A program made the position numbers and the translations under genes. The notes under the pieces were generated by a model, which ran no database searches, had not been told where the DNA came from, and saw only the letters and a list, made by a program, of their open reading frames with translations. This document shows positions 1-64,000 of a stretch of DNA of 64,000 nucleotides, piece after piece. The number at the start of each line of letters is the position of its first letter. Position 1 is the stretch's first letter. The stretch lies in IMG/VR virus record IMGVR_UViG_3300037882_003354, positions 62,001-126,000 of that record. One strand, given 5' to 3'.

Positions 1-2
1 TG

Positions 3-605
3 AAGATCTCTGCTGCACATGAAGATCACACCACGACGTATGTTGGTTCCATACACTTCGTTATGTGCTTCTGCGTAGGCCACCAGTTGTACGTAGTAGT
101 CTTCCACCCATTCTGCCTTCTTGGGTTTGTTGGTTTGTTTGTGGTCAGCAATGGCTGGCTCACCGTCATACACACCCACCAGGTCTGTGGTGCCGCTGTA
201 CAAGCCGGGAAAGTACAGGCTCTGCTCCATGGCCCAGACTTCATTCATTTTGCTCAATCCATGTTCAATGATGACATCAGCCATGCGATTGGCCTGTACA
301 TGCACTGGATTGTTCCCCGGTTGTCGCTGCTCACCGATTAGGAATCGTTCCAGATTGGCGTGCATGGCACTTCCTACTCCGGCCGCTTCTGTGGTGATTT
401 GTTGAGCTTTTTCCACTCCCACACGCTTCCGCCATTCGTTGAGTGCTGTCATGTCCTTGGTGGCACTCAGTATGGTGGTCACCGAGGGCAGTCGTTCACC
501 GTCGGGTGTCAGATACACTCGCTTGCGTGTCACAGGATCATTGATCTGTTGACATTTTTTATATTGGAATCTTTCGACGAACGGTGGAGGATTGTAAGTG
601 GTCAT
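3..605 (-). CDS. PD-(D/E)XK exonuclease (Cas4/MGME1-like phage exonuclease), 3' end runs off window start
   Basis: Not in ORF track (no stop in window). Manual translation from ATG at 605: MTTYNPPPF...LPSVTTIL...EWRKRVG...G..MH...YSGTTDLVG...IADHKQT...YYVQLVAYAEAHNE, the typical motif order of this family. Confidence 0.8.
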   Translation of the reverse strand, partial: MTTYNPPPFVERFQYKKCQQINDPVTRKRVYLTPDGERLPSVTTILSATKDMTALNEWRKRVGVEKAQQITTEAAGVGSAMHANLERFLIGEQRQPGNNPVHVQANRMADVIIEHGLSKMNEVWAMEQSLYFPGLYSGTTDLVGVYDGEPAIADHKQTNKPKKAEWVEDYYVQLVAYAEAHNEVYGTNIRRGVIFMCSRDL

Positions 606-640
606 ATACTGACTATAACATCAGTATTGGAATACTTCAA
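606..640 (-). promoter_or_regulatory. sigma70-like promoter, probably leaderless transcript
   Basis: TTGAAG(635-640)-17 nt-TATAGT(612-617), 6 nt before the ATG at 605, no SD. Confidence 0.5.
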
Positions 641-979
641 CTATTTTATTGCAGTTTTGGCGTTGCGGCTGGCCATTTGATCCACGCTGGGACCTGCTGG
701 CGTTTGAGCAGCATCCGGCTTCTGATTGCTGGCAGTCTTGGTTTTCAGAACAACTGTGCCGTTGTCCAGTATGTCAGAGATGACATCACCTGCAGGATCC
801 AGGGAGTTTTTCAGTGCTCTCAGGCCGTCAGGGGTGGATATGCCCAGTCCCAGTGGCTTGAGCATGTGCATGACCACTGGAAAGGGCAATTCAGAAGATT
901 GGCCCTGCTGGTTGGCCTGGCCTTGAAGTACCGCCAGAACGTCTCTGGCGGACCCTTGATCTACTTCAAACAATCTCAT
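641..979 (-). CDS. hypothetical protein, possible head-associated protein
   Basis: 112 aa ORF overlapping stop of upstream gene (ATGA); N-terminus MRLFE resembles other x-x-E leader proteins in window. Confidence 0.7.
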   Translation of the reverse strand: MRLFEVDQGSARDVLAVLQGQANQQGQSSELPFPVVMHMLKPLGLGISTPDGLRALKNSLDPAGDVISDILDNGTVVLKTKTASNQKPDAAQTPAGPSVDQMASRNAKTAIK

Positions 980-2790
980 CTGGCCAGTTTGCTCATGATG
1001 CTGTGACTTTCGGACAATTTTCTGGCGCGCTGCTGAGCCCGGCTTTCACGCATTTCGCGTCCACTGGTCTCATCGCCGCCAGCGGCAGCATCACTAGCAC
1101 CGAACTCATCGCCAGCTGGCGTTGGGTTCATCTCGTCTGGTGCACTCAGGTCCATGCCTGGCTCTTGACCACCCATGTCTGGTTCCATGCCCATGGGCTC
1201 TTCTGCGCCAGCCTCACCGGCCAGAGTGGCCACTGCGTTGCTGATGGCTTCACGTTGTTGTGTCAGTGTTTCCAGTGTGGCAGACAAGGCAGGTGCCACT
1301 GATTGTTTGAATGCCTCAGCTTCAGCAGCACCAAACTCTGAACGAATCTCGTCAGCCAATTCGATGATGGCCTTGGTCTGATACTGGCCCACACGTTGCA
1401 TCCAGCTGGTGAAGTCATTGACCATGTCACCGGCGGCGGTGATGGCTTTAGCCTTGGCTTCTTCATCTTCCATCAGGAAGAATTCAATACTTTCGTTGAC
1501 AAACTTGACGTTCTGCTTGAATACTGAACGTGATTCCTTGGCCTGCTGTTTCCACATGGCGGCGGCGGCCACTGCCTTGGGATCACGGGCACCGCTCTTG
1601 GCGGCTGCTTTCTCCACCTTGGCGAAACCCTTGCCTGGCTTGCCGATGTCGCCACCTGCCTTGGCCTTCTTGACCACAGCAGACTTTTCCTTGGCACTCA
1701 TACCAGCACTGGGCTTGGTTTCGGCAACGCTTTCACGTTCCATTCTGTCAGCATATGCCTGGTCGTCGGCTGCCTTTTCACGTGCCATTCTGGCCAGTGT
1801 GGCCTTGGCGCGCTCGTCACCTGCGGCGGCTTTCTTTTGCAATTCTTTTTCACGATGAGCCCTGAGCTCTCTGCCCTGCTGTGCATCTGGTGAGTTTGGA
1901 TTATATGCTTCCTTGACCTTCTTGGACTTCTTTTCTTCAGGCTCAGGTTGGTCTTTGGTGGCTTTCTTGGTGTAAACTGTGCCAGTAGTGGTGTTCTTCT
2001 TGTCGAATTTGTCAGTACCCTTGGCGCGCTTTTCGGCGGCATGGCGTTCAGCATTGGCCTTTTCCATGTCATCGAAACCCTCGTCAAGTTCGTAGCCTTC
2101 TTTCATATGGCCATGTAGTTTAGCCCGTTGCACAATTCGTTTCGCATCATCAATGGATTTTACTGAATCAATGTCGTAAAGATTATGGTGTTCTGGCGGG
2201 ATCGAACGTTTTAGATTGTTTATCATACCGATTAACTTACCCGCAGCCCAGTTTGTCTTTATGTCATTGAAAATGCCTTCTTCTACTGCGCACTTGCAGG
2301 TGGCGGCTGGCTTCTTGCACTTGGCGCACATCTTCTTGGCGGCTTCTTGGAATGGCTTGCCGGCCTTGTCGGCTTTTTTACCGCCCTTTTCGTCCTTGCC
2401 CAGACGTCCAGCAATAACATCGCCCTGGGTGACCTTGTCGTAAGGTTTGGCGTTGTTGGCTAAGTTGCCATCACCCTTGGCCTTCTTGGCTTCGGTCAGT
2501 TGGTCCATTTTATCGCGCAATTGTTTCATTTGTTCACCTAACATTTCTTTAATCCTTGTGTTGAGCAATTCTAACATTGCTTTGTCTTTTTGGTATGTTT
2601 CGTTGGTCAGCAGGTCATTGATACCAGCTGAACCCTCTTGTTGAAAAATCCGGGTGCGCAACTTGTTGCGAATGTCTTCCAACTGCTCACGATCATACTT
2701 GTTCAAGTTGATCCGGGCGCCGAACTGCTTCTCTAAACTTTCTTGCAATTTGGCACTGGAAAGTTTGCTGTAAAAGACGTTTGTTTTCAT
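976..2790 (-). CDS. putative prohead core/scaffold or internal head protein
   Basis: 604 aa, K/E/A-rich and helical, many hydrophobic-x-E sites (LQE, LTE, MKE, LDE, VKE, VAE, VNE, LME, MRE, LSE); perfect TATAAATA upstream at 2818-2825. Function inferred. Confidence 0.55.
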   Translation of the reverse strand: MKTNVFYSKLSSAKLQESLEKQFGARINLNKYDREQLEDIRNKLRTRIFQQEGSAGINDLLTNETYQKDKAMLELLNTRIKEMLGEQMKQLRDKMDQLTEAKKAKGDGNLANNAKPYDKVTQGDVIAGRLGKDEKGGKKADKAGKPFQEAAKKMCAKCKKPAATCKCAVEEGIFNDIKTNWAAGKLIGMINNLKRSIPPEHHNLYDIDSVKSIDDAKRIVQRAKLHGHMKEGYELDEGFDDMEKANAERHAAEKRAKGTDKFDKKNTTTGTVYTKKATKDQPEPEEKKSKKVKEAYNPNSPDAQQGRELRAHREKELQKKAAAGDERAKATLARMAREKAADDQAYADRMERESVAETKPSAGMSAKEKSAVVKKAKAGGDIGKPGKGFAKVEKAAAKSGARDPKAVAAAAMWKQQAKESRSVFKQNVKFVNESIEFFLMEDEEAKAKAITAAGDMVNDFTSWMQRVGQYQTKAIIELADEIRSEFGAAEAEAFKQSVAPALSATLETLTQQREAISNAVATLAGEAGAEEPMGMEPDMGGQEPGMDLSAPDEMNPTPAGDEFGASDAAAGGDETSGREMRESRAQQRARKLSESHSIMSKLAR

Positions 2791-2820
2791 ATGAGTTCCA
2801 AAAAGTATCTTATAGGTTAT

Positions 2821-3291
2821 TTATACTGATTGTACTTGTTTTCTAAGTTTCTCAAAACTCACAACAATCTGTTTCTTGTATTGATCTTTTTTCTGTTTGG
2901 CCACCAGGTATTTGACCAGCATGATGTTGGCACGATCCGGATCCCGGGCACGATGGCGCTCGTTGGATTGTTTGAGTAATGTTTCTTCAAACAGAGCATA
3001 CCCGTAGTTGGCATCCTGCGTGATCAGTGTACCCACAGACCTGCCCAGTGCCATGTTGTTGGCAATCATGATGGCGGTTTGTGGCAAATTGATCAGCTGA
3101 GCTATGACGTCATGCTTGGTCACCACAGAATAAAATCCATCTGCATGCTTGACAATGGTGTACATGCCCAGACTGACTGATCCATCCTCATGATCCATGG
3201 GGATGGCCAATCCACGGCTGCGAAATTTTTTGCTGGTTTCGTTGGTCAAAAGTATAAACTTTTGATAAATTTCATCACTTATTGGTTTCAT
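2821..3291 (-). CDS. hypothetical protein
   Basis: 156 aa ORF in tightly overlapping operon. Confidence 0.75.
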   Translation of the reverse strand: MKPISDEIYQKFILLTNETSKKFRSRGLAIPMDHEDGSVSLGMYTIVKHADGFYSVVTKHDVIAQLINLPQTAIMIANNMALGRSVGTLITQDANYGYALFEETLLKQSNERHRARDPDRANIMLVKYLVAKQKKDQYKKQIVVSFEKLRKQVQSV

Positions 3292-3484
3292 TGATTGTTC
3301 TAATTAATGTGTTGCTGTCTTCACCCACACCGTATGCGCCCTTGCGCACCAGATTCTGGGCAATCCAGGAGTCATGTTCGCTCAAACTGGACACTGTGAC
3401 GATACCGGCATGCCGGTCCATGAACATCTGCTCTTCATTGGTCACAGGGAGGTTGACGCCGGCCAGCAGTTGGTGTATTTTCAT
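3275..3484 (-). CDS. hypothetical protein
   Basis: 69 aa ORF overlapping both neighbours. Confidence 0.7.
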   Translation of the reverse strand: MKIHQLLAGVNLPVTNEEQMFMDRHAGIVTVSSLSEHDSWIAQNLVRKGAYGVGEDSNTLIRTINETNK

Positions 3485-3726
3485 ACAGATGGAGCTGCTC
3501 GCAGATCGGACAATTGTTTCTGCAAGGCTGTAATTTGATCTTGAAGAGCTTTTTCTTGCTGTGTTTTCTGTTGTTTGGCCTTCACTGCCTGTGCCGCCTG
3601 CATGGCATTGTTGGGTTGAGCTGCTCCGCCCGGGGGGACTGGCGCGCCGCCAGGTGGTGGGACAGTTGCGCCCAGCGCCATTGGCTGAGGTGCAACTGTC
3701 TGCTCAAATAATTCCCTAATTCTCAC
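3481..3726 (-). CDS. Pro/Gln-rich hypothetical protein with MRIRELFE leader
   Basis: 81 aa, C-terminal coiled coil, ATGA overlaps on both sides. Confidence 0.7.
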   Translation of the reverse strand: MRIRELFEQTVAPQPMALGATVPPPGGAPVPPGGAAQPNNAMQAAQAVKAKQQKTQQEKALQDQITALQKQLSDLRAAPSV

Positions 3727-3962
3727 ATTGCGCCCTTGTTTAATATGACAATTAGCACAGTCAGAACACCAGTGACTATGGTGCCTGCTGTGCCCACAAT
3801 GACCTTGGTCATGCTGTCACGGCTCTCTTCAATGATGGTTTGCAAAGAACCCACTTTGCTTTCAATGCTGGTCAGTCTCTTTTCCAGACTGTCATATCTC
3901 TGTGAACAGAGTTCCACGTGTGCCTCTAGGTTTTCTTTTTCGATGTCAGTGGGATTTACCAT
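3723..3962 (-). CDS. small coiled-coil protein with C-terminal transmembrane helix
   Basis: Start moved to 3962 (AAGGAG SD); LEAHVELC..RY coiled coil then VIVGTAGTIVTGVLTVLIVIL. Confidence 0.7.
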   Translation of the reverse strand: MVNPTDIEKENLEAHVELCSQRYDSLEKRLTSIESKVGSLQTIIEESRDSMTKVIVGTAGTIVTGVLTVLIVILNKGAM

Positions 3963-4028
3963 TTTCAGCTCCTTATAATAATCGGTCGTCTTAATCTTAA
4001 CATTGGTGATCATGATCAACGTGATTCC

Positions 4029-4457
4029 TTAGTTTGTGCCTGGCAATGCCTTGACTATTGTGTTCTTACTGGCGATGTCTTTGAGATCAAATATGGCCTT
4101 GCTAATATTTATGGTTTCCGTGAGATTTTTAATGATTGGAACCCCATTTAAGTCGTCGATCAAACAGCCCACTGGATCCCCATGTTCATTTATGTACACA
4201 CCACTTCTATCTGGTCTAAGTATAAAAGTCCAGATGGCATGTTTGCCCTTGAATGCATTGCCAAAACCCTGTGATTTAACGTCTGCCACCTCCCTGATGG
4301 GCGGGTCATCGTAAGAAATTATACTGCGTATTTCTGCACACTGAGTCAGTGTGATGAAGTTCTTGTTTTGATCCAGCTGTCGTTGTGAGCCCTGAGTCAA
4401 TCGTATGATGCCAGTGTGTGTGATATCCACCAGCGTTCGAATTTCTATTGTGTCCAT
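4029..4457 (-). CDS. hypothetical late protein
   Basis: 142 aa ORF; perfect TATAAATA at 4476-4483. Confidence 0.75.
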   Translation of the reverse strand: MDTIEIRTLVDITHTGIIRLTQGSQRQLDQNKNFITLTQCAEIRSIISYDDPPIREVADVKSQGFGNAFKGKHAIWTFILRPDRSGVYINEHGDPVGCLIDDLNGVPIIKNLTETINISKAIFDLKDIASKNTIVKALPGTN

Positions 4458-4486
4458 AAAGTACCTACTTTATGATATTTATAGTC

Positions 4487-4516
4487 AAAAGAATGGGGAG
4501 TTAAAAAACTCCCCAT
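4487..4516 (-). terminator. intrinsic terminator
   Basis: 10-bp perfect stem ATGGGGAGTT/AACTCCCCAT (4493-4516) followed on minus strand by TCTTTT, just after the 4538..4936 stop. Confidence 0.75.
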
Positions 4517-4537
4517 CACATGCTCTAATTTGTTAGA

Positions 4538-4936
4538 TTAGAATGTGAAAGCAGTCACAGTGGCAGATGCTAGGTTGACAGACCGGTGTGTACCAGCGGC
4601 CTGTACTAGATCTTCCAGGTGAGCAGCAAATGTTTCGCTATTTGTACCGTCATAAGTGTCAGTACCAAAGGAACCGCCGGCTGCTGCAACAGCAAAACGT
4701 AGCAATTGGCCAGCGTTAGAACCGCTGTCAGCTTGTACTGTACCGATGACTTCGATGGAACAGACTTGTTGGATTGCTTCCAATGCCACTGCAACAGGGC
4801 TACGAGCACCTGCTGCTGTTGCTTCTAGCAAGGCAGAAACGTCTGCAGCGAAGTCAATTTGGAAAAACTGTAGTGTCACGCCGTTCTTGTAAAACGGTGC
4901 TACTACGTCTTCGTGTTTTTTGATTAATGATGCCAT
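4538..4936 (-). CDS. putative abundant virion structural protein (possible head decoration)
   Basis: 132 aa Ala-rich; own late promoter (4995-5002), AGGAG SD and own terminator, i.e. a stand-alone high-expression unit. Function inferred. Confidence 0.5.
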   Translation of the reverse strand: MASLIKKHEDVVAPFYKNGVTLQFFQIDFAADVSALLEATAAGARSPVAVALEAIQQVCSIEVIGTVQADSGSNAGQLLRFAVAAAGGSFGTDTYDGTNSETFAAHLEDLVQAAGTHRSVNLASATVTAFTF

Positions 4937-5037
4937 GTTAATATCTCCTGTTTTTTATCAGTTGGTGAGACTCCGTGTGAGTCTCTAGTAGAAGTATTTA
5001 TTCATAAATTGAAAAAACTGCTGCATATGCAAAAATT

Positions 5038-5337
5038 TCAATCGGAATTGTCAAGATTGCCTGAAATAACCTTGAGACGACTGACCGTTTCCTTGTTGTC
5101 TCTGAGTTTGCGTATGCTGCGTACAAACTTGCTGGGGTCTCCGGCCTTGATGCTGTTGATGAACCTGCGTTCCAACTCATAGGCTTGTTCAGGAGTAAAG
5201 GTTTCCTTGATGAGATTGAGTAAATTTATACTACTATCAATCACATGTGTGGCTCTAGACTCAATGATGGCCTCCCCGTGTTTTTTCTCGGATATGGAGT
5301 TTAATTCTTCCAACAAGCTACGAGTTGTTTTTTTCAA
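5038..5337 (-). CDS. hypothetical late protein
   Basis: 99 aa helical ORF; CTAAATA at 5356-5362. Confidence 0.75.
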   Translation of the reverse strand: MKKTTRSLLEELNSISEKKHGEAIIESRATHVIDSSINLLNLIKETFTPEQAYELERRFINSIKAGDPSKFVRSIRKLRDNKETVSRLKVISGNLDNSD

Positions 5338-5410
5338 GACACATTCCTTTTGTAATATTTAGCATGCATGGACACGGTGTAAAAACATATACATAATTCG
5401 CCCAAACCAG

Positions 5411-5470
5411 TTGATGTTGTGCATTAATGTGCGTATACTAAATACTTGCGCTGGTAATAGTTACCAGCGC
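5411..5470 (+). promoter_or_regulatory. overlapping sigma70-like and late promoters followed by a 10-bp hairpin
   Basis: TTGATG-17-TATACT (5411-5439), CTAAATA (5438-5444), stem GCGCTGGTAA-TAG-TTACCAGCGC (5448-5470). Confidence 0.55.
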
Positions 5471-5501
5471 ACAGACATTAACACACACATAAGGAGATTA
5501 C

Positions 5502-5780
5502 ATGTCAACACCTTTCACCACCCCCAAGCTGCCAGAAGTCAAGTTTAATAAGAATGGATACGAGATCCGTTCAGATATCCTGGACATGGCCAAGAATCTG
5601 GTCACTGAAGAATATCATTCCAAGTTTCACGGCTGGGAAATGTCAGTGGCCAAGGACGAAAAGACCGGCGCGTTGGTTACCACAGTGGGCATGCCTGCTT
5701 TCCCAGGCCTGGACAAAGTTCTTGAAACAGCAGAAAAAATGTACAGTTTTGTAAATGCCGGTGCTGTCAAGAGTAAATAA
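5502..5780 (+). CDS. hypothetical protein
   Basis: 92 aa, AAGGAG SD; lone plus-strand gene in this block. Confidence 0.8.
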   Translation: MSTPFTTPKLPEVKFNKNGYEIRSDILDMAKNLVTEEYHSKFHGWEMSVAKDEKTGALVTTVGMPAFPGLDKVLETAEKMYSFVNAGAVKSK

Positions 5781-5857
5781 AGAGTTAGAAATCATAATAT
5801 CGGCATAGCCGAAATAATAATCGATGAAGTGAAGGCGCTCCAGCAATGGGGCGTTTT

Positions 5858-6442
5858 CTATTTGCGCTGGATCATGCGCTTCTTGATTATTTTTACCACC
5901 TGTTCACTCAACACCACCTCGTAGTGGTTGTAATCCAGTTCGATCAATTCCATGTCATGCTCGTGGTGACGTTGACTGGCCACAGTGACCACCCCGTCAT
6001 TGGACTCGCGTATCCAGGCAGCATCACCCTTGGTGGTCACCACGTTACACCAGGGATGCTGTATTTTCATACGACTTGCCTGCTGCATGGGCCAACTTGA
6101 AGGACCAATGTCCCGTAACAGTCTGCTGAATGGCAGGAAATACTTGGCGTAATCTGCAATCTCAGCGCCACCATAAGGGGTGCTTAATGTCACAGCACCA
6201 CGTACCTGTTGTGGCATGGCATTGGCCAGGTGTAGAGAATATATACCACCCAGGCTATGTGCTACAAAAAATATGTCCTCAACATCATTCAGTGTTTTCT
6301 GCATGTCTCGGAGATTGTTTTCAAATCCGTTGGCGCTGTCATAATTCATCACCAGGTCCTGCCCACTCACCCGACCTCTAATGTAGTTGAAACTTTCACT
6401 AGTGGCCCGGGCACCATGAATATAAACCAAGGTCATGATCAA
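5858..6442 (-). CDS. alpha/beta-hydrolase (esterase/lipase-like)
   Basis: YIHG oxyanion motif, AHSLGG nucleophile elbow, TLSTPYGG, NDGVV, terminal NHYEV. Confidence 0.85.
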   Translation of the reverse strand: MIMTLVYIHGARATSESFNYIRGRVSGQDLVMNYDSANGFENNLRDMQKTLNDVEDIFFVAHSLGGIYSLHLANAMPQQVRGAVTLSTPYGGAEIADYAKYFLPFSRLLRDIGPSSWPMQQASRMKIQHPWCNVVTTKGDAAWIRESNDGVVTVASQRHHEHDMELIELDYNHYEVVLSEQVVKIIKKRMIQRK

Positions 6443-7434
6443 TGCCCAGTGGTTATGGGTTCGCTGCGTAAATATTTGGGATAACGCTTGTTAAAGTGAC
6501 GCATGACCACGCCCGCCAATTGATTGGCTTGATTTTCTTCTGGCGACCCAGTCTGCCCACTGTCCGGATTCAATTGATCCTTGATGTCCTGACGATAATG
6601 CACCAGCTCATGGGCAATGGTTCGTAGTATGTCGTTGGGGTGACGATTGATCAATGCCACATGCAACACCCGAGTGTCACTGTTATACTTGCCAAATGTC
6701 GGCTGTTCTTGGTCAGCTATACTGGTCTCAAAACGCATCTCAGGCAGGCTGTTTAATTCCAGATGGTGCATGGCCAAGGGTAGAAATTTAGAGAATACAT
6801 CCAGGAAATCGGCTTTGTGCTGCGTTAAATGCCCAACACCTTCACGTATGGCCTGTGTGGCTCCGCTAGGTCCCACATAATATGCCCTAAAGTCCACATC
6901 AGGGTACTCTACTTTCAGGCTCTTGAACACCCGGAGGTTGCTCATGCTGTCATCGTATAATCTCACGTGATCATATTTGCCAGTGTCCAGATATCTGCGT
7001 ACCCAGATGGCTTTCTTTTCTGCAGGGATGTCATCACCCGGCAGATTGCCGGCACGATGCACATGCACCTGGCTCATGTCAATGCCCAGGTCACTGAATG
7101 TCTTGAGGAACAAGTGTTTGTCATCAAAGTCTGCACGAGCAGTCAGCATGATGATTTCAGCATTAGCAGCATGAGCCATGATGGTGTTCAATTTGTTGAT
7201 CATGGGCTGTATGGGGCGACTCTCTTGATTGAACTTTTCAGCCGACCGAAACTCACCAAAGTCAAACTGTTCACCTGGTTCAAGTTCGTAACTGTTAAAC
7301 TCTTGATTGGTCAGTTCACGAGTCACCTGACCATCTTTGACCACCTTGATCCGGGCAGTGGTGTGCAGCAGGGTGTCATCTATGTCAAATATGACCAGAC
7401 TCTTTTTAGGCTGATTGAATTCTTTGGCTCTCAT
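6439..7434 (-). CDS. HAD-family phosphatase fused to HExxH metallopeptidase-like domain
   Basis: VIFDIDDTL (DxDxT), LTAR, LYDD motifs; C-terminal LRTIAHELVHYRQ...ENQA. Confidence 0.75.
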   Translation of the reverse strand: MRAKEFNQPKKSLVIFDIDDTLLHTTARIKVVKDGQVTRELTNQEFNSYELEPGEQFDFGEFRSAEKFNQESRPIQPMINKLNTIMAHAANAEIIMLTARADFDDKHLFLKTFSDLGIDMSQVHVHRAGNLPGDDIPAEKKAIWVRRYLDTGKYDHVRLYDDSMSNLRVFKSLKVEYPDVDFRAYYVGPSGATQAIREGVGHLTQHKADFLDVFSKFLPLAMHHLELNSLPEMRFETSIADQEQPTFGKYNSDTRVLHVALINRHPNDILRTIAHELVHYRQDIKDQLNPDSGQTGSPEENQANQLAGVVMRHFNKRYPKYLRSEPITTGH

Positions 7435-7624
7435 AGGAGTATTTAGTTATAAAAGTGCCCCCTGGTTTTTAGCATCCGGGTAGCGAATCCATTTGCTCAA
7501 GGCCGGGGGCCCGCCTCCATCACGCAACTAGTGCGGGTCCTAAGGATGGTCCTGTTTAAGTTCTGGCGGATGTGGTATGTTCACCATGTCATACCCGTAT
7601 CTCGCAAGACCTTGTATTATTTGT

Positions 7625-8443
7625 TCAATCAACTGCTGCATTTATGCCACATTGAGACTGTTTCGCTCGGGACAAGTCACCAAAGTTCACTGGCCATTCT
7701 TGGCCGGCATTCAGTTCCTTGACATCTACTGGAAATGCAAAATCCACACCAGACGATTTTTCAATTTGATCTATGGGCACGCGGAATTTTGTTAGATCCT
7801 TGCCCAGGTTGGGGTAAGGTTTGACATGCGGAAACTGCCAGGCTGCTGCTTGTCCAGTGGTGTTGTTGATCACTATCTTGTAAAAAGCATGGGGGACTGT
7901 CACAGCCTTGCCAATTTTTTTATCATTGCTGTTGTATAGACTGCCCACATGCACGGTATAACTCTGCCCAGTGGACACTGTCCAATCTCTGATGCTGGTT
8001 TCCAACAATTTCCATATGCCACGGTTCAGGGATGGAGCCTGCGGCGAAATATTGGTCATCAAGAAACTTTCAAATTCAACTTGGGCGTCCCAGGATAGAT
8101 CACCGCTAGGACTCATGTGACCCTTGTCGAACCCTGTGCCAACATAGTCGCTGGTCCTGGCTCCATTTTTAATGCTTTGATCTGCAGTAAACGTATTTGT
8201 GCGAATCACGCACCCCAATGCATTTTGGGATGTCAAATTATATGTGACATATCGGGGAATTTTGGCGGCAGCGTCATAGCCCACCAAGTATGCCTGACGG
8301 CAGATGGTGTGCACTCCTGAGGTCTGTGGAAAACCCCAGGGTGCATGTATTTTACATGTGACTAAATCTTGCGGTGGTCTTTGTGTCCAGGCCTGCACAA
8401 CTGTGGATGCACATAGTAATAATATCGCAAGTAATTTTTTCAT
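7625..8443 (-). CDS. DNA/RNA non-specific endonuclease (NucA/EndA family) with signal peptide
   Basis: MKKLLAILLLCASTVVQA signal; DKGHMSP, FLMTNISPQAPSLNRGIWKLLE, VPHAFYKIV motifs. Confidence 0.9.
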   Translation of the reverse strand: MKKLLAILLLCASTVVQAWTQRPPQDLVTCKIHAPWGFPQTSGVHTICRQAYLVGYDAAAKIPRYVTYNLTSQNALGCVIRTNTFTADQSIKNGARTSDYVGTGFDKGHMSPSGDLSWDAQVEFESFLMTNISPQAPSLNRGIWKLLETSIRDWTVSTGQSYTVHVGSLYNSNDKKIGKAVTVPHAFYKIVINNTTGQAAAWQFPHVKPYPNLGKDLTKFRVPIDQIEKSSGVDFAFPVDVKELNAGQEWPVNFGDLSRAKQSQCGINAAVD

Positions 8444-8478
8444 ATAATAGTAGTGACCGTCAACTACTATTATTTATG

Positions 8479-11400
8479 TCACCTTCGAACGAAATGATAG
8501 TCGCCGTCCGGCCCATTGTTACAAAATATGCCCATGCAATCAAACCCCTGTTGGTGCATGTATGCTATCACTGGCAGGGCCAGGGGCGCACCCTTGTTGT
8601 ATTCCACAACCTGCAGTTCCAGTATGACATGATTGACTGATTTCAATGTCTCTGTTGCACCACGCAGCACATCCAACTCAGCACCCTGTACATCCATTTT
8701 GATTAAATCTGGTGGCGGAAACCCTCTTTGAGATACTATGGAATCCAGAGTACATGCGGTGAGCATTCGACGTATACTTTCAGGATACAACTGATCGGCT
8801 GCCGGGCTGAGTTCTGAATTTTCCCTGTAGTAACTGTTACCACCTGGGTTTTCTGTATTCTCATAAAAGCCGATTTCCCTGCCGTCTTGATCACTCAGCA
8901 GACCAATGTTGTATGTCATTCCGGCTTCTTGGTACAAGAATTCGCTGGCTGACATGGCTTCAAATGCTATGTATTCTGCATCACCCCACACTCGTTTGGC
9001 GCAGTTGGTCCAGTGTAACACGCATGCACCTATGTCATATATGACCCGTGGTGCAACTTTTAGATTTTGCTGCATGTGCACCAGATAGTTATAGTGGTCA
9101 TTGGGCAGTAGAGACATAGTGCTCAACTCTCGAAGTCTCCGTTTGACTGGATCTTCTGCAACAGCGGCTGGGATGTTGTTGTCCACTTGAAATGTATGCG
9201 ATCCAATGTGTCGGCATTGAATACTGGTATCAGCCCAGATCCTGAATCCCTTGGCCAGTGCTTTGGCGCAGAAGTCTGTGTCCTCAGATATGGTGTGAGC
9301 ATGGTCGATGGCCGAGTGATATTTAAATTGTGGGTATTCGATGGCCCTGATGACATCTGTCTTGACCAGCACACAGCCAAATCCGCATCCGGCAATCTCC
9401 ACCAGGCCGCGACCTTTGATCTTTTCATATGGAATGTTGGTGACACCGCCGCGTCCATTGTGCTCATAGAGTTCCAGGGTGTGTTCACCAAACTTGCGTT
9501 GTATGTACAGTCCTGACACCATGTCACAGTCATGAGCCAGCATTTTCTTGAGCGTGTCTCGATCAAATGCTATGTCACTGTCTATGGAGAACAAATAGTC
9601 GTAATTCATGGACCAGTGTGCAATGAGATTGCGCACTTGATCAATGTTATATCCGTAGAAATATTGGAATTCCACTTGATATCCATCTGGCACTTCCATG
9701 TCGTAGATGGATTTAAATGTGTCCACCTCGATGTTCTTGGCAGTGGGTATGCCAATTAGAATACGTTTCTTGACCGCAGGTACGGGTACAACCATGGATT
9801 CCACCGGCCTAATCGAGAGTGCAGGCACAGTTGGTGTCACCACTGCACTGGTGGACTTTTCCAAAACTGTGAGTCCGTTGTTATGAACAGTATGATATTT
9901 AAAACGCCATTCTGGATGTTGGATCATGAACTCAATGATGGCCGGCAACAGTCCAGGGCTATCTATTGTGCCTGTTGCAAATGTAAAGGTGTCATGAAAT
10001 ACAATGTATTTGTTCACTTTATTGTGGTGTCTGGTCAGCTCAGCAGACAGTTGTTCATAAGAATGATCAGTGTCTATGAACAGCAAATCAGTGGGCTCAA
10101 TGAGTAGTGTTCGCGTGTCTGCCGCAGCATATGTACAGTCCTTGCCCAGCTGTCGAGCAACATCAAACAGTCGACCGACTGATTCAACTAGATATAGATC
10201 ATAAGATGTTAGTTTGCAATCACTCACCAACCAGGCCCTGGTTGACGAACCGTTTCTCACACCAAACTCAGTGACGGTCTTGCATTCGCCCGCCAGTTTT
10301 CTCAGTAGTGGCAAGTGTTGGTTGATGTCACTGGGCGATTGGCATTCCAATTGATATTCGTGTTCTAATATGTCCGTGTTGTTCATTTTAAGTTTTTCCT
10401 GTTCATATACAATTCTTTCTCGCTCTAAAAAGCCATCAGTGATGTCAGTATTGCCAGTGGTGGCGGCAAATGTGCCAGTGAATTTCATATTGGTTATGAA
10501 ATAATTTGTGCGTCCTTTTTTCAACTGTAAATCAAAGATAAAATTATCACCGTAATATATATTCAGCCCTGGGGGAATGTCCTGCCAGATGCTTCGGTGC
10601 AGAAACATCAGGCATCCAAACCCATAGGTATGCTGACCAGTCCAGGGCAGGATGTCAATGGCACCGTCAGTGATGGCTGGCTGATCAAAATCAGGTTCAC
10701 CGGGACACAGACCAAACACTCCGTTGGCTGGAGTCAGCAGATCTTCCAATCTGGAGAATACATCCAGATCGAAATACATGTCGTCGTTGACTATACAAAT
10801 CCTGTCATTACGAGCCACCTTGACACCCAGATTCCAGGCTGGGTTTACGTAGATGTTGAGCCCAAAGTCAAACATATGGATCTTGGCATGATCGGCCACA
10901 CCCACCGGTGTTCGGGTGGTGTCGTTGTTGATGATGATGACCTCATCAACAGCAGGGTGATCGCATAACCGGGCCAGGAAGGAGACAAACTCTGCAGGAC
11001 GGCGCCACATGGTGGGTACAATTACAGAATACTGTTTGACTGTGGATCGAGTGCTGATGATTCGAGCGTTGATGTTCTGCTCCTCTGCATTGACCTTGTA
11101 ATCGTTCAAGGGGTTGGCATCGTTGTAGTTGTACACCACATCCTGCAGACATTTGACCCGGTTGGGGTCAGCCGCCTCAATCAGTGCGTAGAACACAGCA
11201 CCGTCGCCACCGGCCTTGAACCATTGCCCTTGCGGATCCTGGAACAGGGCATCTGGCAGATCATTCACCAGATGCTTCTTGAAGGTTCTCAAGTGTGTGT
11301 AGGGCAAGATCCAGTTGAAGTGGTGATTTCTGTAATCACGATTTTGTTTGACTGCCTCGGGATACGGCTGACTGATCAAGGGTATGTTGTCCACCATGCT

Positions 11401-13101
11401 CCAGCAGGAGCCGTAGGTGAATTCAGTTGATCCGTCATAGATGGCATTGTAACGAGCGAATATTGAATTGTCGTTGACCAGTTTGTCATCACCATCCAAG
11501 AGCATGATGATGGCTTGATCATTTAATTTACGAATGGTGTCCATCTGATTTTTCACAGCACCCTGATTGACAGAGTTCCGGATCAGTGTAAACCGATCGC
11601 GTAGATCAGCTGGCAGGTCATCAATGGTCCTTGCAGCAACTTGATGTCCCTGGTCACTGGAACAGTCGTCAATCAAAATGTGCCGGTAGTTGGTGTAGTC
11701 CTGTGAGGCCACACTAAGGATGCAATCAGCGACATATGCTTGGCCATTGTAGAAGGGACTGACCACCACGATCTCTTGCTCGGTGTTGGCACGATGATCC
11801 TCAAATTCCACCTGATTGGTGAATCTGCGATTCCAGATTTTATGCACTCTGTGGTTGATCCTGCTGGCCCGACGATATTCCTCCACCGGCAGGTATGCGC
11901 CAGTCTTACGATAAATTATCTGCTTCCATTGCATGGCCACACTGTCCCAGCCGGCGATGTCTTTGACGATGTTACAGTAGTATTGTTTTTGTTGATGTAG
12001 GTATCGATCGTTGTAGGCTCTGACCACCATGTCCACAAACCGGTCCACTTGTTGCTGCTGATTGACGTTGGGATATAATCCGTTGGGTTCAATGGGGTAG
12101 TCTATATGATAGCAGGCACCATCCAGGGCTGTTTCTTCCATGGCACCAAACCTACAGGTGAGCACAGGTGTGTTATACAGCAGGCTTTCCAGGGTGGATA
12201 TGCCAAATGTTTCAGGGAACGCGGTGGGATAGATGGTAAAATTAGCCTGGGCTAGAATTTGCGCAATTTCTTTCTGTGGTATGACGCCAGTAAATTCCAG
12301 ACCACGGGCTGCATTGGTGGGATCGTTGGCCATGATCCTCCATCGTTTTTCCTGATCGTCAGGTTCACTGGCTGTGCTAAATCTGTAGTAGCCACCGATG
12401 ATTTTCAGTTGTGCTCGTGGTATGTGTTGCTTGACTCTGGGCCACACATGTTCAATCAGTGGAATCATGCCCTTGGTCACTGATGCATTGTATACGAACA
12501 GGTTGGGATCCTTGGCAGCAATGTCCACCTCGGGAATGTAATTTCTAACACCATTACGTGTACAGGTGATCCGGCGCTTGAGCACTTCAAACATGCGCTT
12601 GCCACCGTGATCGCAGGTGGCAACATAGGATGTATGCCAGTCACTTAATGTGAACACATCAGTGATTCGATCTGCCAGTGCCAAGGGTTCAATAAAGACA
12701 TCGCCCAGGCAGAATGTGTCATGCATCCAGAGTATACGCATCCGGGCTCGGCTCAGTATACGATCATACAGATTCATGTCCTTGAACTGCCAGGCTCTGT
12801 GATCTTGCAGTCGCTCAGTATTCTGTGGATCAATAAACGGAATCACAGTTCGTGAACTGATCACCACATCAAATTCATGATCCTGGTTAAGATCTTGCAA
12901 GGGACGATAGGTCACACCATCGTAGACACCAGGTCTAGCATGATCGATATCACAGTTGTTGAAAATGGTCACAGCAAAACCCAGCCGCTGCAACTCCAGG
13001 CCCATGAGTGTGACTGCACTCTCCGAACCACCCAGTCCCTGACGGAATACCGTGGTGCCGTCGTAGGGAATACCAATAATGTCAATAATAGCAAGTTTCA
13101 T
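8479..13101 (-). CDS. multidomain glycosyltransferase/methyltransferase polyprotein (GT-B + 3 GT-A + 2 SAM MTases)
   Basis: GLGGSES and ETFGISTLE (GT4-like); SPFYN..ILIDDCSSD..LDGDD and IVPT..VNDD (GT2-like); EFGVRNG..FIDTDH..FHDT (MTase); IGIPT..SIDSD..GFGCVL..SED (GT-A); YDIGA..IKMDVQGAE (FkbM-like). Confidence 0.85.
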   Translation of the reverse strand: MKLAIIDIIGIPYDGTTVFRQGLGGSESAVTLMGLELQRLGFAVTIFNNCDIDHARPGVYDGVTYRPLQDLNQDHEFDVVISSRTVIPFIDPQNTERLQDHRAWQFKDMNLYDRILSRARMRILWMHDTFCLGDVFIEPLALADRITDVFTLSDWHTSYVATCDHGGKRMFEVLKRRITCTRNGVRNYIPEVDIAAKDPNLFVYNASVTKGMIPLIEHVWPRVKQHIPRAQLKIIGGYYRFSTASEPDDQEKRWRIMANDPTNAARGLEFTGVIPQKEIAQILAQANFTIYPTAFPETFGISTLESLLYNTPVLTCRFGAMEETALDGACYHIDYPIEPNGLYPNVNQQQQVDRFVDMVVRAYNDRYLHQQKQYYCNIVKDIAGWDSVAMQWKQIIYRKTGAYLPVEEYRRASRINHRVHKIWNRRFTNQVEFEDHRANTEQEIVVVSPFYNGQAYVADCILSVASQDYTNYRHILIDDCSSDQGHQVAARTIDDLPADLRDRFTLIRNSVNQGAVKNQMDTIRKLNDQAIIMLLDGDDKLVNDNSIFARYNAIYDGSTEFTYGSCWSMVDNIPLISQPYPEAVKQNRDYRNHHFNWILPYTHLRTFKKHLVNDLPDALFQDPQGQWFKAGGDGAVFYALIEAADPNRVKCLQDVVYNYNDANPLNDYKVNAEEQNINARIISTRSTVKQYSVIVPTMWRRPAEFVSFLARLCDHPAVDEVIIINNDTTRTPVGVADHAKIHMFDFGLNIYVNPAWNLGVKVARNDRICIVNDDMYFDLDVFSRLEDLLTPANGVFGLCPGEPDFDQPAITDGAIDILPWTGQHTYGFGCLMFLHRSIWQDIPPGLNIYYGDNFIFDLQLKKGRTNYFITNMKFTGTFAATTGNTDITDGFLERERIVYEQEKLKMNNTDILEHEYQLECQSPSDINQHLPLLRKLAGECKTVTEFGVRNGSSTRAWLVSDCKLTSYDLYLVESVGRLFDVARQLGKDCTYAAADTRTLLIEPTDLLFIDTDHSYEQLSAELTRHHNKVNKYIVFHDTFTFATGTIDSPGLLPAIIEFMIQHPEWRFKYHTVHNNGLTVLEKSTSAVVTPTVPALSIRPVESMVVPVPAVKKRILIGIPTAKNIEVDTFKSIYDMEVPDGYQVEFQYFYGYNIDQVRNLIAHWSMNYDYLFSIDSDIAFDRDTLKKMLAHDCDMVSGLYIQRKFGEHTLELYEHNGRGGVTNIPYEKIKGRGLVEIAGCGFGCVLVKTDVIRAIEYPQFKYHSAIDHAHTISEDTDFCAKALAKGFRIWADTSIQCRHIGSHTFQVDNNIPAAVAEDPVKRRLRELSTMSLLPNDHYNYLVHMQQNLKVAPRVIYDIGACVLHWTNCAKRVWGDAEYIAFEAMSASEFLYQEAGMTYNIGLLSDQDGREIGFYENTENPGGNSYYRENSELSPAADQLYPESIRRMLTACTLDSIVSQRGFPPPDLIKMDVQGAELDVLRGATETLKSVNHVILELQVVEYNKGAPLALPVIAYMHQQGFDCMGIFCNNGPDGDYHFVRR

Positions 13102-13136
13102 GCTATTAATTATACATTACTGGCCCCCAGTGTCAA
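13102..13136 (-). promoter_or_regulatory. consensus sigma70 promoter of the GT polyprotein gene (leaderless)
   Basis: TTGACA(13131-13136)-16 nt-TATAAT(13109-13114), 7 nt before ATG at 13101, no SD. Confidence 0.75.
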
Positions 13137-13150
13137 TGATCCTGGTTATT

Positions 13151-16100
13151 TTACCAGAACAACAATTGACGGAAATGTTCCTGCGCCATTTGACGGTTGA
13201 TCCACATGTATTTCAATCCATCCACAGTGGTGAACACCTCCATCCTGTTGCCAATGCCCGCACCACCTGCGATGTATGGACACACACCAGCGCCATGTAT
13301 CCAGTTGGTGTTGACGTCGATATAATACACACGTTGCGTCAGATCCTTGGTGAAGTAAATTCTGTCACCGCCGTCGTATGCATACATGCTGCCAGAGCCC
13401 AGGGTTTCTGTGATGGGTATGGGGTAGTTCAATACGATGCGATCAGTGTTCAAGTCCAATTTATCTATGCCCACCAGTGCACCGCCGCGGGATATCCACA
13501 GGTACCTGCCCCGGGTGGCAGCATTGTAGTTACCGGATACCCAGTTGGTGGCATGACCCACACCGTGCACTGGTATGGACAGCAAGGAATACACGGCCAC
13601 ACCGTTCACTGGTGCCGTGGCAGTGCCAAATCCCAGTGTACCAGTGGCTGCTGTCACTGATGTGATGATCAACTCCTGATTTAGACCAGTGGAGCCTGAC
13701 TGAATCTTGATACGTCTGCCCACTAGTGATTGGTTCCATGCAGCACAAGTAATGGTACCGGAAACTGCACCACTGTGCGCCACACTCAGTGTTAGTACAT
13801 TTGTACCAGCACCAGACACTATGTAGGCGCCAGCGTTGATACCAGTGCCTGTCACATACCAGCCGTTGACGTTACCTGGCGCATTTGCACCACCTGCCAA
13901 GGTTATTGTGGTGCCCTGTGCTGAACCAGTGCCAGTGGCAGTGGCCCAGAATGCGCTGGCGTCCACCAGGGTGGTTGTACTACCACCAGTTGCAACACCA
14001 GTGTTGTAGTTGGTCAAGGTCTGATCCATGGCCGCGCCCAGCAGTGCCGGACTGCTGACCACATACCTAGACAATGCTGCCACGGGCGCTGTGCCCAATG
14101 TGGTCAGAAAACCCATGGTGCCACCAGCAATGCCAGAACTGCTGGATTGCATCAACTGTCCGGTGGTTGCACCGGTGGTAAGCGTCGGAGCGGTGGTGCT
14201 CATGACTATCTGACGTCCAGCCACGTTAGGTGGGTAGAACGTTATGTTACCAGATACCGAACCAGTACATGCGTTGGATAGCACAATGGTGTTAGTACCT
14301 GCACCGCTGGTCACAGTTGCACCAATGGCAATACCAGTGCCCACTGCATACCAACCTGTGATGTTGGCGTTGGTGCTAGCAGTCATGACCACAGTGGCCA
14401 CACCTGCACCGCCGCCGGATGAGAACGCGCTGGTCAATGCGGTGGTTGGGCCCCAGGGTGTGAAGAGCATGACACCACTGGGTGTACCGCTCTGTGTGGC
14501 TGACAGTGTCAAGGTGGTGGTACCTGCACCACTGGTCACTCTGGTGCCAGCAGTGATGTTGGTGCCAGTCACATACCAACCGTTGATGTTACTGGGTGTG
14601 GCACGTGTGAAGGTCAGAGTAGTGTTGTTGGCTGATGCAATACTATCACGAAAGTCCTTGCTGGCATCTGACAAGTTACTGGTACTCAATGCTGTCAAAT
14701 ATGCGTATGTACCTGTTCCCGCAGCACTAGGTGTATAGGTAAATGTGGTGGTACTTGGTACTGTGACAATTTGAACCAAACCTGTCACGTTGTATTGGTC
14801 GGCGGCTGCTGAGGTGACACCACGAATACTCACATATTGACCCACCTTGAAGTTGTGTGCCTGTGTAGTGGTGGCCGTGATGGTGGTGGTGCCAGCCAGT
14901 GAAGTAATAGCAAAGGGCATCTGTTCATATATGGTATGTGCTGAATCTGACAGCAGGGCTGCTGCCACACAAGCCACACCAGTTTCTAATGCTCTGCCGT
15001 GAGTCAGCATGTCACTGTTGCCGCCATTGTGCATGAACACTTCAGCAACACCGCCCCAGGAGAAGTAGGCAATGTCAGGATCACCTTGTATGACATAAAC
15101 TGATGTGCTGTCAGGTAATATGTTCCAGGATCCGTTGATGGTCAATGTGGTGCTGGAATTGGCGTTAATTCTGCGCACTTGTCCTGCACCCAGGCCGGAC
15201 ACAATGCGCACCGCATAGTTGACATAGCGGTTGACTGGCCAGGATTTCGTACTGTCAATCAAGGTGCTGGCAGCATTGGATCCGCTGCTCTTGCCTGCAT
15301 CATATCCCAGAATTTGATAGCGTGATGTGGCATCAGGTGCAGTTGATATTGTACTGAATGTCAAGGTGTTGGCAGTATTGCTGGTGATGGGGATCATTTG
15401 ACCTCGCCCAGTGCCAGTATAAATGTAGGCATAATAACCAGCCCACTGGTTCACAATCCAGTTTTCTGTACTGTCCACCAAGGTCTCAGTGGTACCTGAA
15501 GTGGCAATGCTTTGTTCCCAGATGGAAGAATTTTCCGTGATACGTTCAAGTGATACATCTGATGGTGCTGCGCCCACCATGTTGGTCAATGCTGGCTTGG
15601 AATACCATATGTCGTGTAGTACATCGTAGTATTGTAATGTGTAAAACGGGGCTGTACCTGCGCCGGATATCAGCCAGATGGCACCAGATTGAATGACTAT
15701 TCGGCTGGTGTTATCAGGTGTTACATCCCAGGCTGTATCAATAGTACAAACGCTGGACTCAATTTGATACACGGTACCAGCGGCCGGTGCCACCATGGTG
15801 TTGCTGGCAAACGGATCGTTCTGGAAATAGTTGATGTCGCCTGTGGTCAGCACAGTGGCTGAATTGTAGAGAATTTTACGCACCTGGTTGAGACCGGTGC
15901 CGAACAGGGTGCGTACAACATATCCCACCCAGCTGTTGACGTTCAATGTTGCGCCCACATAACCTGTGGTCCAGGTCTTGGCGGTATCAGTCAGTGAGGT
16001 GGTGCTACCAGCGGTGGCTGCACCGTAATCTGCCACCACGGGATCGGCAACAGAGGTGATGTATCGTTCTTGCCCTGCACCCTTGCCGGAAATAATACGA

Positions 16101-16459
16101 ACTTTGTAGCCAGCAGCACCGATACCAAATGGCAGGCCAGTGGTGAACGATGTTGACGATGCTGTGATGATTCTGTTGTGGTATCCTTGTCCACCTGCAA
16201 ATCTCATGCTGCTGGCAGTGAGTGGTGCTTGTGGCGGGTTGGCCAACTGTTCATATGAGTCAGCGATGGTGTCATAACGCCAAAAGTTTGTGGCGTTGAG
16301 TAGATAGTATATGTAGCGTCCGCTGTTTTCGTTAAACTTTGAGTTGTCTGCCGCACACGAGCATGACAGGCCGGTAGTGGGCACCACTGGTGAAAAACGC
16401 AGCCACTCCCAGACTGGCAGGTCCACTTGTTTTCTTAATTGATTTGCTGTTAAGGCCAT
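13151..16459 (-). CDS. large virion fibre/adhesin protein
   Basis: 1102 aa T/S/G/A-rich beta protein; repeated 'ATxGxTTxLxD..K.W' modules and Kelch-like segments. Confidence 0.7.
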   Translation of the reverse strand: MALTANQLRKQVDLPVWEWLRFSPVVPTTGLSCSCAADNSKFNENSGRYIYYLLNATNFWRYDTIADSYEQLANPPQAPLTASSMRFAGGQGYHNRIITASSTSFTTGLPFGIGAAGYKVRIISGKGAGQERYITSVADPVVADYGAATAGSTTSLTDTAKTWTTGYVGATLNVNSWVGYVVRTLFGTGLNQVRKILYNSATVLTTGDINYFQNDPFASNTMVAPAAGTVYQIESSVCTIDTAWDVTPDNTSRIVIQSGAIWLISGAGTAPFYTLQYYDVLHDIWYSKPALTNMVGAAPSDVSLERITENSSIWEQSIATSGTTETLVDSTENWIVNQWAGYYAYIYTGTGRGQMIPITSNTANTLTFSTISTAPDATSRYQILGYDAGKSSGSNAASTLIDSTKSWPVNRYVNYAVRIVSGLGAGQVRRINANSSTTLTINGSWNILPDSTSVYVIQGDPDIAYFSWGGVAEVFMHNGGNSDMLTHGRALETGVACVAAALLSDSAHTIYEQMPFAITSLAGTTTITATTTQAHNFKVGQYVSIRGVTSAAADQYNVTGLVQIVTVPSTTTFTYTPSAAGTGTYAYLTALSTSNLSDASKDFRDSIASANNTTLTFTRATPSNINGWYVTGTNITAGTRVTSGAGTTTLTLSATQSGTPSGVMLFTPWGPTTALTSAFSSGGGAGVATVVMTASTNANITGWYAVGTGIAIGATVTSGAGTNTIVLSNACTGSVSGNITFYPPNVAGRQIVMSTTAPTLTTGATTGQLMQSSSSGIAGGTMGFLTTLGTAPVAALSRYVVSSPALLGAAMDQTLTNYNTGVATGGSTTTLVDASAFWATATGTGSAQGTTITLAGGANAPGNVNGWYVTGTGINAGAYIVSGAGTNVLTLSVAHSGAVSGTITCAAWNQSLVGRRIKIQSGSTGLNQELIITSVTAATGTLGFGTATAPVNGVAVYSLLSIPVHGVGHATNWVSGNYNAATRGRYLWISRGGALVGIDKLDLNTDRIVLNYPIPITETLGSGSMYAYDGGDRIYFTKDLTQRVYYIDVNTNWIHGAGVCPYIAGGAGIGNRMEVFTTVDGLKYMWINRQMAQEHFRQLLFW

Positions 16460-16473
16460 TTATAAACTCCGAT

Positions 16474-16842
16474 TTAGCTGAATGTTAGTTTGTTGCGAAT
16501 AGCGTTTGAATAAGTATTTCTCGCCACGTCGATGAACTGACGCTGATCTGCACCTGCCATGGCGGTGATGGCGCCGATGGCGTTGGCGCCTGCAGGCAGT
16601 GCGTTGGTAATACCAGTCACGGCACTCACAGTGCCCACGGTACCCACTGAGGTGATGGTGGCCAGGGTCAATGAACCAGTGATGGCATCAATGGTCACAC
16701 GCTGGCGGCTGCCAATGTCAGTGGCACTCTGGGACTCCAGGATTTTGACCATACGTCGTAACAGGATGATCGATTCATCCGTTGCGGGATTTACCGCCAC
16801 ACCTCGATCGTTAGTTATATTAGTCTGCTCAAAATAAGCCAT
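16474..16842 (-). CDS. small virion-associated protein
   Basis: 122 aa between fibre genes, GGAG SD. Confidence 0.7.
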   Translation of the reverse strand: MAYFEQTNITNDRGVAVNPATDESIILLRRMVKILESQSATDIGSRQRVTIDAITGSLTLATITSVGTVGTVSAVTGITNALPAGANAIGAITAMAGADQRQFIDVARNTYSNAIRNKLTFS

Positions 16843-16851
16843 GTGAATTCC

Positions 16852-19302
16852 TTAGAAAATAAACCAGTTGGTGCCATCAGATACCACGCCCAGGGAGGAA
16901 TTTGTATACTGTAGTATCATGTTGGCACCACCATCTATGGTATTGCCCCCTGTGCATGCCACAGTGATCTCCCCTGTTCCCACATTCTTTATCTGCATGT
17001 TCTTGCCGGTATTTATAGCGGCGCTGGGTAGGCTGATGGTAATGGTTCCCGACGCCAGTAATATGCCAGTGACATTGGTGATGGCAGTGTTGGATGAGGT
17101 GGTGACCACAGTGAATACTGAACTTCCACCACCGCTGCCCAGTGCAATGCCACCACTATAGACTGTGCCGCCCACATGCAGATCTCGTCCCACACCAGCG
17201 CCGCCATAGACCACCAGGGCACCGGTGATGGTGGATGTCGCTTGAGTGGTGGCAGTGTTGAATATGGCAGTGACCTTGTCTGTGCCAGTGCCTGCCACAA
17301 TTATTTTAATTTGAGTGCCTGCACCCAGTGTGCCAATTGCTAACTTTCCTTCACCTGGGGTGGAATTCTCACCCACCAGCAGATAGCCATCGTTAATTCC
17401 CAGATTGCTACCGAAACTGTTGGGTTGAGTGCCGTCCCAGAAACTACTGGTGATGCCCATGTCAATGAAGCCATTGCTTTCACTGACATTGTCAGCACTG
17501 GCCACAATGTCAGTGCTGGCCTGGGCACCAGCATTGATGTTCTGTACATTGATTTCCATGTAACTGTTTAGATCACCTGTGGCCTGGATCATGGTCTGAG
17601 CGAATGGCGTGTGGCCAACCACGCCGGCATATAGTGCACCGCTACCTGAGGCATCACCGAAGAAGGTGGCGCTGTTGGCGGCCACCACATTCAATGTCAC
17701 ACTGGTGCCAGTCACATATCCTGTGACATTCAAATTGCCAGTTAGATATCCGTCACCATTGATGTTAAATCCACTATTACCACCAATGCCACCTGCCACG
17801 TACAGAGCATTGGTACTGAATGAGCTGGTGCTGGACAGGGTGTTGGTGATCACCACCTGCTGATTGGTTGTACCAGTGAATGATCCCTGACTGCCAGTGT
17901 ACCCAATGTCACCTTGACTGCCTGTGTAGCCCAGACTGCCGACACTACCAGTGTACCCTGAAACTCCCTGTGACCCGGTGTAACCAAGATTCCCACTGGG
18001 TCCCAGGACGCCAGTCAGTTGTATGGACCAACCAGTGGCAGGGGTGGATATGGGTGTTCCACTGGAGCCCAATACGGTAAACGATATTTCCCAGCCAAAT
18101 CCACCGGCGTACAATATGTTGGTGATTTGTGCGTAATGATAAAAAGTGGATCCTGGTGTGGTGTTGATTACATTGACATAATTGCCTATGGCAAAGGCGC
18201 CGTACTCAGCAGTATACACACTGACCGTGGTGCCAATCAGACTGTTGTCAGCGGCCAGGTTGCTGCTGGTGGCCAAGGGTGTAAATCCAGTGCCGCTGCT
18301 GCCTGTATATCCAGTGTTGCCTTGACTGCCCACATATCCAGTTGATCCCATGACACCTTGACTGCCGACGTAACCTGAAATTCCCTGTGACCCAGCATAA
18401 CCAGTTGAATTCCAGCAGGTGTTGTTGATGTACAAGCCAGTGTCATCCACCCTGATACGCTCGCAGGCACCGGCACCTATTAGGACTGTACTCACACATG
18501 CAGCGGCTGCTGGCAGGCTGCCAATCACCGTGTTGTTGTATCCGGTGGTCAGCAGACAACCTGCACAGACACCCACACCAATGTTACCGCCAGTGGTGGC
18601 TCTTGAACAGTACAGAGACTGTGCACCCAGGGCCACATTATTACTGCCAAAGTTGTTGTTGAACAGCGCGCTGTGGCCCACTGCTGTGTTACAGCAGCCC
18701 GTGATATTATAGGCAAGTCCATAGTTGCCAATGGCCACGTTTGCACATCCGCAGGTGTTGTTCCAAAGTGCCCTCATGCCCAGGGCTGTATTACAATTGC
18801 CACAAGTATTACTGACCAGGGAACACGTGCCCACGGCTGTGTTATAGGAACCATTAGCATTTGCCAGCAATGCACATGTGCCCACGGCCACATTACGATC
18901 GCCATAGCAACTGTTTTGCATGGCGCACACACCTATGGCGATGTTATCACAACCACGCTTGTTACATTCCATGGCCAGATCGCCCAGGGCAATATTATTA
19001 CTATAAAAGACATCACCACCACCGCCAAATAGTGCTCTACGCCCAATGGCAATACTTCTCTCAAAAGATCGGAAGTTTCCGTCATTGCCCAGGGCTTGAG
19101 TGCCAATGGCCACAATGTGACATGAACAACAAGAAGACGCCAGCGCCTCATGACCAATGGCCACATTACAATGACCGCAGCCGGCGATCAATGAGCCGGC
19201 GCCCAGGGAAATATTACCGTTACCCAGCTGACGATAGCCCTGGGAAACGTTGCCAATGGCCACGTTATTACAGGCATTGTTCACGCCACCCAATGCCGAC
19301 AT
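16852..19302 (-). CDS. tail fibre: Cys-rich YadA-like repeats, GYTGSQG collagen-like repeats, C-terminal beta domain (probably the 3' part of a frameshifted gene)
   Basis: NxAxG..AL repeats with many Cys; GxxGxxG repeats; ends SDGTNWFIF. Fibre-like repeat continues about 25 codons upstream of the ATG in the same frame. Confidence 0.7.
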   Translation of the reverse strand: MSALGGVNNACNNVAIGNVSQGYRQLGNGNISLGAGSLIAGCGHCNVAIGHEALASSCCSCHIVAIGTQALGNDGNFRSFERSIAIGRRALFGGGGDVFYSNNIALGDLAMECNKRGCDNIAIGVCAMQNSCYGDRNVAVGTCALLANANGSYNTAVGTCSLVSNTCGNCNTALGMRALWNNTCGCANVAIGNYGLAYNITGCCNTAVGHSALFNNNFGSNNVALGAQSLYCSRATTGGNIGVGVCAGCLLTTGYNNTVIGSLPAAAACVSTVLIGAGACERIRVDDTGLYINNTCWNSTGYAGSQGISGYVGSQGVMGSTGYVGSQGNTGYTGSSGTGFTPLATSSNLAADNSLIGTTVSVYTAEYGAFAIGNYVNVINTTPGSTFYHYAQITNILYAGGFGWEISFTVLGSSGTPISTPATGWSIQLTGVLGPSGNLGYTGSQGVSGYTGSVGSLGYTGSQGDIGYTGSQGSFTGTTNQQVVITNTLSSTSSFSTNALYVAGGIGGNSGFNINGDGYLTGNLNVTGYVTGTSVTLNVVAANSATFFGDASGSGALYAGVVGHTPFAQTMIQATGDLNSYMEINVQNINAGAQASTDIVASADNVSESNGFIDMGITSSFWDGTQPNSFGSNLGINDGYLLVGENSTPGEGKLAIGTLGAGTQIKIIVAGTGTDKVTAIFNTATTQATSTITGALVVYGGAGVGRDLHVGGTVYSGGIALGSGGGSSVFTVVTTSSNTAITNVTGILLASGTITISLPSAAINTGKNMQIKNVGTGEITVACTGGNTIDGGANMILQYTNSSLGVVSDGTNWFIF

Positions 19303-19310
19303 GCCCAGGG

Positions 19311-20039
19311 CTATGTTACATGATCCTGTGCCACCATAAACGCCGTATCCATAATCGTAGCCGCGTAATGCACCGATCCCAGGCTCTGAACAGTGTCTTC
19401 GAGTGGAATGAGGTCTTGATTGACCAGTATGTTGCCATTAACACCGGGTTGTAACAGTATACTGGTATTTTCAGGTGATTGGATTTTAAATGCCAGGGTT
19501 TCAACTGGACGAGCGAGGGTCACCACCTCGCCTGGCTGTGGATGAGCCACAGGGTCGATATTCGATAAATCAGTTGCTGTGATGATCAGTGAGGAGAATG
19601 TATCAGTGCCCACAAACGTGACGTAGCTAGGCACAAGATACCCAGCACCAGATATAATATCGCCCACTAACAACGCGACCGGCGGTGACACAGTGAATTC
19701 CGTAACAACATACGGAGCCAGAATTACATCAGGATTTCCATAGGTACCTGTGGAAATAAAGTCAGTGGATGTTGTACTTTGGTCCACCAGCCCAGCAATC
19801 ACAGCATCAGCCAGGTTGAACACCACACTGGCGGTTGAATCGCTCATGGTGGTAAGAGTTGGGAATGTGACAGTTCCATCTGCAGCTACAAGAAGTTGGC
19901 TGGTGCCACTGGACAAACTATCGGTGGGCGGTGTCGCCACTTGTCCATTCCAGTGGATGCCGTCGTAGGTGTATGTGGTACCGTTGGTGCTAACGTATAC
20001 TGTGCCCGTGCTGGGTCCACTTGGAAAATCTAATGCCAT
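19311..20039 (-). CDS. tail fibre N-terminal part (anchor motif), out of frame with 16852..19302
   Basis: MALDFPSGP..G..Y...NG.TY.YDG..W anchor; late promoter CTAAATA 20119-20125; last 20 aa are an off-frame reading of the next gene's repeat. Confidence 0.65.
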   Translation of the reverse strand: MALDFPSGPSTGTVYVSTNGTTYTYDGIHWNGQVATPPTDSLSSGTSQLLVAADGTVTFPTLTTMSDSTASVVFNLADAVIAGLVDQSTTSTDFISTGTYGNPDVILAPYVVTEFTVSPPVALLVGDIISGAGYLVPSYVTFVGTDTFSSLIITATDLSNIDPVAHPQPGEVVTLARPVETLAFKIQSPENTSILLQPGVNGNILVNQDLIPLEDTVQSLGSVHYAATIMDTAFMVAQDHVT

Positions 20040-20141
20040 GATATTTTTACCCCTTGAACTTTCTCATGTTACCATTACCAGGATTGGGTCGTTACACCAA
20101 ATCACCAGCTGTTTATTATATTTAGCAAGGGATCACATCAA

Positions 20142-21611
20142 TCATGCGAGTCCAAATCGTGCCTTGGTTGCGTTGTAGTTTTGCAAGATTTCAGCATTGT
20201 TCAATGCGGTGTTGTATATTCTGACAAGTCCGATGATACCATTGCGTTTATTTGTACTGTCATCTGTCATAAGAAACAGATCCGTGGCGGTGGCGCTATT
20301 GGGATAAGGATATGTTTGCGAAACACTTCTTATGGCTGTAGCAGAATTGATGGTCCGAATCATGTGGCCGTCAGCACCTCCAACTTTTCTAAGAGTAATT
20401 TGATACCAAGTGCCTGCGACAAGGTTTGGAGTGTTGACGGGTGTGTTAGACTGGGCAGACAGGTATTTAGACGAAGCCGCTATTCTATTATAGCTCGTCG
20501 TACCAGTTCCAATGTTACGTAATGCCCATGGTGTATTACTTGGATCCACATAACTGCTAATAATGGGAATTACTAGACTAGCAGTGGTTGTTGGTTTATA
20601 CCAAATTTCCACAGTCATGTTATCTGTATTGACCAATGAACTGAGACTGGCACCATATTGCGATGATGCTGCAACAAATGTCAACTGTCCCCCTGAAGTG
20701 CTGGAATCATATGCGGGAGTATTGTACAACGTCATGTCGGCTGTGCCCACCTGATCTCGCCAAACACCGCTACTATCGTATCCAACACCACTATATTTTG
20801 TGGGCGATACACCAGATGGGGCAGTATCAAAATAATTAGTAAGACCAGTGGTAGCGGCCGTGGTGGGTTGCGTATAAACAAATCTGGCTTGGACTGCATT
20901 ATAATTTTGCAGCACTTCGGCGTCCGTAATAATTCTATCATATGCTCTGATTATTGCAATGCTACCGTCCCCGGCCGATATGGTAGTTGCTCCAGTGGCG
21001 GGCACTACTGGGGAAACATCTGCGCTGGTGGCCACCAGAGCTCCGTTGACATAGAGTTTGACATATGATCCCAGACCAAAAGTCATGACCACCTGATTCC
21101 ATGCTCTGGGAACAAGATATTGATAAACATTATTAATAGTGGCACTAACGGGTGGATCCATGTTGTCACTCACAACAATCTGATTGTTTAACTCCCAACT
21201 TGGTACAAACCCGACGTTCACATTACAATTGATAATTATACCATCAGTTGACGGCACATAAAAATGCCAGGTTTCTATAGATAATTCAGTTAGAGGATCT
21301 TCACTTCCCGAAGTTGTTCCAAACGTGCCATTGAATGTTGCACTGATAAGAGGGGTAAATTCAAAACTACCACCACCAAATGTTGGCAAATATCGTATTC
21401 TAGCATTTGTTGTGATGTCCTCAACATATTCAGAATCTGGTGTGGGCAACCAATTACCAGTACCTGAATATGTTGCTGCATCAAAATCGTTGGTGCGACC
21501 CAAGGTGACCACCTCAGGTGGTGGCTCCGCCACTTGAACCCTGGGCACACGACTGGCCAGTGGGCTTTGGTGGGTGGCACCAGAGTTAATGCTGCCTATG
21601 CGATTCCACAT
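20142..21611 (-). CDS. virion protein with two LamG/concanavalin-A-like domains
   Basis: S/T(I/V)ExW..., W.Q(V/I)..T, G.I.IxR.Y...L...E(V/I)LQNYNA twice. Confidence 0.8.
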   Translation of the reverse strand: MWNRIGSINSGATHQSPLASRVPRVQVAEPPPEVVTLGRTNDFDAATYSGTGNWLPTPDSEYVEDITTNARIRYLPTFGGGSFEFTPLISATFNGTFGTTSGSEDPLTELSIETWHFYVPSTDGIIINCNVNVGFVPSWELNNQIVVSDNMDPPVSATINNVYQYLVPRAWNQVVMTFGLGSYVKLYVNGALVATSADVSPVVPATGATTISAGDGSIAIIRAYDRIITDAEVLQNYNAVQARFVYTQPTTAATTGLTNYFDTAPSGVSPTKYSGVGYDSSGVWRDQVGTADMTLYNTPAYDSSTSGGQLTFVAASSQYGASLSSLVNTDNMTVEIWYKPTTTASLVIPIISSYVDPSNTPWALRNIGTGTTSYNRIAASSKYLSAQSNTPVNTPNLVAGTWYQITLRKVGGADGHMIRTINSATAIRSVSQTYPYPNSATATDLFLMTDDSTNKRNGIIGLVRIYNTALNNAEILQNYNATKARFGLA

Positions 21612-21668
21612 TCGTGCGAGTCCCGATGTTGTTTTGATTGTACATATGATTCAGTTTCTGCTGTCATA

Positions 21669-22289
21669 TTAGAATCCGTTGGTGTTTGAGTTGTAAAATA
21701 CCAGACCAGTCACGTTGGTGGTTTTGGCAATGGTGGGCGTTTGATAGTTGAATTCTAAGAAATCTTCTCCATCGAGTTCACCAAACTGAATCCTTACGGG
21801 ATAATACTGGCCAGCAGTCAGTGCAATACTGCCGCTGACTTCGTTAGCGCCGTGTGCGCCGCCGTTGTTGATTAGTGCATTGCCTGCGTCAAATCCTGTG
21901 ACAGCATTGGGACCAATCCACATGTAACTGGCATCATCGCTGTTGAGGAAGAATGTGTGAGTCTGAGTGGTGGTGGGTTTGAAGTAGCCCAACCATTGCA
22001 CACTGAAATTGCCGCCGTCAGAATAGTCAGTATCACCATCATTAGGTCCATTATTTTGTTCGAAAATATCTGTGGTTTGCACAGATGTGGCTGGGTTTGA
22101 ACCGAATCCCTGTGGGGTGGCACCGGCAAAAAAATTCACATTATCGTCGAAATATCCTGCATAAGTGGTTTTGAACAATCCTGCGACATAGACGGCAGTG
22201 GCTGCGACGGCTGGCAGGCGTGGTCGTCGACTGGCCAGGGGGCTTTGGTTCACTGCACCAGCACTTGTCCTGCCTATGCGATTCCACAT
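21669..22289 (-). CDS. virion protein with PA14 domain
   Basis: Start moved to MWNRIG at 22289; FSVQWLGYFKP..T.TFFLNSDDASYMWIG...GQYYPVRIQFGE is the PA14 pattern. Confidence 0.8.
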   Translation of the reverse strand: MWNRIGRTSAGAVNQSPLASRRPRLPAVAATAVYVAGLFKTTYAGYFDDNVNFFAGATPQGFGSNPATSVQTTDIFEQNNGPNDGDTDYSDGGNFSVQWLGYFKPTTTQTHTFFLNSDDASYMWIGPNAVTGFDAGNALINNGGAHGANEVSGSIALTAGQYYPVRIQFGELDGEDFLEFNYQTPTIAKTTNVTGLVFYNSNTNGF

Positions 22290-22290
22290 G

Positions 22291-22593
22291 TTAGGAGTTG
22301 GGCAGTTCCATGACACTCATCAGACCCGAGGTGCTGGCTGTGCGGCCGGCCACCTGTTCCAGTCCCTCCACCGCGTAATATTCTGTGGTGCCTGCTGTCA
22401 ACAACACAGAAGCGGTGGTGGCGGTGCTCACGGCTCCGGGACTGCCAATGTTCAGGTAGGTGTCTTGTGTGACTGCCACACGTATGATGCCGGTCTGGCT
22501 GTTGAGTGCCAGTGTGGCTGTGCTGGTGGCACTGGTCACTGAGAGATTTTGAACTGTGCCAATCCTGGGGGCACCTTTTCTTAAATATGTCAT
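22291..22593 (-). CDS. small beta-rich virion protein
   Basis: 100 aa, late promoter CTAAATA 22615-22621, AAGGA SD. Confidence 0.65.
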   Translation of the reverse strand: MTYLRKGAPRIGTVQNLSVTSATSTATLALNSQTGIIRVAVTQDTYLNIGSPGAVSTATTASVLLTAGTTEYYAVEGLEQVAGRTASTSGLMSVMELPNS

Positions 22594-22627
22594 GGTTGAT
22601 TCCTTGCGTTGCTGTATTTAGCCGTCA

Positions 22628-22885
22628 TCATGCAGGTGATTCCGTGGTTTTTGGGAGTAAAATTTCTTCCACCAACTGCACCACTCCACGCACATTGTAA
22701 ATTTTACTGGCCCGGTGTTCTGGCAACTGTATGTTGAAGTGATCTTCCACCACCAGAACCAGTTCCATGTAGTCCAGACTGTCCAAGCCTAGATTTCGTT
22801 TGAAATGGCTGTCCATGGTGACTGAATCTTCGCGCATGCGCAATTCCCTGGCTATAACTTGTATGATCTGCTGTTCAATGTTCAT
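22628..22885 (-). CDS. acpP: acyl carrier protein
   Basis: 85 aa with LGLDSLDYMELV (phosphopantetheine Ser) and FNIQLPE motif. Confidence 0.9.
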   Translation of the reverse strand: MNIEQQIIQVIARELRMREDSVTMDSHFKRNLGLDSLDYMELVLVVEDHFNIQLPEHRASKIYNVRGVVQLVEEILLPKTTESPA

Positions 22886-23668
22886 TTATGTCTTGATGTA
22901 ATTTAATAGTATGCTGTGATCACGGTGATCAGGGTGCCAGTCTGGGCGCATGAATTCCAGCACGGCACAGGTGACTGTCCAGAACACACCACATTGACGG
23001 TCAAACAACACGGCAACTGCATCCTTGAGTGTGCGCCATTTCCACAACTGGCCATCTGATCGCAGGAATATCACGGTGTTTTTCATCACATGGTACATGT
23101 AACACACGTAAACCAACAACATGACCCATCTTCTGTGATTGACACCGCCATCCACCAGTTGCCATACGTTCATGGCCACTGACTTGTGCTCGATTTCTTC
23201 CACGGCGTGCCAGCGCCAGATGGTTTCAAAATGTGGATGCATGCGGCGCAGAGCAGTTCTGTATCTCAGCAGGTATTCTGCATTGACTGCTGTCATGTGC
23301 TCAATGCACACAGTGGCGGTCAAACACACGCGATCGCTCCAACGTGTGCGTAGATGGGACCAAAATTTGTGCTGTCGCTGGGCCGCAGCCTGTGCCGGTA
23401 ATCCCTGCTGCTCCAGCCATTGTGTGTACTGTGCATGCACATGACCGTGCCAATTTTCCTGTTTGACAAAGGTATTGAAATCCACCAACTGCGCAGGATC
23501 TGTCACAGCGTGCCGATAGGCCTTGAGTGAATCTATGAAGAATCGTTCCCCGTCAGGAAAGTTTATATTCAGGGAATTCAACCAGTGTGTTTTGAATGGG
23601 CTGCCATCATTCCAATAATATGGAAGTTCTTGATCCCAATCTAATTTCAGTGGCTGTGACGTAAACAT
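22886..23668 (-). CDS. ferritin-like di-iron protein ('predicted metal-dependent hydrolase' family)
   Basis: FPDGERFFIDS, QENWHGHVH, IEHMTA, WHAVEEIEHKSVA: E / ExxH / E / ExxH ligand pattern. Confidence 0.8.
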   Translation of the reverse strand: MFTSQPLKLDWDQELPYYWNDGSPFKTHWLNSLNINFPDGERFFIDSLKAYRHAVTDPAQLVDFNTFVKQENWHGHVHAQYTQWLEQQGLPAQAAAQRQHKFWSHLRTRWSDRVCLTATVCIEHMTAVNAEYLLRYRTALRRMHPHFETIWRWHAVEEIEHKSVAMNVWQLVDGGVNHRRWVMLLVYVCYMYHVMKNTVIFLRSDGQLWKWRTLKDAVAVLFDRQCGVFWTVTCAVLEFMRPDWHPDHRDHSILLNYIKT

Positions 23669-23678
23669 CAGATATTTA

Positions 23679-24446
23679 TCATGGATTATTCACTGATGTG
23701 ATGATCCAGAAATCTGAACTCATGCTGGTATTCTGCACCACTTGGTAGGGCATGTAGAAGTAACCGCGGTCACCCCAGCCGGTGCCCCAGGAATTTCTTG
23801 CTATGAATTGCTGAGTGCTGTCTCGATAACCCACCAGGGCCACCGCATGTCCCCCCAGCAACCGTTCTGTTTGAACATTGGGGTAGGGCATTTGTCCTGT
23901 ACGTGCCACCGCCAGGGTTTGAAAACTTGAATACACATTGAATCCCATGACCACAGGGTATCCCTGCGCCAGGGCTGTCTTGACTCCATCAAAGTCGGTT
24001 ATGCGACGATAGGCACCCACTCGTCGTTTGAGAGCGTCTTTGTATGCTGCCGCGCTGGGCTTGATGGCGAACCTGCCAATGATATAAGGCCACAGGCTTT
24101 CCAAGGGTGCACCAAATTTGTTCACAGCCTTGATGCCGTCTCGCAGGTAGGCGCCACTGTCATAGTTCACTGTGCCGTACAGCAACCGCTCCTGGTAATA
24201 GATGAACAGTCGGCTGACGTCCAGATTCTTCTTGGCTTTACGATTGAGGTATTCAACTAGTCCAGCAATGGCCTGGCCAGTGCATGATCCCAACTGCCCT
24301 TGGTTTTCTATGGGGCTGCATCCCGGTCTTAAATCCACCAGCGCAGGTAATGCCAATTGCGGTGCAGCATACAAGTAATCCCTGGCATCTGGTGGATCTG
24401 GACGCCAGTGTAATCGGGGTATGGTTATATTAGTTGGACGTGGCAT
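23679..24446 (-). CDS. papain-like (C1A) cysteine protease
   Basis: QGQLGSCTG, GGHAVALVGY, RNSWG catalytic motifs; start moved to 24446 (AGGA SD). Confidence 0.9.
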   Translation of the reverse strand: MPRPTNITIPRLHWRPDPPDARDYLYAAPQLALPALVDLRPGCSPIENQGQLGSCTGQAIAGLVEYLNRKAKKNLDVSRLFIYYQERLLYGTVNYDSGAYLRDGIKAVNKFGAPLESLWPYIIGRFAIKPSAAAYKDALKRRVGAYRRITDFDGVKTALAQGYPVVMGFNVYSSFQTLAVARTGQMPYPNVQTERLLGGHAVALVGYRDSTQQFIARNSWGTGWGDRGYFYMPYQVVQNTSMSSDFWIITSVNNP

Positions 24447-24505
24447 GTGTTTTTTCCTGGGTTGACTGTGCAAAAATCATTATAAGATTGTGAATAAGAT
24501 TTACG

Positions 24506-27500
24506 TCATTGTATGCTTACCAAATCAACATCCAACCTTTCTAACTTGTTGTGCACATAATCACTAATATATTCAGCGGTATACTGTGCAGGTTGTTCTT
24601 GTAGACGTAATCCTGAGATGTATTTGGGATCAATGTTGGCAAATTCTTCTAAAGATCTCAACGCTCTGTTGTCCTTGACAAACTTCATATCCCGAATAGG
24701 ATAGATGTTGTTAAATCTATTGCTGGTCAATATGCCTTGAGCAAACAGATTCAAGTGATACTGGGTCCATACGTTGTAAAACTTTACAGGTTCTTCAATA
24801 GTTTCTTTGGAAATCAGTGTGACTTCTTCACCCTGTTCATTAAATGTAATAGTTCCCACTGGCGTGGTATCTCTAACCAACATGGTAAACGCACCTGCTT
24901 GTTTATTAAACACATGGTGTCCCACTGTGCGTAACACAGTTCCATCACTGAATGTAAATCGATAGTGTTTGTCATGTGTTTCTTCCTGTTTAACAAACAC
25001 TGGCAATGCTTCGCTAAACTCACCCAAGTCAAAGTTCCATACACGAAGTAAATCATTGTACCTAACGTCCTCAATGGCTTTATATGAACCGTCAGCCATG
25101 GTGACCATGGTACCTTCGACCAGGCAAACCACACTCCATGCTCCTGTGTAGATATTACTAGTACATCCATTGAGTCCCGAGTCAATGGTTATTTGGGTAG
25201 TCAAATCACTCCCACTGCCATATAACCCAAGATCGGGCGATGTATATGTATTAGCACCAGGATTGACTGTCAGGGTGTGAGGGCCGCTAAATTCTCCGCC
25301 GCTGAACCATTCAAAGAAAATAGTACCTGTCGTGGATGTTGAAACAGTGGACGTAAAATCAACAGTTGCTGCCCTACTTTCAAAACCCACTGACACGTTG
25401 GTTATTGTCATAGTTGCCGGCACAATCACTGGCACATCAACACTTGTGGTCACACCGTTATTGGTGGTAACACGAGCAGTGGCGTCAACAGTTGGCGCAA
25501 CTGATCCCAAGAACAGTCGAGTATTTGCATCAACAGTATATGTTGTTGTGGGTATAAATGGTGCCAGATACTTGGCCGTGTTGCTGATTCTAACTAAAGA
25601 CATCTTACCGCTTAAGGTGCCACCGTTTGCTGGACCCAGTCGACCTATACGCAATGGGTCTACAGAGTTGGTATAACTGGCTGTGCCAAATGTACCACTA
25701 ACCTTGGTCTGTTCAATACCATTGTACCAGACCGTTTGTGTGCTTGCGTTGTTGACTATGGCCACATGCGTCCATACACCTGGAGTAGGTTCGGTGTATC
25801 GGACATCTTCGTTAGCGCCACTACCTGATAAGAATACCAGTTTGTTATCGCTCAATGCCACAACCACGGCGTTGGTGGTACTCCAGCCCACTTGGTTTAA
25901 TAATCCCCAGATGCCGCCACCCGCTGTATCTGATGCGGCATTGGCTTTGAGCCAGAACTCTATGGTCCAAGTTGTGCCCAGATTAAACGGAGCATTTGCA
26001 GGGTCATACAGGCTGTAGTTTTCGTCCATGTATAAATTGTCTGCCAACTTTGGAGCCCAGGTCAGGTCCCAGGTTGTGCCACCATCTGAGACGCCTGTGA
26101 GCGTTACTTGATAGGGTACACCAGTCCCCTGTTGGCCAACGAGTATCCAGCCCACTTGTGGTTCTGGATAACTGCCTTTGAGGATATCACCACCTGATAT
26201 AGTGCCGCTCCACGCATGACTGGTGGCGGTGCCCAGCGCGGTGTAACTTGGCTGTGCCACTGATAGGTAATCGTTTTCACTATTTACAAACTGTAGACTT
26301 TGATAACTTGGAAAGTCATTGCTGATCACTGCTCCATTATTGGTAATAGAATGTCTAGCACCACTGAAGTTGTATGGACCAGGAGTGGGCACATTAGTAA
26401 CTGGTACTCCCCAATTGTCAGGATCTGCTGAGACTACTGCTCCAGTGACAGTTGCGGTAGTTGATGTGTTTAATGAACTTACTATATCTCCTGCCTTTAT
26501 TTGATTATTTAAATTGGGATATGTTGACTTAGAGAAATACATGGTATCTAAATTATTAGTAAATATCGATACTTCATTCAACTCATAATTAGATAGATCG
26601 GTCAGCGGACTATCACTGCCCAACATCAGTCGAGTGTCTGCGCCAGCACCATAGGACAACGATGGGCTAAAGTTTGCCAGATACGTGGCTGTGTTGCTGA
26701 CTCGGATCATGGCCAGTTTACCAAGGAAGCCTTGCCCGTTCACTCCTAGTCTACGGCCAATGTTTACATCCGATGATCCATCACTTAATGCGCCTGGGCT
26801 TACTATGGTTCCCTGATGTACTCCATTATAGTATACCTTGGTGTCACCACCCCCATTGGCCACATAGGCCACATGGTTCCATATTCCCGGTGTGGGTTCA
26901 GGAATTCCGCTCTGTTGGACATTTCTGAACAGCGTGCTTCCATACATAAATCCTAAATCTATCTTGCCAGCGTCCGGACCTTGTGACATCACAGTTCGTA
27001 TGTTGCTGGTGCTGGCATTGGTTTGTTTGCTCCAGAACTCAACGGTGTATGTTGTGCCCAGGTTCCAATCAGCTTGTGTGTTGGATACCAATAGATATGG
27101 ATTTCCTGCTGGGAAGTCTAGACTAAATGGGGCCACTAGTGATAGACTGGTGTCGTTGATGGTGACTGAAGTGCTGGTGCTTAATATTGTGCCGCTGGTG
27201 CTAGCCGAACGCAGGGCAACCGTGAATGTCTCACTGCCTTCAGTGGTAGTATCAGCAGTGGGTGTTACTGAGAATGAACCGCTATTGCTGGTAATGCTGA
27301 ATGATCCAAATGTTGTACCAAAATCACCCGTGTTGGTTTGAACAGTCCAATAATACGTTCCGTTGACAATGTTTGTACCTGTGACATTAAATGTTATTGC
27401 TGAACCTTCGTTAGTGCTGGTTGTTGCTGGTGTTAAAGTATACAGGGGTGGTGGGGGAGGGGGAGGTGTATAACCACCACTGGACGCAATGGCTCCCGCT

Positions 27501-27520
27501 AATGTTTGAACAATGCTCAT
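24506..27520 (-). CDS. adhesin: Calx-beta-like + 2 LamG domains + C-terminal Hint domain
   Basis: NEG..ITF..TEG.ETFTV (Calx-like); TVEFW/TIEFW..WxHVA (LamG); CLVEGT..TVGH..FYNV..ILTSN (Hint). Confidence 0.8.
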   Translation of the reverse strand: MSIVQTLAGAIASSGGYTPPPPPPPLYTLTPATTSTNEGSAITFNVTGTNIVNGTYYWTVQTNTGDFGTTFGSFSITSNSGSFSVTPTADTTTEGSETFTVALRSASTSGTILSTSTSVTINDTSLSLVAPFSLDFPAGNPYLLVSNTQADWNLGTTYTVEFWSKQTNASTSNIRTVMSQGPDAGKIDLGFMYGSTLFRNVQQSGIPEPTPGIWNHVAYVANGGGDTKVYYNGVHQGTIVSPGALSDGSSDVNIGRRLGVNGQGFLGKLAMIRVSNTATYLANFSPSLSYGAGADTRLMLGSDSPLTDLSNYELNEVSIFTNNLDTMYFSKSTYPNLNNQIKAGDIVSSLNTSTTATVTGAVVSADPDNWGVPVTNVPTPGPYNFSGARHSITNNGAVISNDFPSYQSLQFVNSENDYLSVAQPSYTALGTATSHAWSGTISGGDILKGSYPEPQVGWILVGQQGTGVPYQVTLTGVSDGGTTWDLTWAPKLADNLYMDENYSLYDPANAPFNLGTTWTIEFWLKANAASDTAGGGIWGLLNQVGWSTTNAVVVALSDNKLVFLSGSGANEDVRYTEPTPGVWTHVAIVNNASTQTVWYNGIEQTKVSGTFGTASYTNSVDPLRIGRLGPANGGTLSGKMSLVRISNTAKYLAPFIPTTTYTVDANTRLFLGSVAPTVDATARVTTNNGVTTSVDVPVIVPATMTITNVSVGFESRAATVDFTSTVSTSTTGTIFFEWFSGGEFSGPHTLTVNPGANTYTSPDLGLYGSGSDLTTQITIDSGLNGCTSNIYTGAWSVVCLVEGTMVTMADGSYKAIEDVRYNDLLRVWNFDLGEFSEALPVFVKQEETHDKHYRFTFSDGTVLRTVGHHVFNKQAGAFTMLVRDTTPVGTITFNEQGEEVTLISKETIEEPVKFYNVWTQYHLNLFAQGILTSNRFNNIYPIRDMKFVKDNRALRSLEEFANIDPKYISGLRLQEQPAQYTAEYISDYVHNKLERLDVDLVSIQ
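24719..25126 (-). other. Hint (hedgehog/intein-like) autoprocessing domain
   Basis: Cys1 codon at 25124-25126, block B TVGH, block F/G FYNVWTQYHLNLFAQGILTSN ending at 24719; followed by Arg and a 70-aa tail. Confidence 0.8.
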
Positions 27521-27529
27521 TGTTGATCC

Positions 27530-30500
27530 TTAATCGTTGTCGTAAATGTCAGCACCAGCAACCATCCAAACGTCACCGTCGTTTTCACTATCGTCTGAAC
27601 GTGTGCCTTCTCTGATCTTGATTAAGGTAATCATTTGTCCACTACCGTTGTCTGGGAATCGAATCCACTGAGTTTTGGTATCGCCTCCTGACAACCACAT
27701 CTCGCCTCGAAGGCCGTCATTTTCACATTCTACATAAGCATCGTTGTTGCTGATGTTGACCAAGGTCACAGTATATCCCACGGGCAGTGTGACTCGTTCC
27801 CAGTTGGGAATAATCACATCATAGTTACTGTCTTCAATAAGAATATGTCTGCCTGAATCTTCAGGACGTAGCATATAACGACCAGCACTGATTCTCACCT
27901 GCGGTACAATGGCTGTGCTGAATGTCTGACGACTACCATCGGCAAACTCAACAGCACCGCCTTGGTTGCTCCGGATCACCTGTGGATAGAATGTGAAGTC
28001 ATAGTCAGGATAGTCAGTGTAGTAATATTTCACGTTGTCCACGCTGGTAATACCACCAGTATGCTCTGTGGCAGTAAATGCGGTCGATGTTCTACCACTC
28101 AGTCTCCAAACTTGGATTCTCTCATCGTCAAGTTCCGCATAGGTCCATAAACCGTGTAGGCCAACGCCCGTGCCGTCCAATGGCAGTGTGACAATGAACG
28201 CATTGTTATCATTGTCATCATTTGGAGCATCAGTAAAGCCCACCAAGGTAAACTGGTCACCGTGTATACTCAGGGCCTTGTTGCCATAACCCTGATAGCA
28301 CATTTGCGTGTCACTTTCATGAACGCCAAATAGACGCTTCCAAATGACTTCTCCATCAGTGTCTAGTTTGACAATCGCAATGGCCTGATCGTTAACCAAA
28401 TCACTACCGTCATCGTGTTCACAAGCAATTACAATCTCATCTGTGGCAGGATCCACTGCCACACTGATGTTGCTTTCTGGACTTCGCCACTGGCCATTAC
28501 CGTTTTTATAACCAATGAACTGTTGCCATATGATGTTTAGACTGCTGTCTAACTTGGTGACCAACACTTCGTCAGTCTCATCATGGTCCTGGTTATACTG
28601 ATCGTGAACTACCACAATTGAGTCGTTGGCCATCAGGGCCACTGCTCCTCGATTGGCAGAGTTGTTGCCCAGGTTGTTGTTGAGGAACTTGCTGGCTACC
28701 AATGTGCCTGTGCTGGAAAACTTGACCACCAGAGCTTGGTCATAGTTGACTTCATAGGTGCCTTGACCCACGGCATACAAGTGTGTGCCAGCCGCGTTCC
28801 AAACAACACCAGTGAAAGCATCGTCGGTTATGCCACCAATGGCCTTGGTAAAGTCCGGAGTCCAAACAAATGCCTCCCCATCCATGTTCTGCTTGATGGC
28901 AAATGTTGTGCCGGTTGCAGCATAGTCAACACTGGCATCGGTGGTTAACTGTAGGTGTGTTGATGCATGTGTGCCAGTTGAAGTGTCAATGTCTATAATC
29001 GCGCCGCCGGCGCCATCAGCATTGGTAACTGTTACGGTGATATTATTAGCAGGTGCTGTGCCACCAGCAAAACTTGTTCCTAGAATGGTAATAACATCAC
29101 CAGTAACATAGTCTTCACCAACAGTGGCAACTTGGGTACTGCTAACGGTTCCAGTAGTTGGATCAAAGTTTATATTGAATACCGCTCCAATACCAGTTAG
29201 ATAGTTGGTGCCTGTTACCAATGTGTATTGCGTAGATGTACCAGTTGAAGTTCCACTGTTGCTCACACTACTTATAGCACCCGAAGTTGAAGCGTCCACT
29301 GTAATGATACAATCGTTAGTACCATCCACTCCACCCAGTGCCGAACCTAATACTTTGATCTTGTGTCCTACTAGATAGTCTGTACCGCTGTTAGTAATTG
29401 CCGTGACAGAGTAAGAGCCGGTACTGATAACTTCATATGTGATTGACTGCGGCACTTCGTTTAATCCCTCAGTACCAGAAGCCCATACTCCAGTCCAAAT
29501 CACATCCACTCCTGTGTTAGTTGTTTTGTTATTAGTTGTGAATGTCTGAGGGCCACCACCTGTAATAACTGTGAATACTGTTCCGGTAGACAGGGCTTCA
29601 AAAGTATCGTAGTCAGTACCAATATTCCAATCTGCCTTGGTGGCTGTGATAGTAGCAACGCCGGGTTCTCCCACAACACTTAGACCAACTCCGAATGAAG
29701 TCGATGTATAAGTAGTACTGGTACTAGTCCCAGTTTTATCAATGGTGAACACTGCACCACTACCCTGTTTAACTGTGCCAGTCGATCCTGTATATTGGTT
29801 TACCGTCTGAACTCGAATCTGGTCAGTGATACCAGTGCCAGTAATCCACCAGTCACTAATACTGCTGCCGCCCGGAATATCTTCCCCTGGAAAGTGTTCA
29901 GCATCAATGTCTGCCTTGGTAACCCAAAGTTTATCTACCGCACTGCCCGCCAATGGAGTAATAGTACCGTATTCTGTGTATTCGTTGAACTTTTCACCCA
30001 CAACAGCAATCTTACCAGTAACACTGACATCAGTGTCGATAGCGTAGACATCACCTTCATCTTTAAGCGTAGTTGTGCTGACCACTGCGCCTGAACCTGA
30101 ATCCATGGTTACGATCACTGTTTCTGACCAGTTGCCGTCAAGGTTAAACATGTCAGAGTCACCCAACTCTGTTGAAGTTATGATGATGACCTCAAGGTTG
30201 CCAGAGACTGGATTGTAGGTCATTGACCTTATTTCGCATTCCGCGTCGTCATTATAGTCTTGAACGGAGGTATATGTATTTGAATGGCCAACTGCGCCGG
30301 TGCCGCTGTCAATAGTAACTGTGGCTACTTCTCCAACATAGTCATTAGCATTGGTAATAGTTGCTACTTCTAACACCAGTGTATTACTGGCATCTCCTCC
30401 AAGATCCTCACCATCGATAAGGATCCTATCACCCACTTTATAGTTATTGCCGCCATAGGTCACTATGGGAGTAGCATAGGTGCCGGTTGTAACCGTCACA

Positions 30501-32446
30501 GTGAACTCAGCACCCGAACCGCTGAATAGTTCTCTCTGCCATACTACCGCACCTTCTGGGGTAAATTTATAAATGTAGGCGCGGTCTCCGTCAAACCAGT
30601 TACTGCCCACGGCATAGGCAAAACCTTCAGCATCGTGACATACACTTTCAAACCAAATGTCACTGCTTGTGTTAGGGAACCTGCCGTACATGGTGGCGTA
30701 GCCCAACTGACGTTGTTGCAGTCGAATGTCAGCATCTGCTGGTGCTGTAAATGTGCCGTCCTTGCCAAATGTCCAGGTGTTGACCCGACTGGCTGTGCGT
30801 CTCACACTGACACTCACTGCCTGTGTGGCGATACTGGCCGTGCCGCCTTCAGTCATGGCAATATCATTTTGTAGAGACACTGGACCGTTGACTGCCACCA
30901 GAGTGTTGGTCAATCTGCCGGGAATACGGCTTGTTGACAGTGTCCAACCATCTGCTATGAATTTGGTGGCATCGGTGTCAAACTGTGCCAAGAAGCCTTG
31001 ATTAAAGTATTTTTCGTAGCTCCACGGTGCGTCAAGATCTGCGTCACTTTGGCCAAGTCTTACCGCACCACCAATAAGAATCTTCCCGTCTTGTACAGCC
31101 ATTAAGTCTGTGGCGACTCCGCCAAATGGACCATCGTTACCATATCCTGGAACTTCTTGTGCCAACGGATTGTCAAAATAACTTTGCCAAATCACAGCAC
31201 CTGTGGTCTTGTTGTATCGGGCCAAGGCCAATCGATTGGTGTAATAGCCTGCATCACTACCTTCTACTTCGGACAGGGGGTTTAATTCGTAGGTGCTGGC
31301 GTATAGATATAGATCACCGTCGTCGCCCACTGCGGTGCTGACACCAACCCAATCACACGCTCCTGGACCAACTCTACGATCCCAGGCCATGGCACCCAGT
31401 GTGGTCATCTTGAATAAGACAACAGCATTGCTTTTACCTGAAGAAACAAAATTGTCGCCTGGGTTGTCCACATAATATGTGCCGGCAACATAGATGTTGC
31501 CAATTGAGTCGAGACTTAGATTCCAGGCCTCACCAAAAGGTGTGTCATTTTCCAGTCTCACTGACTTTTGCCAACCCGATCCGCCAAGGGCAGTGATCTT
31601 GGCCACTAACATTTCGTCGTTTGTAGCAGTGGCTCCGTTGACTGTGCGTTCAACTTCAGCTTTGCCCACCGCAACGATGTCGTCATTGAAATCAACTGCC
31701 ACTGAGTAAATGCTTGAGGCACCGCTGTCAACAGTCAAAGACTTTTGCCAAGTGATGTCAGTGGCAGTAGGGTTCAGTTTGGCCACAAACGCGGTAGTAG
31801 TTGCGGCGCTGGTGAAATAAAAGTCGCCACCAATGATGATGTTGTTGCCACTGTCAACTGCCATGGCCCGGATCTCGAAATTGCTGGCCAAGTTCAATTC
31901 TTCACTGAATACAACAGCACCAGTGTCACCGTTGAGTTTAACAATGATCTTAGTGGTACCACTGTCTGGATTTACCACAAGCAAGATGTTATCAGCACTG
32001 TCAATCACAGCATTGCTTTCTGGGTAGAAGCCATTGTCGACAGCATCTATGCTTTTCTTCCAAACCAAGTGACCTGCTGGTGTAAACTTGGCAACTGCCA
32101 CACCGTCATCGTTTAGATTGAGTCGAGCAACAACAATGGCGTTGCCCAGACTGTCGTAGTTGGTGCTATAGACTGTGACACCTTTAGTGGCAACTGGGTT
32201 GCTGCTGTCTTCTCTACGCAGTCGAACCAACCAACGATCCGCATCGCCAGTTTGAACTGTGATAGCACCGTCACTGGCCAGATCATCGCCAACACCGTAT
32301 TCAAGTGAATTCCAACGGCTGGTACCGTCACCATACTTGATCTTGCCAGTGTCGGTTTCTAAACCTGGTTCACCAGCCGCCAGTATGGGATTGACACTGG
32401 TCCAGTTGGCCTCTGTGTCTCTGCGTAGTTTAATTCGTGTTGCCAT
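27530..32446 (-). CDS. giant tail fibre with Mtd_N-type anchor and beta-propeller repeats
   Basis: Start moved to 32446; RIKLRRDT..NW...NP.LAAGEPGLETDTGKIKYGDG..W (Mtd_N/hyaluronidase-N type), repeated 'vaKl...G...WqK' blades. Confidence 0.8.
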   Translation of the reverse strand: MATRIKLRRDTEANWTSVNPILAAGEPGLETDTGKIKYGDGTSRWNSLEYGVGDDLASDGAITVQTGDADRWLVRLRREDSSNPVATKGVTVYSTNYDSLGNAIVVARLNLNDDGVAVAKFTPAGHLVWKKSIDAVDNGFYPESNAVIDSADNILLVVNPDSGTTKIIVKLNGDTGAVVFSEELNLASNFEIRAMAVDSGNNIIIGGDFYFTSAATTTAFVAKLNPTATDITWQKSLTVDSGASSIYSVAVDFNDDIVAVGKAEVERTVNGATATNDEMLVAKITALGGSGWQKSVRLENDTPFGEAWNLSLDSIGNIYVAGTYYVDNPGDNFVSSGKSNAVVLFKMTTLGAMAWDRRVGPGACDWVGVSTAVGDDGDLYLYASTYELNPLSEVEGSDAGYYTNRLALARYNKTTGAVIWQSYFDNPLAQEVPGYGNDGPFGGVATDLMAVQDGKILIGGAVRLGQSDADLDAPWSYEKYFNQGFLAQFDTDATKFIADGWTLSTSRIPGRLTNTLVAVNGPVSLQNDIAMTEGGTASIATQAVSVSVRRTASRVNTWTFGKDGTFTAPADADIRLQQRQLGYATMYGRFPNTSSDIWFESVCHDAEGFAYAVGSNWFDGDRAYIYKFTPEGAVVWQRELFSGSGAEFTVTVTTGTYATPIVTYGGNNYKVGDRILIDGEDLGGDASNTLVLEVATITNANDYVGEVATVTIDSGTGAVGHSNTYTSVQDYNDDAECEIRSMTYNPVSGNLEVIIITSTELGDSDMFNLDGNWSETVIVTMDSGSGAVVSTTTLKDEGDVYAIDTDVSVTGKIAVVGEKFNEYTEYGTITPLAGSAVDKLWVTKADIDAEHFPGEDIPGGSSISDWWITGTGITDQIRVQTVNQYTGSTGTVKQGSGAVFTIDKTGTSTSTTYTSTSFGVGLSVVGEPGVATITATKADWNIGTDYDTFEALSTGTVFTVITGGGPQTFTTNNKTTNTGVDVIWTGVWASGTEGLNEVPQSITYEVISTGSYSVTAITNSGTDYLVGHKIKVLGSALGGVDGTNDCIITVDASTSGAISSVSNSGTSTGTSTQYTLVTGTNYLTGIGAVFNINFDPTTGTVSSTQVATVGEDYVTGDVITILGTSFAGGTAPANNITVTVTNADGAGGAIIDIDTSTGTHASTHLQLTTDASVDYAATGTTFAIKQNMDGEAFVWTPDFTKAIGGITDDAFTGVVWNAAGTHLYAVGQGTYEVNYDQALVVKFSSTGTLVASKFLNNNLGNNSANRGAVALMANDSIVVVHDQYNQDHDETDEVLVTKLDSSLNIIWQQFIGYKNGNGQWRSPESNISVAVDPATDEIVIACEHDDGSDLVNDQAIAIVKLDTDGEVIWKRLFGVHESDTQMCYQGYGNKALSIHGDQFTLVGFTDAPNDDNDNNAFIVTLPLDGTGVGLHGLWTYAELDDERIQVWRLSGRTSTAFTATEHTGGITSVDNVKYYYTDYPDYDFTFYPQVIRSNQGGAVEFADGSRQTFSTAIVPQVRISAGRYMLRPEDSGRHILIEDSNYDVIIPNWERVTLPVGYTVTLVNISNNDAYVECENDGLRGEMWLSGGDTKTQWIRFPDNGSGQMITLIKIREGTRSDDSENDGDVWMVAGADIYDND

Positions 32447-32465
32447 TACTCTGCTCCGATTATTT

Positions 32466-32669
32466 TTATGCTGTGCCGCCGTCCAACTCAATGTCTATCA
32501 GTGGATCGTATACTGACCCAGCGTACAGTCCATCCAGTGCATATAATGCCTGTTGAGTGGTCAAGGCCTGCTTTGCAGACCAGCGATCGCCAGTCCAGAT
32601 GTAGGTGACTGTATTGTCTGCTAGATAGTTCTGCCCCACTGCAGGGTTGACTGGGAAAATTATTGCCAT
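32466..32669 (-). CDS. small fibre-anchor-like protein
   Basis: 67 aa FP.NP..GQ.Y....TY.W.G..W motif; late promoter CATAAATA 32686-32693. Confidence 0.7.
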   Translation of the reverse strand: MAIIFPVNPAVGQNYLADNTVTYIWTGDRWSAKQALTTQQALYALDGLYAGSVYDPLIDIELDGGTA

Positions 32670-32763
32670 TGATATGTCCTATTCATATTTATGTGGTCAT
32701 GTTAATCCCACAAAAACTCGCTCATTGTTACCACTTGTGCTGCTGTCACTTGCTGGGACATGG

Positions 32764-33405
32764 TCATGCTGTTTGAATAGTGATCGGGCCAACATAGGTG
32801 TACAAGTAACTATCTGAGCCGTAAGTTGTTGTGACGGAACATCCAAAATACCCCGCAGACGAGATAGAAGTGTCCGTCACTTGAATGACTTGCACCCCAT
32901 TCACGACGACTCTAAGTGCTGTTCCGCTCACGGTGAAGGAGGTCACTACGTCATAAGGGGAACAAGATGCTGTTGTTATTGGAGTGTCATTCCCTGCAAG
33001 CCGCTTGTAGAGGGATACCGTCCCTGATCTAACAATAAGATAGTACCCCTGTGTTATTGCAGCAGTAGGGCCGGGGGTAGAGCGCGCCCAGACAAGGATG
33101 TCTGAGGGGTATTCAGTGTCTCCAGAATAGGTCGAAGATACCGTAGCATTTGTGAGTTGAACCGAATGTCTAAATGTCCCAATCTCTGGTGGTGGATCAT
33201 CAACCACCGCTCTCGCAAACCCGGACGCACACTCAACCGCACCTTCAGTGGCAATAAGCTGCCATGTTCCGTCACCAGAGATCGGGGAAGGGGTTCTGCC
33301 GCTTAGAGTGCCGCTACCTACCCAATTATCTTGTACCAGTGTTACGGGCACAAATGGTGGCACTGACGCACCGTAACTGGCCATTATTGCTGATACGCCT
33401 GTCAT
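32764..33405 (-). CDS. putative fibre-tip/lectin-like protein
   Basis: 213 aa beta-rich, starts 1 nt after the 1388-aa fibre stop; MTGVSAIMAS.G leader. Confidence 0.6.
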   Translation of the reverse strand: MTGVSAIMASYGASVPPFVPVTLVQDNWVGSGTLSGRTPSPISGDGTWQLIATEGAVECASGFARAVVDDPPPEIGTFRHSVQLTNATVSSTYSGDTEYPSDILVWARSTPGPTAAITQGYYLIVRSGTVSLYKRLAGNDTPITTASCSPYDVVTSFTVSGTALRVVVNGVQVIQVTDTSISSAGYFGCSVTTTYGSDSYLYTYVGPITIQTA

Positions 33406-33406
33406 A

Positions 33407-36400
33407 TTATGTTAGTCCTGTTCCGTTGATGTACCACACGCCACTGGAACTTGTGCCACTGACCTTGACTGCTGTGGCCATGCCGTTGGCTGCCAGAGTT
33501 CGGGTGCCAGTGCTTGTGCCACCTGCCAATCTCAATGTATCTGTGGTAATGGCGATCAGCACTGTGGTGGCACTTGCACCTGCTATGAATGTAATGGTGG
33601 TTCCAATGGGATATGCCACTGATGCGGCCGCTGGAATAGTTATGGTCTGACCTGCGGTTGTCACATAAATGTGTTTGCCAGCATCACTCATGGTCAACGT
33701 GGTAGTGCCAGTGGCGTTTTGTGGCAGGCCCATGTATCCCACACTGGCGGCTGTGCTTGCTGTTGTGGCCGCTGAAGCCTGGGCAGTTATACTGGCGGCA
33801 GTCACAGTTCCACCCACAAACATGCCACCGCCCACGCCCACACCACCAGCAACAGTTAGTGCACCTGTGTTTGTTGATGTCGCGGCAGTTGTATTAGTTG
33901 TTTGAATAATGTCGTCTGTTTGAATAAGAGTGGTAGTTACTGTGGTAAGTTCAATTGTTAATTTTTGTGCAACAATTTCTCCACCAACATACAAGTTACC
34001 GCCAATGCCAACTCCACCGGTAACAACCAATGCACCTGTGGCGGTAGATGTTGATGATGTGGTGTTTGACATCACAAATGTTGATGTGGTACCAGTATTA
34101 GTCCATGCTGTGGTCTGAACTGTTGAGTCTGGGAATGTTATTGTTCCAGTTGAACTGAGACTAAGTGTAGATGTACCGTTAACTAGTGTCGATGTCGAAG
34201 TTGCTCCGGTATAGGCTGTGGTCTGAACTGTTGAGTCTGGGAATGTTATTGTGCCAGTTGTTCCAAATGTCCAATGATTGGTATTGGTATTAGTAGTAGT
34301 GTTGGTACCAATGACAACATTGCCGTGATTTTTTTCAATCTTAACATACTGGTCATCATCACCTAGATATAGATCAACTGTGACAGGATCACCTGACAGC
34401 AGATGTATGTGATTTGTTTCAGTATTGACAGGGTCAGCAGTTGGACGAATGACCAAACTCTGGCCAGCAACGGCCCCAGGTGGTGATATAACTGTGGTGG
34501 TGGTTGTTTCACCAATGGTGCTACCTTGGGGTAATGTTATTGTGCCAGTTGTTCCAAACGTCCAATGACTGCTGCCAGAACCCAGTCCCATGTTGCCTGT
34601 ACTGCTAATGTTGTCATATCTTGCAGGCGGTGTGCCGCTGACATAGGTTGGTATTGTGCCAGTAATTGTTGCGCCTGCTGAGTCCAGGGCAAAATTAAAT
34701 GTTATATCATTACCAATACCAGTACCATCGCCGGTTCCGCCAGGGAAAGTGGTGCCAGGTACACTTAGGTTAATAGTACCGTCAGGTGGCCCGTAACCAC
34801 CGACACCCAAAGTTACTATTGCGTCGCTAATAGTCCCATCAGGCTGAACAGTAAAAGTCAACTGTGTTTCCCCATAACCCACTTCTATATTAGAAAAAGT
34901 TGTTGGCACATAATTCCACAGCACTGTTGGTAATGTTGTAGTACCATCACCACCAAATGTCCATGCCTTGCTATTGACTGTGAGGTCCACAGTTCCGCCT
35001 GTGTTGGTGGCAACTAGTCCACCAAAGTCACTGGTGTAAGTGGGCTGTGAAACATTATTTTTCCACTGTAAGTCTAAAGTACCACTACCGGCAATATTGG
35101 CATATAGCACCTTGTAGGAAACTATCTGCCCTTGTGTCAGTACAACCACTGCTGGAGTGTTTATTTCTGGAACTGGACTGATATCGCCATCGATTATAAT
35201 GAAATAATAATCGTCAGCAGATACGTTAAACGTGTAAGTGCCGGCTTCTGGTGCTCTAAAGTATCCAGTAAGTTCCCAAGTTTGTTCAGAAATACCTGTC
35301 CAATAGATGGGATTAACGATGTCTGTAATGTCAGCAGTCCATGTGGCCATTGACGATGACAATTCACCATACGTTGGAAGAGGAAGAGCGTACCCGCCCA
35401 CATACTCACTATAAATGTTTCTAGTCAGTCCCGATGTGGTACCAAGTTGAAGTCCCACATCGAGAACTCCGCTGTTTGGAAATGTTATACCACCAGCTCC
35501 ATTAGTTCCACTTAATGTCAACATGCCCGAAGCAGGGTTGATTGTTACTTTAGATGTACTCTGCCATGCGTCATCCGCATAAAATGTCATCCAAGCATTA
35601 CCACTTGTGCCATCACCATTAACCGGAGGTAACATTCCAGTGTAGGCGGAACTCTGAACTGTTAAGTCTGGAAATGTTAGACCGCCATCAGTACCAAATG
35701 TCCATGTTTCAGTTCCAACTATGACGTTGACAGTGTTAACCCCTGTGTTAACTGTACTAGTAGGAACAGGTAGTCCACCCGTGCCATTACTCCAAGTAAT
35801 TAGGTCATCAGTTGATATGTATTTTGCATCGAGGCCTTGAACAATAAACCAAACCCCGGGACTGATTTCTTCAATAGTTACACCATTACTACCTGTATAA
35901 AGTGTGGGACTAGTATTGATGTAGGTTTGGTTTACTGCGGCCAGTCCGGCACCAACAAGAGTAAGTGTTTCAGCACCAAGGGTTTCATTAATCACGCCAC
36001 CTTGAGGTAATGTCAACGCACCATCAGTAGCAAATGTCCAATGATTGGTATTTGTACTGGTTGCAATGACCACATCACCACCGTTCTTCTCAATCTTGAC
36101 ATACTGATTGTCGTCGCCCAGGTACAGATCAACTGTGACAGGATCACCTGACAGCAGATGTATGTGATTGTTTTCTGAGACTGCTGAGCCGTCCAGGGTG
36201 ACTGTGATGTCAATGGGCAGCCCAGAGGTGCCTCCAAATCCAGTTGCGGTGGTCAGAGCAAATGTAAAGGTGGTCATGCTGCTCAATGCAGGTATGGTCC
36301 AGGTCAGTGAGGTGGTGGTGCTGGTGGCCTCAATCACCAGTGTGCCAGTGGTTCCGGTGCCCAATTGTTGGGTGGTGGCTCCAGTGAATTCATAATCCAA

Positions 36401-37573
36401 TGTGCCGCCAGCATTGCCCATTGTATCTGTCGCTGTTATGGTTATACTTTCACCTGGAACAAAACCACCTGGGTGATCTGTTGATAAAGCAAATGTTCCC
36501 ACAGTGGGACGAATGACCAGACTCTGTCCTGCCAGTGCACCCGGAGGTGTTAGCACCATGGTGGTGGTCGTTTCAGCTATGGTGCCGCCTTGTGGAAGAG
36601 TTAATGTGCCGGTTGATCCCAGTACCACGCTGTAACTTCCAGTGGTCAATCTGTCAACTGCCACCGGATTGCCGTTTATATACAGCCCAGTATTATCAAC
36701 ACGCATGCGCTCACAGGCACCAGCGCCAATTAACACAGTGCATGCGCAGCCGGGGGCAGCTGGCAGACTGCCAATGATGGTGTTGCTAATTCCGGTGGTC
36801 AACAGACATCCTGCACTGGCACCAATGCCAATGTTACCGCCATAGCCACCATACGAATTTGCGCGCATCAGAGCCGAGTTGCCTATGGCCACGTTGTTGT
36901 TGCCAGAGATATTGGCGCACAGGGCTACATTACCCAATGCTATGTTGTTGCTGCCATTGCAGGTGTTGGCCAGTGAACGACATCCAATGGCAATGTTATT
37001 ATTTCCGTAACCATATCCGGCTTCTGAATCTCCAGTGCGTTGCAATCGATAGGCGGAGCATTGTCCAATGGACACATTGTTGTCATTGCCATAGTTATTG
37101 CAAAATTGTGACCTATGACCCAATGCAACATTGTTGCAGCCAGACCTATTGTTGACCAATGACTGACATCCCACAGCAATGTTGTTGCTACCGTCGTCGT
37201 TAAAACTTAATGATTGATAACCGATGGCGGTATTGTTGCAACCATATCCATTGCTGTAGAGCGCACATTTACCCTGTGCAAAGTTGTTGGACCCTATGCT
37301 ATTGGTGAAGAGTGCCTGTGTGCCCAGGGCTGTATTACTACAACCGCTGGCGTTGCCGTATAATGCCTGGAAGCCCACGGCCACGTTATCTTTACTGTTG
37401 CCATTGGCCGAAAGCCCACCGCCTCCCAGAAATAAACTGCAACGTGCATCAAAAGTCACGTTGCCCACGCTGCCGGTGTATCCAGTGAGGTCAAAATATC
37501 TTTGAACTCGATATGCTGTGATCAAGTCTTCACGTGAAAAGTCGTCGCTGTTTATTCCGTTGGCTGTTGGCAT
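33407..37573 (-). CDS. long modular tail fibre (Cys-rich YadA-like repeats, WTFG.DG.LT(F/L)P repeats, PA14 domain)
   Basis: 1388 aa; internal DNA-level duplications; WELTGYFRAP..GTYTF..SADD (PA14); ends GVWYINGTGLT. Confidence 0.8.
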   Translation of the reverse strand: MPTANGINSDDFSREDLITAYRVQRYFDLTGYTGSVGNVTFDARCSLFLGGGGLSANGNSKDNVAVGFQALYGNASGCSNTALGTQALFTNSIGSNNFAQGKCALYSNGYGCNNTAIGYQSLSFNDDGSNNIAVGCQSLVNNRSGCNNVALGHRSQFCNNYGNDNNVSIGQCSAYRLQRTGDSEAGYGYGNNNIAIGCRSLANTCNGSNNIALGNVALCANISGNNNVAIGNSALMRANSYGGYGGNIGIGASAGCLLTTGISNTIIGSLPAAPGCACTVLIGAGACERMRVDNTGLYINGNPVAVDRLTTGSYSVVLGSTGTLTLPQGGTIAETTTTMVLTPPGALAGQSLVIRPTVGTFALSTDHPGGFVPGESITITATDTMGNAGGTLDYEFTGATTQQLGTGTTGTLVIEATSTTTSLTWTIPALSSMTTFTFALTTATGFGGTSGLPIDITVTLDGSAVSENNHIHLLSGDPVTVDLYLGDDNQYVKIEKNGGDVVIATSTNTNHWTFATDGALTLPQGGVINETLGAETLTLVGAGLAAVNQTYINTSPTLYTGSNGVTIEEISPGVWFIVQGLDAKYISTDDLITWSNGTGGLPVPTSTVNTGVNTVNVIVGTETWTFGTDGGLTFPDLTVQSSAYTGMLPPVNGDGTSGNAWMTFYADDAWQSTSKVTINPASGMLTLSGTNGAGGITFPNSGVLDVGLQLGTTSGLTRNIYSEYVGGYALPLPTYGELSSSMATWTADITDIVNPIYWTGISEQTWELTGYFRAPEAGTYTFNVSADDYYFIIIDGDISPVPEINTPAVVVLTQGQIVSYKVLYANIAGSGTLDLQWKNNVSQPTYTSDFGGLVATNTGGTVDLTVNSKAWTFGGDGTTTLPTVLWNYVPTTFSNIEVGYGETQLTFTVQPDGTISDAIVTLGVGGYGPPDGTINLSVPGTTFPGGTGDGTGIGNDITFNFALDSAGATITGTIPTYVSGTPPARYDNISSTGNMGLGSGSSHWTFGTTGTITLPQGSTIGETTTTTVISPPGAVAGQSLVIRPTADPVNTETNHIHLLSGDPVTVDLYLGDDDQYVKIEKNHGNVVIGTNTTTNTNTNHWTFGTTGTITFPDSTVQTTAYTGATSTSTLVNGTSTLSLSSTGTITFPDSTVQTTAWTNTGTTSTFVMSNTTSSTSTATGALVVTGGVGIGGNLYVGGEIVAQKLTIELTTVTTTLIQTDDIIQTTNTTAATSTNTGALTVAGGVGVGGGMFVGGTVTAASITAQASAATTASTAASVGYMGLPQNATGTTTLTMSDAGKHIYVTTAGQTITIPAAASVAYPIGTTITFIAGASATTVLIAITTDTLRLAGGTSTGTRTLAANGMATAVKVSGTSSSGVWYINGTGLT

Positions 37574-37574
37574 A

Positions 37575-39017
37575 TTAAAAACTCTCTGAAATTAAGGGTG
37601 CAGTGGCTGCGTAGGGGCGGTACAGTGGGTCACCATGAGCTGAAATGACTCCACCATTGGTGGCTGCTAGCGATGTTAGTCCAGTGTTGGTGGCGTTAAA
37701 TGTGCCCTTGTACACTGCTTCGGCACCGCACATGCCGCGTAATAAATTTACCAGTATGACATCAGCATCGGCCAGATTTTGCGCACCTGGCTCGCCTGCT
37801 ACGCCTATGCCCAATGAGCCGCCGTTGCGCAGGCAAAACTCAGCTGGCCAACCGGCTCCTGATCCCCAACTGTAGATCCAGCCGCCGGGTTCAAAACCCA
37901 GACGGTCTTGATACTCTGTGGTGGCCCTGATGGAGTTGCCGTCACCAGTAAACATGCCCGGTATAAAAGTATACAGCCTAGGACAACTGGCCGCAAACAC
38001 TGTGACTTTTTCACCATCTAGACCTTGGATGGAGAAATCTCCCTGAGTTCCCACATATGGTTTGACTGAAGGTGTACCATGCCAGGCTGATTTTGCAGCC
38101 CATCGATTGTCTTCATCAGTACCAATGCCTGCCAATACATTACGACTATTGGGATCAGCGGGATTACTCAAAGTACCATCGTCCAGCACGTAATAGGTGT
38201 TCAATCCAAAATCTCGGGCTGCTAGGTTGGCAGCAACTGACAACCAAACTCCGCCTCCCCAGATGTATGCCGAACCACCTATAACATGCGGTTTTGTTTT
38301 ATTATTTTCCTTCTCGACCTGAATGGCATTATTCACAATAGTCTGCACTTCTGACAGACTGGAGAACAAGATGCCCAACCTGGTGCTTTGAGCCCAGCCC
38401 ACTCTGCCCCAGGCTGGCAGATCAGCTGACAGGGCCTTGTTGGTCAACGGTGCTGGAGCCGCACGTCTGGTGGCGCCTGAAGTGTTCCCGGTAGTGGTCA
38501 ATCCTCCAATGATATTAGTCAGTCTTCTGGTATAGGTGCCGCCAATGGCGCTATAGTTATTGGCAAATATGCGAGCAGAAGATGCAAACATGAGTTCAGA
38601 CCAATATGTGGAAAAATAAGGCACAATTACATTCGTAATTATGCTGGTGACCCCGGGCAGTGAGAACACTGCCTCAATTTTATTTTCTAAAATTATTTCT
38701 TTTAGTGCTTGAATTAACTCCAGCCCCACCTTGCCACTGGATATTTTTGGTGAAACTGCCGTGCACAGAGTGGGCGACGTCTGACTGTTGACCACTTGAT
38801 GACTGCTGGTGGTCAGTGACATGAGAGCCACTGCCTCTTTGGTGGTCAAACTTTTGGTACAATCACCAAAGTCAAAACTAACCCAGTAGTAATCTGTGGG
38901 GTCCAAGTCAGTCAAACCTCGCGCAGTGGCATACCAGTCGGAGGTCTGCTGAGACAGTTCAGCAAAGGCTGCATTGCTGTTTCTGATCAACAACACTTTT
39001 TTATGATTAATAGCCAT
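37575..39017 (-). CDS. TIGR03790-like protein
   Basis: Start moved to 39017. N-terminal VLLIRNSN...S...WYA.ARGL and C-terminal G..GEP...LLRG...AEA.Y...HGDPLYRPY resemble that family from memory; not search-verified. Confidence 0.5.
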   Translation of the reverse strand: MAINHKKVLLIRNSNAAFAELSQQTSDWYATARGLTDLDPTDYYWVSFDFGDCTKSLTTKEAVALMSLTTSSHQVVNSQTSPTLCTAVSPKISSGKVGLELIQALKEIILENKIEAVFSLPGVTSIITNVIVPYFSTYWSELMFASSARIFANNYSAIGGTYTRRLTNIIGGLTTTGNTSGATRRAAPAPLTNKALSADLPAWGRVGWAQSTRLGILFSSLSEVQTIVNNAIQVEKENNKTKPHVIGGSAYIWGGGVWLSVAANLAARDFGLNTYYVLDDGTLSNPADPNSRNVLAGIGTDEDNRWAAKSAWHGTPSVKPYVGTQGDFSIQGLDGEKVTVFAASCPRLYTFIPGMFTGDGNSIRATTEYQDRLGFEPGGWIYSWGSGAGWPAEFCLRNGGSLGIGVAGEPGAQNLADADVILVNLLRGMCGAEAVYKGTFNATNTGLTSLAATNGGVISAHGDPLYRPYAATAPLISESF

Positions 39018-40767
39018 CGTCTGTGATTCCGGAAACTCCAATTGCCCACTTACTTATGGACAACCATTCTCCCACTGAATTAAGGTTGATGTTGTAATGG
39101 AATGTGGCTGTGGTAAATGCCCGTGCGATGGTGGTGGTGGTGGTCACCACATTGTCTCCCCTGGTGGGAGTGAACACACATGTGATGTTATTAGGATTGC
39201 TGGTGGGAGGATCGTATGTGGGGCGCTCCGGCGGTGTAATATAAGTACCAGCAGCACTCAAAAAGTGAATGGTGCTGGTGGATCCACTGACCATCTGATG
39301 GGGATATACTGACGTGCTGGTGTTCCAGGCTGTTGTTGAGGTGGTGCCATCTGGGAATGTGAGTGCACCATCTGCACCAAATTCCCAAATGTTTGCTGCG
39401 ACTGGTCCTGTGATTTCACCTGTTAATATTTGTACGGTGCCAGTACTCGATGAAAACATACTATTCAGTATCACGGCCGCCACAGTGCTGGTTGATGTTG
39501 TGATGTCAATCCATTGCAGGGCAACGGCTCCGCCCACACCTTGACCCACCATTGCCACAGTTGTATCTGTAGCGGCTACAATAGCAGAGCCACCTCCCGA
39601 GTCGCTTATTTGTAAATTACCACCGGGGAATGTTAAGATACCATCTGCACCCAGTACCATGCTATAACTGCCAGTGGTCAATCTATCAGATGACGATGCA
39701 CCGCCACTGACAAACGCAGTTCCGTTCAAGGTGACCACACCGGTGGAACTGACAGCAAATGTCCAGGTGCCGTTTGCCAACTGACTTGTACTGCCAGTCC
39801 AGGCTGTGGACTGCATGGTGTCATCAGGGAATATCAATACACCATCTGCGCCAAATTGCCAGGAAGATGTGTTGTTGTTGATGATCACAGCCTCAGTGCC
39901 AGTGGTGTTGGTCTGACTGATGGTTGTTCCGCTGATGCTCAACTCATCCAGGTATGTACTGGGCTGTGGGATCACAGTGGGACTCAGATCCACCCAGACA
40001 TCTTGGTATTTGATGTAGGCGCGACCTTCCACTGAGTTGAACCATAATTGTCCGTTGGGGCTGGAGACAGGTGCTGTGGCGGTGGATGTCACATAGACCA
40101 GGGAGTTGCCGTTGCCGTCAACGATGTCTGCACCAACGTTTTGAACCAGTCCATATGGTCCTGAGCCTGCTCTGCCAATGCGTAATATTCCACTGGGATC
40201 AAAGTACCATACATTTATGTTGGTGCCAGTGCTATCACTGTTGGTGGATTCATTAACGATGTACGTTCCACTTGAATCCACGCCCACGTATGCATCCAAG
40301 GTCTCATGGGCATCGCCAGTTATGTTGTTATTATGCCATGCCAGTTCTGAGTTTACGTAACTGGCAACTGCAATACTGCTGGTGCCAGCATCAATGGTAT
40401 TGTTGGGAAAATTGAGAGTGCCGTCGTCGTCGAGCTCAACAATATACGCACCGTTGATCAACTGTGATGGATTAAAGTATGTCCATGTTAGCACTGTGCC
40501 AGTGGTGGGCCAGGTCAGCGTCTGTCCTGCAGTGCCTGTCGAATTTACCAGGGTGAATGATGGCAATTCAAAGTTGCCATCAACGTCGAGCTGGGCGATA
40601 TTACTGTTATTGACCAATGCACTGGTGCCTGGTGCCAAATTTCGGCTGCGGCCCACCCATTTGACACCGTCATATATGTAGGTGACACCGTTGTCACCTA
40701 CATACTGATCTCCCGATTGCAAGGGATCGCCATTGAGTCTGGTCTTGGGAAAAATTAATGCTGCCAT
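39007..40767 (-). CDS. tail fibre protein
   Basis: 586 aa; FP..G.QY..DNG.TY.YDG.KW anchor, GQLWFNS..GR.Y..Y..WVD.SP joint, W.FGADG.L.FPD repeats; AATAAATA 40790-40797. Confidence 0.75.
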   Translation of the reverse strand: MAALIFPKTRLNGDPLQSGDQYVGDNGVTYIYDGVKWVGRSRNLAPGTSALVNNSNIAQLDVDGNFELPSFTLVNSTGTAGQTLTWPTTGTVLTWTYFNPSQLINGAYIVELDDDGTLNFPNNTIDAGTSSIAVASYVNSELAWHNNNITGDAHETLDAYVGVDSSGTYIVNESTNSDSTGTNINVWYFDPSGILRIGRAGSGPYGLVQNVGADIVDGNGNSLVYVTSTATAPVSSPNGQLWFNSVEGRAYIKYQDVWVDLSPTVIPQPSTYLDELSISGTTISQTNTTGTEAVIINNNTSSWQFGADGVLIFPDDTMQSTAWTGSTSQLANGTWTFAVSSTGVVTLNGTAFVSGGASSSDRLTTGSYSMVLGADGILTFPGGNLQISDSGGGSAIVAATDTTVAMVGQGVGGAVALQWIDITTSTSTVAAVILNSMFSSSTGTVQILTGEITGPVAANIWEFGADGALTFPDGTTSTTAWNTSTSVYPHQMVSGSTSTIHFLSAAGTYITPPERPTYDPPTSNPNNITCVFTPTRGDNVVTTTTTIARAFTTATFHYNINLNSVGEWLSISKWAIGVSGITDDGY

Positions 40768-40800
40768 TGTTTATATCCAGTTATTTTCATATTTATTGTG

Positions 40801-42405
40801 TTAGCCCACATAGGTCGCGCCCCAACTGTCATTGGCGTCAAAGTCGATCAATCCTGCCACCACATTGGCTTGCAGGGTGTCTCCCACTGACATCATGACA
40901 TGGCTGCTGACCCCCATGTGTCCCACTGTGCTGGTGCTGGACACCTCCCAGAAGCAAACATTAGTGCTGCTGTTCTTGACCACTGCAGCCTGACTGAGCA
41001 CGTTGTTGCTGGTGCTGGTTTTAGCATTGAAGAACACGCTGTATATGCCTGCCTGTGGTGCTGTGAATATGCCAGTACTGGTATTAAGATGATCGCCTTG
41101 GTTGTAGTCTACTACAAAGTGGACATTGGTCAGTGTGCCTGGTGTGATGTCAGTGGCAGATGCACCACCACCGTTGACCCTAAATGCCGGCACCACTGGA
41201 GTTATGGGGCTGCCACCCGCGGGGCTGGCGTCAACCCAGGTGTCATCAAAGTATACATAAAGTCGCCCCACGCCCGAGTCATACCAGAATGTTCCGGTGC
41301 TGGCTGAGCCTGGCGGAGTCACATCAGTGGTGGCTCCACCATTCATAATGTTGCCATCAATGGTTAGACTGCCAGATGTGGTGATGGTCATCACATGATT
41401 GTTGATGTCTAATTGGTCTACATATATACTGCCCAGTACTGTGAGATCGGCTGGCAATTCCAGCGTGCCAGTGGAGCTCAGAGTTGCAGTATATATGCCG
41501 TTGACCAAACTTGAGGGATTGGAACTGATGACCCCAGCAGTGTCCACAGTAATGGTGATCCCATCCACAATGACGCCGCCCAATGTACTGGTGGTTGCTG
41601 GCAGTAGGTCCAGTTGCGGACTGGCATCCACCCAACTACCATCGTATTCTATGTACATGCGTCCGTCTACAGTGTCATACCACAATGAACCCATGATGGC
41701 ATCGACTGGTGCAGTATCAGAAACTTTAATGCTGCCACTTATGGGAATACCGTTGGCATATGCTGTGCCTGATGATGTGATATAGAAGGGCAATCCATCC
41801 AGATAAAAATCTTTCAGTATGTCCACACTACCGTCAATACTGTCAATGAACACACTGGGGGCGTGTGTGGCCGAGGTGTCATAGTAACGGTTTTGATTGG
41901 CCCAGAGATAGATGTCACTATATCGGCCGATGTTCAGGTTGCCAGCTGGCGAATCTGAATATATGTAATTTTCGTCAGCACGGTCCAACGTGGAGGAACT
42001 GCCTCCATTTTTGTGTTTAATTATAAAACTGCTGTATGTCAGGGGATCAGTCAACTTGAGTGCCGAGTTGCCGCGATCGTAATTATTGAACAATCGGAAA
42101 TCTAAATTTCTTGGAGTGGTGGTATTACTATAGATTCCAGCAGTGTCCACAGCTCTTAAAAATTCATCTACATATTCACCCACAAACAAGTTTTGCACAA
42201 TGGTGGCAGTATTACGCACCAAAATACTGTCAAATGTACTGGTTCCTAGGAACGATCCCACAGTCAAATTGTTTATGGTCAGGGTGTCTGTGCCCACACC
42301 CGACAACAATCCAAAGTTGCGATTTATTTTGTCAAACGCCAGCCTGATGCTGTCGCCATCGCCCTTGTTGGCACTGCTGCCGGTGTTTACATATAATATA
42401 GACAT
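40801..42405 (-). CDS. baseplate-anchored protein (T4 gp9/gp10-like N-terminus) with C-terminal C1q-like domain
   Basis: VNTGSSANKGDGDSIRLAFDKINRNF; two G..WYD...GR.Y..(Y/F)D..WVDASP joints; PAFRV..DYNQG...TGIFTAPQAGIYSVFF..GDTL..W.ATYVG. Confidence 0.75.
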   Translation of the reverse strand: MSILYVNTGSSANKGDGDSIRLAFDKINRNFGLLSGVGTDTLTINNLTVGSFLGTSTFDSILVRNTATIVQNLFVGEYVDEFLRAVDTAGIYSNTTTPRNLDFRLFNNYDRGNSALKLTDPLTYSSFIIKHKNGGSSSTLDRADENYIYSDSPAGNLNIGRYSDIYLWANQNRYYDTSATHAPSVFIDSIDGSVDILKDFYLDGLPFYITSSGTAYANGIPISGSIKVSDTAPVDAIMGSLWYDTVDGRMYIEYDGSWVDASPQLDLLPATTSTLGGVIVDGITITVDTAGVISSNPSSLVNGIYTATLSSTGTLELPADLTVLGSIYVDQLDINNHVMTITTSGSLTIDGNIMNGGATTDVTPPGSASTGTFWYDSGVGRLYVYFDDTWVDASPAGGSPITPVVPAFRVNGGGASATDITPGTLTNVHFVVDYNQGDHLNTSTGIFTAPQAGIYSVFFNAKTSTSNNVLSQAAVVKNSSTNVCFWEVSSTSTVGHMGVSSHVMMSVGDTLQANVVAGLIDFDANDSWGATYVG

Positions 42406-42480
42406 GTGTTATCCTCTTGGTGCGCTCATTACCCGTTGTGTATTTAGTTTTGTATTCTGTAATCTTAATGTAAATACCTG

Positions 42481-42768
42481 ATGCTATTAAAAACACGCAA
42501 GGTCACGACCACCCACACAAGAAACAGCAAGCTGGGCGTGAGTCATCATTACTCTAGAACCAAAACCATTGCTGTGATCGAATGCGACCATTGCAAAGCA
42601 GTGTTTGAGCGTGATCGAGGTCACATGGACCCCAGGCGATTGAGCAACGATTATTTTCATGTGTGCACTGCATGTAACCCCAAGCAATTTGCCCAGCGCA
42701 GAGCAGCAGATCGCAGACGATTGTGGGACATGCCAGTGGACAGCGATCTGGACATCAGCAGAATCTAA
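42481..42768 (+). CDS. Cys-pair (Zn-ribbon-like) hypothetical protein
   Basis: CDHC and CTAC pairs; TAAATA 4 nt before ATG. Confidence 0.75.
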   Translation: MLLKTRKVTTTHTRNSKLGVSHHYSRTKTIAVIECDHCKAVFERDRGHMDPRRLSNDYFHVCTACNPKQFAQRRAADRRRLWDMPVDSDLDISRI

Positions 42769-42837
42769 ACTTGCATCCCTGACTGATTTCAAGTATAATC
42801 AAGTGGTAACACTGATTTCAACTTAAATATCTATACC

Positions 42838-43350
42838 ATGAGCGCCGTACTAATATTAAATTCCGACGCATCACCCATCAGCCTGCTGCCCTTGAGTTTG
42901 ATCAGCTGGGAGGAAGCCATTCGGTACATGGTGACTGACAAAGCCACGGTGCTAGAATGGTATGATGACTGGATTGTGCGCAGTCAGAATTGGAGCACCC
43001 CAGTACCAGCTGTCATGATACTCAAACATTATCAGAAGAAGAAGACCACCATAAGATTCAGCAAGCAAAATATATTTTTGCGTGATGGGTACATTTGTCA
43101 ATATTGCGGTGTGGATGTCAACCGCAAGACTGCCACCCTGGATCACATACTACCCATCAGTCTGGGGGGCAAAAATTCATGGACCAACACCTGCTGTGCC
43201 TGTTCCCACTGCAATAGTAACAAGGGCAATGACCATCGCATTGTACCTCGAACCAAGCCCGGTGTGCCCACCTACTTCCAACTGGCGGAAAAAAGAAAAC
43301 GTCTGTGTTGGGACACCATCCATCCCAAGTGGAGATGCTACTTGGAATAA
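42838..43350 (+). CDS. HNH endonuclease
   Basis: RDGYICQYCG..TLDHILPISLGGKNSWTN..CACSHCNSNKG. Confidence 0.9.
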   Translation: MSAVLILNSDASPISLLPLSLISWEEAIRYMVTDKATVLEWYDDWIVRSQNWSTPVPAVMILKHYQKKKTTIRFSKQNIFLRDGYICQYCGVDVNRKTATLDHILPISLGGKNSWTNTCCACSHCNSNKGNDHRIVPRTKPGVPTYFQLAEKRKRLCWDTIHPKWRCYLE

Positions 43351-43380
43351 AAGAAAAGGACCTGCCGGTCCTTTTTCTTT
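43349..43380. terminator. bidirectional intrinsic terminator
   Basis: AAAGGACC-TGCC-GGTCCTTT flanked by A- and T-tracts between convergent HNH and infA genes. Confidence 0.85.
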
Positions 43381-43597
43381 ACTTCTCTCTGAATACAATC
43401 CTGCCGCGTGTAAGATCGTAGACTGATAGTTCTGTCTTGACCCGATCTCCCAGCAAGATTTGGATTTTGTTCTGGCGGATGCGACCGCTGATGTGTCCCA
43501 GTATCAAGGACCCATTCTCCAATCTGACCCTGAACATGGAATTGGGTAAAACTTCTTCCACCATGCCGCCTAATTCAATTACATCGTTTTTTGCCAC
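43379..43597 (-). CDS. infA: translation initiation factor IF-1
   Basis: [57 protein letters not shown] is near-canonical IF-1. Confidence 0.95.
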
Positions 43598-43837
43598 TTA
43601 GATTGTATCTCCTTTTAGTGTGTTAATAACCATGCTCTTGGCTCTCTGGTCCAATTCAGCATGTTCAGTATGTATCATGATACAGGCCATGACACGTAGA
43701 TATTCGGTCAGAGCCAGCATGCCCGAATCAGTCCACCTGCTGTAGTCTGATCCCACGGATTTATAGAAGTATCGTTCGTCCTGTGCTATTTCCAGCACAC
43801 CACCATACAACAAATCCTTGGCTGCTCGTCGGTCCAT
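43598..43837 (-). CDS. hypothetical protein
   Basis: Start moved to 43837, immediately after upstream stop. Confidence 0.65.
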   Translation of the reverse strand: MDRRAAKDLLYGGVLEIAQDERYFYKSVGSDYSRWTDSGMLALTEYLRVMACIMIHTEHAELDQRAKSMVINTLKGDTI

Positions 43838-43838
43838 G

Positions 43839-44276
43839 TCATGCCTCTTGATGACTGCGAGCCCGTGCACGTTGAACACGTTGCTGAATTCGCTCCATGG
43901 CCAGCACCGCAGGTAACAACAGGGTGGCTGCAGGATGTTCGCTCAGTTCCTTCCATATGCGCAGACGTTCGCTGGACATGCTGAGGAATTGACCTGCATC
44001 ATCATAAGCAGCCAAGGCTAATGCGGCGTCCTCCACTACCGTGGGAGTTGTCCAGAGCAGATGAGTGTCAACTATGTAGCCAGCACGACTTCTTGCAGCC
44101 AGCCAGGCCCTGGTGCGTTCACTGGCCCAGTGCATGGGCCATACTGCATCAAATGCATCTCTCCATATCATGGGATAGGTATAAAACGAATACATCACTG
44201 CTTCAATACTAGCGGCATTTGGCAGCCGCTGTTCCCTAATGGAGTCACGTATGTGTTCTATGTCTTGTTGATTCAC
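43839..44276 (-). CDS. hypothetical protein
   Basis: 145 aa ORF in operon. Confidence 0.65.
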   Translation of the reverse strand: MNQQDIEHIRDSIREQRLPNAASIEAVMYSFYTYPMIWRDAFDAVWPMHWASERTRAWLAARSRAGYIVDTHLLWTTPTVVEDAALALAAYDDAGQFLSMSSERLRIWKELSEHPAATLLLPAVLAMERIQQRVQRARARSHQEA

Positions 44277-44282
44277 AACTTC

Positions 44283-45047
44283 TCACCTAAATACAACATT
44301 TACATTATATCCCATTTTTTTAGTGGCTTCAAGTTTAGCCATATTCTTTTCTTTATACTTTGCCCAGGTATATTTGGATTTTACTTCAATAATTAAATTT
44401 AACTTAGGGATATAGATGTCAGGATAATATCTATGATTATTCCCATTGAAAAAATAAGGTATGTGTGGGACGTTACCTTGCCCAGTGATTATATCGTCTT
44501 CAGTTAAACCAGATTTTAATAAATCTAATATTACTTTATTTTCAAATCCCTGATAACGGCGTGTATCACCGCTGGGCATCACCATTGTCTTGGTAAGATA
44601 ATCGTTCTGTGAGTTCTTTAGTAATACTTTTTCAAGTATATCTGTATTCTTTGTTGGGTTATCTACACCGTATTTTTCCATCCAAGTGGCTTTTCGGCGA
44701 TTTTTAAATTCGTCTGTGCTATTGTAACTCTCAACTCCATACTTTTCTAACATAGTTTCTTTTCGCTTGCGACCCACTTCAGGCCAAGCATCTTTAATCT
44801 TATCTTTGTTTATTTGTGCTTTAGAAGGATTATCCACTCCATAATTCTTCATCCAGGTTTCTTTCTTTTTATTCAAAACATCTGCTATCTGGCTTACATT
44901 AGTCACACCGTAAGTATCCATTAAAAATTGTTTTTTCTTTGCCTGAACGCCTGGACAACTATTTGGACTTACTGCACACCCCCATTTTCCGCTTTTAAAC
45001 AACTTTATTGCAGATTTCCCACATCCATAATCGCATATATGTTCCAT
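44283..45047 (-). mobile_element. free-standing homing-type endonuclease (PD-(D/E)XK) with KYGVxN repeats
   Basis: Start moved to MEHIC at 45047 (GGAG SD, own CATAAATA 45065-45072); four (K/T)YGV(D/E/T)N repeats; YYPDIYIPKLNLIIEVKS; AT-rich island. Confidence 0.7.
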
Positions 45048-45093
45048 AGTATTACTCCTACATATATTTATGCTTATGAGGGTATTATGATGG

Positions 45094-46407
45094 TTATAGT
45101 TTGTCGCCGGCGGAAAATCCCCTAAACCGCTCAAATCGTGGAAACCTTAAACTATATACAGATTCAGAATCTTGACTCTGCGTAATACAATCTGCCTTAA
45201 CCTCAATCACTTGTCCAATAACATTTTCCCGATCGCTCCAGATTTCATCTCGTTGTTCATCAGTGAGACCAGATCCTACGTTTACCCGGATAAATTTATC
45301 TTGATCAATACCTTCACAAATTAAAGCACCTAACTTGCCTGCATTTTTCCCAGTACCTTCTTCTAAATTAATGATAGTTAAGTCAACAGTAAGCACTGGT
45401 TTAACCTTTAACCAGGATACGCTGCGTTTAAACGAATATGATGCTGATGGATCTTTAATTAGAATGCCTTCAAATCCTGACTGAATGGCATCCAGATTGA
45501 ATTGCCGGAATTCCAGTTCACCCACACATGTGCCCAGATCCACTTCCTGTTGCGGCACCATGTCCATGTGACCCACCGCTTCAAAGATGGGCAGCATGTT
45601 CCGGAGTGCCTGACTGCGGCGTGCTTGTGATTGTGAACTGAATCCGCGCTGGAATTCCGGCAGTGGCAACAGGTCGAACAACATGAGACGAGCATCGTCA
45701 CTCTTGACGTTACTCTTGCGGTGTACTTGTTTCATCAAGGCCTGGAAACTACTGGACACCATCTCACCATCCAGTACCACGCTGGACTTGAACAAGTCCA
45801 TGTTGGCTTCAATGGCTTCGGTGATGTGCGGAAAGTTTTCCAGGATCTTGCCGTTACGGCTATACATGGTGGCGGTTCGGTTGTCCACGTTGACCACTGT
45901 GATGACGCGCACACCATCCAGTTTGATCTCCAACAACTTTTTACCCGCAATCTTCTTTTCATGGTTAGCACCGTCGTGGGCCAGCATGCACTCAAATAGT
46001 GGCACAGCATAGTCGGCCCGTCCTGCCAGTTTGACCATCTTGTTCACAGTGGTCTCACTGAAGCCGGCTCGCATGTCCTTGATCAGTATGCGACGATACC
46101 AGCCGTTCCATTGTGCCGCGGTGCTGGCCGACAGTGCCAGTTCGATGGCATCACGGGCATCATGTCCCGTGAATTCTCGTTGTGACAATGCACGGGCCAG
46201 TTCGGCAAATGCCACCCAGGGCAATCCCTGTCCATCTGGACCAGTGAACGTGGGCACCTTCTTGACACCGAATGTGATCATGGGATCGAAGCAAAGTCGT
46301 AGACCCTGAAAGAATTCAGTGTTACCTGCCTCGGCTTCACGACGTACAATGGCCTCTTTGAACAGACGACTGTTGTCAGATTCAAGTTCTTGGATAATTT
46401 CATGCAT
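45094..46407 (-). CDS. lig: ATP-dependent DNA ligase
   Basis: EIKLDGVR (KxDG), LDGEM, FDLL, EGILIK, WLKVK, LRFPRF motifs. Confidence 0.95.
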   Translation of the reverse strand: MHEIIQELESDNSRLFKEAIVRREAEAGNTEFFQGLRLCFDPMITFGVKKVPTFTGPDGQGLPWVAFAELARALSQREFTGHDARDAIELALSASTAAQWNGWYRRILIKDMRAGFSETTVNKMVKLAGRADYAVPLFECMLAHDGANHEKKIAGKKLLEIKLDGVRVITVVNVDNRTATMYSRNGKILENFPHITEAIEANMDLFKSSVVLDGEMVSSSFQALMKQVHRKSNVKSDDARLMLFDLLPLPEFQRGFSSQSQARRSQALRNMLPIFEAVGHMDMVPQQEVDLGTCVGELEFRQFNLDAIQSGFEGILIKDPSASYSFKRSVSWLKVKPVLTVDLTIINLEEGTGKNAGKLGALICEGIDQDKFIRVNVGSGLTDEQRDEIWSDRENVIGQVIEVKADCITQSQDSESVYSLRFPRFERFRGFSAGDKL

Positions 46408-46438
46408 GATATATCAGCAGTTGATTGAACATACGCAT

Positions 46439-46467
46439 AGTATACAACACATTCATCAGATTGTCAA
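46439..46467 (-). promoter_or_regulatory. sigma70 promoter of ligase
   Basis: TTGACA-17-TATACT. Confidence 0.75.
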
Positions 46468-46785
46468 TCACTTGAACAGAATGAACCCCATGAGCATGGT
46501 CTGTGCAAAGAATCCCACACAGATGGTGGCAATGTACAGCACATTTCTTTCGATCAGGGCCTTGAACAGAATGGTGATCAGGGCACTCCACACGAAGATC
46601 ATGAGATCCACCGGCGGCAATCGATCACTCTGTCCAGTCAGCACAGCCAACAGCGTGGGCAGACTGGCAAAGTGCAGCAGCACGATGGCCACCCAGCCCA
46701 GCGTGTGTGCACTGATCTTGCCCAGATGATCACGGAAAAAGGCGCACACTGTGCTGGGAATATTTTGAATGGTTTGCAGTTTCAT
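46468..46785 (-). CDS. small multi-pass membrane protein
   Basis: 105 aa with three hydrophobic segments. Confidence 0.75.
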   Translation of the reverse strand: MKLQTIQNIPSTVCAFFRDHLGKISAHTLGWVAIVLLHFASLPTLLAVLTGQSDRLPPVDLMIFVWSALITILFKALIERNVLYIATICVGFFAQTMLMGFILFK

Positions 46786-46793
46786 TTGAGTCC

Positions 46794-47363
46794 TTATTTG
46801 TAAAAAATGTGATGGCCAATGTGTGCCACTCGCTGTCGTTTCCAGCCTGGGCTGATATAGTCTCCGTGGAAATACTTGGCATCCTTCAGGCTGGGCAGGG
46901 TGAATCCCTCCAACAGCACCTTCTTGGCAGCAATCATGCTCTCGTCATAACTGGCCTGATTGACAGGTCTGAACATGACCTCCCTGTCGCAGAACCAGCT
47001 GAACTGACAGATGACTTTGTCATATACCACGTTCTTCTGATAGATCACGCGACAGACATCTCCGGGAAATTCGCCGCTGTTCACACGGTTCATTACCACT
47101 TGTGCCACGGCCACCTTGCCTTCAAATGGTTCCCCGCCGGCTTCATAATACACATTCTTGGCCAGACATGCCAGCTCACGTTCCCTGACTGCGGCGGTCA
47201 CTTCTGATGTTTCCACCACTTGGATTTTGGACATCTTATCTGTGACAGCCCAGTCCAGCAGAGCGGCTGCCGCCATTAGACCCACGGCCATGAGCAGGAC
47301 ATTGATCATCCTGATGAAAAATACAGATACTTGTATGGGCTGATCTATTACATCTTCAGTCAT
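46794..47363 (-). CDS. SleB-like cell wall hydrolase (Hydrolase_2) with N-terminal TM anchor
   Basis: CLAKNVYYEAGGEPFEGKVAVAQVVMNR, CQFSW, YFH, IGHHIFY. Confidence 0.9.
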   Translation of the reverse strand: MTEDVIDQPIQVSVFFIRMINVLLMAVGLMAAAALLDWAVTDKMSKIQVVETSEVTAAVRERELACLAKNVYYEAGGEPFEGKVAVAQVVMNRVNSGEFPGDVCRVIYQKNVVYDKVICQFSWFCDREVMFRPVNQASYDESMIAAKKVLLEGFTLPSLKDAKYFHGDYISPGWKRQRVAHIGHHIFYK

Positions 47364-47474
47364 ATTGACTCCTTATTTGTTTAATGGTAAGAATAATTAT
47401 GCTTGAAGCACACACTCTACACTAAAATGAAATAAAGTCAAGTGGCCCGGCAACCACAGGACTTTACTGGGTCG

Positions 47475-50051
47475 TCACTTGGGGTAGGATACTATGCTGG
47501 TGCGAATTGCGCCCAGTCTGTTGAATCCCAGGAAGTACTGAGTCTGGGTGCTGTCACCCACCGGTGCTGACAATTGACTGTAACGAGTGCCCAACAACGA
47601 ATAATAGTAGGGCGTATATTGCAAGTTGTACAACGTGGCATCGGTTGCAACAGACAGTCCATTGCTGGACACCCTTCTCAAGTTTGCAGATTGAAATGAT
47701 ATGCCCACGTTGCCAACACCGTCGTCAGTGGCTGTAAAAAAACTACCATCTGATCCAAAAAACGCACCATATGAATCCATCATGGTGTTGCCGTAGTATT
47801 TGATATAATAATTTTTACTACGATAGGTACCAGCACCCAGTGTCAATGGTATCCGGTAAACTTCTCGCCAGTAGGCATATGCTGGCAAGGATCTCACTGG
47901 GGTCAATGTTGACCAGATGATCAAGTTGTCACTGGCACGTTTTAGTCGTATGGCCGCTGATGCACCAGTGTAGCCCACCTTGGTGTTGGTCACATACCAG
48001 GTGAGTGCATGTGTGCCAGCCGTCAGGTAAACCTCACCAGTGTGTTCCACTTGGTACGGGTTGGGCATGTTGCGCAGGTCGCCCACCAGTGTGCCATCAA
48101 TGTCAAACCAACCATAGTCATCCATGGCCAGTGACCAGGCGTAATTGCCAGAGGTGGGCACCTGGATGGTGTAACTTCTGTTCACCAGAGAGTCCGTGGG
48201 TGACACCAGGTCTGGATTGACCCAGACTCCGAAATCATTTAGGAAACGGCTATACACTGACTCAGACTTTGACTTGTACACCACTGGTCCACTGGTAAAT
48301 TTGGCATCGGCATCGAATTTCAGTGTGGATGCGGACATGTAGGAGATGCCGCCTGTGGCCAGTGGTGGTGCCAGGTCGCCGCCGCCGCCAATGCCCACCG
48401 TGAGATATCTGATGCCACTGATAATGTCATAGCTCACACCCACCACACTGTTGTCTGCACCCAGTGCACTCAACCAACTGCCCAGTCGCTGGTCTGCAGG
48501 TTGAGTGTAATTCACAATCAGGTTGGTCACTGTGGTGGCGGTGCTCAATTCCGATGCAATGGACACCACCGTGAGAGTGGAAGTGTAGGTGCCCGTGGGT
48601 GCTGACCCAGGATTGAACACCACCAGCACATCACTGTCAGCTGTGATGGATGCAGACTGTGATCTATTGGGGAAAGTAAATCCAGCATGACCATTCAGCG
48701 TGGCTGAAGATGTGTTGATGGCATAGCCGGATGGGATGATGTTGAAGGCCTGATTCAGCTCAGACAATGAGCCACTGCTGGTGGACCAGCTGGCTGGACT
48801 TAGTGATGTCCTGAATGTGGCCGTGGAAACCACCTGAGTGAACCTGACGGTGTATAGCCCTGCAGTGTTGTCACTGGCCACAGTGAAACTGTTTTGCCAG
48901 GTGCCCACTGTGATGCCTGAATAGGTCAGGTCAAATTGGGTGGTTGATCTAGGCGGCATCACCACCGGAAAACTGCCTAATCCGCTGTAATCAGGGATGG
49001 CCACCACATCACCATTGTTAGTGAAAGTGATGCCGCTAATGGTCAGTGAGCTGTTGCCAGTATTGCGCAGAGTTATAGTGGTTGCTGTGGAACTTTCATA
49101 TGCACGCCAGGCAAATCCACCCACTGGCGAATTTATGGACAGTATCTTGGAGGTGCTGGATGAAAACGGACTGGCGTCACCAAAGCCTAGCACACTGGTC
49201 AACTCTGGCTGTGTGGCGGCCAGTCCCTGAATGGCCTGATCAGCATCACCGCGACTGTAATAGTAGGTGGCGGTGTTGTATACGTCCAGACGTATGGCGG
49301 TGCCTGCATGAGCCAGGGTCATGGTGGCAGTCACCTGTTGATTGGTAAAGCCCGACACTGCCATACGCATGGTCATGACTTCCGGGCGGGTACCCACAAT
49401 GGTGGATGTGGTCAGTGAGATTGCTCTATCGTTGCCCAATTTATTGTAGTCTGACAGTGAAAACTGGTTGACTGGCAATTGCAACTGACCACGCATCCAA
49501 TCTATATGACCCATCCAGGCACTCTCCAGCGTGGTGGGGTTGGTGATACTGACATAGGCCGGTTGCATGACCAGCCGTCCGCCCAATCTAAAAAATTGCT
49601 GTATGCTGATGTCATTATCAGTGCCATCAAACCAGTCATAAGTCACCGTGTGCGTCAGGGTGGATGTCCAGTCGGTTGCAGTGAAGGTGTCACGTGCACC
49701 GGTGCTCAGTGTGGCCAGGCCCAGTTGTGCAGGACTGTGCAGCGTGGCGGTGTTGGCCACGATGAAATTGGTGGCTGAAATAATGGCGTTGACGTAGGTG
49801 GCTGTCAACCATGTGGAGGTGGTGGCTGGTACTTGCGTGTTGGTCTGGTGTGCCATGGCTCGACTGAGATCGTCGTACAATTCCTGCCAGTCTGCCACTG
49901 TCACTGTGGCACCTGCACTCACTGTGTTGCTGCGCATCTGGGCAGCGTCCAGCTTGTAATAGCCGGTGATCACACCCGCCACATCACTCTGTATTTCATT
50001 ATATTGGGCGGCTGTGACGATGGAGTTGGTGGTGACTGTGGTTATTGCCAT
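47475..50051 (-). CDS. virion structural protein with Ig-like (ASH/Hydin-like) and PA14-like domains
   Basis: I.A.QYN N-terminus; ITLRNTGNSSLTISGI (Ig-like); MDDYGWFDIDG..LTAGTH.L (PA14-like); CTAAATA 50076-50082. Confidence 0.7.
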   Translation of the reverse strand: MAITTVTTNSIVTAAQYNEIQSDVAGVITGYYKLDAAQMRSNTVSAGATVTVADWQELYDDLSRAMAHQTNTQVPATTSTWLTATYVNAIISATNFIVANTATLHSPAQLGLATLSTGARDTFTATDWTSTLTHTVTYDWFDGTDNDISIQQFFRLGGRLVMQPAYVSITNPTTLESAWMGHIDWMRGQLQLPVNQFSLSDYNKLGNDRAISLTTSTIVGTRPEVMTMRMAVSGFTNQQVTATMTLAHAGTAIRLDVYNTATYYYSRGDADQAIQGLAATQPELTSVLGFGDASPFSSSTSKILSINSPVGGFAWRAYESSTATTITLRNTGNSSLTISGITFTNNGDVVAIPDYSGLGSFPVVMPPRSTTQFDLTYSGITVGTWQNSFTVASDNTAGLYTVRFTQVVSTATFRTSLSPASWSTSSGSLSELNQAFNIIPSGYAINTSSATLNGHAGFTFPNRSQSASITADSDVLVVFNPGSAPTGTYTSTLTVVSIASELSTATTVTNLIVNYTQPADQRLGSWLSALGADNSVVGVSYDIISGIRYLTVGIGGGGDLAPPLATGGISYMSASTLKFDADAKFTSGPVVYKSKSESVYSRFLNDFGVWVNPDLVSPTDSLVNRSYTIQVPTSGNYAWSLAMDDYGWFDIDGTLVGDLRNMPNPYQVEHTGEVYLTAGTHALTWYVTNTKVGYTGASAAIRLKRASDNLIIWSTLTPVRSLPAYAYWREVYRIPLTLGAGTYRSKNYYIKYYGNTMMDSYGAFFGSDGSFFTATDDGVGNVGISFQSANLRRVSSNGLSVATDATLYNLQYTPYYYSLLGTRYSQLSAPVGDSTQTQYFLGFNRLGAIRTSIVSYPK

Positions 50052-50147
50052 GGTGGTTCCGTAATTTAGTGCTAATATTTAGTCACATTCTGGTTGGCGT
50101 CAGGTTCCTGGGTTGTAAATAACATTATATACATGTATAATATGCTT

Positions 50148-50912
50148 ATGAAAAAATTTAAACATTCAGGAACTTCAGGAGACCTCATCTACGGACTGGC
50201 CCTGATGAAACATTTCGGTGGAGGTGAGTTTTATCTGCACTTGAATCAGGTGGACTGGACCACCAGACACTACTATGGCGGCGAATCTGATGCATTCCAC
50301 CGGGGACGCATGAACCAGGCCGATGCTGAATTCATGCGAGGCTTCCTGCTGGCACAGGATTACATCACATCGTTTGGCACCCTGGACAACTCCACGGAAA
50401 TCACTCACAATCTGGACAGATTCCGAACCCTGTTCGTGGGTCATCCCACCAATTACCTGGACATCTATTCCCGAGTGTTCAACCTGACGCCGGACCAGCA
50501 GGCAGTGGTGAATTCCACGCCCTGGCTGACCGTGCCCACGCCCACTGTGATTCCCGGCAAGAGTGTGGTGATCAGTCGCACTCAGCGATGGATTCCTGCC
50601 CAGCCGGGCAGCATCTGGCAGGACATCAAGGGCGAAGCGGAGCCGCATGCTGTGTTTGTGGGCTTGCCCGAGGAACATGTGGCATTCAAACAACAGATGA
50701 ACTGGGACATACCGCATGTGGTCACGCACACCCTGCTGGAGTTGGCACAGGTGATAGCCGGAGCAGAAACATTTGTGGGCAATCAGAGTCAGGCCCTGGC
50801 CCTGGCAGTGGGGCTGGGGGTCAGTGACATCATATGTGAATCACGAGTGGACCTGCCCTTGGAGCGGAACGAATGTTACTTCCCACGCATGCCAAATGTC
50901 AGATACACCTGA
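50148..50912 (+). CDS. GT-B glycosyltransferase (GT9/heptosyltransferase-like)
   Basis: HSGTSGDLIYGL and LLELAQVIAGAETFVGNQSQALALA motifs; TTGTAA-17-TATAAT (50113-50141) 6 nt before ATG at 50148. Confidence 0.7.
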   Translation: MKKFKHSGTSGDLIYGLALMKHFGGGEFYLHLNQVDWTTRHYYGGESDAFHRGRMNQADAEFMRGFLLAQDYITSFGTLDNSTEITHNLDRFRTLFVGHPTNYLDIYSRVFNLTPDQQAVVNSTPWLTVPTPTVIPGKSVVISRTQRWIPAQPGSIWQDIKGEAEPHAVFVGLPEEHVAFKQQMNWDIPHVVTHTLLELAQVIAGAETFVGNQSQALALAVGLGVSDIICESRVDLPLERNECYFPRMPNVRYT

Positions 50913-50917
50913 TGTGG

Positions 50918-50946
50918 TTGACAATGCATGCTGATCACTGTATAAT
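50918..50946 (+). promoter_or_regulatory. consensus sigma70 promoter
   Basis: TTGACA-17-TATAAT. Confidence 0.8.
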
Positions 50947-50981
50947 AAAGACTGCACAACAACACTGGAAAGACCAACATC

Positions 50982-51125
50982 ATGTACACATTTGAAGTCT
51001 GGGTTCGCCTGAACACCTATCAAACCACACGAGTTCGCATTCAAGCTGACAACGGCAATGATTGCCGTCTGATCGCCGAGGCCCAATACGGCCAGGGCAA
51101 TGTTTTAGACTACCGGCATGTGTGA
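50982..51125 (+). CDS. 47-aa hypothetical protein
   Basis: Below ORF-track cutoff; MYTFEVWVRLNTYQTT...AQYGQGNVLDYRHV; follows promoter, stop overlaps next ATG. Confidence 0.7.
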   Translation: MYTFEVWVRLNTYQTTRVRIQADNGNDCRLIAEAQYGQGNVLDYRHV

Positions 51126-51892
51126 TGGCCAAACAAAAACAAAAACGACTGGGCATAATTCAATCGCGTGGACTGGGTGACATTGTCATCTCCCTGCCCA
51201 TAGCTCATTACTATCATGAGCAGGGCTGGCACGTGCACTGGCCCATCATGGAGCAGTGGGTGCAGCAGATGCAGGAGGCCGCGCCCTGGGTCAAATGGAT
51301 TCCAGTGGCCCAGGATTCAGGTGCCTTCTTCTATGATGTGCCCTTGGAGCGTCTGCAGAACTTCAAGTGTGACGAGATCCTGTGCCTGTATCAGGCCCTG
51401 TCAGGTCATCCGGAGTTCACTCAGGAGCCCTGGTTCCAGCACACCAATTTTGATCAGTACAAGTACATACGTGCTGGAGTGCCATTCATGAACAAATGGC
51501 GTCTGGCTGATTGTATAACCAGAAATCCTGCACGAGAGCAAGCACTACATGATCGCCTGGTCACACAGCATGATTATGTGGTGGTTCATTTGACCGGCAG
51601 CAATCACACTGCGGCATTTGACACTGCCATGATACCTGAAGACTGGCAGGTGATCGAGATTCAGGATCAGGCTGAATCCATCTGGGATTGGCTGGGAGTG
51701 CTGTCAGGTGCTCAGAGCATCGTGTGCGTGGACAGTGTGTTCAGCAACCTGGTGGACCAACTGGGTCTGGGAGAAGACCGATACTTCATTCCCCGCAGCC
51801 ACATACAACTGACCCCCACCCTGGGTCAGGCGTGGACCTGGTTACACAATGCCCGACTGGATCCTGCCGTGCGTATATTTGGAAGCAAATAA
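51125..51892 (+). CDS. GT-B glycosyltransferase (GT9-like)
   Basis: Start moved to 51125 (TGATG); QSRGLGDIVISLP and IVCVDSVFSNL motifs. Confidence 0.7.
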   Translation: MAKQKQKRLGIIQSRGLGDIVISLPIAHYYHEQGWHVHWPIMEQWVQQMQEAAPWVKWIPVAQDSGAFFYDVPLERLQNFKCDEILCLYQALSGHPEFTQEPWFQHTNFDQYKYIRAGVPFMNKWRLADCITRNPAREQALHDRLVTQHDYVVVHLTGSNHTAAFDTAMIPEDWQVIEIQDQAESIWDWLGVLSGAQSIVCVDSVFSNLVDQLGLGEDRYFIPRSHIQLTPTLGQAWTWLHNARLDPAVRIFGSK

Positions 51893-51922
51893 AAATCCAC
51901 TACAGCCAGTCACTGGCATGTT

Positions 51923-52549
51923 TTACTCATCTGCCGCCTGAGACTCATCTGACAGCACCATCAGCGGCTGAGAAAAACCAATTTTCAGTGGATCCACATT
52001 GCCCTCCAGGACCATGGCATTTTGTGGAATTAGACCGATCTTCTGTAATGCTGCCCAGGTATAGGGATTTGACATGGCGTTGCGAAGTTTTGCTGGTGAT
52101 GGGTGACCTGTGGCAATCAGTTCGGCATGAATTTCCTTGCCAATCATCACCGTGAATTCGTTGGCAGCATTGGCTTCAAACATCTGCTCGTCTGTGTATC
52201 CTGGAATACGAGTGGGCTCGGCAATTTCATACAATTCAGCAAGCAGCCGTTGGAGAATGGCAATCTCCTGGCGATTGAGTTCAAATGCTTCTTCTTGTGT
52301 TTTTAGCACAGAATTGAGCTCAATGAGTTCCGCTTGTAGATTGAGAATGATGTGTTCCAGCGCACCAATGGATTTTAGATGCTCTATTTCACTTATCTTG
52401 GCCCGATACTTGAGAGCAGCCACCTCTTCCAGTGCCGCCGCCCGGATACGACCCTCAAGGAATCCTTGTAAGGTTTTGATCTTTTCCCAGGGCGTCTCAC
52501 CAATAACTTGATAACGATAATTAAATTCAGAGTTTAGTTTTACAGCCAC
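51923..52549 (-). CDS. helical coiled-coil protein next to adhesin genes (possible chaperone)
   Basis: 208 aa, GTG start, AAGGAA SD, AATAAATA 52574-52581. Confidence 0.7.
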   Translation of the reverse strand: MAVKLNSEFNYRYQVIGETPWEKIKTLQGFLEGRIRAAALEEVAALKYRAKISEIEHLKSIGALEHIILNLQAELIELNSVLKTQEEAFELNRQEIAILQRLLAELYEIAEPTRIPGYTDEQMFEANAANEFTVMIGKEIHAELIATGHPSPAKLRNAMSNPYTWAALQKIGLIPQNAMVLEGNVDPLKIGFSQPLMVLSDESQAADE

Positions 52550-52659
52550 GTTGTATTTCCTTGGTTAAAAAAATATTTATTAGCTGGCAAAACCGGCTGC
52601 TGTTAAACTGGATCTAGCACTGCCTACACTTTGAAGGTGTTGCCATGGGTGGTTTCCTG

Positions 52660-53739
52660 TCAGCCGAATGTGGCGGCTGCTAGCCTGGTTCTAGTATTAC
52701 CCACCCCTGCAGTATCTAGGGCAACTACACCTGTATTGGACACTAAGTTGGTCATAGATAAATACGTAATAGCAGTCTCACCAAACCCAAATATAGCTTT
52801 ATCACCACCATAACCTGCGGCTGCTAGTACGTATCTAGCAGTGCCCACACCTGCAGTGTCTCCGGCAACTACACCTAGGTTAGACACTAGACTGGTTATA
52901 TTTACAACTCCGGGACTAGCCCCATATCCAAATATAACTTTATCACCGCCATAGCCAGCTGCTGCTGAACTATGTCTAGTAGTGCCCACACCTAGAGTAT
53001 CTCCGGCAACCACACCTAGGTTGGACACTAGGTTGGTCAAGGCATAAACGACAGCAGGGAAAACACCGGAAATCCCATATCCAAATATGGCTCGGTCACC
53101 GCCATAACCAGCTGCTGCCACGCCTTGTCTGGCAGTGCCCACACCTAGAGTATCTCCAGCAACCACACCTGTATTGGACACTAGGTTGGTCATAGATAAA
53201 TCTGAAGTAGATTTTCCATAGCCAAATATGGCACGGTCACCGCCATAACCGGCGGCTGCCAAACCGAATCTGGCAGTACCCACACCTAGGGTGTCTCCGG
53301 CAATCACACCTGTATTGGACACTAGGTTGGTTATGGATGAGTTTGTGGCAGGGGTAGTTGGTAGTATACCATGTCCGAATATGGCACGGTCACCGCCATA
53401 ACCAGCAGCAGCCAAGGAGCGCCTACCAGTGCCCAACACTGTGATATCTGCAGCAACTACACCTGTGTTGGACACTAAACTAGCCAAGTTATATGACTGT
53501 GGCGCTCCCGATGCCCCATAGCCAAATATAACCTTTGCGTTTGTATTAATTCTCCGAGTGCCATAATATTTGGATATACTGACTGCACCACTGCCAGGCA
53601 CAGCACCATTTGTCCCACTGGTACCTGCTATGGTGTACGATCCACCAGCATAGTATTCACTCAGGCTGATGGGATTGGCACCACCAAACTCGGTTTGAAT
53701 TTGACTGAATGAAATGCTGCCAGTGCCAGGTATTGCCAT
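52660..53739 (-). CDS. Kelch-like six-blade beta-propeller adhesin (paralogue 1)
   Basis: MAIPGTGSISFSQIQTEFGG.NPISLSEYY leader + 6 repeats TNLVSN.GVVAGDT.GVGT.R..AAAGYGGD.AIFGYG. Confidence 0.75.
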   Translation of the reverse strand: MAIPGTGSISFSQIQTEFGGANPISLSEYYAGGSYTIAGTSGTNGAVPGSGAVSISKYYGTRRINTNAKVIFGYGASGAPQSYNLASLVSNTGVVAADITVLGTGRRSLAAAGYGGDRAIFGHGILPTTPATNSSITNLVSNTGVIAGDTLGVGTARFGLAAAGYGGDRAIFGYGKSTSDLSMTNLVSNTGVVAGDTLGVGTARQGVAAAGYGGDRAIFGYGISGVFPAVVYALTNLVSNLGVVAGDTLGVGTTRHSSAAAGYGGDKVIFGYGASPGVVNITSLVSNLGVVAGDTAGVGTARYVLAAAGYGGDKAIFGFGETAITYLSMTNLVSNTGVVALDTAGVGNTRTRLAAATFG

Positions 53740-53754
53740 GTGTGGTTCTCCCTG

Positions 53755-54864
53755 TCAGCCAAATGTGGCTGCTGCTAGGCCGCTTCTAGCAGTTCCCACA
53801 CCTGCAATTTCTGAGACAACTGCACCCAGGTTGTTCACTCGGTTGGTTATGTTGTAGTAGGTGGTTATTCCGGATATTTTAGAACCATATCCAAATACGG
53901 CTTTATCACCACCATAACTGGCGGCTGCTACACCAGTTCTAGTGGTGCCCACACCTGCAATTTCTGAGACAACTGCACCCTGGTTGTTTACCAAGTTGGT
54001 TATAGAAAAATAGGTGGTGCTAAAGGTAGATCCATATCCAAATATAACCTTGTCACCACCATAGGTGGCGGCCGCTAGACCGCCTCTAGCAGTGCCCACA
54101 CCTGTGGCATTTGAGGCAACGTCGCCGGTGTTGGACACTAGGTTGGTTACAGATACCCATGCGCCTGCGGCAGTACTCCCATATCCAAATATAGCTCTAT
54201 TACCGCCAAATGTAGCTGCTGCTAAATTAGACCTAGCAGTGCCCACACCTGCGGTGTCGCCGGCCACGCCGCCGGTGTTGTTCACTCGGTTGGTAACAGA
54301 TAGCATTGTACCGCCGTTGGGTTGGCCGCCGAACCCATATCCAAATACAGCCCGATCACCACCATAGCCGGCGGCCGCTAAACTATATCGAATAGTGCCC
54401 ACACCTGCGGTGTCGCCGGCCACGCCGCCGGTGTTGTTCACTCGGTTGGTAACAGATACTATTACAGCGAACTGGTTGCTGCTGTATCCATAGCCGAATA
54501 TGGCTTTATCACCACCATAGCCAGCGGCTGCTAAAATGTATCTGAGTGTGCCCACACCCGTGACATCCCCGGCGACCACACCTGCGTTGGACACCAGGTT
54601 GGTCATGGATACACTGCTGAGCTGATTGGCGAACCCATAGCCAAATATAACTCTGGCGTTGGTGTTTATAATAAGTTTTTGAGTGCCATAAAATTTACTC
54701 ATGGCAAAGCTACTGCTGCCAGGCACAGCACCATTGGTTCCGCTGGCACCTGTGGGTGTGTACAAGCCACCAGCATAATACTCACTCAGGCTGATGGGGT
54801 TACTACCACCAAATTCGGCTTGAATTTGACTGAATGATATGCTGCCAGTGCCAGGTATTGCCAC
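53755..54864 (-). CDS. Kelch-like six-blade beta-propeller adhesin (paralogue 2)
   Basis: Same leader (GTG start) and six repeats of the same framework. Confidence 0.75.
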   Translation of the reverse strand: MAIPGTGSISFSQIQAEFGGSNPISLSEYYAGGLYTPTGASGTNGAVPGSSSFAMSKFYGTQKLIINTNARVIFGYGFANQLSSVSMTNLVSNAGVVAGDVTGVGTLRYILAAAGYGGDKAIFGYGYSSNQFAVIVSVTNRVNNTGGVAGDTAGVGTIRYSLAAAGYGGDRAVFGYGFGGQPNGGTMLSVTNRVNNTGGVAGDTAGVGTARSNLAAATFGGNRAIFGYGSTAAGAWVSVTNLVSNTGDVASNATGVGTARGGLAAATYGGDKVIFGYGSTFSTTYFSITNLVNNQGAVVSEIAGVGTTRTGVAAASYGGDKAVFGYGSKISGITTYYNITNRVNNLGAVVSEIAGVGTARSGLAAATFG

Positions 54865-54867
54865 GAG

Positions 54868-55203
54868 TTACACCCGAGTCAGTGCCGCAAGTGCCTGTGA
54901 TTCAGTGACGTCCAGATCATAGTTGCGGGCCAGGAATCGGGCGAACAGAGCCTGACGACCCGGTGAGTATTTGAGTTGTTCACGATAGGCTTCTACCTCA
55001 TACTCAAATCGTCGGGTCCGAGACAGCCAGTAGGGTATGCCAAAAAGTCCGAAACTACGCCAAAATTGTCGGACATGTACCAATTCGTGTTGTAATAGTC
55101 CCACATCATCTCGACAGCGTGGTCTAATGAGCACCAAGGGTCCCAGTGTGTAACCACTGAATCGGTCAGGCATGAGGTCGGTGTATATGATCAGGTGTAG
55201 CAT
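54868..55203 (-). CDS. small HExxH-motif protein
   Basis: LLQHELVHVRQ...EYEVEAY. Confidence 0.7.
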   Translation of the reverse strand: MLHLIIYTDLMPDRFSGYTLGPLVLIRPRCRDDVGLLQHELVHVRQFWRSFGLFGIPYWLSRTRRFEYEVEAYREQLKYSPGRQALFARFLARNYDLDVTESQALAALTRV

Positions 55204-55240
55204 GTGATGAGTCCTTTTAAAGGTTAAAGGTGGTGCAAGA

Positions 55241-55564
55241 TCAGGGTGCGCGAGCTGGCTGAATGCTGACCAGTGGAAATTCGGTCACGGTGCCAATCTC
55301 CTGAGTCAATTGGCTGACCAGCTGACCAAACGGTGCGCTTTCCTCCCTGAGCTGACGTTCACACTCCTGAATGCCCATGTGTGCCAGATGTGCCAGCGTG
55401 GCATGCACCTGTGCACTGGGCTCAGGCAGCCGACTGAGTGGCACCACATGGGTGGGGTATTCATCCAGGGGGCGTTGACTCTGATCACTGGCCCAGATCA
55501 CACTCAGTGTGTTGCTCAGGGTGTCAATGTTGGTTATTTTCAATCGAACGGTGCTCATGCTCAT
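55241..55564 (-). CDS. hypothetical late protein (possible fibre assembly factor)
   Basis: 107 aa, GGAG SD, GATAAATA 55591-55598. Confidence 0.65.
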   Translation of the reverse strand: MSMSTVRLKITNIDTLSNTLSVIWASDQSQRPLDEYPTHVVPLSRLPEPSAQVHATLAHLAHMGIQECERQLREESAPFGQLVSQLTQEIGTVTEFPLVSIQPARAP

Positions 55565-55593
55565 GCGGTCACTCCAGGTTTATATGTATATAT

Positions 55594-55995
55594 TTATCGG
55601 TCCAGCCGGCGCTCACTCACAGCATACACTGGATCAGGTGTCAGGAACTGGGGCTTGCGCATGATGGTCTTGGTGACCAGACGCCGGGAATCACCTGAAT
55701 CCTGAACGACAAAGGGCAGATTGATCTGAGTCAAGAGATCACGCATGACAGCCTCACTGCCCGAACCCAGATGAGCGATGGCTCGGCCATGTCGCTGATA
55801 CTCTTGTTTGAACAAGCGTATGAGTTCGGAGACAGTGATGTCACGACCATTGCGTGGATCATTCAGTCGGTCCAGGAAGTGTCGGGTGAATGACACATCT
55901 ATGCCCAGTCGACCCCACAGGCCGTCGGCAAAAGTCTCCACTTGATCCAGTTGTTGCTGGTCCAGGGTTTCACAGATGAGTTCGCGTAGTAGCAT
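55594..55995 (-). CDS. hypothetical late protein with MLLRELICE leader
   Basis: 133 aa; FTRHFLDRLNDPRN core; GATAAATA 6 nt before ATG. Confidence 0.75.
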   Translation of the reverse strand: MLLRELICETLDQQQLDQVETFADGLWGRLGIDVSFTRHFLDRLNDPRNGRDITVSELIRLFKQEYQRHGRAIAHLGSGSEAVMRDLLTQINLPFVVQDSGDSRRLVTKTIMRKPQFLTPDPVYAVSERRLDR

Positions 55996-56028
55996 GTGAA
56001 ATATTTATCCTGGTGGTACCGCCGGTGA

Positions 56029-56057
56029 TTGACTGATGAAGGGAGCCAGTGTATAGT
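56029..56057 (+). promoter_or_regulatory. sigma70 early promoter
   Basis: TTGACT-17-TATAGT. Confidence 0.75.
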
Positions 56058-56091
56058 AAACACACATTCACTCACACACCAAGGAAGACAC

Positions 56092-56664
56092 ATGAGTACC
56101 AGCTACTGGCTGTACATGCACCCGGAACTCACGGGCGAACCCGGCTATTGGAAGGTGGGCAAGAGCCTGACTCCCTACTCGGCAGTCAGAAGCCGACAGC
56201 GATTCCTGGTCAATGACTTCTATTTGACTGCGGTATGGTTCGGTCATCCCAATGACATAGCTGACCAGGAACGAGACATACTGGTACGGTTCCGACCACC
56301 TCACACTCAGCGACTGGGCAGCAGCCGTAGCGAATTGATCTACTACCAGCCACCGGCAGGGCAGCCACAACTGGCACAGGTGCTGGATCAGATGATACTG
56401 AGCAGTCAACGCAGGATCCAGCGCATGCACCCGGATGATGCCCGGGGCTATCATGCCACCAACAGTGGTCAATGCTGCTTTGGGAGTGACAGGGAGGCAT
56501 ATGCCCATGAATGGAGTGCCATGAAATTGATGGACATGTTCAACGTTCAGAGTCCACGCATGCGCAGTCAGCAGGACTATCAGGCTCTGGTGAACCATTT
56601 CGGAGCCAGGTATCGTAGTTCGCAGCCGGAGACAGACGCAGGAGTGCAGGAGACCGGGATGTAA
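56092..56664 (+). CDS. hypothetical protein, weak GIY-YIG/T5orf172-like pattern
   Basis: Start moved to 56092 (AAGGAA SD); YWLY...YWKVGKS..PY..VR.RQ. Confidence 0.6.
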   Translation: MSTSYWLYMHPELTGEPGYWKVGKSLTPYSAVRSRQRFLVNDFYLTAVWFGHPNDIADQERDILVRFRPPHTQRLGSSRSELIYYQPPAGQPQLAQVLDQMILSSQRRIQRMHPDDARGYHATNSGQCCFGSDREAYAHEWSAMKLMDMFNVQSPRMRSQQDYQALVNHFGARYRSSQPETDAGVQETGM

Positions 56665-56840
56665 AAAACCCCGCTAGACGTCATGGCATGACAGCATGTG
56701 TCCGGGCGCTCAGAGCAAATACCCCGCTAGACGCCTGGGCCGGGGAGCCAGGCATCATGCCCTGTATGCAAATACCCCGCTAGACGTATGAGCACCAGAG
56801 CAGGGTCTCATGCTCAGGGTGTAAAAAGCCCGCTAGACGT
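56664..56840. repeat. four 17-nt direct repeats with exact 53-bp period
   Basis: AAAWA(C/G)CCCGCTAGACG at 56664, 56717, 56770, 56823. Confidence 0.95.
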
Positions 56841-56860
56841 GCGGCCGGACCAGGCATGTA

Positions 56861-57034
56861 TGTGAATAACACTGTGATGAACCTGTGGATGGGCTGTGGG
56901 CGACCTGTGTACAGGCTGTGGATAACTTGGTGGACAGGGCAGGAGTATTTTGGCATAGTCTGCCTGCCTGCTCAGCGTGTGAAAACCCTGAATCAGAGTG
57001 ACCCTGTGACACCACCCCTGATTCATGTGGAATA
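56861..57034 (-). promoter_or_regulatory. DnaA-box cluster
   Basis: Perfect TTWTNCACA matches at 56861-56869 (TTATTCACA) and 56917-56925 (TTATCCACA); one-mismatch copies near 56978 and 57026, all same orientation. Confidence 0.6.
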
Positions 57035-57072
57035 CTCTGAATATTCACTGGCAGATCATGTGGTGGCCACCC

Positions 57073-57100
57073 TTGACAAGCTCAGGGTTTCCTGTATAAT
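57073..57100 (+). promoter_or_regulatory. sigma70 promoter upstream of tRNA
   Basis: TTGACA-16-TATAAT. Confidence 0.8.
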
Positions 57101-57145
57101 CTGATAAATAGACTCACCTGCTCAGATGGGTCACATGTTATTTAT

Positions 57146-57229
57146 GCCCGGGTGGTGAAATGGTAGACACAAGGGACTTAAAATCCCTCGGCGCAAGCTG
57201 TACCGGTTCGAGTCCGGTCCCGGGCACCA
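57146..57229 (+). tRNA. trnL-UAA: tRNA-Leu (anticodon UAA)
   Basis: GCCCGGG/CCCGGGC acceptor stem, TGGTAGAC D-loop, AGGGA-CTTAAAA-TCCCT anticodon arm, long variable arm, GTTCGAGTC, encoded CCA. Confidence 0.97.
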
Positions 57230-57231
57230 CA

Positions 57232-57640
57232 GAGTATGCTCCATACTCATCCGTTCACTGGAGCAAGACCTGTTTTGAGTACTCCAATATTATCCAATTG
57301 ATAATGATATGAGTATCTTGACAGGCCTCCGCTGAATATTTCCACATACTAGTATTGAGTATCTCCAGAGTAAGTCCTGATACTAATATCGAGTATCTGC
57401 CCGGGAGTATCTGAGTATTGAGTATGGGTATCTGCTCCGGAGTAAGTCCTGATACTAGTATTGAGTATGTATTATGTGTATGTATTTGGAGTATCATGGT
57501 AAATACTATACACACAGGAGTTACCATTATGATGATTGCACTATACTTTCTCTTCATGTTCATATTCTACATGGCGTTCTTATACTATTTCCGAGACTGA
57601 GTAACCGCATACTCCGGAGGTATGTTATCTCCTGGAGTAT
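57232..57640. repeat. GAGTA-rich tract with 18-bp direct repeat and palindromes
   Basis: 14 GAGTA copies counted on + strand; GAGTAAGTCCTGATACTA at 57368 and 57440. Confidence 0.85.
57529..57600 (+). CDS. 23-aa hydrophobic membrane peptide
   Basis: MMIALYFLFMFIFYMAFLYYFRD; AGGAG SD and TAAATA upstream. Confidence 0.5.
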   Translation: MMIALYFLFMFIFYMAFLYYFRD

Positions 57641-57721
57641 GTGATTCACACGCCCACCCTCGCCGTCCATCCCCAGACTGCCTGTTCGAACGCACGGTCA
57701 TCTTGTTGTTGTTGTGACTGT

Positions 57722-57749
57722 ATTATAGCGGTCTGACTCCATTCGTCAA
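57722..57749 (-). promoter_or_regulatory. leftward sigma70 promoter
   Basis: TTGACG-16-TATAAT on minus strand. Confidence 0.7.
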
Positions 57750-57752
57750 TCC

Positions 57753-57777
57753 AAGACCCTGCACCGTGTAGGGTCTT
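57753..57777. other. 11-bp inverted repeat between divergent promoters
   Basis: AAGACCCTGCA-CCG-TGTAGGGTCTT (one G-T pair). Confidence 0.75.
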
Positions 57778-57787
57778 TCTTCTGCGC

Positions 57788-57815
57788 TTGACAATCTCTC
57801 ACCGTGTGCTATAGT
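57788..57815 (+). promoter_or_regulatory. early promoter cassette (TATAGTACTGACAT type)
   Basis: TTGACA-16-TATAGT with TGn. Confidence 0.85.
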
Positions 57816-57842
57816 ACTGACATTGCAACAACGAAAGACATC

Positions 57843-58025
57843 ATGTATTTCCAACTCAGCTGGGTGTTCTCAAACGATCACGAGTGGCATAAGAACTTCG
57901 ACAGCCTGCACGAGCGTGAGATGTTCATTAACACCACCGGGCTCCTGACCCATCCGGACATCGTGCGTGTGACTGTTCAGATTGGCCAGTGCTCAGCTGA
58001 CCTGAAAAATGTCTTGACAGCCTGA
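57843..58025 (+). CDS. small early protein
   Basis: Start moved to 57843; 60 aa. Confidence 0.65.
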   Translation: MYFQLSWVFSNDHEWHKNFDSLHEREMFINTTGLLTHPDIVRVTVQIGQCSADLKNVLTA

Positions 58026-58041
58026 ATCATTGTGCTATAGT
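58014..58041 (+). promoter_or_regulatory. early promoter cassette
   Basis: TTGACA-16-TATAGT with TGn. Confidence 0.85.
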
Positions 58042-58067
58042 ACTGACATCAACGCAAGGAGCCACTC

Positions 58068-58256
58068 ATGGAATTTGATCTAGACATCAACTGGCGCGAG
58101 ATCCGGGATCAGAAGATCTGGCTGTTCAACGCCACCGACCACCAGAGCACACCCTGGGAGCGCCGACAATGCGATGCTCTGCTGGACCTGCTGAGTGACA
58201 TCCAGCGGCAGGCCCTGGAGTCAGGCCATGTGGAGAGCGACGTCTTGGGGTTTTAA
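58068..58256 (+). CDS. small early protein
   Basis: 62 aa, AAGGAG SD. Confidence 0.75.
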   Translation: MEFDLDINWREIRDQKIWLFNATDHQSTPWERRQCDALLDLLSDIQRQALESGHVESDVLGF

Positions 58257-58266
58257 CCACTACCGC

Positions 58267-58294
58267 TTGACAACCTGATGGATTGTGTTATAGT
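58267..58294 (+). promoter_or_regulatory. early promoter cassette
   Basis: TTGACA-16-TATAGT with TGn. Confidence 0.85.
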
Positions 58295-58324
58295 ACTGAC
58301 ATTGCAACAAAGAAGGAGAACCTG

Positions 58325-58519
58325 ATGACCAACGAACAACTGGCAAAAAGCATCCGTCACGGCATGTTCGGCAGCCGTAAGAGCTACGACGAGGCCATGG
58401 AGTACGCCCACAGTGTGGCACGAGCCACGGGTGAGACGGCGGCGGTGATGACTGCCGTGCAGGTGGTGGTGAACACCATCGCAGAAATGATCCTGGAGAA
58501 CGAACGTGCTGAGGCCTGA
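58325..58519 (+). CDS. small early protein
   Basis: Start moved to 58325 (AAGGAG); 64 aa. Confidence 0.75.
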   Translation: MTNEQLAKSIRHGMFGSRKSYDEAMEYAHSVARATGETAAVMTAVQVVVNTIAEMILENERAEA

Positions 58520-58623
58520 TGGCTGGACCGGCTGGCCGGCCGGGCTGTTGCAGGACGATGACCGGGGCCTGAGCCGGTGGCTGGCCACCCGTCTGGATGC
58601 CGGATACATCCTGCGCCACCGGC

Positions 58624-58651
58624 TTGACTTGTTGACGACACCTGCTATAAT
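58624..58651 (+). promoter_or_regulatory. early promoter cassette
   Basis: TTGACT-16-TATAAT with TGn. Confidence 0.8.
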
Positions 58652-58681
58652 ACACTCATGATGACGCAAAAGGAGATGGTG

Positions 58682-58909
58682 ATGAAGCGAGACCGTTTTG
58701 CCATGTACACGCCGGCTGGCGATCAGGCAGTGAGTCAGATGGTGGCCACGGCACGACGCCTGGCCTGGAGCTGGCCCGAGGTGCAGTTCCAACTGCAGGT
58801 GCTCAGCCGCACCGCCGGCTGTGAGGAGACCCTGGACACCGCCGTGCGCGAATGCGTGTATGATGCACTGGGTTTTGGCGCACAAGGAGTCTGCTTCTAT
58901 GACTACTGA
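58682..58909 (+). CDS. small early protein
   Basis: Start moved to 58682 (AGGAG); 75 aa. Confidence 0.7.
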   Translation: MKRDRFAMYTPAGDQAVSQMVATARRLAWSWPEVQFQLQVLSRTAGCEETLDTAVRECVYDALGFGAQGVCFYDY

Positions 58910-59108
58910 TGCCGCCGAGCGGGACCTGGACATCTTGATCCGGTGGATCGCCCATGAACACCTGAGCATCAGCACTCTGGAGGCCCGGGGCCGGGACAGC
59001 CTGGACTTCCACGATGTGCATGTGGATGCCATCAGGAGTGCGCTGCATGCGGCATTCCAACTGGGCCAGTCCAATGGATTGAACGCTGGCTACCGCGACC
59101 TGCTGTAA
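58899..59108 (+). CDS. DUF6900-like small protein
   Basis: IA..HL.I.TLE.R..DSLDFHDV.V..I..AL.AAF..G recalled as DUF6900 pattern; AAGGAG SD. Confidence 0.65.
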   Translation: MTTDAAERDLDILIRWIAHEHLSISTLEARGRDSLDFHDVHVDAIRSALHAAFQLGQSNGLNAGYRDLL

Positions 59109-59142
59109 TACATTCATCAACGTAACACAAGGAGAGATAAAA

Positions 59143-59346
59143 ATGGCACAATTTCAAGTCATGGTGACCATGATCGTGGAAGCCCACAGCGACTCAGAGG
59201 CCTGGAGCATAGCCGAGGCGGCCCTGGACCATCTGGTGTGGCCAGGCACGCCCATACTGCGCTGCACAGTGGGTGAAGTGGACGAGGGTACGCCTGACCA
59301 GCGCATCGCGGCTTCGTTGTCGGACCTTGACAACACCCTGGACTGA
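59143..59346 (+). CDS. small early protein
   Basis: 67 aa, AAGGAG SD. Confidence 0.7.
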   Translation: MAQFQVMVTMIVEAHSDSEAWSIAEAALDHLVWPGTPILRCTVGEVDEGTPDQRIAASLSDLDNTLD

Positions 59347-59355
59347 TGTTATAAT
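59327..59355 (+). promoter_or_regulatory. early promoter cassette (TATAATACATTCATCA type)
   Basis: TTGACA-17-TATAAT with TGn. Confidence 0.85.
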
Positions 59356-59385
59356 ACATTCATCAACGTAACGCAAGGAGATGAC

Positions 59386-59547
59386 ATGAGAAATTACCGA
59401 GCCTATTACAAGGGCAAGACCTTCGACGTGCAGGCGCCCAACTCATTCCAGGCGCAGGAGGCGGCTGCCCGGATCCTGCGCATCAAGAAGACCTGGGAGG
59501 TGGCTGTGGTGCTGTTGGATGTGCCACTTGACACCACCACACTCTGA
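59386..59547 (+). CDS. 53-aa early protein
   Basis: Below cutoff; MRNYRAYYKGKTFDVQAPNSFQAQEAAA...; AAGGAG SD. Confidence 0.7.
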   Translation: MRNYRAYYKGKTFDVQAPNSFQAQEAAARILRIKKTWEVAVVLLDVPLDTTTL

Positions 59548-59556
59548 TGCTATACT
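59528..59556 (+). promoter_or_regulatory. early promoter cassette
   Basis: TTGACA-17-TATACT with TGn. Confidence 0.8.
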
Positions 59557-59580
59557 ACGGCACGAACAACGCAAAAGGAC

Positions 59581-59796
59581 ATGAACATGACATGGGACAG
59601 AGCAGGCCAACGAGTGGCTGGAGTCTACCTGGGCTACACCGTGGCGGGCCTGGTGACGGAAAGCCGAGTCAAGTATGGTGGTCGGGTGCAACACACTCTG
59701 CAACTGGATCAGCCCATGACCTTGTTCAGCACGGAACGCTCGGTCTTGCTCATGGACGAACGCGATCTTTTTAAGACCGGCCGGGAGCCTGCATGA
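59581..59796 (+). CDS. small early protein
   Basis: 71 aa (or start 59587), AAGGA SD. Confidence 0.75.
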   Translation: MNMTWDRAGQRVAGVYLGYTVAGLVTESRVKYGGRVQHTLQLDQPMTLFSTERSVLLMDERDLFKTGREPA

Positions 59797-60047
59797 CGGA
59801 CACCATGAACCGGGAACAGTTCATCCGGTATGCCCGAGAGGCACTGAGCCCGGATGTTCTGGAGGGGCTCTACGAACGCATCAGTGAGCACAATGGCGAG
59901 GTCACTCAGTTCGGCGACAGCTGGCCCGGTGCCCTGGTCAGCATCCGGAGTCAGATTGAGGATGTGCATGCCATTGAGCGCCAGTTGGCCCGGCTGGAAG
60001 CTCGTGAGCCCAGGTGTTTCCACTTCCGTGTGCAGAGTCCCAGATAA
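59793..60047 (+). CDS. small early protein
   Basis: 84 aa, ATGA overlap. Confidence 0.7.
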   Translation: MTDTMNREQFIRYAREALSPDVLEGLYERISEHNGEVTQFGDSWPGALVSIRSQIEDVHAIERQLARLEAREPRCFHFRVQSPR

Positions 60048-60050
60048 GGC

Positions 60051-60078
60051 TTGACAATCTGAATCGTTCTGTTATAGT
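60051..60078 (+). promoter_or_regulatory. early promoter cassette
   Basis: TTGACA-16-TATAGT with TGn. Confidence 0.85.
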
Positions 60079-60109
60079 ACTGACATTGCAACAAAGAAAG
60101 GAAGACGAC

Positions 60110-60445
60110 ATGACTGAAGAAGAAATCATCATCCGTGCAGTGGAGTTGGGCCGTCAGGCTGCTCGCCAGGCCACCCAGGATTACCTGGATGCCAACGGTG
60201 AGCACCACTTCGACTGTGGGTTCGCATGGGTCAAGGTGTCCGCAGACGGCCGCAGTCGAGTGGGACGCGCACTCAAGAAGGCTGGCTTTAATAAGCCCTA
60301 CGGCGAAAAAGGTCTCCAGATGTGGAACCCGTCGGGCCACTTCACGCAGTCCAGGACTGCCAAGGAGTACGGCGCCAGGGCCATGGCTGAGGTGCTCAAG
60401 ACCCGCCTGGGAGTAGAGGCCGTTGGACTCGGCCGGGCAGACTGA
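60110..60445 (+). CDS. small early protein
   Basis: Start moved to 60110 (AAGGA); CGFAWV..WNP..TQS..KE.GA. Confidence 0.75.
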   Translation: MTEEEIIIRAVELGRQAARQATQDYLDANGEHHFDCGFAWVKVSADGRSRVGRALKKAGFNKPYGEKGLQMWNPSGHFTQSRTAKEYGARAMAEVLKTRLGVEAVGLGRAD

Positions 60446-60446
60446 C

Positions 60447-60602
60447 ATGAAGGTCATTTACAATGGCCTGCTGGGCGGGTGGTACATCGTGCGCGGCCCA
60501 CACCACACGCCCCTGGGCGGCAGGTTTGACAGCCGTGAGGCCGCGCTGGCGCATCTGAAAAGAAGGAATGCCCCTACAGGCAGTCGGGGCTTGACAAGTT
60601 GA
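60447..60602 (+). CDS. 51-aa early protein
   Basis: Below cutoff; MKVIYNGLLGGWYIVRGPHHTPLGGRF... Confidence 0.65.
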   Translation: MKVIYNGLLGGWYIVRGPHHTPLGGRFDSREAALAHLKRRNAPTGSRGLTS

Positions 60603-60618
60603 ATCGTTGTGTTATAGT
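60591..60618 (+). promoter_or_regulatory. early promoter cassette
   Basis: TTGACA-16-TATAGT with TGn. Confidence 0.85.
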
Positions 60619-60648
60619 ACTGACATTGCAACAAACAAGGGAAACAAG

Positions 60649-60909
60649 ATGAGCAACTACCCCAACATGTCGTATTGTGCGTTTGAGAACACCACCCTGG
60701 CCATGGGTCAGCTGTTGGGCATGATGTCGCAGGTGGACTGCCTGAAGGAAATGGACTTGTCGCGTGACGAGTTGCGCGCCTTCCGTAACTTGAAGGACCT
60801 GTGCGAGCAGTTCCTGGAGGGCGCCGAGGGCCTGGAGAGCGCCGACGAAGAATACGACGGGCAGCCGGATGAAGCCCAGGAATGGGAATCGTTTGATCCA
60901 GACTGTTGA
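60649..60909 (+). CDS. small acidic early protein
   Basis: Start moved to 60649; NMSYCAFENT motif, acidic tail. Confidence 0.75.
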   Translation: MSNYPNMSYCAFENTTLAMGQLLGMMSQVDCLKEMDLSRDELRAFRNLKDLCEQFLEGAEGLESADEEYDGQPDEAQEWESFDPDC

Positions 60910-60934
60910 CACAGGGCCGCAAGGCCTGTATAAT
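60906..60934 (+). promoter_or_regulatory. early promoter cassette
   Basis: TTGACA-17-TATAAT. Confidence 0.85.
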
Positions 60935-60967
60935 ACATTCATCACAACGCAACGAAAAGGAAACACC

Positions 60968-61171
60968 ATGGAACTGATCCTGAACACGCCCAAGCAACAC
61001 ATGATCGCCACCCTGCTCTGGGAGGCTCCCGACGATCTGACGGTGCAGGCAGTACTGCGCATCTACGGTGCTGAAGCTCGCGCCATCCAGGACCTGATGA
61101 TCGTCACCAGTCTGGACCACGTGGACAACGTGGAAGAAGCACAGAGCATCCTGCAATCCTTTCGCAAGTAA
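60968..61171 (+). CDS. small early protein
   Basis: Start moved to 60968 (AAGGA); 67 aa. Confidence 0.75.
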   Translation: MELILNTPKQHMIATLLWEAPDDLTVQAVLRIYGAEARAIQDLMIVTSLDHVDNVEEAQSILQSFRK

Positions 61172-61187
61172 TTAATAGGCTCACAAG

Positions 61188-61328
61188 ATGACCACGAAAA
61201 TCGGCACCAAGATCCCATCCAGCACCGGCGGTGTCATCACCTTCACCCGTACTGGGCTGATCCATACAGCAGGCAAGGCCTACAGCGGCCGCTCGGTGGA
61301 CACCACTGAGGCCAAGAAGAAGGCTTGA
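61188..61328 (+). CDS. 46-aa early protein
   Basis: Below cutoff; MTTKIGTKIPSSTGGVITFTRTGLIHTAG...; stop overlaps next -35. Confidence 0.55.
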   Translation: MTTKIGTKIPSSTGGVITFTRTGLIHTAGKAYSGRSVDTTEAKKKA

Positions 61329-61352
61329 CAAGCAGACTGATCCTGCTATACT
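61325..61352 (+). promoter_or_regulatory. early promoter cassette
   Basis: TTGACA-16-TATACT with TGn. Confidence 0.85.
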
Positions 61353-61382
61353 ACATTCATCAACAACGCAAAGGCAACAGAC

Positions 61383-61616
61383 ATGGACTACGATGTGCGC
61401 AAGTTTACCAACAAGTTGATTGACCTCCGTGACGAGGGCATGATCAGCGACCGTGACATTGTCATGGCAGCGCTCAAGTACATGAGCGAAGATGATGTGC
61501 GCGACATGTGCGAGTGCAACGGCTTTGACGAGATCATGGACCTGGTGCCGGATGAAGATGAAGACGAGGCCCTGTTGAGCAATTTCAACTATGTCGGCTC
61601 GCGCCACCACTATTAA
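61383..61616 (+). CDS. small acidic early protein
   Basis: 77 aa; LKYMSEDDVRDMCECN. Confidence 0.75.
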   Translation: MDYDVRKFTNKLIDLRDEGMISDRDIVMAALKYMSEDDVRDMCECNGFDEIMDLVPDEDEDEALLSNFNYVGSRHHY

Positions 61617-61628
61617 AAAGGATTTGAC

Positions 61629-61910
61629 ATGAAAGGCGGAACTCTGTTCTATCGCGTGATCCCGGCAGACAAGGATCGTGGCTACTCGCTGTTGACCAGC
61701 TGGGACAAACCAGTGGTCCAGCGCACCTGCTACACCATGAGCAGCATGACCAACCCCAGTCGTGCAGCCATGATGGCCAGTCTGGCTGAAACCCAGCGGC
61801 GTGGTGGTGCAGAGCATCTGGTGGACACCACGGAACTCAACATCCAGAAGAAATTAGCCCGACTCTTCGGTGAAGACGACGCACCCGCCAAAACCGACGT
61901 AACCTGTTGA
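61629..61910 (+). CDS. small early protein
   Basis: 93 aa, AAGGA SD. Confidence 0.6.
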   Translation: MKGGTLFYRVIPADKDRGYSLLTSWDKPVVQRTCYTMSSMTNPSRAAMMASLAETQRRGGAEHLVDTTELNIQKKLARLFGEDDAPAKTDVTC

Positions 61911-62017
61911 TTTATAAGACCCCAAGACGCTCTGTCGCAGCTGGAACGCCTCAAACGGGTCGGTATGCGTGAAAGAACATTTTAGAGCATTGTCGACGTC
62001 TTGAACCTGGAATCCTG

Positions 62018-62242
62018 ATGAATCACAGTCCCATTCTGCAGTGGACAGCCACTGCCGTGACACTGCTGGGCGCCATGCTCACAGCGGCAGCTCTGGATCC
62101 CTGGAATGTCTACTGTCTGAATGCCGGCAGTGGCCTGTGGCTCATCTGGGCCTGGCGGGTGCGCAGCCGCAGCTTGATCGTGGTCAACGCTGGCCTGGTG
62201 CTCATATACATGGCAGGCCTGGTCCGAGCCTTCTTTGCTTGA
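62018..62242 (+). CDS. small three-helix membrane protein
   Basis: 74 aa, largely hydrophobic. Confidence 0.7.
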   Translation: MNHSPILQWTATAVTLLGAMLTAAALDPWNVYCLNAGSGLWLIWAWRVRSRSLIVVNAGLVLIYMAGLVRAFFA

Positions 62243-62266
62243 CAATCTGGATCATTGTGCTATAGT
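62239..62266 (+). promoter_or_regulatory. early promoter cassette
   Basis: TTGACA-16-TATAGT with TGn. Confidence 0.85.
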
Positions 62267-62296
62267 ACTGACATCGCAACACAACAAGGAAGACAC

Positions 62297-62554
62297 ATGA
62301 AGAAAGACCTTATGACCCGTGACCTGAAACGGCATGCCCTGGTACAAGACACCGTGACTGGCTTTGTGCAGGCTCAGTACGAATTGCATGACAGCCATGC
62401 CTACGCCACCGGCTACATGGAGAGCCTGCTGGTGCAGATCTTGACCTATCACGTGACTGAGGCCAACCGTGCCCGATTCCTGGATGAGCTGGCTCGCAGC
62501 GCCGACAAGGCTCGGGTGGAGAGCACCTACAGGGCATTGACCCTGGCTGCGTGA
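62297..62554 (+). CDS. small early protein
   Basis: Start moved to 62297 (AAGGA); 85 aa. Confidence 0.7.
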   Translation: MKKDLMTRDLKRHALVQDTVTGFVQAQYELHDSHAYATGYMESLLVQILTYHVTEANRARFLDELARSADKARVESTYRALTLAA

Positions 62555-62733
62555 TGACTGACTACCAGTTCTGCATGATCCTCCGCGATGGCGGCCATCG
62601 GATCATCACCGTGGGGGCGGAGAATCAGGATCACGCCCATGACATGTTCCATCGCATCTACGGCACGGACCTGCCGGCCTTCCTGTACCAGCACCCGCCG
62701 GCCTTTGTTCAAGAACTGGTTGACAACTCCTGA
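62551..62733 (+). CDS. small early protein
   Basis: 60 aa, overlaps upstream stop. Confidence 0.65.
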   Translation: MMTDYQFCMILRDGGHRIITVGAENQDHAHDMFHRIYGTDLPAFLYQHPPAFVQELVDNS

Positions 62734-62747
62734 ACTCCTGCTATAAT
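62720..62747 (+). promoter_or_regulatory. early promoter cassette
   Basis: TTGACA-16-TATAAT with TGn. Confidence 0.85.
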
Positions 62748-62780
62748 ACATTCATCACAACGCAACAGGGGAAGCAGAGC

Positions 62781-63053
62781 ATGGCCTACGTATTGATCAA
62801 TCGCAACCAGAAGGGACGGCAAGAAGCCATCCGCACCTATGCCACCTACAAGGGTGCCCTGATTGGCATGCGCGTGAGCAACCGCAACGCCGGCTGGACT
62901 CGTAGCAGCCGCTGCTACCTGGGCTACTGCGCCATGGAATGGGGTCATGATGCCGCTGGCGACTACGAGTACGCACCCTACGCCATCATGCACGAGTTTG
63001 ATTACAAGATGCGGCATCAGCCTCTTGACACGGTGCGTGGGGCCGCTGTATAA
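62781..63053 (+). CDS. small early protein
   Basis: 90 aa directly after promoter leader. Confidence 0.7.
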   Translation: MAYVLINRNQKGRQEAIRTYATYKGALIGMRVSNRNAGWTRSSRCYLGYCAMEWGHDAAGDYEYAPYAIMHEFDYKMRHQPLDTVRGAAV

Positions 63054-63054
63054 T
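63025..63054 (+). promoter_or_regulatory. early promoter cassette
   Basis: TTGACA-18-TATAAT. Confidence 0.75.
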
Positions 63055-63084
63055 ACACACATGAAGACACAACAGGAGCAACAG

Positions 63085-63255
63085 ATGAATGACTTTAGAC
63101 GGGCCATGCGAGTCATGTGCTCTGCATGTCAAGAATTTCACCAGGTGAAGGATGTGAAATTCATTGACATCCAGGAAGATTATGCCGGCAGGGATCTGAT
63201 GACCTTTGAGTGCTCGGTGACCAGCACCCAACAAAAGGCCTACGTGCTGGGCTGA
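63085..63255 (+). CDS. small Cys-containing early protein
   Basis: Start moved to 63085 (AGGAG); CSAC...FEC. Confidence 0.7.
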   Translation: MNDFRRAMRVMCSACQEFHQVKDVKFIDIQEDYAGRDLMTFECSVTSTQQKAYVLG

Positions 63256-63259
63256 TCAC

Positions 63260-63287
63260 TTGACAATTGGTGCCATGATGTTATAAT
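63260..63287 (+). promoter_or_regulatory. early promoter cassette
   Basis: TTGACA-16-TATAAT with TGn. Confidence 0.85.
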
Positions 63288-63317
63288 ACACACATGATGA
63301 CACAACTGGAGCAACAC

Positions 63318-63518
63318 ATGAATGAATTCGTAGCATCGGCAGTGGATCGGGTGGAGAGCAAGTTCCTGGTCCACTGCGACACTGATGTTCCAGCCGAGAT
63401 CCTGGCTGATGTCCTGCACTATTGCCGGGTCAAAGGCATTGACTTCGACAACGAGCTGCGCCTGGCTCGTGACTACGTGGAGGCAGAACTGGCTGAGTTT
63501 TTCGGTGTAGGTGCTTGA
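63318..63518 (+). CDS. small early protein
   Basis: Start moved to 63318 (GGAG); LADVLHYC..KGIDF. Confidence 0.75.
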   Translation: MNEFVASAVDRVESKFLVHCDTDVPAEILADVLHYCRVKGIDFDNELRLARDYVEAELAEFFGVGA

Positions 63519-63542
63519 CAACCGGAGCGATCCTGCTATAAT
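63515..63542 (+). promoter_or_regulatory. early promoter cassette
   Basis: TTGACA-16-TATAAT with TGn. Confidence 0.85.
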
Positions 63543-63572
63543 GCTGACATGGACAACGCAAAGGAGCAGCAA

Positions 63573-63875
63573 ATGGAACTGAACACACGGCAGGTACGGG
63601 CAATTGCATTGAAGGCAACGGACAAGCCCTTCCACACTTGGACGGACAAGACCAGCGACTACGATGACGCACGACGCAGCGTGGTGTGGAGTTTTTATGG
63701 CACGGGTGGGGCACAGGCATTGTTTGACCTGTTGCAGGCAGAGTTTGCACGGCTGGGCGTGACGAATAAGTTGACGCTCACGGGCACTGCCTATGAATAC
63801 GTGCGCGTGATTGCACCCCTGGGCAATCTGCCTGCCCTGCGCTGGCAGGACTTGCCTGAAGTTTATCCCATCTGA
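63573..63875 (+). CDS. small early protein
   Basis: Start moved to 63573 (AAGGAG); 100 aa. Confidence 0.7.
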   Translation: MELNTRQVRAIALKATDKPFHTWTDKTSDYDDARRSVVWSFYGTGGAQALFDLLQAEFARLGVTNKLTLTGTAYEYVRVIAPLGNLPALRWQDLPEVYPI

Positions 63876-63889
63876 TGGTGGCAGGGTGC

Positions 63890-63918
63890 TTGACAACACC
63901 AGCACCCTGCGCTATAAT
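63890..63918 (+). promoter_or_regulatory. early promoter cassette
   Basis: TTGACA-17-TATAAT. Confidence 0.85.
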
Positions 63919-63951
63919 ACACACATGACGACGCAACAACAGGAGAGGCAA

Positions 63952-63999
63952 ATGACGGTGACCCAATACCTGATGACCCAGGGCTGCGGCCAGGAAGAG
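63952..63999 (+). CDS. early protein, partial (runs off window end)
   Basis: AGGAG SD then ATG ACG GTG ACC CAA TAC CTG ATG... Confidence 0.6.
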   Translation, partial: MTVTQYLMTQGCGQEE

Positions 64000-64000
64000 A

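What the first reader, a model, noticed from the sequence alone, without database searches (positions are those of the whole stretch)
57788..64000. Array of promoter-leader cassettes, each carrying one or two tiny genes
Seen: 16 near-consensus sigma70 promoters in 6.2 kb, most with 16-bp spacer and extended TGn. They fall into sequence families extending past the -10: TATAGTACTGACAT(T/C)(G)CAAC (57810, 58036, 58289, 60073, 60613, 62261), TATA(A/C)TACATTCATCA..AACG (59350, 60929, 61347, 62742, degenerate at 59104) and TATAATACAC(A/T)CATGA (58646, 63049, 63282, 63913), each running into a CA-rich leader and SD. The next -35 is embedded in the upstream gene's last codons or its TGA stop (60906, 61325, 62239, 63515). 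Known: repeated early-promoter cassettes mediate modular gene shuffling in T4-type phages. Inference: a recombination-driven cassette array of host-takeover/anti-defence genes that may also titrate host RNA polymerase.
Basis: partly seen in the sequence, partly recalled or inferred. Interest (0 to 1): 0.65.

Follow-up and report, generated by a model that had tools for sequence, protein, structure and literature searches.

The report
Early-promoter cassette array in jumbo phage
A 322-kb freshwater jumbo phage carries about 30 near-perfect host-type promoters in a row, each joined to a short leader and one to three tiny genes of unknown function. Close relatives show that recombination between these repeated cassettes adds and removes gene modules, and many cassettes place a start codon on the predicted first base of the transcript.

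Summary
The finding region has 16 sigma70-type sites scoring at least 11/12, all on the + strand, where shuffles give 0.017. The three sequence families sit at the stated coordinates.

The array is larger than reported. It runs about 16.4 kb with about 30 promoters, in a 322.5-kb phage record with terminal repeats. At least 594 uncultured freshwater phage contigs encode a relative of the array's ATPase gene, and nearly all of the 77 loci examined carry a similar array.

It is best read as an early, host-RNA-polymerase-driven gene region. Each cassette is about 64 nt, from the -35 to the start codon, with an A/C-rich unstructured leader. No terminators were detected inside the array. 22 of the 24 window genes match no Pfam family.

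The recombination idea holds up:
- Gene order is scrambled among relatives.
- Cassettes evolve in concert within a genome.
- Four pairs of 92-99% identical relatives differ by clean cassette-to-cassette module indels.

It is not a strict PeSL, because the stem-loops and AT-rich tracts are missing. Host-takeover or anti-defence function and polymerase titration remain untested.

New here: an ATG lies at the predicted transcription start. It is in frame with the Shine-Dalgarno-led (SD-led) start in 36 of 38 cassettes, which suggests leaderless or dual initiation.

The parts
57073..57229 (+). First consensus promoter of the block (12/12, -35 at 57073), followed by tRNA-Leu(UAA) at 57146-57229.
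57753..57785 (+). Terminator-like hairpin (11-bp stem, then UUCUUCU) immediately upstream of the first small-gene cassette. It marks the left border of the array. The same AGGGTCTTT hairpin precedes the first cassette in relatives.
   Evidence: -18.4 kcal/mol, z = -4.3. (upstream sequences of gene family 41).
57788..58025 (+). Unit 1: family A cassette (-35 at 57788, 16-bp spacer, TATAGT) plus g1 at 57843-58025 (60 aa). The next -35 lies in g1's last codons.
58014..58256 (+). Unit 2: family A cassette plus g2 at 58068-58256 (62 aa).
58267..58519 (+). Unit 3: family A cassette plus g3 at 58325-58519 (64 aa).
58624..59346 (+). Unit 4: family C cassette (-35 TTGACT at 58624). An ATG at 58658 sits on the predicted start site, in frame with the SD-led ATG at 58682. 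Genes: g4 58682-58909 (75 aa), g5 58899-59108 (69 aa, DUF6900), g6 59143-59346 (67 aa). A degenerate family B cassette (TTGAAC, 19-nt spacer, TGTAAT) lies at 59079-59142, between g5 and g6.
59327..59547 (+). Unit 5: family B cassette (12/12) plus g7 at 59386-59547 (53 aa). Its -35 lies in g6's last codons.
59528..60047 (+). Unit 6: cassette with TATACT plus g8 59587-59796 (69 aa) and g9 59793-60047 (84 aa).
60051..60602 (+). Unit 7: family A cassette plus g10 60110-60445 (111 aa, phrog_22149) and g11 60447-60602 (51 aa). This unit is hyperdivergent in otherwise roughly 97% identical relatives.
60591..60909 (+). Unit 8: family A cassette plus g12 at 60649-60909 (86 aa). In a close relative, homology resumes at 60609, inside this spacer.
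60906..61328 (+). Unit 9: family B cassette (12/12). The TGA stop of g12 lies inside its TTGACA, and its spacer carries a GGCC-GCAA-GGCC hairpin. Genes: g13 60968-61171 (67 aa) and g14 61188-61328 (46 aa).
61325..62242 (+). Unit 10: family B cassette. The TGA stop of g14 lies inside its -35. Genes: g15 61383-61616 (77 aa), g16 61629-61910 (93 aa), g17 62018-62242 (74 aa, hydrophobic, DUF6552).
62239..62733 (+). Unit 11: family A cassette. The TGA stop of g17 lies inside its -35. Genes: g18 62297-62554 (85 aa) and g19 62554-62733 (59 aa).
62720..63053 (+). Unit 12: family B cassette (12/12) plus g20 at 62781-63053 (90 aa). g20's TAA stop lies inside the next -10.
63025..63255 (+). Unit 13: family C cassette (12/12, 18-bp spacer). 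The start-site ATG at 63061 is in frame with the SD-led ATG at 63085. Gene g21 63085-63255 (56 aa).
63260..63518 (+). Unit 14: family C cassette (12/12). The start-site ATG at 63294 is in frame with the SD-led ATG at 63318. Gene g22 63318-63518 (66 aa). A 39-bp stretch, 63268-63306 (spacer, -10 and start of the leader), is absent in contigs of three other lake metagenomes.
63515..63875 (+). Unit 15: cassette (12/12). The TGA stop of g22 lies inside its -35. The start-site ATG at 63549 is in frame with the SD-led ATG at 63573. Gene g23 63573-63875 (100 aa).
63890..64000 (+). Unit 16: family C cassette (12/12). A 9-bp G+C-rich hairpin encloses its -35. The start-site ATG at 63925 is in frame with the SD-led ATG at 63952. 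Gene g24 runs past the window end to 64149.

Best explanation
This is the early gene region of an uncultured freshwater jumbo phage (322.5 kb). It is read by the host's housekeeping-sigma RNA polymerase.

Layout. About 30 co-oriented promoter-leader cassettes spread over 16.4 kb, 16 of them in the finding region. Each cassette is about 64 nt: GC-TTGACA, a 16-18 nt spacer (often with TGn), TATAAT or TATAGT, the motif ACAyACAT, an A/C-rich unstructured leader, an AGGAG-type ribosome site, and ATG. Each drives one to three tiny genes, nearly all of unknown function. Gene ends overlap the next -35, and no terminator-like sites were detected inside the array. Transcription should therefore start independently at each unit and add up along the array. 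A hairpin terminator bounds it on the left and another lies about 320 nt after the last gene.

Recombination. Because the cassettes are direct repeats sharing 24-25 nt identical cores, homologous recombination between them deletes, inserts and reshuffles promoter-plus-gene modules and homogenises the cassettes within a genome. This works like T4-type PeSLs, but without their stem-loop terminator.

Start codons. In one cassette family the predicted first transcribed base is the A of an ATG kept in frame with the SD-led ATG. These mRNAs are probably translated leaderless as well as through the ribosome site. A few genes have only the leaderless start.

What is shown and what is inferred. Shown: the sequence architecture, its statistics, the scrambled gene order, concerted evolution, the cassette-to-cassette indels in relatives, and the frame constraint. 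Inferred: actual start sites, early timing, promoter strength, leaderless translation, and what the genes do.
For: Density and orientation. 16 sites observed against 0.017 expected. The array holds 30 sites in 16.6 kb, against 28 on both strands of the other 306 kb.

Cassette anatomy. Cassettes align in register over 64-69 nt. The gap from the -10 to the ATG is 30 nt in most, and 27 or 33 in others. Leaders are A/C-rich and weakly folded. No + strand terminator-like sites above chance occur inside the array, and the first is at genome position 136579. The left-border hairpin has z = -4.3.

Host polymerase. No RpoB-like, T7-type polymerase or sigma70 region-2 match in the genome. The nearest cultured relative for the array's ATPase gene is PA5oct, which relies on host polymerase and has TTGAC/TATAATA promoters.

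Relatives. The 77 loci examined carry 908 promoter-like sites, almost all co-oriented with the ATPase gene. Gene order is scrambled.

Breakpoints. Gene neighbours separated by a promoter stay adjacent in relatives less often than those without one (retention 0.25 against 0.37, p = 0.04). Rare junctions carry a promoter in 81 of 118 cases, stable ones in 7 of 17 (p = 0.03).

Concerted evolution. The best paralogue in the same genome beats the best orthologue in 14 of 15 spacers and 13 of 15 leaders. The nearest neighbour of a cassette lies in the same genome for 26 of 29.

Clean module indels. L086/L087, L030/L031 and two in L092/L094 have junctions inside the shared -10/ACAC core. 10 of 24 boundaries lie inside cassettes that cover about 9-10% of the arrays (p about 5e-4).

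Start-site ATG. Among 787 distinct cassettes the ATG count peaks at offset 6 after the -10, with 89 against at most 17 at neighbouring offsets. 36 of 38 such ATGs are in frame and open with the SD-led start, against a 35% background (p = 1e-13). Without this genome the count is 25 of 27, and by gene family 26 of 28. The g34 family switches between a leaderless cassette start and an SD-led start depending on context.
Against: - There is no RNA evidence. Start sites, timing and strength are predicted from consensus only, and the one metatranscriptome offered held next to none of the stretch.
- The host is unknown, so calling the promoters sigma70-type is a generic statement.
- Breakpoint enrichment in the distant comparisons is modest. 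It is confounded by selection to keep operons together and by relatedness among the loci.
- Some rearrangements in relatives lie more than 100 nt from any cassette. Within-operon neighbours are often broken between this genome and G001.
- Close relatives of this genome itself are colinear over 60609-63787. Recent cassette recombination is therefore shown in sister lineages, not in this genome.
- The frame constraint could partly reflect a fixed 24-nt leader or 3-nt slippage in CAA repeats.
- The absence of terminators rests on a simple pattern scan.
Confidence: 0.75

Rival explanations
1. The cassettes resemble each other only because each is independently selected to be an optimal promoter plus leader. 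Recombination between them plays no role in shaping the array.
For: The core elements (TTGACA, TATAAT, ACAyACAT, A/C-rich leader, AAGGAG) are shared by cassettes of every related genome examined, which is what selection on function predicts.
Against: Weakly constrained spacer positions are homogenised within a genome, and paralogues beat orthologues in 14 of 15 cases. Four indels in near-identical genome pairs have chimeric cassettes whose junction lies in the shared core. Boundaries are enriched about four-fold in cassettes.
Confidence: 0.07
2. The family-specific spacer and initial-transcribed sequences are operators or recognition sites for phage or host regulators. They would define temporal or regulatory sub-classes of early genes. 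Within-genome similarity would then reflect co-evolution with a genome-specific DNA-binding protein rather than gene conversion. This can coexist with the main explanation.
For: Family A shares most of a 16-nt spacer in this genome. In relatives a different spacer motif, TGGTAAAACC, sits at a fixed position in 153 of 789 cassettes from 41 loci and is absent here. The families are spatially clustered: A and B early in the array, C later. The array encodes a winged-helix protein (HTH_39 match).
Against: No regulator has been identified or linked to any motif. Families B and most of C have unrelated spacers. Operators would not explain the chimeric cassettes at indel junctions.
Confidence: 0.3
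3. The in-frame ATG at the predicted start site is not translated. It would be a by-product of a preferred A-T start context, a fixed 24-nt leader, and 3-nt slippage in CAA/CAG repeats.
For: The triplet at that position is AT-N in about half of all cassettes (ATA 173, ATG 89, ATC 85), so ATG is one variant among several. In this genome most leaders have the same length whatever the family. The leaders are rich in CAA/ACA repeats.
Against: Across the clade the SD-led start lies at many offsets (24 to 34) and is in frame with that position only 35% of the time. When the triplet is ATG it is in frame in 36 of 38 cassettes (25 of 27 without this genome, 26 of 28 gene families). 34 cassettes have the ATG as the only start of an ORF of at least 35 codons with no ribosome site. 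Gene family 41 is like this in 9 of 11 members.
Confidence: 0.25
4. The main role of the array is to act as a sink that titrates host RNA polymerase away from host promoters, with the genes themselves of secondary importance.
For: About 30 consensus promoters per genome copy, all stronger on paper than typical host promoters. This is an inference only.
Against: Many of the small ORFs are conserved as proteins across relatives at 30-80% identity. Each has a consensus ribosome site at a fixed distance. This shows selection on the products. No test of titration was possible.
Confidence: 0.05

Closest known systems
PeSL (promoter-early stem-loop) cassettes in the hyperplastic regions of T4-type phages (Arbiol et al. 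2010, PMC2839356; Comeau et al. 2014, PMC4122927)
   Same: - Repeated, conserved cassettes with a consensus sigma70 promoter and a ribosome site plus start codon at the 3' end.
- The stop codon of the upstream gene lies at the 5' end of the cassette.
- They are placed in front of ORFans in the most plastic part of the genome.
- Indels between close relatives are bounded by two cassettes, leaving one chimeric cassette.
- The array also encodes a homologue of T4 NrdC.10.
   Different: - No general stem-loop terminator: 3 of 32 cassettes have a significant hairpin, against 2 of 60 controls.
- No AT-rich upstream tract: 48% A+T against 44% for the array.
- The conserved part is about 64 nt and extends downstream through the leader, rather than about 100 nt extending upstream.
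- The junctions seen lie in the -10/initial-transcribed core, not in an AT-rich region.
- Some cassettes carry a start-site ATG.
- Mini-circles were not tested.
Host-takeover module of Bacillus phage SPO1 (genes 37-60; as summarised in PMC6873191)
   Same: A compact block (12.4 kb and 26 genes in SPO1; 16.4 kb and about 48 genes here) of small early genes. They are organised in many short operons, each with promoters and ribosome sites typical of highly expressed genes, and are read by the host housekeeping sigma.
   Different: - No sequence relationship was found.
- No function is known for the genes here, so 'takeover' is only an analogy.
- The array is not visibly in a terminal redundancy.
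- All units here are co-oriented with no terminators detected between them.
- Cassette repeats and recombination have not, to my knowledge, been described for SPO1.
Pseudomonas jumbo phage PA5oct and Rak2-like jumbo phages
   Same: Jumbo myovirus-type genomes. PA5oct relies on host RNA polymerase, has 32 predicted TTGAC/TATAATA promoters, and carries tRNA-Leu(TAA). It has the closest cultured homologue of the array's ATPase g25, at 46.5% identity.
   Different: Megablast of the array finds nothing, and a tblastn search with the putative major-head-protein ORF finds no cultured relative. PA5oct early genes are not reported as one dense co-oriented cassette array. The start-site ATG feature is not described there.
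Leaderless mRNAs (lambda cI; many actinobacterial and mycobacteriophage genes)
   Same: An ATG lies 6-7 nt downstream of a -10 element with no ribosome site. This is the arrangement in g34, in gene family 41, and in 8 of 9 promoters of contig L010.
   Different: Here the leaderless ATG is usually combined with an in-frame SD-led ATG 21-30 nt downstream on the same mRNA. It is also part of a repeated, recombining promoter cassette. No start site has been measured. phiKZ, the jumbo phage with a mapped primary transcriptome, has no leaderless transcripts.

Membership tests
PeSL cassettes (T4-type phages) | Strong sigma70-consensus early promoter | tested here: met
   16 sites scoring at least 11/12 in the finding region and 30 in the array.
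PeSL cassettes (T4-type phages) | Stem-loop acting as terminator or attenuator within the cassette | tested here: not met
   Only 3 of 32 cassettes fold significantly better than shuffles (63890, 66272, 67666), against 2 of 60 controls. No terminator-like sites above chance on the + strand.
PeSL cassettes (T4-type phages) | AT-rich tract upstream of the -35 | tested here: not met
   48% A+T upstream against 44% for the array. The upstream sequence is the coding end of the previous gene.
PeSL cassettes (T4-type phages) | Ribosome site and start codon at the 3' end, with the upstream stop codon at the 5' end | tested here: met
PeSL cassettes (T4-type phages) | Located in front of ORFans in plastic regions | tested here: met
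   22 of 24 window genes match no Pfam family. Order and content vary among relatives.
PeSL cassettes (T4-type phages) | Indels between close relatives bounded by cassettes, leaving a chimeric cassette | tested here: met
   Seen in relatives, not in this genome: L086/L087, L030/L031, and two events in L092/L094.
PeSL cassettes (T4-type phages) | Excised mini-circles | not testable with these tools
   Only contigs were available for the runs laid, with no raw reads.
SPO1-type host-takeover module | Cluster of small early genes with strong promoters and ribosome sites | tested here: met
SPO1-type host-takeover module | Products shut off host processes or are toxic | not testable with these tools
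   No informative family matches.
SPO1-type host-takeover module | Location in the terminal redundancy | tested here: inconclusive
   The array lies at 119-136 kb of a record whose ends are classed as direct terminal repeats. The true genome ends are unknown.
Leaderless genes | Start codon at the 5' end of the transcript, with no ribosome site | tested here: inconclusive
   The sequence fits: an ATG 6-7 nt after the -10, no ribosome site for g34 and gene family 41, and a frame constraint in 36 of 38 cassettes. No start site was measured.

The most novel reading that the evidence does not exclude
In this abundant freshwater jumbo-phage clade the mobile unit may be a 'promoter plus start codon' cassette. 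The transcript would begin with AUG, so the cassette alone can express whatever ORF it lands in front of, in frame. Most early genes would keep two initiation modes on one mRNA: 5'-terminal leaderless and ribosome-site-led. That would keep early expression robust to changes in the host translation apparatus, or yield two N-terminal isoforms. Recombination between such cassettes would then be the main engine that creates and tests new early genes.
Probability: 0.35. Interest if true: 0.75.

Novelty: new variant of a known kind. Interest (0 to 1): 0.6.

Why it matters
- It extends cassette-mediated modular shuffling, so far documented for T4-type phages, to a very abundant uncultured freshwater jumbo-phage clade. 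This rests on base-level junctions rather than on correlation.
- A simpler cassette, without a stem-loop, appears to be enough.
- It gives a compact set of predicted very strong promoter-leader parts.
- It defines about 48 small early genes, of which 24 lie in the window, as candidates for host-interaction functions.
- The in-frame start-site ATG is a directly testable prediction about leaderless or dual translation initiation in phage early genes. It can be tested with reporters in vitro even without the host in culture.

Tried and rejected
- Megablast of the array against cultured phages found nothing.
- The putative major-head-protein ORF (weak phrog_773 match) found no relatives by tblastn among cultured phages or by pattern scan in IMG/VR. 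Relatives were reached instead through cassette motifs and the ATPase g25.
- Rfam found only the tRNA in the 20-kb block. The leaders belong to no described RNA family.
- A general PeSL-type hairpin was rejected, as was an AT-rich UP-like tract.
- Several 'joints' and loose ends in the laid contigs (61344/61374, 63049, 63074, 63302, 60113 to 58265) turned out to be other cassettes of the same family cross-mapping onto a shared 25-45 nt core. I did not count them as recombination.
- Host identification failed. Relatives of g25 sit in metagenome-assembled genomes (MAGs) labelled Ca. Planktophila, Aquiluna, Crocinitomicaceae, Ignavibacteria, Legionellales and Beijerinckia. That spread is too scattered to name a host.
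- The ESM Atlas gave only viral hypothetical clusters for g10.
- No other genetic code was used.
- Complex prediction, structure prediction and the large representative protein search were not used, because no claim here depends on them.

Full report
**Context.** The window is positions 62001-126000 of a 322,512-bp virus record with direct terminal repeats, that is, a jumbo phage. Window positions 1-56000 carry large ORFs on the - strand with virion, tail-fibre and major-head PHROG matches. At about 56000 the coding strand switches. A consensus promoter at 57073 precedes tRNA-Leu(UAA) at 57146-57229. A strong hairpin followed by a U-rich tract at 57753-57785 sits directly in front of the first small-gene promoter at 57788.

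**The observation.**
- The finding region has 16 sites scoring at least 11/12 to TTGACA-N16-18-TATAAT on the + strand and none on the - strand. Shuffles give 0.017.
- Eleven have a 16-bp spacer and 13 have TGn.
- The three extended motifs occur at exactly the stated coordinates, with zero expected by chance.
- Leaders are 52% A and 25% C and fold less stably than shuffles.
- Gene ends overlap the next promoter. A TGA stop lies inside TTGACA four times in the window, the -35 lies in the last codons five times, and one TAA stop lies inside a -10.
- The array continues beyond the window to genome position 135485. It holds about 30 sites scoring at least 11/12 in 16.6 kb, all on the + strand, against 28 on both strands of the remaining 306 kb.

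**Anatomy.**
- Cassettes align in register over 64-69 nt, from GC-TTGACA to the ATG.
- The distance from the -10 to the SD-led start is 30 nt in most, and 27 or 33 in others.
- I called 24 genes of 46-111 aa in the window and about 48 in the whole array.
- 22 of the 24 window genes match no Pfam family. g5 is DUF6900 and g17 is DUF6552. PHROG matches are few and all of unknown function.
- Beyond the window lie two paralogous AAA ATPases (g25 and g47, phrog_1250). They are homologues of T4 NrdC.10, and PA5oct is the closest cultured relative at 46.5% identity. An HTH_39 protein and a SprT-like protein are also there.
- No + strand terminator-like site above chance lies inside the array. The first is about 320 nt after the last gene.
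- No RpoB-like, T7-type polymerase or sigma70 region-2 match exists in the genome. This fits dependence on the host polymerase, as shown experimentally for PA5oct.

**Relatives.**
- Exact-pattern scans with the cassette motifs found other IMG/VR contigs with the same kind of array.
- The ATPase g25 found 594 or more IMG/VR contigs at 75-83% identity, and thousands of metagenome proteins.
- Lake and freshwater runs from 15 studies hold relatives that are about 97% identical, as estimated from the share of 31-mers held.
- Almost all of the 77 loci examined have co-oriented arrays, with up to 28 promoters in 20 kb.
- This architecture is therefore a hallmark of an abundant freshwater jumbo-phage clade. 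The host is unresolved, because MAG bins holding relatives are taxonomically scattered.

**Is it recombination-driven?**
- Gene order is not fixed. Most relatives have the order g27 .. g28 | g30 .. g38 g34 .. g14 | g10 | g25 g26. This genome has g10 .. g14 .. g25 g26 g27 g28 .. g30 .. g34 .. g38. G001 differs again.
- Across 63 arrays, gene neighbours separated by a promoter stay adjacent less often than those without one (retention 0.25 against 0.37, p = 0.04). Rare junctions carry a promoter more often than stable ones (81 of 118 against 7 of 17, p = 0.03). The effect is real but modest, and it is confounded by operon selection and by relatedness among the loci.
- Cassettes evolve in concert. 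For 15 cassettes of this genome with an orthologous gene-plus-cassette elsewhere, the best paralogue in the same genome beats the best orthologue in 14 spacers and 13 leaders. The nearest neighbour of a cassette lies in the same genome for 26 of 29.
- The decisive evidence comes from pairs of 92-99% identical relatives. L086 has two cassettes flanking a 266-bp promoter-plus-gene unit. L087 has one chimeric cassette, with the spacer variant of the left copy and the leader of the right copy. L030/L031 and two events in L092/L094 show the same pattern, with junctions inside the shared -10/ACAC core.
- Ten of 24 rearrangement boundaries lie inside cassettes, which cover 9-10% of the arrays (p about 5e-4).
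- Other indels lie away from cassettes.
- For this genome itself, contigs of four lake runs are colinear over 60609-63787. They show a 39-bp deletion that removes the spacer, -10 and start of the leader of the 63260 promoter. They also show a hyperdivergent g10-g11 unit, with homology resuming at 60609 inside the next cassette's spacer.

**Comparison with PeSLs.** The defining PeSL features were taken from PMC2839356.
- Met: the consensus promoter, the ribosome site and start at the 3' end, the placement before ORFans, and the cassette-bounded indels.
- Not met: the stem-loop terminator (3 of 32 cassettes) and the AT-rich upstream tract.
- The array therefore works like PeSLs but is not a strict member of that family.
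- It also resembles the SPO1 host-takeover module in layout, but no function or homology supports that name.

- In family C the triplet 7-9 nt after the -10, which is the expected transcription start, is ATG.
- In this genome all 12 such ATGs that precede an SD-led start are in frame with it, at spacings of 21, 24, 27 or 30 nt. Another is the only start of g34. A further one opens a 34-codon hydrophobic ORF.
- Among 787 distinct cassettes of the clade, the ATG count peaks sharply at that offset, with 89 against at most 17 at neighbouring offsets.
- Of 38 cassettes with both a start-site ATG and an SD-led start, 36 are in frame and open. The background for cassettes without the ATG is 35% (p = 1e-13). 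Without this genome the count is 25 of 27, and by gene family 26 of 28.
- Thirty-four further cassettes have the ATG as the sole start of an ORF of at least 35 codons with no ribosome site.
- The g34 family uses a leaderless cassette start where it has its own promoter and an SD-led start where it follows another gene.
- One 10-kb contig (L010) has 8 of 9 promoters of this leaderless type.
- This argues that 5'-terminal AUGs are read by ribosomes in the host, giving leaderless and dual-start early mRNAs. No RNA or protein data were available to confirm it.

**Verdict.** The cassette array and its recombination-driven plasticity hold. The functional labels (host takeover, anti-defence, polymerase titration) remain untested. 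The array is a new variant of a known kind of phage regulatory-cassette region, with a testable new twist in translation initiation.

Noticed in passing
Relatives L021-L100, G002, G004 (spacers of their promoters): A conserved spacer motif, TGGTAAAACC, sits at a fixed position 3-4 nt after the -35 in 153 of 789 distinct cassettes from 41 loci. It is absent from this genome, whose family A has its own conserved spacer. It may be an operator for a regulator.
   Followed up: partly
window 63268-63306: A 39-bp stretch covering the spacer, -10 and start of the leader of the 63260 promoter is missing in long contigs from three other lake metagenomes (X2, X3, X4). The junction has 3-nt microhomology and leaves TTGACAAT joined directly to the ribosome site of g22.
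   Followed up: partly
window 60150-60609: The g10-g11 unit is too divergent to be laid at 85% likeness in runs whose contigs match the flanks at 90-99%. A loose end shows a diverged g10 rather than a deletion. g10 is also the gene that most relatives keep just upstream of the ATPase. This pattern fits rapid diversification.
   Followed up: partly
window 57753-57785; relatives (upstream of gene family 41): The terminator-like hairpin ending in AGGGTCTTT that precedes the first cassette is conserved in several relatives. There the first cassette drives a leaderless gene (MTTQTVTRKKR...) instead of g1.
   Followed up: partly
window 58520-58623: A G+C-rich stretch of about 100 nt with GGCTGG/GGCCGG repeats lies between g3 and the 58624 promoter. 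Only a doubtful GTG-start ORF (58506-58661) overlaps the promoter. Its coding status is unclear.
   Followed up: no
window 57418-57749: An AT-richer stretch lies between the tRNA and the array. It holds a possible 23-codon very hydrophobic ORF with a ribosome site (ATG at 57529) and an 11/12 promoter-like site on the - strand at 57749.
   Followed up: no
L008 8207-9085 and 16598-17488 (genome 126207-127085 and 134598-135488): Two paralogous AAA ATPases (31% identical) lie in the array. They are homologues of T4 NrdC.10. Many GenBank records label this family 'thioredoxin' or 'clamp loader', which looks like annotation carry-over.
   Followed up: partly
L008 10272-10300 (genome 128272): The promoter of g28 has a hairpin in its spacer (GGGGCTCAGTCCCC). 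This is the one cassette whose spacer is more like its orthologues (0.81) than like any paralogue in the same genome. It resembles a PeSL-style promoter that travels with its gene.
   Followed up: partly
L010 (IMGVR_UViG_3300030095_002269, 10.2 kb): This contig has nine 12/12 promoters on one strand. Eight are followed after 6-7 nt by an ATG with no ribosome site, forming an almost purely leaderless gene array. The ATPase g25 is not on this contig.
   Followed up: partly
L101, L102 (MAG contigs): Short contigs encoding g25 relatives (68-70% identity) are binned in MAGs labelled Ca. Planktophila and Aquiluna, both freshwater Actinobacteria, a phylum where leaderless mRNAs are common. Others are binned in unrelated phyla, so this is only a weak host lead.
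   Followed up: no
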